Positions 1 through 64,000 of a stretch of 64,000 nt of DNA are shown here, one piece after another. A program made the translations under genes and the position numbers. Under the pieces are notes generated by a model that worked only from the letters and a program-made list of their open reading frames with translations, had not been told where the DNA came from and searched no databases. How positions within the stretch are numbered: position 1 is the first letter of the stretch; every line of letters starts with the position of its first letter. Origin of the DNA: Octopus sinensis (taxonomy: Eukaryota); contig NC_042997.1 of NCBI RefSeq assembly GCF_006345805.1, forward strand, positions 103,044,001 to 103,108,000, in the 5' to 3' direction.

Positions 1-950
1 AGATGATGAAGAAACAACAAAAGCTATAAAACAAATGAAATCCAAACTAAAAATAGAACAGCAACGAGCCATGATAAAACGATGGCAAGAAAAGCCCCTT
101 CATGGTAAATACTGCACTAAACTAAACGCAAAAGAAATAGACAAAGAAAAATCCCAGCAATGGTTGAGAAGCTCAGGACTCAAAGCAGAGACAGAGGGAT
201 TTTTAATTGCAGCACAAGACCAAAGCCTCCCCACCAGAAATTACCAAAAACATGTAATGAAAAGAAATATTACAAGTAACTGCAGAATATGTGGAGATGG
301 ACAAGAAACAATAAATCATATTATCTCTAGCTGCCCAGTCCTGGCTAAGAAGGAATATATTCACAGACATGACAGAGTTGGAACCTACATACATTGGAAG
401 CTATGTCAACATTATGGAATAACAACAGAAAAAAGATGGTATAGGCACACACCAGAAAAGGTCACAGAAAACGAGAAAGCAACCATACTCTGGGATATGC
501 CGATACGCACAGATAGAGAAATTAAGGCCAACAGACCAGATATAGTTGTCAGAGATCATGATGGAAAAAAAATGCTTTCTAATTGATGTATCAATACCGG
601 CAGATGACAACGTGTCTCTAAAAGAAATGGAGAAACTTTCAAAATACAAAGACCTGGAAATAGAGGTAACTAGAATGTGGAACCTGAAAACAGAAACAAT
701 TCCTATCATAGTAGGTGCATTAGGCATGATAAAAAAAAATTCAGACAAATACATAACAAAAACACCAGGACTTACAAACACATATAACATACAGAAAATT
801 GCACTACTAGGCACTGCACACATCCTACGCAGAACACTCTCCATGCAATAACCATCAGAGCATCACAACAAATCACAACACATACCCAAGGCACACAGAG
901 CTGCGCTCGGTAGTGAAGTGAAAGCACGCTATAAAAATAAAACTGCTGAA
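1..950 (+). mobile_element. R4/Dong-clade non-LTR retrotransposon, 3' end (CCHC knuckle plus restriction-like endonuclease), frameshifted, followed by (TAA)n
   Basis: ORFs 35-586 and 546-851 join across an A-run frameshift near 565-572. Motifs: AAQDQ, CRICG..ETINHIISSC, RHD, RPDIV..LIDVS, EKLSKY. A 3' UTR runs into (TAA)n at about 950. Confidence 0.85.
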
Positions 951-995
951 TAATAATAATAATAATAATTATAATAATAATAATAATAATATTAT

Positions 996-1058
<63 letters not shown>

Positions 1059-1081
1059 CATAATAATAATAATAATAATAA
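950..1081. repeat. (TAA)n microsatellite
   Basis: Direct reading. Further (TAA)n/(GAT)n tracts at about 2800-2900, 3870-3922, 4888-5030, 5496-5598 and 6162-6247. Confidence 0.95.
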
Positions 1082-1633
1082 TGCAGTACCAGGCAGTGAG
1101 GTGGGAGAGATCACAAGAGAACTGGAAAAGAAAGACCAGGCAGTAGGAAAGACAAACAACAACATAAGAGATACAGATCAAACCAAAGAAGAACCTAAAG
1201 GAAAATAATAATAATAGCACTACCAATGAGGAAGGGACAACTGGTACCAGCAATTTAAGTGATTTAAGTGAGGAAGTTCAGAAGATTTTAGATGAGTTGC
1301 AGAAAGTAATGAGTAAAGAAGTAAGAAAAAGATTGCCAGCACTAAAAGGTATCAACAGAAGGAAGCTGGATATGACTAGGTAAGTAGATTCTGTTATCAG
1401 TAGGATAAATATTAAAAATATAGGAGACACTAATTTATTGATCTATGCAGGATGTGTAGCAAGAAGGAATAGGCGTAGGAGTGGCTGTGTGGTAAGTAGC
1501 TTGCTTAAGAACCACATGGTTCCGGGTTCAGTCCCACTGCCTGCACCTTGGGCAAGTGTCTTGTACTATAGCTTCGGGCCGACCAAAGTCTTGTGAGTGG
1601 ATTTGGTAGACGGAAACTGAAAGAAGCACGTCG

Positions 1634-1732
<99 letters not shown>

Positions 1733-2730
1733 CGGTGTGTTTGTGTGTCTGTGTGTCTGTGTTTGTCCCCCCAACATCGCTTGACAACCGATGGTGGTGT
1801 GTCTACGTCCCCGTAACTTAGTGGTTCGGCAGAAGAGACCGATAGAATAAGTACTGCGCTTACAAAAGAATAAGTCCTGGGGTCGAAGTGTTCGACTAAA
1901 GGCAGTGCTCCAGCATGGCCACAGTCACATGACTGAAACAAGTAAAAGAGTAAGGAATGATTAGAAAAGAGTAAATGTGGAAATGGATATTACAAAATTA
2001 GTGAACACTTTAAGACAAGATCTGAGTAGAACAGACACCTGGAAACTGAACAAGTTAGGAAACACAGGTTTTAGATCTTCTCTCGAGAAAAGATATTTAG
2101 TCAAAGAGAAAGGATTTGCGATAGTCATGCATAGAAGAATCGAAACAACGTATCATAGCAGTTGCAGGTAAACTTTGCAGATACCAGAAAACAATAGATC
2201 AGTATCAACAGAATAGATTACTCGAGACTGGCCAGAGGAGATTTTTATAACTAAAATGTAGAAGAAAGTTGAGAAAACAAATGCAGAAGAAGCTAGAAAT
2301 TTCTGGAGTAATATTTGGGATAAACTAGTGTGGTTAAAGAAAGTGAGGGGAGAAATAGTGAGTGAGAAGCAGCCAGACCTAAGATTAACTAGTGCATTAA
2401 TGAGTAAAGTGTTAGAAAAAATGCCGAATTAGAAGGGCCCATGACCAGATTTAGTTCAAGGGAACTGGTTAAAGGAATTTAGTAGTTTACATGGGAGGCT
2501 GAGGGAACAACTTCAGGATTGTCTTAATGGAGGAATAATACGGAATTTGATGACTATCGGGAGAACAATATGCCTTATGAAAGATAAATGCAAGGGTAAT
2601 ACAGTTAGCAATTATAGACCAGTCACTTGCTTATAATTAGTGTGGAAACAGCTAACAGGAATGTTTTCAGAAAGCATTTACAAGTACCTTGACAACCAGA
2701 ATTTACTACCAAAAGATCAGAAAGGTAGTA
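1082..2730 (+). mobile_element. Degenerate R4/Dong-like LINE, pre-RT region and start of RT, interrupted by a SINE
   Basis: Translations RLPALKG, TNLLIYAG, LRQDLSR, FWSNIW, N*KGP*PD, NYRPVTCL, with many stops. Confidence 0.7.
1472..1951 (+). mobile_element. tRNA-derived SINE, family A (internal TA/TG microsatellite; 3' tail ...CCAGCATGGCCACAGTC..GACTGAAACAAGTAAAAGAG)
   Basis: Pol III A/B-box-like head, CORE-like CCTTGGGCAAGTG, at least 7 homologous copies in the window, possible TSD AAGGAAT (1464-1470 / 1952-1958). Confidence 0.85.
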
Positions 2731-2734
2731 GTAA

Positions 2735-2794
2735 GTAGTGGTTAAGAGCGCAGGCTACTAACCAGAAGATTACGAGTTCGATTTCAGGCAGTGA

Positions 2795-2869
<75 letters not shown>

Positions 2870-3045
2870 TAATAATTATAATAATAATAATAATAATAAT
2901 AAGAAGAAGAAGAAGAAGATCGAAAAATACCTTAGGAATGAGAAGGCACCTGATGAAAGCTAGAGGGTATATCAGCCGAAACGTTGTATTAACAACAAAC
3001 AAGATGAGGACAAATATCCGTCAATTGTAAATAATGTAAATAATT
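2735..3045 (+). mobile_element. Repeat fragment with a tRNA-like segment, (TAA)n and a degenerate minimal hammerhead (Penelope pLTR-like)
   Basis: GTAGTGGTTAAGAGCG...GTTCGATT at 2735-2790. CTGATGA (2950-2956) and GAAACGTT (2978-2985). Confidence 0.45.
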
Positions 3046-3870
3046 TAGAACAGAAATTATCTGATTGGCAGGAGCAGGCGTTGAATGGTAGATTCCCAAA
3101 TATAGTTGCAGTAAATAATAGTAGTGAGACATGGTTATCGTTGCAGAAAGGAAAGCTGAAGAGGGAGATAAAAAATTTGTTAGTAGTAGATCAAGCATTA
3201 AGAATTAACTGGATAAAAACCAAGATAGACAAAAACCAAGTAGATTCCCAATGTAGGTTATGCAGATTAAAAGGGATAATTGTGACTCATATAGTAAGTG
3301 AATGTAACATGCTGGCACAGAAAGAATACAAGAAAAGACATGACAACCTAGGAAGAGTAATCCACTTGGAGTTATGTTGAAAGATAGGATTTGAATACAC
3401 TGATAAATGGTATGAACATGAACCTAGTAAAGTACTAGAAAGTAAGAAATATAAGATGTGGGACTTTAACATTCAGACTGACAGAGTACTAGAAGCTAGA
3501 AGGCCTGATTTAGTAGTAATAGATGAAGAGAATAGAAAGTGCCAAGTAATTGACTTTACAGTCCCAAATGATGAAAAAAATCAATATGAGAAAAAATAGT
3601 AAGGTACCTGGACGTATCTATTGAATTACAGAGACTGAAGAAATTGCGGGTAAAATGAGTCCCAGTAGTTATAGGTACATTAGGAACTATCTCTGAAGAT
3701 CTGATCAGATGGATAGAGGAAATAGGCATAAAACCCAGTTTAGTTCAGCTCCAGAAAACTGTGTTATTAGGGACAGTTGGGATACTTAAGCAGGTTCTTG
3801 GCATCTATGGTTACTTGTAGCCCGATGTTAGGCATTTTTCTTTTCCAGCAATCTAATCTGTTGTGTATAT
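3045..3870 (+). mobile_element. Degenerate R4/Dong-like LINE 3' end (CCHC plus RLE)
   Basis: CRLC..THIVSEC, KRHDNL, RRPDLVV, QKTVLLGT. Ends in AAT/GAT repeats. Confidence 0.75.
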
Positions 3871-3874
3871 AATA

Positions 3875-3915
<41 letters not shown>

Positions 3916-3959
3916 AATAATAATTCCTTCTCTAATTTTTCTCGGGGTGGGTAATTATT

Positions 3960-4690
3960 ATTAGAGAAGAAATTAGAGGAGAATTATAAAATACGGAAGA
4001 ACGGGTTTGATGCAGTATTAGAGCAGTTAAAACAGAGGATCATGACAAAAATCCAGAAGATCAGAAGATTTGGGAACATAAATAAGCAGTTCGAGAACAG
4101 ATTGTTCAAAAATAACACGAAGCAATTCTTCCAAACGTTAGAAGGAAGCAATGGGGGAAAATGTTGCTCCTAATGCAAATCAAGGAGTTCTGGACCGGAT
4201 TATGGGGAAACAATGTGGTGCTTAAAAGGGATGCAATGTGGATAGGAACTATCAAGACAGAATTACAAGAACGAAAAAAGGAATATTGTCATAAGCATGG
4301 GTGACGTGAAAGAACAAATTACTAAAGCGCCTAAGTGGAAAGCTCCCCGGCCAGATGGGATTCATGACTTCTGCCTTAAGGGAGGCCACGCGGTGCATGA
4401 AAGACTAGCAGCCCAATTTAATGAGTATGTCCAGAAAGGTACTTGTGGATGGTGACTGGGAGGACAACATTTGTGATGGAAGATAGAAGAAATGGGAATA
4501 CTGTGGGAAACTACCGTCCTATAGCATGCCTAAACATAATCTGGAAGATACTCACTGGAATATGTGCGGCAAAGATATATACTTTCATGGCACAGGAAGA
4601 CATACTACTAAGGTAACAAAATGTATGTAGGAAGAGTTCTCAGGGTACCAAGGATCACCTAGTTATCTATAAAATAGGTTTGAGACATTG
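3960..4690 (+). mobile_element. Degenerate R4/Dong-like LINE, RT N-terminal fragment
   Basis: EQLKQRI, KWKAPRPDG, NYRPIACLN, GTKDHL. Confidence 0.65.
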
Positions 4691-4920
4691 TGGTTTGTGG
4701 GGTCAACCATATCCTTCGCTCCCTTTTGTTTTAACCACACGATTATATTTTACTTTTTACATTTTTAAAACTATTATTCATACATATTTTTACTCATTCG
4801 ATCCTTGGCCCCCATTTTTTGTCTTTGTTTTGTTTCCTCTCTATTGAACCTTTATGGTTAATAAAGAAAGAAAATATTACCAAAATGGTGATGATGATGA
4901 TGATGATGATGATGATAATG

Positions 4921-5495
<575 letters not shown>

Positions 5496-5538
5496 AATAA
5501 CAACAACAACAACAATAATAATAATAATGATGATGATG

Positions 5539-5598
<60 letters not shown>

Positions 5599-6162
5599 TA
5601 AGAGACGCCACGACAATGTAGCCAGGCTTGTCCATTGGACACTTTGCAACATGTATGGACTTGACGGAGCAAAAAATTGGTACGTTCGCAAACCCAAAGG
5701 CATCATCGAAAATGATAATGCAAAAACCCTATGGGATTTTATGATTCAGTGCGACCAATAAATAGAGAATAGGTAGCCAGACATAGTCTTAATTGAGAAA
5801 GAAAGCAAACTATGCTGGATAATAGATATAGCATGTCCAGCAGACAACAATGTATGCGATAAGGTAGAAAGAAAAGTCGAGATATGACAGGTTAGCTTGG
5901 GAAGTTAAGCAGTTGTGGTCGACGAAAATGGTGGTAACCAATAATTGTCGGAGCCCTGGGAACAGTGAGCAAAAATCTCGAGTAGCACATGGAACAAATA
6001 GGGGCTGCAATAAGGGTGGAGCACTTGCAGAAAACAGCACTCCTTGGAACCGCTCGAATACTCCGGAAGGTGCTCGAAAAATAAGAGGTGTTACCTTAGT
6101 TGACTAGTAGTGAACAGCTGACACCGTAGTCCATCTCCAGTGTTAGAAGCTGTGCAAAGGCA
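5599..6162 (+). mobile_element. 5'-truncated R4/Dong-like LINE 3' end flanked by (TAA)n, same family as 5032-5495
   Basis: RRHDNVARLVHW, PDIVLI..IIDIA, LQKTALLGTARILR. Confidence 0.75.
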
Positions 6163-6207
6163 ATAATAATAATGATGATGATGATAATAATAATAATAAT
6201 AATAATA

Positions 6208-6243
<36 letters not shown>

Positions 6244-7106
6244 TAATTTATAATCTTGGTACATAGCTAGCAACATTAGAGGCATTGACTCCAGTAATTG
6301 ACTGCTATTTCATCTTATTGACTCCGAAAGAATGAAAAGTTAACTTCCGCGTGATTCGAACTTAGATTATAAAAGGCTGGAAGGAATATCACTAAGTTCG
6401 ACGTGCTAAAAATTGTGTCAGTTCACCATCTTATAATGGCTTCAAACTTTTGTATAAGACTAGTTATATAGTTCATAATATTGAGCCTAGTACTTGACTC
6501 ATACCTATTTTATCATTGCTAGTGGAATGAAAGACAAAGCTGAGATCAGCGGAATTTGCACTCAACGCACAAAGCATTTCATCTGATGCCCTAAGAATTC
6601 TGTCTGCTCACTCACCAGATGGTGACAGCTCACTTACCACTGAACAACAACAGCAACAGTGGCGGCGGCGGCAAGATTGGCAACAACAGCTGTAACAATA
6701 ATTATATCAACAATTTCCTGTAACTCAACTTCATAACTATTTGTATGTTAGTGGGTGAGAAAAAGATATATAGGAAAGGAAGGATAGAAAGGCAGACTGT
6801 AAACAGTCGAGTTAGATGTTCGTCGGGTGTTTCACATACTAATTCTGTCGATCACAGTAGGGTAAAGTGGGTACAGTAAGGAAATGATAGTAAAACCAAA
6901 TATAAGATAAATCATTCAAATGGTCTGTTCAATATTTGTATTGATAATAATAGCACGTTTAGATCCATCAAGATAGTCTGCTTAATATTGATATTGATAA
7001 TAATAGCATGTTTTGACTTAGCACAAGAAGCGTGTTTAGTTGGGGGATACGTACAGCCAAGTGAATAGCTCCTTAATAAATTAACGGAAATTTGAGCAAA
7101 TATATA

Positions 7107-7370
7107 AATAAAATAAATGTGCCCTTTTAAAGCCTAGCCAGGCTCATGGGCTCGGTTTCCCGATTTCAATGGCGTATGTGTTCCCCAGCTGGACGGGACG
7201 CCAGTCCATCGCAGTGTTACTCATTTTTGCCAGCTGAGTGGACTGGAGCAACGTGAAATGAAGTGTTTTGCTCAAGAACACAACGCGTTGCCCGGTCCAG
7301 GAATCGAAACTACAATCTTACGATCATGCTGCTGACACCCTAACCACTAAGCCACGAACCTCCACACAGT
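7107..7370 (-). mobile_element. tRNA-derived SINE, family C (V-domain-like)
   Basis: Minus-strand head GTGGCTTAGTGGTTAGG..TTCGATTCC and GCGATGGACTGGCGTCCCGTCCAG. TSD GCAAATATATA at 7096-7106 and 7371-7381. Confidence 0.8.
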
Positions 7371-7452
7371 GCAAATATATACAGAAATTAAAAGTCAAAT
7401 GCAAAATATATACGCGCGTTATATAAAATCAGGACAGCGAAATACTGATCTA

Positions 7453-7890
7453 GGATCTTTTCGGTTTGAACGGCAGTTTTTTAAAATAATTTCCACGTAA
7501 CTAAACACTTTTAAGCTTCGTTTACTGGTAGAATGTGTTTATAAAACATCTTTTTCTCTTGGCTTTATTGAGAAAATTCTATAGTTTATAAGATATTTGT
7601 TGTTTTTTTTCTTCAATTTCTGCAATTTCAACCAATTAATGACGTTTATTGAGGTGAAAACATTCTGTGCCGTATGAATATGTCCCTCGTTTAAGAAACA
7701 GATTGGGCTTATCTACATTTCTGAAGAAAAAAGATACCCTTTCCCCCCTAACCCTAACCATAACTAACCCTAACTAACCCTAACCCTAAAACAGATTGAA
7801 ATGCAATAGATCGATACTAGGGGCATAATTATGGGTGGCAATTTCATATGACACCGCTAGAAAAAACTGCCGCTCAAACCGAAAAGATCC
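7453..7890. mobile_element. Non-autonomous DNA transposon (MITE) with about 29-bp TIRs and internal (CCCTAA)-like repeats; possibly Merlin-like
   Basis: TIR GGATCTTTTCGGTTTGAACGGCAGTTTTT / AAAAACTGCCGCTCAAACCGAAAAGATCC. 8-bp TSD CTGATCTA / TTGATCTA. Confidence 0.8.
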
Positions 7891-8479
7891 TTGATCTAAT
7901 AATTATCCATGGTCAAACCAAAACATGGGGAAACTGCAGTATTCGTGGATCATGGTATCGTATTTATTCTGGAATACGTATGTATGACTTTTTCTTTGAG
8001 ATTTATTCAAGAGAATTTAAGCCGGTCATTGACAAAGCGACAGTACATTTTTGAGTCAAAAGAGTTCCCGGCGTTTGTAAATATGTGGTTGAGTTGGTGT
8101 GTTGGTTGAGCTGTCGATACACACAGCCAAGTGTGTGCATATATTCACTTAAAGATTCTCGGATAGAGAATCTTTGGAATGTCTTCCAAAAATTCACTGT
8201 GCCACTAATAGATTGGATTTGGAGATTCCAGTCAGTCTTTCTTTGCAAATTCCATTGAGCATCACTATTAAAATATTTGCAGATGTCATTAGGCTCCAGA
8301 AAGTCATTAACGGAGCATATGATCGAACGGTGCTTTAATCGGATCTATGCGCTGTAACCCAGTGAGCATAAAAATACAATAAGCAGTTTACCAAAGAAAA
8401 ATTTTAGCTCATCCACTTTGGAAAAGAGGGCACACTCATACTATTATATACACTAACGTCGGGAAACCTAAGTGAGCCT

Positions 8480-9190
8480 TCGGATAATATCAGAGACTTA
8501 GGTGTCACTGACGACAGCAACCTTAGCTGGAGTGTTCACATCGACAAAAAAGTCGATGTTGCCCGCAGAATGTGCTCATGGATCCTCAGAACTTTTCAAT
8601 CTAGGGATCATGAAACCATCATCCTTCTCTTCTCCACATTCGCTAGGCCCCACCTCGAATACTGCTGCCTATTGTGGCCCCCCTACAAAAAACAACACAT
8701 AATGAGGATCGAAGCGCCACAAAGTTCAATCACTAAAAACATAAATGGTATGATGGGACTTGATTACTGGACTCAACTTAAACAGCTGAAACGCTATTCT
8801 CTTCAACGCCGCCGTGAGTGGTACATTATTTGCACCTTGTGGAAAAGATTTCACGAATACTATCCAAATGATATCGGTATTTTGTTTACAATTCATCCAA
8901 GACTAGGTTTTCGTGCAATGCGCCCCCTACAAAGGTCGATATAACATCACATAAGAACATTGCGACACAACTTCTTCACTTCAAATGATCCTGCTCTTTT
9001 CAATGTTATCCCGAAAGAAATTAATGTAGAAAAGAGCCTACAACTTTCAAACGGTACCTGAACAAATTCCTCCAGGAAATACCGGATAAACCACCCAGAT
9101 CATGATGCGTCTCTACCAACAACAACTATCTGGTTGAGTGATCCATGGTGTCCCGAAGTAATTACCTAAAAGACTTTTTCAGGTGGTGTT
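8480..9190 (+). mobile_element. CR1/L2-group LINE, 3' fragment (post-RT domain)
   Basis: ORF 8570-8944: WILRTF..RPHLEYCCLLWPP..DYWTQLKQLKRYSLQRRRE. Downstream FKRYLNKFLQEIPDKP. Confidence 0.8.
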
Positions 9191-9212
9191 AATGAGTTAG
9201 TTATTACCTAGA

Positions 9213-9340
9213 CGTGGTTGTGTGGTAAGAAGCTTGCTTCCCACCCACATCATTCCGAGTTCAGTCTCACTAAGTGGAACCTTGGGCAGGTGTTTTCAAC
9301 GATAGCCTCCGACCAACCAAAGCATTGTGAGTGGATTGTC

Positions 9341-9342
<2 letters not shown>
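9213..9342 (+). mobile_element. SINE family A, 5' half; its internal (TA)n hosts the 9.35-14.46 kb nested cluster
   Basis: Homologous to 1472-1632 and ends at the TA tract. Confidence 0.7.
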
Positions 9343-9370
<28 letters not shown>

Positions 9371-9376
<6 letters not shown>

Positions 9377-9618
9377 ATAAATATTAGGGAATAAATCCAA
9401 ATTTACAGGGAAAAAAATCAGATTTAGGATTAAATCCAATTTTATAGTAAAATATTATAAAATATTATTAGAGACAAAACCACTATTTTGCAAAACAAAC
9501 AAGGAAAGACTTAATCAATACAAAAAAGTTTAATAAATATTTGACTATTTATTAAAATCTTATGTATTGATTAAGTCTTCCTTGTTTGTTTTGCAAAATA
9601 GTGGTTTTGTCTCTAATA

Positions 9619-9628
<10 letters not shown>
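9371..9628. mobile_element. TA-flanked fold-back repeat (about 65-bp stem), probable Penelope-like terminal fragment
   Basis: Inverted arms at about 9456-9522 / 9563-9628. A homologous copy lies in opposite orientation at 14119-14418. Confidence 0.6.
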
Positions 9629-9688
<60 letters not shown>

Positions 9689-9771
9689 GGTCCCGGGTTG
9701 ATTCGGGGTTAACCACAGTAAATAAGGTACTCAATACATAGTAGAGTAAAATTAATTTATTATATAGAAGG

Positions 9772-9822
9772 AGCTTCTACAGGACTAGAACTGTTTCATT
9801 CAAGAGAAATCTTCAGGAAGCT
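9772..9822 (-). ncRNA. Type I hammerhead ribozyme (inverted copy of 14000-14050)
   Basis: Minus strand reads AGCTTC CTGAAGA TTTCTCTTGAAT GAAA CAG TTCTAGTC CTG TA GAAGCT. Confidence 0.8.
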
Positions 9823-10247
9823 AGTTAACAAGAATTGTATTGGCATTTATACATTTAGGCAGGTTTAAAGGGGTGTTGGTGGGGGACTTTTTGGGGGTAG
9901 GCATAGCGCAAAATATCATACTTGGGGGAGTGGTCAGGAGTCAGTGTTAAATTAGATAGAAGAATAAATAAAAAAATAAAAAAATAAAAAAATATATAAA
10001 AAATATATAAAAAAGGGAATAGAGTTTTAGGTAAATAAGGAGATTCTCACTTATACCTATGCACATATGTATACATATATACACACACATACAAACATAT
10101 ATACATATACATACACACATACGTACACACACACATATATACATATATATACACTTACACATACATATACATATCTACACATACACATATATGTATACAT
10201 ACACACACTCACATGCATACACGTATACACACATGTATATATACACA

Positions 10248-10565
10248 AACAGCTTTAAGACCCGTTGGTACGCACACACACACTCGTTCCGGCGACAGGA
10301 TAAATCCAACCAAACTACCCTCGCCGCCCACATCTGGTACCTTAAAAGGAACTCCATCCCCTTCAAGACCAAGTGGAAACTACTACAGAAGGTGCGCTCG
10401 TACACAGGAGGCCATACCTGCTGTGACCTCTGCATATCGGAGAGCCTAGAGATCTTGTTCGCCAAAGGCCCTCTCCTTAACAAAATCTCAGAACACTCCC
10501 CAAATTGCATGCATAAGAAGTATGCGAACTACAAGAACTATAGACCTACCCGGCAACCAGATTGA
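10248..10565 (+). pseudogene. Penelope-like GIY-YIG endonuclease, C-terminal fragment
   Basis: FKTRWYAHTHSF..TTLAAHIW..CDLCISESLEI..LLNK..CMHKK matches the PLE endonuclease end pattern. Confidence 0.75.
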
Positions 10566-11104
10566 TGACACCCCACCCACAAAACCCCCCCAATCCCACC
10601 GTTCCCCTGGCACCCCCGATTACCTTTTCTCCTAAGACCTTTCAAATATTGTATGTGCACGCTTGTATATGTGTATCGTATATATGTATAGAAATGTATG
10701 GGTATAGTAGGAATATACGCATGTATTATGTGTGTGTGTGTGTATGTATGTAAAAATATATATATATATATATGTACGTGCGTGTGTGTGTGTGTGTGTG
10801 TATATGTATATATGTATATATGTATATGTGTATATATGTGTGTATGCATATGTATGTGTATATGTATGTGTGTATGTATGTGTATGTATGTATAAAATAT
10901 TATATAATTAGGGCTTAGTAAAATAAATTACTTTGCCACACACTGAACTTTCTAGAAATAGCAGCCAAAAAAGATTTTTAGCCTCTTCCACTACTTAGAG
11001 AATATTTTCCCTCAGACATTATTTACTCAAAAAATAATGGTCCTTTTACATACTGAATACTTGGTGAAATTGATTAATAACTAATTAACTTTACCCTCAA
11101 TTGT

Positions 11105-11751
11105 TGATATATGTATGTGTGTGTATATGTGTGTATGTATATGTATATGTACATGTATGTATGTGTGTATGTATGTATATGTATATATATATATATATAT
11201 ATATTATATATGTATGTGTGTGTGTGTGTGTGTATACATATATATATATGTATGTGTGTGTATATGTGTATTATGTATATATTTATATATATATATATAT
11301 GTATATGTATGTGTGTGTGTATATGTATATATGTGTATATATATGAGTGTACGCGAGTATGTCGACGTATATGTAGGTATGTAGAGTTATGTGTATGTGC
11401 ATGTATGTGAGTGTAGATACAAACTGTAGATGCGTATATATATGTGTGTGTATATATACATGTATATAGGTATATGTATGTGTGTGTATATATATATATA
11501 TATGTATATGCGAGTATGTAGAGATATAAGTATGTGCATGTGTATATATGTGTGTATATATATGTATAGGTATGTGTATGTGTATGTATGTATATATATA
11601 TATGTGTGTGTGTATGTATGCATATATGTATGTATGTATGTATATGTGTATGTATATATATGTGTGTAAGTGTGTGTATATATGTATATGTAAGTGTGTG
11701 TGCGTGTATGAGCATGTATGTATGTTTGCACACATGTATATGTGTGTGTAT

Positions 11752-11798
<47 letters not shown>

Positions 11799-12044
11799 GT
11801 ATGTATGTGTGTGTGTGTATATATGTGTGTATGTGTATGTATGTATGTATATATATGCGTGTGTATGTGTATGTGTATATGTACATATACGTGTACGCTC
11901 GTGTGTTTATGTATATGTAAGTACGTAGAGTTATCTATGTGTGTATGTATTTGTACATGTGTGTAAGTATGTATATATATATATATATGTGTATATGTGT
12001 GTGTATATATATGTGTATATATGTATATGTATATTATATGTGTA

Positions 12045-12120
<76 letters not shown>

Positions 12121-12554
12121 TCACAATCAAGGAACGGCCATAATAGGCCATTCACCCACTAGAAATAACAGCCAAAGCTTCAACCGCAAAATAACATCAA
12201 TTCCGTAAACCAGGAGAAAATTAAAAAACATTTACCCTGTAATTTCTTATACGATGCACCGTTTCATCTACTGTTTAATGGTAAACTAGCCTGATTAAAT
12301 TAAATCAAGCCAATCTTCCATAGGCCCTTAGAATCGTCAGTAAGAAATAGCCAAGTCGGAACAGATATTTTCACGAGGCATTTCTGTCCCTGCATGTGTG
12401 TACTTATGTGTACTTATGTGTATATATGGATGCGCGTGTGTGTGTGTGTGTATGGGTACGCATGTACATGTGTATGTGCGTGTATGTCTATATGAGTATG
12501 TATGTATGTGTGTGCGTATATTTGTATATGTATGTATGTATATGTATGTGTGTG

Positions 12555-12617
<63 letters not shown>

Positions 12618-13337
12618 ATGTGTATGTATGTATATGTATATGCGTATGTGTATGTATTTGTATGTGTATGCATGCGCGTATATATATGTACGTATATGTA
12701 TACGTGTGGGTGTGTGTATGTGTATAAATGTATGTATGTATGGATGTATGGATGTATGTATGTATGTATACGTATGTATGTGTATGTGTGTATATGTATG
12801 TATGTGTATGTGTGTGTATATGTATATATATATATATGTATATGTGTATATCTATGTATATGTATATATATATATATGTATATATATATGTATGTATATA
12901 TATGTGAATATGTATATATATATACATGTATGTATTTGTATGTAGGTGTATATGTATGTGTGTATTTATATTTATTGGTGTATATGTATAGACTAGCCTT
13001 CTAAGAGTGTAGACATGAATCTGTAGGTACGCGTGCGTATGTGTATATACGTGAATGTATGTAGATGTATGTATGTATGAATATAACGCGTGCGTGCGTG
13101 TATGTGTATGAGTGTGCGAATGAGTGAGTGTACGTGCTAAAGAGTGTGCGTGAGTAAATGAGTGCTTGTTTTCCAGTAGACAGATAAATGGACTGGCTGT
13201 CATAGCCAAGATGTTTGTGACCAGCGATCAAAGATAACAAAAGTAATAAATGAAGATAATAAAATTAAAATTAGGGAATGGGTCTGTATTTGTATGTGTA
13301 TATATATGTGTGTATGTGTAGGTATGCATAGGTACAC

Positions 13338-13405
<68 letters not shown>

Positions 13406-13760
13406 ATGTATGTGTGTGTATATGTGTGTGTATGTGTATATATGTGTATATAGGGACTAGTGTGCTGTGTGTGCATATGTGTGTGTGGATATGTGTGTGT
13501 ATGCGTGTATGTGAGTATGTGTGTGTATGTGTATATATATTTTTCTGTGTGTATATGTATGTGTGGTCGTGTGTGTATATATACATGTGTGTATACGTGT
13601 ATGCATGTGAGTGTGTGTATGTATACATATATGTGTATGTGTAGATATGTATATGTATGTGTAAGTGTATATATATGTATATATGTGTGTGTGTACGTAT
13701 GTGTGTATGTATATGTATATATGTTTGTATGTGTGTGTATATATGTATACATATGTGCAT
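11105..13760. repeat. Compound (TA)n/(TG)n/(TATG)n low-complexity tracts
   Basis: Direct reading. Source of the YI/HT/CV ORFs in the track. Confidence 0.9.
12242..12348 (-). ncRNA. Type I hammerhead ribozyme with an expanded, branched stem II
   Basis: Minus strand: ATTTCTTA CTGACGA TTCTA-[about 58 nt]-TAGAT GAAA CGGTGCATCG TA TAAGAAAT, with an 8-bp stem I. Confidence 0.7.
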
Positions 13761-13999
13761 AGGTATAAGTGAGAATCTCCTTATTTACCTAAAACTCTAT
13801 TCCCTTTTTTTATATATTTTTTTATATATTTTTTTATTTTTTTTATTTTTTTATTTATTCTTCTATCTAATTTAATACTGACTCCTTTACCACCCCCCCA
13901 AGTATGATATTTTGCGCTATGCCTACCCCAAAAAGTCCCCCACCAACACCCCTTTAAACCTGCCTAAATGTATAAATGCCAATACAATTCTTGTTAACT

Positions 14000-14050
14000 A
14001 GCTTCCTGAAGATTTCTCTTGAATGAAACAGTTCTAGTCCTGTAGAAGCT
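14000..14050 (+). ncRNA. Type I hammerhead ribozyme
   Basis: Stem I AGCTTC/GAAGCT, CTGAAGA 14006-14012, stem II TTC/GAA, GAAA 14025-14028, stem III CAG/CTG, UA at 14043-14044. Confidence 0.8.
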
Positions 14051-14052
14051 CC

Positions 14053-14118
<66 letters not shown>

Positions 14119-14128
<10 letters not shown>

Positions 14129-14411
14129 TTAGAGACAAAACCACTATTTTGCAAATCAAACAAGGAAAGACTTAATCAATACATAAAAAAAATTTAATAT
14201 AAGTAAATAAATTTATTTATTTATTTATTTATTTACTTTATATTAAAATTTAAAAATAAATTTTTATGTATTGATTAAGTCTTTCCTTGTTTGATTTGCA
14301 AAATAGTGGTTTTGTCTCTAATTAATATTATATAATATTTTACTATAAAATTGGATTCAATCCTAAATCTGATTTTTCCCTGTAAATTTGGATTTATTCC
14401 CTAATATTTAT

Positions 14412-14418
<7 letters not shown>
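14119..14418. mobile_element. TA-flanked fold-back repeat, homologous to 9371-9628 in opposite orientation
   Basis: Arms at about 14119-14188 / 14261-14332. Confidence 0.6.
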
Positions 14419-14463
<45 letters not shown>

Positions 14464-15559
14464 CTGGGTGGGTGTGCGTGCGTGTGTATGTGTGAATTAA
14501 AAAAAAGTTTCTATGCGTTTGGTCTGGGTTATTGTTCTAATATTTACGACAATCGACAAGTTTGATTTATGAGGATAATTCAGTTTTCTTTTAATCTAAA
14601 CACGAAACTTCATATCTATAAGAAAAAAAAAAATACATAATATCACAGTCATAAATTGTTTAGAAATATGGAAATGGATAAACAGAAATGCTGCCAACCA
14701 CAAATTAAAATCCTGCTCAGACTTGACTCACTACCGATTTGCCATCGGTTTTGAAAGTCAACAATAACAACCGTTATACTAATATCTTTTACACTCGTAT
14801 TTCTAGACATAAATCAAACCGTCAAGGTGATACTGTAAGCTGTCTGTCTCAGTTAATATCATTTATTCACATACAAAACAAATTAGTTCCTGAACTTAAC
14901 CTCTCAAGCACATCTATTTCACTCCATTTTTGTTAAATGCAACAAACGACAAATTTAGTCACAGGTTCTGACGGTGTTCTTCGACAGTGTGCTCTACTAT
15001 GTGTAATACACTCTTGGATCTTACCCAATTTGTATCTACCGTAATCTCTGGAAGCATGCAACACTTTGTCATTGTGCCATTGTCAACAACCAACACATCA
15101 CTTTCAATTTGAATACTTCATTAAATATCAGAGATAGTTGTAAGCGACCACACACCCTTCTGTACTTCGTGTAAGAAACAAAGAGAGAATAATTGGAACA
15201 TTAATATGCTTGAACACAGGGGGCTGAAAAGGCATGCCAAATTGCTAACAACTTCGTTGCAGATGCTGTTTTAGTGGAGATCAGACTCTTAGCAGGGTCG
15301 TCGGTCCACCAACATATGACGTTGCCGAGAATCTCCGCTGCTGGTTAAAAGTAGCTACACTGGGGCAACCGCCAAATACGTATGATCTACATTAAAAAAA
15401 TCGTTCGACTGATGCAGTACTTGGCAAGTGTTTTATTCTGTCGATCACGAAAGGTTGACAAGCAAAGTCAATCTTGGTAGAATTTGATTTCTAACATAAA
15501 AGGTAGAACGAAAAATTGCCTGAGTTTTCTCTGATTTTAATGACACTATTAGACTACTG

Positions 15560-16750
15560 TCTTTATTTATTGGCTGCAAAAAAGGCTCTTACATATACAA
15601 AACATTAGAGAAAAAGGTTTTCAAGATGTGAAAATTTACATTTATATAGTAATAATAGGGATGTGAGCAACAAAGTAGAGTATATTGAGAGAATAAAGAT
15701 TTGGGACACACGACAAAAACAATATTGAGATAAAAGCAACTCATTCACACTAGGATGGGGAGACCATCATCTAGTTAGAATCAGGGCAGCTCACGACAAT
15801 GACTATTTTTCGTCCCGATCATCACTTCCAACGAACTAAGTCCTACAAGTTTGCTCGCAGGTCATTTTTGTTTTGAGTTGGGGTGAATTACAATCATAAT
15901 CACATCGTCCATAGTATCGCTCGATAATTTTATATAGCCTTGTGTTGTTTTTTTTTTACCAACAGCTGATATCATTTTATTCGATATAATCCTTCCTCAT
16001 CTCCTTCCTCCCTGTCAGCTTAGTACTCATTTCATTCACCTTCAGCTTATTTAGCATTTACACCCAATTTCTGAAGCTAATTCCAACAAGCGTGTGGCCA
16101 AAACACTTCAGGTGGAGGCGTTGTGCTTTGCCAAGGACTTTCGGCTACTATCTCACTCTATTTTTTCTAGGATCATCTTTTGCTTTCTATTGCCATTTGC
16201 TTTCCTTTTGTTACTGTTCCAGCTTGTTCCTCATCCTTCCATTTCTGTATCCCCACCATTACTGAAGACGTTTGAGTGGTTGGATATTGCTACTTTTAGC
16301 TTCTGGCTGGATATGTACAGGAGGAGCAGATATTTAAGCTTCTCAATCGTCATCATTCCCTGCTGTGACTGAAAGTGAGAAGATTTCGCTGGCCATTTCT
16401 ATAGCTGGGACTACCGATGCTCTGGAAGTTTCGGTTGAACTAGTTATGATCTTCATCTATGGGATGTTATTGCTATTACTTCTGCCTCTGTTGTCTGTGA
16501 CATTAATTTTTCATTTGAATTTCCTTTTCTGGAGAGAAAGCTCATTCTCAAGTGACCCTTCCACAAGAGTAGAGACTGGGTCTTCTTTGCTTCACAACCA
16601 GCCTGATTTATTTCCGCGCTCTCTGAACAGAGTAGAATTCCAGGAAATAAATAAGGATTTCGGGTTCATTAGGACTGGGTTAACCATCAACCCCTAAATA
16701 TTCACATATTATTGTGTGCCACCTCTGTGCATATCACATACCCGTAGTGT
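15560..16750 (-). mobile_element. Highly degenerate L1/Tx1-type ORF1-like element
   Basis: Minus strand LLLLYISSQKLKVAI resembles the LSIYLGRKTSKIRV motif of other ORF1 copies. KCFGH knuckle remnant. AATAAA near 15565. Confidence 0.3.
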
Positions 16751-18630
16751 CCTTACACAGGGGATAAGCCAAGCATCAACATCACTATCAATATTACAAA
16801 ACCTGAATCAGGGCAAGATTTGATTCTTAGATGAAAATCTTCAAGACTATTATTATCACATTTAAGCATTTCAGTTTATTCACTTTCTAAATGTAACGGG
16901 TCGGTAGAAAACCTCTTGGATTCACAATTCTTTATAAAAGTTTCAACAGCGAACTCACGGTGTACACCAGTCAAAACCATGGTAGTAATTAATACAGGGA
17001 ACGATAAAGCATTAGCTAATTGAAGACACCATGATCACTTGCCTAACTACACTAGCACTACACCAATGCCTGTCTAAAAATATAGGAGGTTCTTTTGTCG
17101 TATACTGTGATAAGGCTCACAGCCATAGTAACATCAACAACATGGCCAAAAATAACAACTCAGGTAAATAGAGCAACAGCAATGAGTGTAACTGACTGGA
17201 CGAAAGTAGACAGAAAATTCATAATGACAGAAGGGAAGATGAAAACACAACAGCTGAAATAACAAGAATAACAAGAGCAAGTAAGGAAGTTTCTACTGAA
17301 CTGTCGCAAACCTCTACTTAAATAATATAATTATCAAGGTGAAAAATGTACCAATAGATATTATTAACCCATTTTATCAAAAATTGAGAAAGAAGCAGAA
17401 AGAAATTATAAGATTATTCTGTTAGGATTGCTGGCCCGAAACTTGGATCACAAATATGAAACAGTAGATAAAGGTTCAACATCATACCATCATGGCATAT
17501 TCTGTACATAGATATTGTACCGAAAGATAAGCATGTTTACATATCTTGTAGATATGAAAACCAGTTCAAGATGTGTCGCAAAAAATTTGCGTCGTCATAG
17601 TCTTCGTGAGTAAGCAAAGAAATATATGTTAATTTGTAATTTGGTACTTTCACTCAAGGTGCACATGACTGTACACGCTATGTGTGGTATAATGCTGATG
17701 CCTCCCGCTATACTATGCTTGTCTACTGTTCTGTTTATCTTCTCGATCTGCTTGTCTTTCTACCTCTTGTTTCAAACTGTTATACATTTTTACCCATCAC
17801 CTCCCTAGATATTTTTCCTTTACAATTCTGACTACTTTAGACATTCAAAACTATCTTCACAGCCTGTATATTTTTTACATCACATCACTGCTTACTGATG
17901 CATACCCTCTAATCACTTTTCCCTTTTCCTCTTTCTCATTCTGTTTATGTGTGAATCTGTGCTATTGTCTCTGCTTTTTGTATGTTTCTAGTCCTTGTCT
18001 ATTCATTTGACTTGACCTTTGGTATGGTCGCATTTCAACTAACCTGGATCTTGTTAAAAATCCCACTATTGCACTGTCACACATCACTTCCTCTGCTATC
18101 ACACAGCTCTCACACCACTCATACAAACACCCACTAGCCACTTCTTTCTAAAAACCAACCTCATGTTAGCGATTTACACTATTCTGTCTCATTAGCTACT
18201 TCGCAACCCAGATACTGCATTTTCTACTATTGTCTCTCTTTGAACAACGTCAAGTATCCGAAACGTTAGATTATTTCACTATTCACAGATAGTCATCTCA
18301 CCGGCCTTTCCTATGAATTTCGTATGGACACATCAGTTCTCGTGATTAACATCGGTAAAATAGAAGAAGAATATTCTGGATATCTATCATTGGACAGTTA
18401 GTAGAGGAGAAGCAACCAACTGCCTTGTTGGTGTTAAAGTCTGTGACAACAAATTTTGAGGCATTGTTAACCTAATCATTGATAATTGGGAATATGCAGA
18501 AATCTATAGAGCAGATTGTTGTATCACATAGATAAAACATTAGGTAGATATAGAAAAATTCCATATTTCAAGGCCTCCTTATCCATTTGCTGTCAAATAT
18601 CGACCCACAATATTGAAGTAAACTTTAAAA

Positions 18631-21589
18631 CAGTGGTTTTCAACCAGGATTCCGCGGAACCTTAGGGTTCCGCCAGTACAGTCCAGGGGTTCCGCAAGAA
18701 GTTACATAAATGCTAAACTCGACAGTAATTGTTAATTCTCCTGTGCAGATATCTATGTACATGTTTGGCCTACGTGTACATCTACGATTTGCACGCCAGC
18801 GTAGATGACCCTGATCCTTGGTGTGTATATGTAGGCCTACAACGTGTACAACTACGAGTTACTCGCTAGCGTAGATGACCCTGATCCTTGGTGTGTACAT
18901 GTACGTGCACATCTACGAGTTGCATGCCAGCTTAGATGATGGTTTAGTTTCTTTTGTAAAATACGAGTGACTATATTTGGAAGAAACATTTTAACTGCGT
19001 AAGCCATTTAGGTGTTGTTGTTAATACGCCTTTTAAAAGATCTTTAGCTTTTTAAAAGGCGTTTTTGTAAAATCTTTTTCTTGTATGACGTCTATTAATA
19101 TTTGATCAAATGTTACGATTAAAAAATTCGAAAGAAAGTTGAATTACTTATGTAGAAAAAAAATAAGAAATAGGGAAACTGATACTAAATTATAAGATAT
19201 GTAAATATGCATAAATATTAATTCCTTACAAGTTTCTGAATTAGAATAATAAACAAATAAATGCCATTTTAAATTCAAATCCGAAAATCTATTTTATTAT
19301 TATATGCATATTTACTAAAAAAGATTAATAAAGAAAGCTAAATTTTACATCATTAAACTCGCTACACTTTAAAGATCATTTTGTCCTGCGACTATTAGGT
19401 TTGCTTTTATATATATATACAATTCTGCTTACAGCCTTACAAATATGGATAGATTTCTGAAACAAAAACGTAAGTTAGATACAGATGAAGAGACGCAGGG
19501 TCTGAGTCAGTCTGTTGAAGCTGCAGCCACTGCCAGTGATGCTGCCTCGTCGAAATTACTAAGAAATGATGGAATTAAACTGCAACTAAAAGTTCGTCAA
19601 TATTGTGAAAACTTCATAGCTCTGGGATTTACTTAGACCGGAAACCCAGACTGCCCTTCACCTTTGTGTACTGTTTGTGGGGAGAAGCTGGCTAATAGTG
19701 TTATGGCACCAGCCAAACTGAAACAACACTTAACAACTAAACATCTAGAGTTGTCATGCAAAAATGAACAATATTTTAAAAGAGAATTGGCATTTAATAA
19801 AAGGCAAGTTTCTATGTTTGCCAAAAAGTTCAAGTTGAGTGACAAAGGACAAGAAGCAAGTTATGCTGTGGCGGAGATAGTTGCTAGAAAAATGAAATCT
19901 CATACCATCGCTGAAACTGTAATTTTACCTGCATGCCAGGAAATAGTGAGGATAATATTTGGAGAGGATGCTGTATCAGAGCTAAATAAAATTCCACTTT
20001 CTGACAACACGATAAGACATGTCAGGAGATATCGAGTGCAATATTAAGTCAAAAATACTGAAACATAAGTTGTTTGCACTTCAAGTTGATGAGAGTACAG
20101 ACATCACTGGTAAATCACAGCTCCTTGTATTTGTTCGTTTTATTAATGATGAAGCTATTGTAGAAGACGTCCTGTGTTGCAAAGAGTTGCCAGAAACAAG
20201 AAAAGGACAAGATGTATTTGATGTTTTAAATTCATATTTAGAGTATTGTGGATTGAACTGGAAAAACTGTGTTGGTATTTGTACAGATGGTGTCCCTGTA
20301 ATGACAAGATGTCTTAAAGGCTTTGTCCTAATCGCACAAAAACAAAATCCAAATATTATCCATACTCATTGTTTCATTCATAGAGAAGCACTAGTTGCTA
20401 AAAATCTTGGACCTGAACTAAAATCTGCATTGGATATAGTAGTGAAAATAGATAATTACTTCAAAATAAGGCCCCTTAAGTGTCGACAGTTTGCGAAACT
20501 TTGTGTGGGTATGGAAGCAGACCGTTCCACCTTAATCCAGCTCACAGAAATACGATGGTTGTCAAGGGGGAAAGTAATGTCTCGTTTTTACGAATTCAGA
20601 GAAGAGTTATTGACCTTTTGTTTGCAAGAAAACCTGAAAGACTTTGTAGAATGTTTGAGTGATGACCATTGGTGTTCCAAGTTAGCATATCTTGCCAATA
20701 TATTTCATGAGCTAAGCCTCATGCAGGGCAGGAACGAAAATATCTTGTCTTCTACTGACAAAATAAATGCTTTTCAGAAGAAATTGACAATATGGGAGAA
20801 ACGCATAGCTGCAGGAAATTGGGAAATGTTTCCAAGTGTTTTGAAAAGGAATTGTCAAGAAACTGAGCTACTGATTTTGAACCATTTGCACACTTTGTTA
20901 AAAATCTTGACAAATATTTTCCATCAATATCTGTTGACCAGTATGACTGGATTAGAAACTCATTTGTGGAATTTGAGCCATTTGAAGAACAGTTCACATT
21001 AACAGAAGAAGAAGAACTTGCCAGTGTTTTAAATGACAGAACATTAAAGTTGAAGCATTCTGAGCTTCACCTGAATGTATTTTGGTTGCTGGTTGAAAAG
21101 GAATATCCTGCAATCGCCCAGAAAGCGCTGCGACTTCTTGTGCAGTTTTCACTTCTGTGAATTTGGATTTTCAGCCCTGACAACCATCAAGCACAAGAAG
21201 CGAGCACAATTGCTGTCTGTGGAAGATGAACTTCATGTGTTTCTATCAAAAACACGACCCAATCTTAAAGAGTTGTGCAAGAAACACCAGACTCAAGTTT
21301 CTCATTGAGTTTTTGATGAGAATAAATGTAATCTATTCAAACTAAAGTTTTTTTTTAATATATGTTTTAATAATAACTGTAGATGCAAGAATAAAATTGC
21401 ATATGTACGTGACAATCTTTTTACAGTTTGTGATTTTATTGTAAATAAATCTGAACATGAGTATTTTCATTTCATTAATTAAATGCTGTTTTTTTTGCAT
21501 AAGACAATTAAATTATTGCACAGGGTTTCCTCGAGTCAGTGGAATGTTTCCTTGGGGTTCCGCTCTAGCAAAAAGGTTGAAAGGCACTG
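18631..21589 (+). mobile_element. Full-length hAT transposon (Buster/Charlie group)
   Basis: TIRs CAGTGGTTTTCAACC / GGTTGAAAGGCACTG. Perfect 8-bp TSD CTTTAAAA (18623-18630, 21590-21597) with central TA. Confidence 0.93.
19445..21308 (+). pseudogene. hAT transposase (BED finger, DDE, dimerisation domain), disrupted
   Basis: CTVC..HLTTKH, FALQVDESTD, CTDG, HCFIHREAL, RWLS, CEFGFS. Stop at 19634-19636 and several frameshifts. Confidence 0.9.
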
Positions 21590-21963
21590 CTTTAAAATGT
21601 TCATTTATAGCAACATGCTTATTTTTGTTCCAATATTTCTGAAAATTGCCGGCAACAGAACACGTTTCTGTGTGCTGTGCATAGTGGATCCCAACATTTG
21701 TTGCTTTTCAGACTTCCGGTTCCTAAAAGTGAATATAATTTATACAATTCCATTAAGTCGATTATATTCCTCCCGTTCAATTTGTATATTTGTCGAAAAG
21801 TATAACCAGCAGCAGCACCAGCACAACCCCCACCCACCACCACCACCGTCGTCGTCGTCGTCGTCGTCGACATCATCACCATTACTAACACTGACGATGG
21901 AGTTGGTGATAATGATTTGATGATTATCAACGTTACTGCAGATGATAATGAGTAATTGCCTGG

Positions 21964-22320
21964 TTACATCCGCCTTAGCGAAGGCGGAGGTATTGTTTCC
22001 TGTCGTGTTTGTTTGTTTGTTTGCTTGTTTGTTTGTCCGTGGACAATATAACTCAAGAATTGCTGGCTGGATTCTGATGAAACTTCCAGGGATGTTTGGC
22101 TTCGTAGCTGGCACGAACTGATTAGATTTTGGGATCGATCCGGTACTGGACAAAGATTCTGGTTTATTTTTCCGTTTTTTTTTTTTGCTTAATTTTTAAG
22201 AGCGGTCGGGCTCATTTTTAGTATTCTCGTTTGTGAGAGCAGTCGAGCTTATTTCAGATATTATCATTTTAAAGTTGGTGTTGCCTTGGCGGAGGTTTGC
22301 GCTCTCTGAGTGCTCTTGTT
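21964..22320 (+). mobile_element. Helentron-associated (HINE/DINE-like) non-autonomous element
   Basis: Sub-terminal IR TCCGCC..GGCGGAGG, (TTTG)n, 3' GGCGGAGG plus hairpin GCGCTC-TCT-GAGTGC. A 3' remnant also sits at about 46997-47035. Confidence 0.65.
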
Positions 22321-23309
22321 AAAGTTGGATAATTGTTCTTATTTATCAATATACCCGTTTGTTTCTTTGATCACAGATGATGGATGAATAATTCACAACG
22401 GCCGGAATTGAACCCATGGTAATGTGGCACCAAATATCATAGAGTTAAACACTGTCTACTCTTTTACTCGTTTCTCCAAAGAATGGAAAATGTAAGTATG
22501 TATTATAATATACAGCAGCAAAGAAACATAATACTGTTAATACATTAGTAATTTTATATTCGAACTAGCTGCCAAGAATGCCTTATATTTCCAAAGTGGT
22601 CAATTTAGTTTACTTAGAGGTCTTTGTTAAATGTTACATTATAAATAATACATTAATGAACAATTACAAAAAGCTGCACGATCGCTTGTGAAAATCCCAA
22701 AAGGATTAAAACGTGACATGTACCGTTGTTCTCCGCTTTTGCTGTATACGAAAATATGTACATAAAAAATGTATTGTTTACAATCATTGTAACGCCCGGT
22801 GTTTGCTATAAAACATCTATAGATATATTATTCTTCTATAATGCAGTATGTACAATATAGCTAAGGAACCAAAAATTCATTATACAATTGGTTTAACATT
22901 GGACTCATATGGTTCGTCGCTTGTAAATATATATCAATAGAAATCGTAATTTAAAAAAAAATTTAGTAGAGATAAGTTTCACAAGTGCTAATCAACAAAC
23001 TGAGTTCGATTCTCTGTTTTAATTATTTGACATTTTACACTGATGATATCCCTACGTCGACCCAAAAAACAACAATAAGCACACACGTGTTCAGACATTT
23101 ATTTCTTTGACCATAATTATTTGTAGCTGTATGTTTACATGAGAGTGTATGTTGACTGAGTGGATAAGATAATGGGAAATTAATCAAGAGGCAAGAAGTG
23201 TCTAACTTTAATGTCACCACATTGTGCTCGTGACTAATACGACTCATTTAGTCGGCTCAGTCTACCGGGCTGAAAACAGATATCACAGAATAAAAATAAC
23301 TTTTCGATA

Positions 23310-23720
23310 GGCGCAGGAGTGGCTGTGTGGTAAGTAGCTTGCTAACCAACCACATGGTTCCGGGTTCAGTCCTACTGCGTGGCATCTTGGGCAAGTGTCT
23401 TCTGCTATAGCCTCGGGCCGACCAAAGCCTTGTGAGTGGATTTGGTAGACGGAAACTGAAAGAAGCCTGTCGTATATATTTATATATATATATATGTATG
23501 TGTGTTTGTTTGTGTGTCTGTGTTTGTCCCCCTAGCATTGCTTGACAACCGATACTGGTGTGTTTACGTCTCCGTCACTTAGCGGTTCGGCAAAAAGAGA
23601 CCGATAGAATAAGTACTGGGCTTACAAAAAAAGAATAAGTCCCGGGGTCGAGTTGCTCGACTAAAGGCGGTGCTCCAGCATGGCCGCAGTCAAATGACTG
23701 AAACAAATAAAATAGTAAAA
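23310..23720 (+). mobile_element. SINE family A, full length
   Basis: Homologous to 1472-1951. Confidence 0.88.
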
Positions 23721-23773
23721 TAGTAAATAGTAGTATAGTAGTTCGGTGGGTTACAGTATTGATTTCAACATCT

Positions 23774-24178
23774 GCGTAGGAGTGGCTGTGTGGTAAGTAG
23801 CTTTTGTACCAACCACATGGTTCCGGGTTCAGTCCCACTGCATGGCATCTTGGGCAACTGTCTTCTACTATAGCTTTGGGTCGACCAAAGCCTTGTGAGT
23901 GGATTTGGTAGACGGAAACTGAAAGAAGCCCGTCGTATATATGTATATATATATATATATGTGTGTGTATATGTTTGTCCCCCCCAACATCGCTTGACAA
24001 CCGATGCTGGTGTGTTTACGTCACCGTAACTTAGCAGTTCGGCAAAAGAAACTGATAGAATAAGTACTAGGCCTACAAAGAATAGGTCCTGGGGTCGATT
24101 TGCTCGGCCAAAGGCGGTGCTCCAGCATCGCCACAGTCAAGTGACTGAAACAAGTAAAAGAGTAAAAGAGTAAAAAGA
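23774..24178 (+). mobile_element. SINE family A, full length
   Basis: Homologous to 1472-1951. Confidence 0.88.
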
Positions 24179-24860
24179 GAGAGAGTATATTTTAGGGAAG
24201 TGGCTACATAGATGTTCTGAACCCTAATAACCTACTTTTAAAAGTCAATAACTCTGAACACACGTTGATAGATATCTCTGATCTTGGAAAGTCAAGTAGT
24301 TGATTAACATAGTTCAATTAGAGGATGAAAGGAATGTTCATGTAAGTGACTGATACAGGGATATAAATATTTCTATTAAATTTCTATTAAGATAAGTAGA
24401 AAGGTCAGACATTCTGATTTCGTTTCTTCTTATAAGTGCCAAAAGACTTTCGACAAGCACAATGCCCGTGACAATGAGTAACTAATACTGGATGACTAGA
24501 GAATGTTTTTTTTTTTTCTAGTAGTAATGATGCTTAACTGTAGGAGTGGAACATTTTGTAGGAGTGTTTAAAGGAGTGAAACATTTTCCTTAAACTGAAG
24601 TAGATTTTGTAATGAGTTACATTTTGTTTTAAAATTTCGTTCCGATATTTTGCCAGCGTTTGCGGAGGTGGAAGTAATGTCATTATATTTTGAGATAAAG
24701 AAATGCAATTACTGTTTGTATGTACCTTCATACCAGATACTAATTTTCTAATCTTTTAAAACCACAACTCTTGTTATCTCTCTCACTTTCTCTCTTCCTC
24801 ACACTTACTTATACGTATGTACGCTCTCTTTCCTTCATCCTATCTCTCTCCATATATATA

Positions 24861-24938
<78 letters not shown>

Positions 24939-27900
24939 ATATATACATACGAAAACGAGAACGTTGCGTCTGCCTTTTCTTCACAGTAACCGCATTCTCT
25001 CTCTGAGAGTGAGAGGAAAAAAAGAGTCAAAGAAAGAAGCAGAGAGTGGATGAGAGAGGGAAGCATTGCTATAGTCACATATGCTTATTTTTGTTTGTCT
25101 TTATATCTTTGCAATGGCACATTTCCAAAACCTAACTGTATCAAGGAGGGAAATGAAAAGAAAAAAAGTCAGAAATCAGCATATGACCTACATATTTCTC
25201 CTTTGAGTTTTGATACAAATACTAAAGATATCTATTATTACTTTACGAGAATTTGGTTGCACGAAGCAACAGATTTACGACGGTGTGCTTTATTTTCCTT
25301 TTTTACACTCCAATATATATATATATCATTATTATTATTATTATCTCATTATTATATAGGCACACAAGTAAATTTTAAGAAAGAAGGTTATAATTTATAT
25401 AATCGATTCAAATATGTTACTGGTGCTTAATTTAAAGCTTGCTGTGGGATGAAAGACAAAATTAACTCTCCTTGGATTTTACTTCAGAACGTAGCTGTAC
25501 AAAACTGAAGTCAGGTACTTTAACAGCAATGCCAAACCTCCGCTTTTTACAATATGATATAAATAGTATCTCGTGTATTGGCAACAACTAAAGTAGTTTG
25601 AGTTTTGTAGTTTGCAGTAACTTAATGCTTTATCTTGTTATGCACAGAAATGTATTTTCTTTACGTAATGCATGTTAATTACAAGGTACATATAACACTT
25701 ATATATGTCACTTTTATATCCAACGAAGTTTAATAAGATCCATATTTAATTCGCGTGTTATTTTAAGAAGGCATTTCTGTATTCTAGTTAAGAGTTACTC
25801 TATGATATAAAATTTAATTCATGTAGGTTCTGTCTGGTATTAAATAAGCATATATACTAATCATATCTTACAGGTATGATGAATATTAGTGCAGTCACGG
25901 ACTATAGTATATCTATTTAAAATCAGATATCGTATTATCTGACATAGGTGTTTAATGGGTCTGTCATATTTCAGGGAATGTACTCTTTACTCTTTTTCAA
26001 ATAAAAGAAAAAGAAATAAAAAAATTTGGCGAAGAACCTGTTGGTAACAAGTTTTCTTTCTTCGATATGAAGAGGAAAATAGTTATAGAAATAAAGGATC
26101 ATAGAAAATCTGTATAAGATAATACAATACCAGTTTTTTTTAATATTTCAATAATTTAAGAAGTAATAGTCTTTCATAGAGTAATAGACTTAATCATTCG
26201 CCCAGTTTAACATCAATTATGGTCTTTGGTTACATTTAGTGAACCCCACTACGTTGAAGCATTCGTACCATTTCCGATCTGCGTATAATTTACAACATAT
26301 CTCCATATAACTCAACCGGAAGGCTCTGAAAAGGGACATGAACATTGCCTTTCTTTCTCTGATAAACTATAAAGGATTAACATATTTTTTTATGTGACCC
26401 ACATTATTGCTACTGCTCAGAATGCAACTACTTCATGCCTAAACATTTTACTGCATATCCTAAAAAAAGATAATTTGACCGATAGTTAGACCCATATATC
26501 AATACACTTCGACTACTACCCCACCAACACAGTCGTCTGGTGTCACTGTAATATACACTTGTTTCACTCTCTCGCACTCCTTTTACCTTAATTCGTCACA
26601 TCCTCTCAGCCCGTATCAGTCACTTCATATATACATTCTATTCTAAAACGTCAAACCAACAAGGGAGCCTCTTCGTGATTGCTCAATCTTTTAGAAATAG
26701 TAGCTAAATTTATCCCAGATCATACTCTAAATTCATTGGACAGAAAGTACACAAGTCGAAAAAGGTAGACTTGAAACACGCATATGACAGGGTGGTCACA
26801 GCTGCAGTGCTTTTGATTACCGATCTATATACGACCAGGGTTGACCTTATGCTATAGAAAAGCGAAAACCCTAAAACTGAAATTGTCTGCTACTCTCTTC
26901 TTGGCGACGTTTACTCTACAGACATCACACTATTGAAATTTATGAGGAACACTAACTGAATTGATCATGGCATTTTTGTTTATAATTTCGTCTTGTTAGT
27001 GACTCCTGCGTGGGTGCGCAAAAATGAAATATTGAAATTACGGTGGAGGACCACTTATATTCCAGTGATGTCTTCTAAACATTACTTTTAATCACATTTG
27101 TTTCTATGCAGTCAATATAACTTGTAAACCTTTCAACATACAGCAACTTCATCATGCTTTTTAGATATTTATGTCAAACGTGCACATACAGGGACTCAAA
27201 AGAACTTCCAGATAGGCACATGAAAACCTAGGGCCTTTCCAAAGAATCAACAAGACAAACACAAACACCAAGGGAGAGGTATTGTATTACACTCTCATTA
27301 TACTTGAATAACGTATAACGATTACAACTGTTAAGTTCCATAATATTAAAGGTGATAAAACCTGACTCTATAAACTAGGTTTCCTCTTTAGAACCAGAAC
27401 ATATTTCACATCTGACAAGTTACTAAACATTTACAAAGCTCAACTAAGATCTGCCCTCAATCTTCACATACTTTGATTGAGCTATTGCGGACTTCACAAA
27501 TACCATAAACTACATCTCGAAATGAATTAAGAGAATTTTCAATGTTTCACCATTACGAAACCCACTCGATGTATGTAACTCTTCACTGTCTTACTTCAAT
27601 AACTGTACTTAACACTGCCTGATCTTTCCTCCCTAGCTAGTAGTATTCTGGATCCCTTCCTTATCCACATTTTCCCTGCAGGCATCACCTGTATACATTT
27701 TGCTTTATGTCGGTCATATCGATTTCATTATTCTGAAATAAAAGACAAGAACTTTGTTTCCTAATACTTTGATTAAAAATAAAGAATCTGCTGTGGTCGT
27801 TTTCATTATATCTCTTCCTTCATGCATGGGCTTTTGCAGCTGAAAACTTTGAACTTAGTCCTGTACAACAATGAACCATTTATCATTTATACAGTGTATC

Positions 27901-40853: not shown

Positions 40854-41397
40854 AAATGTGCTGGAAGCGGTTCTACGACTCGTATTCTATTAACATAGAT
40901 ACACTTTAGGATTTGTTATATCGCACCCACCTCGCATGCACTTCCTTTTTAACCATCCGATATCTGCATGCATTATTGACATTTTGCTCTACATATGTCA
41001 AAACTCAAAACCATTCTTCAAAGCATATATAAGAGCCAATGCAAACTACTTTCAACGGCACCGAGACACAATGAACCCCGTCTGTCGGTACTCTTGGAAT
41101 CCGCATGCTACTGGCATTCGGGCCTACCTAACTGATCAACTTCTTTTATTCTTTAATATATACCTTCTCCAAACCAGCATAAACATTTTCTAATAATTCT
41201 GGAATCATCTTGACACCATTTAGTCCTTGAACAACAACACTATTATTTCAATCACTAATGATCTTGAGCGCAAACTTCGTCATATGGTTTTAGGGGAAAA
41301 TAAAAGTGCACATTTATTCTACAATTTTCTGTGATTTTAACGCCAGAAGACCGTAACCAGGATTGAGAACGTAAATTGATCAACAGATTTGGCTCAC

Positions 41398-41469
41398 CTG
41401 GAGCTTGCTTTGTGCTCCTTCCTGATGTACTGGATATGGAGCATCATTTGATTTTTCAGTAGCACATTC
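41398..41469 (-). CDS. Candidate exon 8 (72 nt, phase 0-0): ECATEKSNDAPYPVHQEGAQSKLQ
   Basis: Acceptor ..GCTACATAG, donor CAG|GTGAGC, open frame. Confidence 0.6.
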
Positions 41470-41923
41470 CTATGTAGCATAGCAAAAGCAAGATAGTTCA
41501 CATCTAGTTTCTTAAATTGAAAGTAATTGTTCAAATAATACTTGGTCGTGTACAGTAAACAGTTAAAATAAAAATATAAAGATAAACAATGACACACGTG
41601 TAAAACACTATGAATGAATGTTAACACAAATGAGATTCTAGGAGTAATCTGTAAATATATATCACTATAGTACGTGCATTGAATTACGTAGGTAATTCTT
41701 GGTCCTCTCAGTATATATCAAGCAATCTGCGATAAGGAGTGGTTATAATTATACGATTTACAATTTTCTAAATAATCTCATATTTCAATGTCTTGATACT
41801 GCAAGTTAGTTAAGGAGGTGATGACATTTATGCTTACGTCTAATTTAGTTTAGAAGTTTGGTTCGAAAAGAACTTATGTTTCGGGTTTGTCTACGCGCAC
41901 TTAAATGTCTGTCCGTGACTTAC

Positions 41924-41942
41924 ATTTATAGCTTTCTGTCGA
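41924..41942 (-). CDS. Candidate micro-exon 7 (19 nt, phase 2-0): (I)RQKAIN
   Basis: Acceptor TTTTATTTTCAG, donor GTAAGT. Confidence 0.6.
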
Positions 41943-41971
41943 CTGAAAATAAAAGCTAGAAAAAATATTTG

Positions 41972-42024
<53 letters not shown>

Positions 42025-42089
42025 CCGTATCACGTCCTCGCATTGCTGTTTTTTTCTCTTTTTTTCTGTGTTTTCTTGTTTGGATTAAC

Positions 42090-42144
<55 letters not shown>

Positions 42145-42398
42145 TGTATGTATGTGTGTGTGTGTCTGTGCACGCACGCGTGTTTTTGTATGTATGTGGA
42201 AGTACATATATGTATATGAGTGCGTGGTTGGTGGCTGGCCCAGGATAACCTCAGTCCAATAATTAAAACAAGTAAAAGAATAAAAGAATAGCCAAAGATA
42301 TTATGCATTAAAACAATTTTTACAACTTTGAAAATCAGAGAGTTTTTCAAGGACATCAGCACATTCAGCTTACAATCATCTTACTAAGTGTTTACCTT

Positions 42399-43190
42399 AC
42401 AGGGTGCATCAGTTTTCTTTGGGGTCATTTGCATGAATTTAGAAAAAGGAACATAACTCATCAAAGAAAAGCTGTATTTGAAACAAATCAGTACAAATAA
42501 TTTGGAGACTCCAATTCAACGAATCCACAGTTAGCTTTAATGACTGCTTCAACACGGGGTCAGAAGCGTTGACATGCCCGAATCAGATTATGTCTATCAA
42601 TTTTGGACACGTGTTGGTTATACAGGACTTGAGAGATTGTATGGTGTCATAGAGGTGTTGATTGACTTCTCTCTCGACAACGCTCCATATGTAATAGTCT
42701 AGTAGGTTGCCTGGTGAGATCAGAAGCTACGTGACTGGAAGCATGATCTTGGGCATTGGTACGCGTTCACACTTGGATTGTCCGAGCCACATGAGACGGC
42801 GTAGAGTCTTGTTGGAAGATGTACCATCTTTCGTTGCATACTCTGTCTATCGACGGCCTCACAACTTTCTCCAGGAGTACTGTGTAGACAGCAGCGTCAA
42901 CTCTTTAGTCATGTGAAAAAAAAGTTAGGAGGCATGATATCTCTCTCGCTTCTGATAACTCAGAGAATCATCACAGTTGTTGGGAACTTAGAATGAGTGA
43001 CTGTTGGGAACTTATTTGGGTCTCTGCATAACCTTCTACTGTTTCTGTGGTTTACCTTTTAGTCCTGATCGAAGTTTTCTCATCGGAGAAAAAACAAAGC
43101 ATTCTAGCAGCTGCGTGTCTTCCTACGAAGCACATCTAAGTCGACTGCGCAGATTGCAAATCAGCAGTCGGTGTATCCGACGATTTTAAA
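42399..43190 (-). mobile_element. Degenerate Tc1/mariner-superfamily element
   Basis: TA-CAGGGTG terminus. Minus-strand YIFQQDSTP, LDYYIW, ACQRF*PRVEAV. Confidence 0.6.
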
Positions 43191-44259
43191 ATGTGCACAA
43201 CCTATACTACTGGCCTACAGATGTGATCTGGATTAAGTTTGTCTGGATTAACCATTGCAGGTACATTCTGGAAATCCAGTCGGTACCTGTCAGATAGTTG
43301 AAAAATCTGAGCATGTTTGTGAGACTTTCGCAACCCCTCTCCAATTACTCATTCCCATAAAATCCAGATGTGTATATAAGATGCCATTCCGCCCCACCCC
43401 CTGTAGCAGTAAAGAGCAAGTTGTTCTGAGGAAATAAATCTCTAGACACCTGAGGAATTCCGGGTGTCACTTCCCGTTGAAGCATAAATAGCTATATGCC
43501 CGAAACTACCCACCTTCACCACTGTTCACATCCAGGACCACCAACTTACTTTCTATGTCCAAGAAGACGGTCCGTATCAATAAATATAGACTCTTTCAAA
43601 ACAACACATCATCTCCGCCTTTCAGTCCCGGTGAACTTGAAAATAAATAGATCTGTTACCCACGGAAAATGGGGATGAAGGCTTGATGATCGGAGGCTCT
43701 GGTTTCGCTGTTGGCCAACACAGCTATACTTTGTGACCTGAAGACGTTGACCAGCAGGTACTGCTTCCAATATGCCTCGAGATTACGTGTATTCAGACCA
43801 TCTATTCTGAGTACGGCCATGACTGAGAAGAGAGAGGAAAGTGAAAAAGGCTTGTTTACCTTATTCCTATAGAGCGGCTGGTGTTTCGTTTCACTGACTT
43901 GCTGTAGGTGTTTCTTCTAGCACATTTTTGCATAATATTTTAATAATAATCCCGCTGGTCTCCTACACCATCGGAGTATTTAAGTTTTAGGATGTTATAT
44001 GTGTATTGTGATACCTGGATTAATTCTATGCGTACTAAAATATCCTTGGTTAATGTGCTGGCAGAATCGTTAGCACACCAGGAGAAATGCTTAGCTGTCT
44101 TTCGTCCGTCTTCACGTTCTGAGTTCCAATTCCGCCGAGGTCGACTTTGCCCTCCATCCTTTCGGAATCGATAAAAGAAGTACTAGATGAGCTATGGAGT
44201 CTATGTAATCGACTTACCATCTCCCCGAAATTGCTGGCCTTGTGGCAAAATTTGAAATC

Positions 44260-45130
44260 AATATTACTTTTGGAGTGTGCCATCTAACTGTTGTGGAAGA
44301 AATTAGGTTCTCCCACAACAATAGTATCTGTGATAGTGGTGGTGTCGAGGATAGTGGTGTCCATAGGACTGGTATAACTGCTGTTGTGGATGTGCTGGTG
44401 CATTGTTGCACAAAGCTATCTCCTACAGTTGTTCGTATCTGTCAGTTTTACGTGTTGTGTTTTTTTCTGTTTCTTTTTCTTTTCTCACTGTCCCCTTCGC
44501 CAGACGACAGATTTGAGTGAACACTAATGGAGAGGGGCATATTTTAGGGTCATTGCCTTTTTGTTTAATAGTTGTTTTTTTAGGGGGAAGGTATGTCTTC
44601 ACATACCGATGTTGTTGGTAATGTGGTTGCTCATGTGAGTAATTTTTGTTTTGTTGTTGCCGTAGGTGCTGCCTTCAGTCTGGTTGCAGCTAGTGCAGCC
44701 ACTCGTTGCTTTTGTTGTTGTTTTGGTTGCTGCAGTTATTTGCCTTGGGGTTACTGCTGTTATTGGAAGTGCTGAAGTTGTGGTGTTGGCAAAAGCCTCC
44801 TTTCAGCTGTCATTGTCTCTTGCCGGGGTAGAAAGCCTTGACCTTGAGGTGATTAATGTTTCTACAATTGTAGCATCCAGGCTTCCTACTATCACATCCA
44901 GTTGCTTCCCTTCTGGAATCTCTATTAGGTCGGGGATTTTGTCTAGTGTCTCAGATTTCGCCTGACTAAAAGACTCCAATCCCATCCAAACCCGATTTTC
45001 TTCTTGGAATCTTTTTATTTCTTGCAGCGTGCTAGTCTTACAAATATAGCATCTACCAAATAATAAAAACAAACAAACAAACAAAAACGAAAACAAAACA
45101 GACAATAAACCCAATGATGCAGTTGTGTGC
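44260..45130 (-). mobile_element. Degenerate L1/Tx1-type ORF1 remnant
   Basis: NRVWMGLESF..DLIEIPEGKQLDVIV resembles the other ORF1 copies. Confidence 0.4.
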
Positions 45131-45228
45131 AATTAAAACTTGTGCATAGAGAACAAATTAGAACCAAAATTAAACTTTAATGCTTCTGTCATTTCAATAA
45201 GGTTTAATAATTACCATCCTGTACTCAC

Positions 45229-45249
45229 ATAACTGTTGTAAGCCTATCT
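45229..45249 (-). CDS. Candidate micro-exon 6 (21 nt, phase 2-2): (K)DRLTTV
   Basis: Acceptor TTTTATCTCTTTCATAATACAG, donor GTGAGT. Confidence 0.6.
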
Positions 45250-45494
45250 CTGTATTATGAAAGAGATAAAAATGTCACAAAAACAAAATCCTACTCCCGT
45301 TACCTCCACAAAGAGAACGACATGACTTTTAATTCACACGTTCATGTTGCTCATAAGAGCAAATATTTCGTCCAGTTTTAATTCATTTTCTTTTTTTTTT
45401 TGTCACGATGTTAGTTTCCGTGCCTCAATCATCACAACTTGAACAAAATGTTTCCACTAAATATTCATATTCGAATACATTCATATATATATAG

Positions 45495-45884
45495 TGTATG
45501 GTTGAGAAGCTTGTTTCCAAACCACGTGGCCTTGGGTTCAGCCCCACTGTGCAGTATATCAAGCAAACGTCTTCTACTGCTGCACTGAGGCGACCAAAGC
45601 CTTGTGTGTGGATTTGGTAGACGGAAAATGAAAGAAGCCCGTCACACACGCGCGCGCGTATATGTGTGTGCGTGACTTTGTATTTGTTTACCACCACCGC
45701 TCGAGAGCGGCATTGGCTTGTTTACGTGCCTGTAACCTGGCAGTTTGGCTCAAGGCACTTATAGAACAAATTACAGGCTAAAAAAAACCCTCACAAAATA
45801 TAAATAGCGGGATCAACTTGCTCGATTAAACCCTTCAAGGCATGGTCGCATCCCTATGATTGAAACATGTAAAAGATAAAAGAT
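45495..45884 (+). mobile_element. SINE family A, diverged
   Basis: Homologous to 1472-1951. Another degenerate copy at about 46515-46720 (-). Confidence 0.7.
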
Positions 45885-45918
45885 ATTCTAATACCAATCA
45901 ATTGTAACTCATATATAC

Positions 45919-45945
45919 TTGGTTGGTGTTACGTTGGCTAACTTT
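45919..45945 (-). CDS. Candidate micro-exon 5 (27 nt, phase 2-2): (Q)KLANVTPT
   Basis: Acceptor GTTTTCTTTTATAG, donor CAA|GTATAT. Confidence 0.55.
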
Positions 45946-46023
45946 CTATAAAAGAAAACGTACGAAATAGTAATCTTCCATATTTTATTGTATTAGCATA
46001 TAGAATATAGTTATCGAACTTAC

Positions 46024-46048
46024 TGGTGTTCATTAACGACTCGATATT
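46024..46048 (-). CDS. Candidate micro-exon 4 (25 nt, phase 1-2): (E)YRVVNEH
   Basis: Acceptor TATTTAATTTAG, donor GTAAGT. Confidence 0.6.
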
Positions 46049-46150
46049 CTAAATTAAATACGAGTGAATTTGTCAAAGAGATAGAGGAGATCCTTAACAT
46101 CATAACGTTGAATCAGAAGTAACTACCATTTGTAAGCGTTCAAAAGTTAC

Positions 46151-46170
46151 CGTCAGCGATCCTCGTTAGT
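46151..46170 (-). CDS. Candidate micro-exon 3 (20 nt, phase 2-1): (Q)LTRIAD
   Basis: Acceptor TACTTTCCTTCAG, donor ACG|GTAACT. Confidence 0.55.
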
Positions 46171-46381
46171 CTGAAGGAAAGTAACAATACCTGTAATCCT
46201 TCTAGATTCTTCTAGACTGACCGGTTTGAAAAATTATAGGTTGGTTAAAGCTGTATTAGTTCATAATTGCAATAATTATCTCTGCTGCTCAATTAAGTTA
46301 AAGTAGGAGCTGATTTAGTCTCATGAAGAAGTGACAGATCACTGTTTAAGTTGTGAATAATTAACCACGTTGCAGGAATAC

Positions 46382-46436
46382 TGATGACCATGTTTATGTT
46401 GACGACGATGATGATGATGATGGTGTTGATGGTCTC
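46382..46436 (-). CDS. Candidate exon 2 (55 nt, phase 1-2): (G)DHQHHHHHHRRQHKHGH
   Basis: Acceptor ATATTTCCGCAG, donor CA|GTATTC, His-rich frame. Confidence 0.55.
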
Positions 46437-47824
46437 CTGCGGAAATATTTGGTAATTTATAAAGAAAAAAAATCGATGAAATAATGAGTAGAATAGCATC
46501 TAGCGAATCTTTAACTGTTTCAGCGGCCATACTGGGGCATCACTTTGAAGGGTTTAATCGAATGAATCGCCCCCAGTACTTATTTTAAGTCTACTACTTA
46601 TTCTAGCGGTCTATTTTACTGAACAGCTTACAGAGACGTAAACAAACCAGCACCAGTTGTCTAATGCTGGTGGACATACACACATGCGACATGCTTCCAC
46701 AAAGCTTCCGAAGTCTCGATCTATCAAATCCAATCGAAAAGATGTGAACTTTTAAAAGGAAACAAAAACTGTTCAAATCATAACGTCTAAATGTAACCAC
46801 TCGACTTCGGAGGTCAAATGGGTATTGCGCCTCATTGTATCATTTTCATATTTTCATTCGTTCTTTTTATTTTTTCTTCTTCACTCGATTTCTTTCTGTA
46901 TTTTTACTTCCCCGACTATGTATCCTGTATTATTTTGTAATGTCCCATCTATGTTTGGCCCCTTGTAGGTAATAGAAAAATCAGGACATTGGTGCTGCCT
47001 TGACGGAGGTTTGCCCTCTCTGAGTGCTCTTGTTTTATTTTTATTTTATCTTTACTTATTGCATTTTTTATGTTTATAATTTTTTGTGTAGTCTCATCAG
47101 GGCGACGAGCTGGTAGAATCATTAGCGCAACGGACAAAAATTCTTAGCGGCATTTCTTCCGGCTCTTTAGTTCAAATTTCTGTAAGGTCAGCTTTGCCTT
47201 TCATCCTTTCAGGGAGCAATGAAATCGACCTACACTTCTTCACAAATTGCTATATTTGTGCAAAATTAAAATGAATTGTCGTTTTTGGTTGTTTTAATCT
47301 CATAAAAAAAAGATATGGATCCTCGTCGGTTTTAGATATGATTATTTAGTTGCTCGATCGATCTGACCACTAATTTTCAAAATTAGCGTGTAAATGGGAG
47401 AGTATTTTTCAAACACGTGTATCGTTAATGGAATTCTCAGGTTGAATCATCGTGGGACAGTATGTGACAAAGCCATGTTATTACTGGTATGGTTTTTCTC
47501 ACAGATTCTGTGTATTCCATTTCTCATACAAAGCCTGGTTCTACTTGATCTTATGATTCAAGACACAAAGATTATTGCTCAAGATCTCATGCTGTGGGTT
47601 TGAGCCTGATGCCTCATGATTGCAAAGCGAGCTTCTTAATTATTCTACCATACTGTATCCACTTGTTCATCGAACAACACAAATGCACTGTATGTCCTTT
47701 TATTGACTTAGTCTCCCAAAAGTATGAATAGCTAAACCGAACCTTGACAGAATTTCAATTCAGTAGAGGGGCGAACGATATACACTGCTTCTATTCAGGC
47801 ACCTTTATGTTTTTTGCAGCTCAC

Positions 47825-47873
47825 CACCTAACAAAGTATAAGTCACAATTACAACAAGAACAACAACCGGCAT
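47825..47873 (-). CDS. Candidate first coding exon, signal peptide MPVVVLVVIVTYTLLG (phase-1 end)
   Basis: AAAATG start context, hydrophobic run, donor GTG|GTGAGC. Confidence 0.6.
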
Positions 47874-48242
47874 TTTCGTGGCTGGAATAACTTGAAGGGC
47901 TAATTGTGAATTAACCAGTACCCAAGAGAATTCGCTATGAAGTGACACACAAATACGTTTTATGTTTGTGTTAATTATCGCATCCAACGTATTCGGTATT
48001 TGCAAAATATATTATAATGTATTACTGGAAAGGAGCCAAGAAAGAATTAATCGGTGAAACTCAACAAACAATCTCTGTTTTATTTTGATCGTTTGTGCAG
48101 TTGGTGAAATTGTATGTAGAATGGTGCTTGATTTTATTTTTAACGTCTATTTCTGGTGTACAATTCAGAGCTGCAGTTTTTCTGAAATGTGACAGAAGAG
48201 ATATGAACGTTATCTCACAATTTCCACCGGCTGAATTGATTG

Positions 48243-48305
<63 letters not shown>

Positions 48306-48458
48306 GTATATATACATGTGTGTGAGAGAAAGAGAGGAGCTACTAAAGAAAGCATTATATTCGTTCAGTACACATTAGCAAACAACCTCTTTTGTCTGAT
48401 TTCTTCTCCTTCGTGCGTCATAAACTGTAGTATGCTTTACAAAGTTCACACACACACA

Positions 48459-48504
<46 letters not shown>

Positions 48505-49430
48505 TACTCGTATGCGTATTCTTGTATGAATTTACTTAATTATAAGAAAAATACGTACATTTACATACACTAGCACACGAAGAATTATACATGCTCTGAA
48601 GATTTCAATTCTAACAATTAAACTTTGTCACTTCGTTTGCAGTATACTACTAATCTGTTGTAGGTAAAATACCAAAATAAATATTGAGATATGTACTATG
48701 AGTATATATGTGAGCTGTACAAAGACATCCATATTTAAATAATCATGCACACGCACATATATGCATGCATAATATATACTTAAAGGAAATAAATACAAAG
48801 AATCTGTGCAAAGGATATATGTATATAAGTCTGTTTATGTATGTTTGTGGAAGATTGTAACTGTGATTGTACATTTTAATGCATTGCATATATAGTAAAC
48901 TCATATATATCGACAGTTTCTTCGTTTATGATCGCGATGACTATGCATGAATATACATGTATATACTTAAATTCACACACTACATCACACAAACACATAT
49001 ACTCAACACATATCTGATGTAATTATTACATAAGCGTACAATCACACACGTATTGTCAAGGTGGTGCTTCGCCATGGCTTCAGTTAGCTGACAAACAAGT
49101 AAAAGAATATAATAATACAAGTATATATATATATAAATCATACCCATCTATGTTTCATATATATATATATATATATAAATCATACCCATCTATGTTTCAT
49201 ACTAAATGCATACATACATTGGAAAGGCGTTAATAAAAAAGAAAAAAAATCAAGAAGGGAGAGACTCGCCTGTCGTTCTCTTGAGTCACTTTTTTTGCGT
49301 TCTTAATACAAGATATCTATAAAATTATTTTCTTTCGGACAAAATCATGGGATTACGTTTTTGAACGATGCGTACACTCTCACTCTTCGTATAGATACAT
49401 AGATGATTTTAATTTAATACAGTTTCAATT

Positions 49431-49506
<76 letters not shown>

Positions 49507-49507
<1 letters not shown>

Positions 49508-50792
49508 TGGGTTGTCCGGAAGGTTCGTGCTGATTTATAGTAGCTTACCTTTAGACTTATTTTAGCACGTGGTTGAATCTATAACATGTGATTTGACTAC
49601 ACCTCCATTTAGAGCAAAGTTTAAGCTATCTTTTCGAGGAAGAAGATTTATATTCCTATAACCTGTGTTAATTCTGTAACTCTTTAAAATGGAAGATAAG
49701 AAAGTTCATTTTCGGCACTTGATGCTTTTCTTTTTCCGTAAAGGAAAATATGCCTTACCAGCAACCAAAGAAATATGCGCAGTTAACGGTGATGTTTCTT
49801 TATCCGAAAGAACTGTACGGAAGTGGTTCGTAAGGTTCCGATCTGAAGATTGTAGCCTTTTTGTTAAAGAACGATAAGGCAGACCATCCACTACAGATGA
49901 TGACAAAATCAAGTCATTAATTGAGAATAACCCACATTGCACAATCCGAGAATTGGCAGAAAGCTTCAACCTATTAAAATCCGTCGTTCATGAGCACCTG
50001 GTAAAGCTTGAGTATACAAATCGCTACGATGTTTGGGTACCACATGAGTTGAGTGAGAAGAACCTTTTGGATCGCATTTCCATCTGTGATTCGCTTTATA
50101 AACGGAATGAAAACGCGCCTTTTTTAAAACAAATTGTGACAGGTGATGAGAAATGGATTATATACCGAAATGTTCAGAGAAAGCAATCCTGGAATAAGCG
50201 ACATGAGCCACCCTTAGCCACCCCAAAAGCGGGTCCTAACTCTAAAAATGTCTTGTTTTGTGTCTAGTGGGATTGGAAAGGAATTCTGTACAATGAGCTT
50301 CTCCAAGTAACTAGACAATTAATTCTGAGAAATGCTGCACACAACTGGACGAGTTAAAAGCAGCAATTCAAGAGAAACGTCCAGAATTGGCCAACAGGAA
50401 GGGTATTGTTTTCCAGCATGATAATGCAAGACCGCACCTTTCTTTAGGGACCAGATAAAAATTGTTGCAGCTCAGCTGGGATATGTTACCCCACCCTCCA
50501 TATTCACCAGATGCTACTCCTTCGGATTTCCACTTATTCAGGTCTCTGCAGAATAGTCTTAATGGTAAAAAAAATTTCAATTACTTGGATGACATAAAAC
50601 GATACCTTGTTGAATTATTTGCCACGAAACCACCTCAATTCTGGGAAGAGGGGGATTTTCAAGTCAAAGGAAAGATGGAGACGCATTTTGCTACAAAATG
50701 GTTTATATTTGGTTGATTAAAAATGTAATGGCAAGTATTTATTGATCTTTTTCTTTCCTTTAAAAATCGGCACGAACTTTCCGGACAACCTA

Positions 50793-50793
<1 letters not shown>
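49507..50793 (+). mobile_element. Full-length mariner element (1287 bp) with a disrupted D,D34D transposase (49689 to about 50718)
   Basis: TIRs TTGGGTTGTCCGGAAGGTTCGTGCTGATTT / AAATCGGCACGAACTTTCCGGACAACCTAA with TA TSD. Motifs WVPHEL, TGDEKW, QHDNARPH, YSPDATPSDFHLF. In-frame stops. Confidence 0.93.
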
Positions 50794-50839
<46 letters not shown>

Positions 50840-50841
<2 letters not shown>

Positions 50842-51216
50842 CGCAGGAGTGACTGTGTGGTAAGTAGCTTGCTAACCAACCACATCGTTCCGGGTTCAGT
50901 CACACTGCATGGCATCTTGGGCAAGTGTCTTCTGCTATAGCCCCGGGCCGACCAATGTCTTGTGAGTGGGTTTGGTAGACGGAAACTGAAAGAAGCCTGT
51001 CGTATATATGTATATATATATATATATATTATATATATATATATATATATAGGCGCAGGAGTGACTGTGTGGTAAGTAGCTTGCTAACCAACCACATCGT
51101 TCCGGGTTCAGTCACACTGCATGGCATCTTGGGCAAGTGTCTTCTGCTATAGCCCCGGGCCGACCAATGTCTTGTGAGTGGGTTTGGTAGACGGAAACTG
51201 AAAGAAGCCTGTCGTA

Positions 51217-51254
<38 letters not shown>

Positions 51255-51476
51255 TGTGTGTTTGCGTGTCTGTGTTTGCCCCCCTAGCATTGCTTGACAA
51301 CCGATGCTGGTGTGTCTACGTCCCCGTCACTTAGTGGTTCGGCAAAAGAGACAGATAGAATAAGTGCTGGGCTTACAAAGAATAAGTCCCGGGGTCGATT
51401 TGCTCGACTAAAGGCGGTGCTCCAGCATGGCCGCAGTCAAATGACTGAAAGAAGTAAAAGAGTAAAGAGTAAAGAG
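50840..51476 (+). mobile_element. SINE family A with a tandemly duplicated 5' half
   Basis: 50840-51030 is essentially identical to 51052-51240 (offset 212). Confidence 0.85.
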
Positions 51477-51546
51477 TATATATATATAAAATATACAAAA
51501 ATTATTTTAATAATAATAATACAGAGTAAAATCAATAATGATTTTA

Positions 51547-51945
51547 CCTGGTAGCCAGTGCGGAAAATAAAAACCTTTTAGGTAAATTTTACGTATCATT
51601 TTATAATTATGTACATAATTATAACAAGGGATCAGCTTAAAGCATCACCTCACGCTGCTAAAAATAGACGTTAAAGTCTCTTTTTACCACCTTAAAATCT
51701 CCGAGGAAAACACACTTAATGTGGGCAAGTAAAAGAAAGATAATGAATCAAAACAATGGTTAACAGTAGTGTATTTTTCTCGGAGATGTTAAGGTAGTGA
51801 AAAAAGACTTTAACGTCTATTTTTAGCATTTTAGCAGCGCGGGGTGATGCTTTAAGCTGACCCCTTGTTATAATTATGTATATTATTATAAGGTTATACA
51901 TAAAATTTACCTGAAAGGTTTTTATTTTCCGCACTGGCTACCTGG
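51547..51945. mobile_element. Fold-back MITE with about 170-bp TIRs and TA TSD
   Basis: CCTGGTAGCCAGTGCGGAAAATAAAA... / ...TTTTATTTTCCGCACTGGCTACCTGG. Confidence 0.8.
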
Positions 51946-52771
51946 TATGAACGTGCGTAAGTATGTACATATTTGTCACGTTTGTTAGACTGTTTATATA
52001 TATTATGCACAACAGCGTGAAATACAAAAAATTGAAAGAAGTATGTATATTACAAAGACTAGGTGCAAGTGAAAGAAGAATGTATATTACAAAGACTAGG
52101 TGCAAGTGAAAGAAGAATAGAAACATTTCTTTATGCTTTACATTGTGTCTGAATGCTTGTTTACGTGACTGTCACGTTCTTTATCTCTAAGTTGACACGC
52201 TTGCAAAACAGTGGTTTGTTCAACATATGCTTTCAAAAAACATGATTTGCAGATATACCCTGTAACGTAGCGGTTCGACACAAGATTGTTATAGTAAATA
52301 TCAAGATTTTAAAATGTAAGTACTGAGGTCGATATGACCAACTAAAACTCTTAAAAACAGTACTCCTGCATTATATTAGGACTGTAAAGCGTAATATAAT
52401 GCAAATATATGTGTATGTGTGTGAGAAATTAACATCCATCTGCTGACATTCTGAATAATGATTAGTGATATTTCTACCATATAAATATAACTATAAATTT
52501 TGAAAGAATTTCACTGTCAAAAGTGAGTGGAAATGTAGTCATATATATTAGGAAAGTATAAATAATAGACTCATACATAAACATCAATTCTTTTTGACTT
52601 AATTCTTTTAAACAGAACGTGGAATCCAAAGCATAGTTTCTCAACCATCAGTAAAATCCTATTCAAATCGCACACGACTGTTACAAAAAGAAGAATGCAT
52701 TGGAAACTGCAATCGTAGATATATTATATATAAAAGTATAAAGAATAAAAGGAAAAGATCAAGAGACATTT

Positions 52772-53120
52772 CTAAGGAGCATAAGGTGGAGATTGTCGTG
52801 GATAGACCTGCCCGGGATGGCGCAAGTTTGCGCCCCCACCCAAGTCTGTCTACGACCCGCGCCAACCTTTTCGCCAGCACCTTGGCCAAAATCTTTAACT
52901 CTGTGTTTAGCAGAGTTATGGGCCTAAAATTACTTGTCTCGAACTTGAACCCGAAATTCTGCACCCCTCATGTTTGGCTTTGAGGTGACGATCCAAGGCC
53001 GTTCTCACTGCCAAATCGTGGGATGCAGAGCCCAATCTGAACTCCTCCTCTAAGTCCTTAACTAATTGCCCTTCTATTCTGGCATTATCTAATCTTAGCT
53101 GACGGCTAAATCTAATAGAC
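52772..53120 (-). mobile_element. L1/Tx1 ORF2 fragment, internally deleted
   Basis: NFRPITLLNTELKILAKVLAKRL, homologous to 30540-31400. Confidence 0.75.
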
Positions 53121-53350
53121 GGATGCAAGCTTCTTACCACACAGTCACTCCTGCGCCTATATGTGTGTATTTGTTTTATGTTCACAAGAGTACTTCATAT
53201 AAATACAGTGTATACATTTCATTGCTTTATATTCCACCAATAGAGGCATATAGAACCTGAGACACAGAATAGGAAACAGTCACATTTTAATCTAACGTTC
53301 TCAGTTAAGGAAAGAAAAGTAACTAGCTTCACTGAAGATGATTATCATTA

Positions 53351-54014
53351 TCTATAATAATAAATGGAAATTTTATGTGTTTGTGAATTTGTTACTTTAA
53401 CTCCTTTGAGACTATCCAAGAGACCTTGATGAAACTTGACACGTGTGGAGGTGGCTTATGTTCATGCGGTCACTTACGCATTTGGAATTTTTTTTAAATC
53501 GATTTTTAATCAGCATCGATTTTTCAAAATTCGTAAAATTTCGGCATTTTTCGCACTCGCCATCGTGACATCAATTTGACGAAAAATGATTCATGGGTAT
53601 AAAGAAACAGCTTATTAATTGTAATCTATTTAGCTTTTGCTAATTCTGCATTTCAATGCGAATTCTTTTGATTTGCTAAAACTTATTATTTCAATTCGTT
53701 GATTTAATTCCCCAGCGTTTCAGGTTTTGATTAGGTAAGACCATTTTATTTCTCAAGCAAAATTTAGGCATTTTGCACACTAGTCATCGTGAAATCTGCC
53801 CCAAAGCGTAAAATTTCGCCATTTTACGCACATGCACAAAAATGACGACGATACCAGTTCGCTACGAGACTCTGCTAATTTTTTCGTCAAATTGGTCCTA
53901 CCCATTATTTTAGATTTCAAATTTTCGAAAATTGTCAAAATTTGACGAAAAATGTTTCATGGCTATGAACAGACATCTTATTAACCGTAACTTTTTACCG
54001 GGAACCTCAGCTAG
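53351..54014 (+). mobile_element. Non-autonomous Helitron-like element
   Basis: A|TCTATAATAATAAA start and CTAG|T end. Internal repeat AATTTGACGAAAAATG at about 53573 and 53939. Confidence 0.5.
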
Positions 54015-54339
54015 TTTCTTATATTACGGGCAATGTTTTGGCAGACTCGGTTGAGCTAGAACAAAAATGTCTTGTAGTATTTGTTCCCGTTCTGAGATCA
54101 AATCCCACCGCAGTCAGCTTTGTCCTTTAGTCTTCTAAGATCAATTAAGCAAAGTAGCGATCAACTACTACATTCGCTATAGTCGACTCTTTCTTTCCCT
54201 ACAGTTTGAGGTCGGCCTTTTTTCTCGGAAAGTAATCGCTATTTCTTAGCTTGTTCTTCGTTCGAAAAATGATAGTCGTGGAAAAGCACGTTGACTTAAC
54301 AATGGCAATGTAGATTTTTTACACCAGGGCTCGTAGTTA

Positions 54340-54412
54340 GGGCTCGTGGCGCAATGGATAACGCGTCTGACTACGGATCAGAAGATTCCAGGTTCGAATC
54401 CTGGCGAGCTCG
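54340..54412 (+). tRNA. tRNA-Arg(ACG)
   Basis: 73 nt. Acceptor GGGCTCG/CGAGCTC, anticodon arm TCTGA-CTACGGA-TCAGA, T-arm CCAGG-TTCGAAT-CCTGG. TTTT at 54419-54422. Confidence 0.95.
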
Positions 54413-54424
54413 CATTAATTTTAA

Positions 54425-54492
54425 ATGGCGGTGCCCCAGCATGGCCACAGCTCAAGAGCTGAAACTGGAAAACATGAAACATAAAACATAAA
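54425..54492 (+). mobile_element. Isolated SINE/LINE 3' tail
   Basis: GGCGGTGCCCCAGCATGGCCACAGCTC..GCTGAAAC plus (AAACAT)-type repeats, matching the SINE family A tail. Confidence 0.7.
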
Positions 54493-56069
54493 TAATACTA
54501 GTGAATGTGCTGAAAGAAAGAGAAGTGGGGGAGGAGGAAGAAGTCGTTACCTATTGCTCACATACGTGCTGATTCTATATTCTTCATATTCTGCCGCCAC
54601 TATTATCAAATAATGGCCTCGGAGGTGATTGCTTGTATACTACCTCTACAAAAGCTCAACCGACATACACGTCTCTAACCCTATACACTCGCCAACCATA
54701 TTGGCTTAAAATTTTGACACAGAGCCGGCAATTTCAAGGAAGGAGATAAGCTGATTACATTTACTCCAGTGTGCAACAGGTACTTATTTTATAGACCCCG
54801 AAAGGATGAAAGGCAAAGTTGACCTTGGCGGAAATCGAACACAGAACCGCTAAACATTTTGACTAGCGTGCAAACGATTCTGCCAGCTCGCCACCTTAAC
54901 ACTCACCAACCATATTGTCACCACAATAACAGTTTCACACCTAATCATTACTCTTTAGATCGTCATCTCCAAGGAATTTTCTCCCAGCCTATGTTTTTCC
55001 TTCAGTCGTCGACTTCAAAATGATTTTAAACCGCATGGATATCAAGAGCATCGGGGGGTGGGGGGGGAAGGCTTGGGAAGACTGATTAAGCCATTGCAAG
55101 TAGAAATAAAAGAGAAGAAAAATGAGGAAATGGCAAATAATAATAATAATAATAATAATGATGATGATGATGATGATGATAAGAAGAAGAAGAATTAATT
55201 TTTATTTGAAAAGTACGAAAATCCTTCTGTAGTAGTTCTGTTGTTCATAGAGAAACAAAATACATTGAATTACATACAGGATACCACCACAGTATTATAT
55301 GCTAATATATTTTGCATCATCCTGTGTCCGACGCCAATAGTTCCCCAGATAATAAAAAGGTAAATTAACATACATCTCATAAATAAAAGTGAAAACTGCA
55401 GGGCATAGCTTGTGAAATGATTAAATATGCTACTACCCTAACAGCTAATGTCTGACATCAAATGTTTACATATTATTGAATAATTCCATATGAATATACT
55501 GTTATAGTTTCTCCAATTTTATAATCGGTTTTACGCAAGCATTTAGGAAAATTGCTAACATATTTGATATAAAAGACTGGGAAGAAAGGAAGAAAAATAA
55601 ACGGGAGGTTCTGTTCTGTTTATTATAACAAATATCGATACTATTAAATCATTGTTAAGGGCCGATTGATCGAGAATTGTTATTGTTCTGCATTGCACAG
55701 TCGAGTAATAAACCTTATCTGCGTTAATGAAAGACCAGAGATTTATTTCTTGTCAAACAGCGATAAGCGTAAAAAGGAAATCAATTTCTAGAACAATATT
55801 TTATATTTGTTCTTGAACTATCGAAACCAATTCTCTCTTTCTCTCCCCCTCCCCCACACAAACAGAAGTAAATTATATATTTATATATTCTTTACGTATA
55901 TCAATGAAATGTATAACGAAAGTTTTCTTTTTAAACAATATAGCTCAAGAAAAAATGCCTCCTGATGTTACCCAATTGTTACGAGGAAAGAATAGTGCTA
56001 TGCGATAATAAACGTATCGACGAATAATCGCAGCCCTCTGGTTATTAATTCCCCCAAAATTGTCGTCGT

Positions 56070-56378
56070 TATTATCATCATCATCATCATCATCATCATC
56101 GACGTCGGTGGCGGCGGCGTAGTCATCGTCATCATCGTCATCATCATCGTCATCATCATCGACGTCGGTGGCGGCGGCGTAGTCATTGTCATCATCATCA
56201 TCATCATCGTCGTCGTCGTCGACGTCGGTGGCGGTGACGTAGTCATCGTCATCATCATCATCCTCATCGTCGTTGACGTCGGTGGCGGCGACGTAGTCAT
56301 CGCCATCATCATCATCATGATCGTCGTTGATGTCAGTGGCGGCGACGTAGTCATCGTCATCATCATCATCGTCGTCTT
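56070..56378. repeat. About 57-60-bp minisatellite, 5 units of GACGTCGGTGGCGGCGRCGTAG plus (TCA/TCG)n
   Basis: Direct reading. Confidence 0.85.
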
Positions 56379-56775
56379 CAAGAACAATAACCAAGATCTT
56401 CTAACAAGAACTATCACCGCCATTCGTTTTGACTTTCTCGCCATTATTGAGTCGTTTGTCGTAATTTTTTTATGTTATTATTTATTACTTTTTAATTTGC
56501 CTAAGAAATTCAGAGAAAAGCAGACCTTTGGAATACGTGACTCAGCGATGATATAAATACTATTTAATTGTGATGGTGAGTATTGAAAAATGTAGTCCCC
56601 AAGTCAACTGACTGCGATTGTTATCAGGCTTCAATTTTGCAGTAAAAACCATTTTATTTCCCTTCCACCGATAAAAACACTTGATTAACAGAAAAGAGCT
56701 GCTTACAAAAATGTGATGCAATGTATTTTCCCGCATAAGATAAGTAGACATTGAAGAATGCTCTATAAATATTCT

Positions 56776-57381
56776 TATTTCTTTATTGCCCACAAGGGGC
56801 TAAACAGCGAGGATAAAACCAAGGACAGACAAAGGGGATAAGTCGATTACATCGACCCCAGTGCGTAACTGGTACTTCAGTTATCGACCCCGAAAGGATA
56901 AAAGGCAAAGCCGAACTCGGCAGAATTTGAACCCAGAACTTAACGGCAGACGAAATACCTATTTCTATTTCTTTACTACCCACAAGGGGCTAAACATAGA
57001 GGGGACAAACAAGGACAGACAAAGGGATTAAGTCGATTACATCGACCCCAGTGCATAATTGGTACTTAATTTATCGACCCCGAAAGGATGAAAGGCAAAG
57101 TCGACCTCGGCAGAATTTGAACCTAGGACGTAACAGCAGACGAAATACCTATTTCTTTACTACCTACAAGGGGCGAAACACAGAGGACAAACAAGGGCAG
57201 ACAAATGGATTATATCGATTATATCGACTCCAGTGCGTAACTGGTACTTCAATTATCGACCCCGAAAGGATGAAAGGCAAAGTCGACCTTGATGGAATTT
57301 GAACTCAGAACGTAATGGCAGACGAAATATGGCCACGCATTTCGTCCGGCGTGCTAACGATTCTTCCAGCTCGCCGCCTTA
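56776..57381 (-). mobile_element. SINE family B trimer (one head, three body units)
   Basis: 19-bp perfect TSD AATGCTCTATAAATATTCT (56757-56775, 57382-57400). Confidence 0.88.
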
Positions 57382-59399
57382 AATGCTCTATAAATATTCT
57401 GTCGAGAAAAAATACAACGAAGAATTAAAGAAAACAAAAGGCAGATAGATATGGAAAGAAAAATACAGAGAATTGTAATCGAATGAAATAAAGCGTCCAT
57501 TGAATTAGCACAAGGAAGTAGACTAGTTACCCGAGAACATTTCCTTTTCCTACCGTAGCTCGTTGGCAAAACTGGTTGGTCGTTTCATTTACACTCATGT
57601 TTTTCTTTCTTGTATTTCATACATTTACTGAAGACCAAAAATTTTCTTTCCATCTTCTCTGTGTGCTATTTAAGAATACATCTAGAAGTTGATTGGAGTA
57701 ACATTTTAGAAAAAAAAAGGACTATAACGGAGCTATTTTGAGTCTTTAATCCTTTCACTGCGAAATTAAATTTCCCAGATATTCCAGTAATGATGTTAAA
57801 TATCTACAAAAAAAAAAGAAAAAGTAGAAATGGTATTTTCTGCAAGTCGCATTACTTCAATAAATTCGACATATCTCAACAGAAAATAGATTCAAATATG
57901 ACATTCGGTAAAATAAAATGAAAAATAAATAAATGAAAATAGATAAACAGGTATATAAAACAGTTTTTTCTCAGTTGTTATGAAATCTTGAATAGATATA
58001 TCTGCTTTTTGTAGTAAAAGGATTAAATAGTTTTGCTGCAATCATTAAAATTTCATTATGCTGGAAACGGAAGGGATAAACCTTATTTGTTGTGCGTCAC
58101 CATCTCTCTAATATGTGTTGTTCCTAATGTAGTTGGCTTTTTAGATAACGATCAAGTCAAGACTTCCACAAATACAAGTAATATGCGTGTGCAAAGGACG
58201 TTGACCTCAACATCTTCACATCTCGCTCACGTTTGGCTAAAGTGCACAGCCACGTCTGTATAACTTATAACAAATTTACTAGTGATAACAGATCTGTCAG
58301 AACCTATAAGTTTAAAGATAATTCATATACCTAGATATGAAAATCAGGTTGAAAAAGTTGCAATTTTCTACGGCTTCAACCTGCTGAATATTCATAAGAA
58401 CATACTTTCCCAAACTGTCTGTTAACGCTGAAGTTTTAATGTTTTGAATTTCCTGGAAAGGTGTTAGGAGTGGTGTTCTCTAAAGTGTCTTTATATTTTC
58501 TAAGTGTTTCTTTAAACAAGACACATAAATATAATAATAGATCTTAAATATAATCCCGTCTAAAATTACAATCCAGTCTAAAATCTGATATCGTGATAAC
58601 CGTTTTTCGGGTAGCAAATTCTTTTTCACTCTGAAATATTGACTGTCGACCAGTAGTGTAGATTTCTATTTTTACTGTTGTACTTCTGAACTTTAATATA
58701 AGAATTGAAGCAGACATATAATTCTTAAATTTGTGGTACAATGAAAATAATTATGTTACGGAAATTTTTAAAATATGAATTGAAAATTTATTATCGACAA
58801 ACAACTTATCTCTGCTTTTAAAATATTTCAGAAATTCAGATAGATAGTTTTGCAGATAGAATAAAGTGAAAGCTGCGATCTTACATAACATTATGTCAAT
58901 TGCCAAAGATATCGCAGTGTGAATCAATATATTAGGAAAGTAGGATTCGGTTGTTTAAAATATCTAAGCAATATGCAATGTAAGATAATTTTGATGTAAA
59001 AGCAACATTAATGCATTGTCCTTAAATTTAGTAACTGGAAGGAAGTGTTAAGTTGGCCTTTGAATAGCTAACGAATGGACGAGAAAACTATCAAGTGGAA
59101 AGTAATTGAAAGGCGCGTATTGTAAATGCAAATGTTTTATGAGTTATATGTATAGATATATATTATAAAATGTGAGCCATAATAATAATCAATTAATGGT
59201 AGACCGGTGCAGCACAATAAAGATCCGGTAATTTTAAACATATTAATAAAAACAGATAGTCGTGAGTTCTTTTATTAACATAGGGCCAAACTGTAACACA
59301 TTAAACTTCTCTTTACGAAATACTGTAGAAAATGTTGATCTCGTTGGTTAATAAAACGATTGTAAATAAAAATTTTATGTGTACAGGAAGCGTAATATA

Positions 59400-59967
59400 C
59401 GATCATCAACGTCACCAGAAGGGCTGACACCATCTCAGTGTCCTCTCCCTCGAAGGACACTGAGATGGTGTCAGGCAAACAAGGACACTGAGATGGTGTC
59501 AGCCCTTCTGGTGACGTTGATGATCGCCTGGGGCTAAAAGCATCAGTAACACCCCCACCACCCCGCCCTGTCCCTAGCCACATTCAGATGGCTGATCCCC
59601 CTTACGTTGTCGAGCAGTTACTGTTTATATCTCGTTCAGAGATTTATTATTGTTTTCAGACGGTTTTTCTACATCAGTGACAGTAGTTACTGTGAAAAAC
59701 CTTATATATGTTGCCTGTAGAGGGAATCCTTCAGCGAAGAGCGGTGCTTACCATGCGTTGATAAGAGGCAATGACCTCGAAACCGGTCCGTATGTAGTAT
59801 TCGTATCTTCGAGGGAGGATGACCTCCCTTTGCAGGCAAACAAGGACACTGCGATGGTGTCAGCCCTTCTGGTGACGTTGATGATCGCCTGGGGCTAAAA
59901 GCATCAGTAACACCCCCACCACCCCGCCCTGTCCCTAGCCACATTCAGATGGCTGATCCCTCTTACG

Positions 59968-59969
<2 letters not shown>
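59400..59969 (+). mobile_element. Retrozyme / Penelope-pLTR-like repeat: 361-nt unit, 137-bp direct terminal repeat, 5' inverted fragment, ends at (TA)n
   Basis: 59472-59608 is repeated at 59833-59969. 59400-59444 is an inverted copy of 59482-59526. Contains a hammerhead. Confidence 0.7.
59752..59794 (+). ncRNA. Minimal type I hammerhead ribozyme, U3-A8 core variant
   Basis: CATGCG TTGATAA GAGG-CAATGA-CCTC GAAA CCGG TC CGTATG. Confidence 0.7.
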
Positions 59970-60005
<36 letters not shown>

Positions 60006-60064
60006 TATATAGATGTTATTTTTTTTCTTTTATTTTTTACTTATTTCAGTCATTAGACTGCGGC

Positions 60065-60480
60065 CATATTCTCACCAAAGCCCAGATTCCTTTGTTCAGC
60101 ATCTTCCGTCAACTTATCTTGCAGTTGTTGGAAGAATCCCGGTGTGCAGACGCAGTCAGAATGCCTGTCACGTCTCTTCCTGATGGCCGCAGCTTAGTAA
60201 TTTTAGTTGTAGCTATTCACTTTACGTCCTAAAGCCTTTTCCACCATGTTTGCAGATCATTAAGCAGCAGTTATGATATTTGCATTTTAGTACCCGGTGT
60301 AAGTCATTATGATACAGATAATTCTTTTCCACTATTCATATGGCTTCAAGTCTTCCATTTCAGTAAACTTTTTTCCAAGCTACAACTTTAATCTTCGTGT
60401 TCTCCAACGCTGTTAACTGGTCACCAATACATCTAGCTGTTCCTGAAAAAGGAGACATAAATATTCGTCAAATTTATCCA
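60065..60480 (-). mobile_element. Possible pogo/Tigger transposase remnant
   Basis: Weak CENP-B-HTH-like and DE.GLW-like traces, heavily degenerate. Confidence 0.3.
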
Positions 60481-60490
60481 GAACATCCTG

Positions 60491-60767
<277 letters not shown>

Positions 60768-60974
60768 TGATTGGCTGTCGTCGCTTCGTCCGTGTAAGTC
60801 TAAACTATTTCTCGTATTTATAAATCTTTGTTTATATTGAATTTTTGTCATCAGTTGGTTAAAAACATCAGCTTTCGTGTGATTGAATGGGTTTTCCGAA
60901 AATTCCCTGCCTGCGGGTGTATTTTCGTTTCTTAAATTTCATAAAAAAATTTGTTTTCAATCTGTCCTGAAAAA

Positions 60975-62158
60975 TGGCTACCTTGGCTGAAGCAGCCAGC
61001 GTCCCTTCGTCCTATTTAGACATTAACTTCCCTGCATTGCCGAACACCGGAGGGAAGGAAGAAAAGATTTGTATCACATTCACACACACAGTTGAACAGC
61101 GTTAACAGACATGGACAACAGCCTCCCAAGCAAGCAAATGGGAAAGGAAATCAAGAAGAACGAACAAATATCTACTGCCACCACCGATGTCATCACCACT
61201 ATCTCTACTACCACCACCACCACCACCACCACCACCAACAACAACAACACAAACAGTCAAAGTAACTTTGCTTCAGTTTTGAGGCAAAGAAAACGTGTTG
61301 TTACATTTACGCCACAACCGTTAATGGAAATAAAACATCTCTTTATCTAAGGAGAGTGATACAATAAACCTAAATATAACGCATCACAATTTATTAACAA
61401 AAAAGAAAAAAAAAACAATCATATATAAGAAAGACAATCAATTTAAAAACGAGAAGACCCGAAAACATAAATCAACAAATAATCGAAAAATGTTTAAGGC
61501 CCATGTGGGCACATAAAAAAATACATAACAAGGGGCAAAAGATTTGCCACAGGTTTGATTCAGAAGAGCAAACCAAAGTCTTTCCTACAGAATCATTTCA
61601 GTCTGAAGAAATACTAATGATCCCAATGTACTTAGGGCGGAGGGTCACAAAAATAAAAATCAAGGATGTGCCTCTTGAAATTGAAGCACAACAGAACTGG
61701 ATAGGCCAGTCTTTCGAAATCTTGATACAAGTAAATCAAGATACAATTGAAAATATAGCAGATTTTATAAAACTGCCAGCCGGTACCAATTTACATGTCG
61801 CCGTTGAAGGCAGAAAATCACGCTGTCACTTCTGTAGAAGTAAAAATCACTTAAAAGTGGGTTGCCCAATATGCAAGGTGCAACAGCAACAAAAACAAGA
61901 AGAAGAAGAAGAAGAAGAAGTACAACAACAACAACAACAACCACAATAGCAAAAACAACCACAACAAGAAAGCCAAAAACAACTGATACCCACACCGCCA
62001 TATGCACAGCTAATAAAACAGCTCCACCAAGAAATGAAAGAGCAACAGCAACCAACAAGCCAGTCCAACCAAAACGACACCCCCATCAGCGTCACAAAGA
62101 ACAGAAACAACATCATCCCCATCACCACCACCACCACCACCACCAACAACAACAACAA

Positions 62159-62191
<33 letters not shown>

Positions 62192-62853
62192 CTATAGAAG
62201 CACCAAATGAAGATGAGAAAAACAAAAGGATTTATACCCCACCCCTAAAAACCCATACACCAGATCCCAACTGTCACCAACTAACACAAACACCAACACC
62301 AACAACAAAAACATTAACACACTCAGAAATAGACCCCAATACTCTCTCCTTACCACTTTCTGATTCCTCCGACATGTCGTCCGATGACAGCGACATGGAG
62401 GAATGGCAAGTGGCCACAGAAGGTGAAAAAGGGGAAAAAAAGAAAAGAGAAGTGAAGAAACAACCATAACTGTATTGAAATCCGAGACATCCAGCCTGCC
62501 CTCCAAAACCAAAACACCCGCACAAAACAAAAGCATTAAAACAAACACAGAAACACTCAATGAATCCCCAATGCTGACAGCAATAAACACAAATAATCCA
62601 AACCTAATGCAATACATTCGGTCAAACACCAACATAACAGAAGACAATTTCAAAACAATCACCTACGCACAACACCACCACAACACATAAAAATCCTACA
62701 CGTAATACAAAACACACAACACATTGAAATCTCTCTACCCTGATGCAGTAGGGAGATTTCAAAAGTATTTATCAAAAACGAAAGTACAAAAACCCGAGGG
62801 AAGATTGTAAGGAGAACAACCAGCTATCGAACAATAAGTGACTCTCTCCTTCT

Positions 62854-62908
<55 letters not shown>

Positions 62909-64000
62909 CTTTTCCTTTCTTCTGTAAAACACAACTTTCGATAGGAACATGCTTAGAATAGGTTGTATAAATGTGCGTGGCTTGGGGTCGCCTTGCATAC
63001 AAGGCTGCCTGTTAAATGATATCAAGTCACAGAAATTGCATGTCATAGTCATCAGTGAGACCCTACTTCACAACCCGCGGACCCCCCAGTACATGTTCGG
63101 CGGACAATTCGACATTTATTTTTTTCCGTGTCTGCCGAGAATGAGAAGAGGTGGTACTGCGGAGATTTTCGGAAGAGTCTGGACCTCAAGGTAAGAGCAA
63201 TATTCCTAGACCCCGTGGGTAGGCTGGTCGTCTTGAGTGTCAATGCAGTAATAGGTGTACTTTTTGACTTATAACAGTTTACAAACCATCCTTAACGGGT
63301 CGACCGGATTTCTTTCGACATCTAGAGGTTTTCCTGGGAACGTCTCGACCTTTACTTTTAGTGGGGGATTGGAACGTTACCTTGGAAACGCATCTAGACT
63401 ACGTAGGTAGAGATAGGAGGGGATGTAAATGCCTCAAAGACCTGCTCAGACGTTTCCAATAGTCTGACAGGTACCGACTGTCCCACCCTACCATTACCAA
63501 ACTGGAACGCATACTCTTCCGTTTTTTGTGAAAGGGAAGCGTTCTGATGGTTAGGCGATCCATTTGCTGCCAACACCCGCTAAATGGAGGGCTGGGAATG
63601 CCGTGGTTGATGATGCGCAGACTTGCACTGGGACTGCGACATCTCCGGCGCTTCATAAACGACGTGTAGTCGCCGTTTGTGAGACGCGCTTTCCGCAGCT
63701 TGTCTCTTTGGCCGAACTGCAGTCATGGATCAAATAGAGACCGAGGCTAGGCGAATGGCACTACGAGTGCCGTCTTGCTCTCGAGCAACTCTGCCGTCCG
63801 GGACCAAACTTGTGCGACTTCAAATGCACGAAGGCGTTCTATAGAGGATTAGTTGAGGGAGGTGCGACGACGTTCTTGAGGAGAATTTGGGCATCAACAG
63901 GGAACGCCTGACCCGCCTCTTCAGGATCACTTTCGGGCTGGAACCTATGGACAATCACCAGAGATCCCTGGCCTGGTAGTGCAATCTGAAAGCATTGCCC
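60975..64000 (+). mobile_element. Degenerate L1/Tx1-clade LINE: ORF1 with CAA/CAC expansions, then ORF2 APE joined by a deletion to the post-RT region
   Basis: PMYLGRRVTKI and RCHFCRSKNHLKVGC. From 62949: MLRIGCINVRGL..SETLL, LVGDWN. GGLGMP at about 63585. Confidence 0.75.

What the first reader, a model, noticed from the sequence alone, without database searches (positions are those of the whole stretch)
41398..47873. Hidden micro-exon gene encoding a secreted His-rich protein
Seen: eight minus-strand segments with canonical GT donors, all but the first (start-codon) exon also with a pyrimidine-rich AG acceptor. They are 47873-47825 (49 nt), 46436-46382 (55), 46170-46151 (20), 46048-46024 (25), 45945-45919 (27), 45249-45229 (21), 41942-41924 (19) and 41469-41398 (72). 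Their phases chain (1,2,1,2,2,2,0,0) into a stop-free 96-codon frame: MPVVVLVVIVTYTLLGGDHQHHHHHHRRQHKHGHQLTRIADEYRVVNEHQKLANVTPTKDRLTTVIRQKAINECATEKSNDAPYPVHQEGAQSKLQ. All lie in unique DNA between transposons. Knowledge: a signal-peptide exon followed by a run of micro-exons is the architecture of schistosome micro-exon genes, and His-rich secreted proteins are known from cephalopod hard tissues. Inference: an unannotated secreted, possibly metal-binding protein whose symmetric micro-exons (27 and 21 nt) could be skipped to make isoforms. Caveat: I partly used phase compatibility to pick the exons, so the chain is not fully independent evidence.
Basis: partly seen in the sequence, partly recalled or inferred. 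Interest (0 to 1): 0.9.

Follow-up and report, generated by a model that had tools for sequence, protein, structure and literature searches.

The report
Probable unannotated octopus short-exon gene
Eight short stretches in an octopus gene desert look more like the real exons of an unannotated secreted-protein gene than chance would give, but no spliced RNA was seen, the histidine-rich exon is the weakest link, and it is not a schistosome-type micro-exon gene.

Summary
All eight segments, their AG/GT ends, phases and the 96-codon open frame are as described. The genome is an Octopus. Against nulls from 664 kb of flanking DNA the chain ranks near the top. Features my null chains were not selected on also look exonic: A-rich composition, protein-like residues, and a chain phase that is each exon's best coding frame. 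No spliced read, paralogue or homologous protein was found, but those tests were weak. Against it: a diverged DNA-like run has exon 3's donor changed from GT to AT, and exon 2 (the His patch) is a CAT-microsatellite look-alike with a weak donor. Exons 2+3 can be skipped together in frame, so a real gene need not carry the His patch. The model has no stop and must continue; 27732-27689 is a candidate next exon. Only 17% of the coding length lies in symmetric micro-exons, so it fails the schistosome MEG definition. Verdict: about 50% a live secreted short-exon gene, 20% a decaying or membrane-anchored variant, 30% chance.

The parts
47825..47873 (-). Exon 1 coding part (ATG to donor): 16 codons, Val-rich hydrophobic core; possible acceptor at 47881 makes it a 57-nt internal exon
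   Evidence: donor top 0.7%; unique; 10-aa KD 3.38, 19-aa KD 1.64; best coding frame
46382..46436 (-). Exon 2, His patch (10 His); CAT-microsatellite-like, weak donor; doubtful or optional
46151..46170 (-). Exon 3, 20 nt; its donor G (46150) reads A in run X3; doubtful or optional
   Evidence: table 3, 33
46024..46048 (-). Exon 4, 25 nt; phase-compatible directly with exon 1
45919..45945 (-). Exon 5, 27 nt, symmetric (phase 2-2)
45229..45249 (-). Exon 6, 21 nt, symmetric (phase 2-2)
41924..41942 (-). Exon 7, 19 nt
41398..41469 (-). Exon 8, 72 nt, phase 0-0; strongest candidate (best donor, coding score 6.7 in frame against -3.7 and -3.2); not terminal
27689..27732 (-). Candidate exon 9, 44 nt, phase 0 in, A-rich, strong splice sites; speculative continuation
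   Evidence: no RNA evidence

Best explanation
The 5' coding part of a single-copy, lineage-restricted, unannotated gene on the minus strand, spliced at ordinary GT-AG introns. Inferred steps: exon 1 encodes a short hydrophobic signal peptide that ends at a phase-1 intron and sends the protein into the secretory path; exons 4-8 encode a polar low-cysteine mature region; the gene continues beyond 41398 (candidate 27732-27689). Exons 2+3 (75 nt together) are most likely an optional or young cassette: exon 2 is an exonised CAT microsatellite that would add a His/Arg patch able to bind Zn/Cu or drive pH-dependent association of an extracellular matrix or secretion protein. Shown: the sequence anatomy and its departure from local nulls. 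Not shown: transcription, splicing, secretion, metal binding. I put inclusion of the His exon at about half of this case.
For: Exons 3-5 are the only stop-free one of 3 tightly spaced micro-exon triples found. Composition of exons 3-8 against random stop-free chains of pseudo-exons: amino-acid log-odds reached by 8 of 5000, A-over-T skew by 0 of 5000. With a codon-position model trained on 489 codons of two neighbouring genes, the chain phase is the best frame for all eight exons (exon 5 a near tie); total score P 0.0008, best-frame count P 0.007 in 20000 random chains. With splice plus coding score, 1 of 165 chain-bearing windows beats exons 3-8. Skipping 2+3 or 3+4 keeps the frame open. No other host-gene exon was recognised between a RING-finger gene about 285 kb away and a carbonic anhydrase about 215 kb away.
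Against: Run X3 (0.6% diverged, 20 substitutions in 3307 nt) reads A at the +1 G of exon 3's donor in its one contig there (depth 6.5 of 6.5); 1 of 18 invariant splice bases hit, neutral expectation 0.11; skipping exon 3 alone gives a stop at codon 40. Exon 2 resembles at least 82 genomic CAT repeats and has a weak donor; exon 1's Val run comes from a GTT-like stretch with exact 17-nt copies nearby. For the five micro-exons alone the P values are only 0.004-0.025. Helical periodicity is not above shuffles (P 0.22). Unspliced contigs bridge exon 1 (X4, X5) and exons 2-3 (X4) whole; whether these runs are RNA is not on record.
Confidence: 0.5

Rival explanations
1. A chance chain of pseudo-exons in intergenic or intronic DNA: a GTT-like stretch mimics a signal peptide, a CAT microsatellite mimics a His patch, and short AG..GT pairs were picked to fit phase.
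Against: Composition and codon-position frame agreement were not used to build my null chains and are rare in them. Two of the three protein searches could not have reported the model protein even if stored.
Confidence: 0.3
2. A formerly functional short-exon gene that is now decaying or dispensable in this species group; exon-like composition persists while splice sites start to erode.
For: Reconciles the exon-like statistics with the lost donor in X3 and the lack of listed joints.
Against: The frame is intact over 96 codons in this genome; no substitution is listed inside exons 3-6 in X3 (but only about 0.6 expected, so little power).
Confidence: 0.12
3. The segments are internal exons of a longer gene: exon 1 is a symmetric 57-nt internal exon (47881-47825) that encodes a membrane anchor, followed by a basic/His juxtamembrane patch and a micro-exon-coded stem or tail.
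For: An acceptor lies at 47881 (top 7%) with the same frame open through it; X5 contigs cover DNA up to 350 nt upstream of the ATG.
Against: The hydrophobic run is short for a membrane span (19-residue KD 1.64); no recognisable domain exon lies on this strand within 190 kb downstream among 148 long ORFs tested (short exons would be missed).
Confidence: 0.08

Closest known systems
Schistosome micro-exon genes (MEGs) (PMC4350168; 10.1101/2023.06.21.545858; passages read)
   Same: Signal-peptide exon followed by a run of very short exons in transposon-rich surroundings; easy for annotation pipelines to miss; some in-frame skips possible.
   Different: MEGs have 10-20 exons, mostly multiples of three, that make up most of the coding region, form families and are described as restricted to flatworms. 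Here 5 micro-exons, 2 symmetric (17% of 288 nt), single copy, no isoform shown.
Squid histidine-rich beak proteins, DgHBPs (PMC9716703, passages read)
   Same: Cephalopod, putatively secreted, His content.
   Different: His is confined to one 19-codon patch (10 of 12 His). The long Gly/His repeats of DgHBPs (recalled) are absent. No sequence link was tested or found.
Lineage-specific secreted proteins missed by reference annotation, such as sponge GranRep and tunicate YYD (PMC11703226, passages read)
   Same: Orphan secreted protein, invisible to homology search.
   Different: Those are repeat proteins shown by RNA; this has no internal repeat and no RNA support yet.

Membership tests
Schistosome MEG | Most of the coding region in very small symmetric exons | tested here: not met
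   Exons of at most 36 nt hold 39% of 288 nt, symmetric ones 17%; definition from PMC4350168 passage. The model is incomplete at its 3' end.
Schistosome MEG | N-terminal signal peptide | tested here: inconclusive
   Hydropathy only (10-aa KD 3.38); no basic n-region; SignalP not available.
Schistosome MEG | Exon skipping yields a pool of isoforms | tested here: inconclusive
   11 skip combinations keep the frame; no joint between model exons listed in 4 runs, tables cut.
Schistosome MEG | Multi-copy families in platyhelminths | tested here: not met
   Octopus genome; no paralogue of the exon 1 or exon 7-8 regions.
Cephalopod His-rich beak proteins (DgHBP) | His-rich repeats over a long domain (recalled) | tested here: not met
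   One His patch of 19 codons in the 96 modelled; the C-terminal part is unknown.
Cephalopod His-rich beak proteins (DgHBP) | Expression in beak-forming tissue | not testable with these tools
   Run tissues are not shown.

The most novel reading that the evidence does not exclude
All eight exons are real and the gene uses single (5, 6) and paired (2+3, 3+4) cassette skipping to make a family of secreted isoforms with or without a microsatellite-born metal-binding His patch: a MEG-like diversifier that arose independently in octopus.
Probability: 0.08. Interest if true: 0.7.

Novelty: new member of a known kind. Interest (0 to 1): 0.33.

Why it matters
If real, it is an octopus orphan gene that homology-based annotation and 31-mer transcript indexes both tend to miss, which suggests a hidden class of short-exon secreted genes in cephalopod gene deserts. 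It would also be a tidy case of a microsatellite exonised into a His patch. Searches for microexon/micro-exon with octopus, cephalopod or mollusc listed no paper on such a gene, and two peptide motifs are in no searched paper. If false, it shows how easily AT-rich, microsatellite-rich DNA yields convincing micro-exon chains.

Tried and rejected
Sequencing runs: for 41385-41485 (5 sampled words) no RNA holder listed; 5 holders of unrecorded kind. This blank is not used as evidence. Laying X4, X5, X3, X6 on 42200-48230 listed no joint between model exons, but SINE matches filled the tables (154 joints, 814 loose ends, 38785 pieces not shown), the exon 2 repeat appears to have been skipped, and exons 7-8 lay outside the stretch. 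Protein searches: exon 2 frame, no candidate (a stored model protein would score E 0.085, if its low-complexity words count); exon 1 frame, 6 candidates, none at E<=10 (the model would score E 11, so uninformative); representatives, 0 at E<=0.001 (the model would score 0.32, uninformative). Positive control: the neighbouring carbonic anhydrase exon finds annotated Octopus proteins. Exon 8 is too short for these searches. Pfam on 148 minus-strand ORFs (of 165 listed) and 125 further frames gave transposon domains, one FLYWCH frame and weak sub-threshold hits. A link to the carbonic anhydrase gene was rejected: opposite strand, over 200 kb away. Amphipathic-helix periodicity not significant. U12-type reading of the exon 2 or variant exon 3 donor rejected by eye against the recalled consensus. 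The bacterial promoter scan does not apply. Earlier findings: none on this genome, unrelated ones by words. The original MEG paper (PMC2909574) is not held; bioRxiv 10.64898/2026.09.05.749416 passages did not bear on the locus.

Full report
Observation. The eight segments, splice dinucleotides, phases and the open 96-codon frame are exactly as stated. With recalled generic splice matrices, six donors are in the top 3% of the window's GTs, exon 5's in the top 24%, and exon 2's is poor (71%); all seven acceptors are in the top 10%. The exon 1 and exon 7-8 regions are single copy. Exon 2 is not: 82 of 88 genomic matches of 45850-46500 are to its CAT-repeat core. The model is incomplete: exon 8 ends in a donor, and an acceptor sits 8 nt before the ATG.

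Is it more than chance? Single micro-exon-like pairs are common (40 and 37 per strand in 64 kb). I built nulls from 664 kb of contiguous flanking DNA, both strands, 37% masked as repeat. Exons 3-5 are the only stop-free one of three tight micro-exon triples. Tests on properties not used for chaining are more telling. Exons 2-8 all have more A than T; for exons 3-8 the skew is reached by 0 of 5000 and the amino-acid log-odds by 8 of 5000 random stop-free chains. A codon-position model trained on 489 codons from nine exons of the two flanking genes picks the chain's phase as best frame for exons 3-8 (5 of 6 plus a near tie unrounded; 6 of 6 rounded) and for exons 1 and 2; P 0.007 for the count and 0.0008 for the total among 20000 random chains. 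Exon 8 carries about half of that signal; for the five micro-exons alone P is 0.004-0.025. Since the scan reads very many windows, a configuration at this level will also arise by chance now and then, at a rate I judge comparable to that of real unannotated genes of this build (inference).

Reads. The index listed five holders of the exon 8 region and none on record as RNA (not evidence). I laid X4, X5 (86-88 million letters, kind unknown), X3 (large, DNA-like) and X6 (RNA by guess) on 42200-48230. No joint between model exons is listed, but SINE matches crowded the tables. What contigs bridge: X4 runs unspliced through exons 2 and 3 (46086-46457, depth 3.5) and exon 1 (47773-47976); X5 runs through exon 1 (47716-47924). 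X4 and X5 cover 1765 and 1650 of 6031 nt with long contigs although each holds about 3% of the genome's length, and their repeat depths are not proportional to X3's (ratios from 0.14 down to 0.001 or less). That fits nascent RNA or an enriched DNA library; I cannot tell which. Both show extra depth, not explained by listed contigs, in the two bins holding exon 1 (X4 9.0 and 9.7 against 2.8 and 4.0; X5 16.0 and 9.4 against 2.3 and 2.7). Hidden spliced pieces are one reading, but they sit badly with low-depth contigs that pass through the exon; short matches to the GTT-like stretch are another. I leave it unexplained. The clearest result against the model: X3, 0.6% diverged, reads AT for the GT of exon 3's donor (46150; one contig, depth 6.5). 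One hit in 18 invariant bases has a neutral chance of 0.10 and should be rarer under selection.

Reconciling. Exons 2 and 3 are the two doubtful ones, and together they are 75 nt: exon 1 joins exon 4 in frame without them. Skipping 3+4, 5 or 6 also keeps the frame; skipping 3 alone does not. So a real gene may have a core of exons 1 and 4-8 and carry the His patch only as a young or optional cassette. Downstream, 27732-27689 is a strong phase-0 candidate for the next exon; this is speculation.

Homologues. None found, but a power test shows that two of three searches could not have reported the model protein and the third depended on low-complexity words. The database does hold Octopus annotations. 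No Pfam family matches the exon 1, 2 or 8 frames. The interval between a RING-finger gene (about C1:102.79-102.80 Mb) and an alpha carbonic anhydrase (C1:103.30-103.33 Mb) showed transposon-type frames and no other recognisable gene in my scans; short exons would be missed.

Mechanism. Most likely (0.5): a single-copy secreted-protein gene with ordinary GT-AG splicing, a signal peptide ended by a phase-1 intron, a polar mature region on short exons and an optional His/Arg patch that could bind Zn or Cu. Everything beyond the anatomy is inferred. Rivals: chance chain (0.3), decaying gene (0.12), internal membrane-anchor exons of a longer gene (0.08).

Comparison. It resembles schistosome MEGs in outline only. 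MEGs have most of the coding region in small symmetric exons and are described as restricted to flatworms (PMC4350168, passages; 10.1101/2023.06.21.545858, passages); here symmetric micro-exons hold 17%. Squid beak His-rich proteins (PMC9716703, passages) share only His content. Supplements of the bioRxiv papers could not be seen; octopus exon tables there might list the locus.

Verdict. Observation confirmed; interpretation partly supported; probably an unannotated orphan gene, unproven; interest 0.33.

Noticed in passing
G000:C1:103304643-103325862 (+), loci L049-L051: Alpha carbonic anhydrase gene, 98% identical in one exon to an annotated Octopus vulgaris protein; its last found exon frame ends in a Gly-Ser repeat.
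   Followed up: partly
L065:1271-3801 and L064:4714-7835 (+): RING-finger gene exons (Pfam zf-RING_2, E 2e-5, just under the cut-off); RNF25-like by recall only.
   Followed up: partly
window:47654-48057: Runs X4 and X5 show extra contig depth in the two bins around exon 1 that the listed contigs do not explain; X6 shows it in the first bin only.
   Followed up: partly
window:42200-48230: X4 and X5 cover about 28% of this stretch with unspliced low-depth contigs, far above their 3% genome share, at partly the same places: possible nascent transcription or open chromatin.
   Followed up: partly
window:45494: X3 has a 22-nt insertion relative to the window at the edge of a repeat (table 4).
   Followed up: no
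window:19637-21002 (+): Remnant of a hAT-type DNA transposase in two frames (weak DUF4371 hit; family by recall).
   Followed up: no
window:30400-35300, 38200-39700, 61400-62500: Several decayed LINE-like fragments (endonuclease and gag-like frames) and many copies of a SINE-like repeat.
   Followed up: no
window:56062-56380: A 60-nt tandem array (5.3 copies) built from ATC/GTC triplets, the same repeat family that exon 2 resembles.
   Followed up: no
L054:683-772 and L054:8691-8771 (-): Two exon-like, protein-like frames with no Pfam match just beyond the carbonic anhydrase gene: probably another gene.
   Followed up: no
L027:1412-1759 (+); L017:348-842 (-): A FLYWCH zinc-finger frame (E 1e-10) and Helitron fragments, probably transposon-borne.
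   Followed up: no
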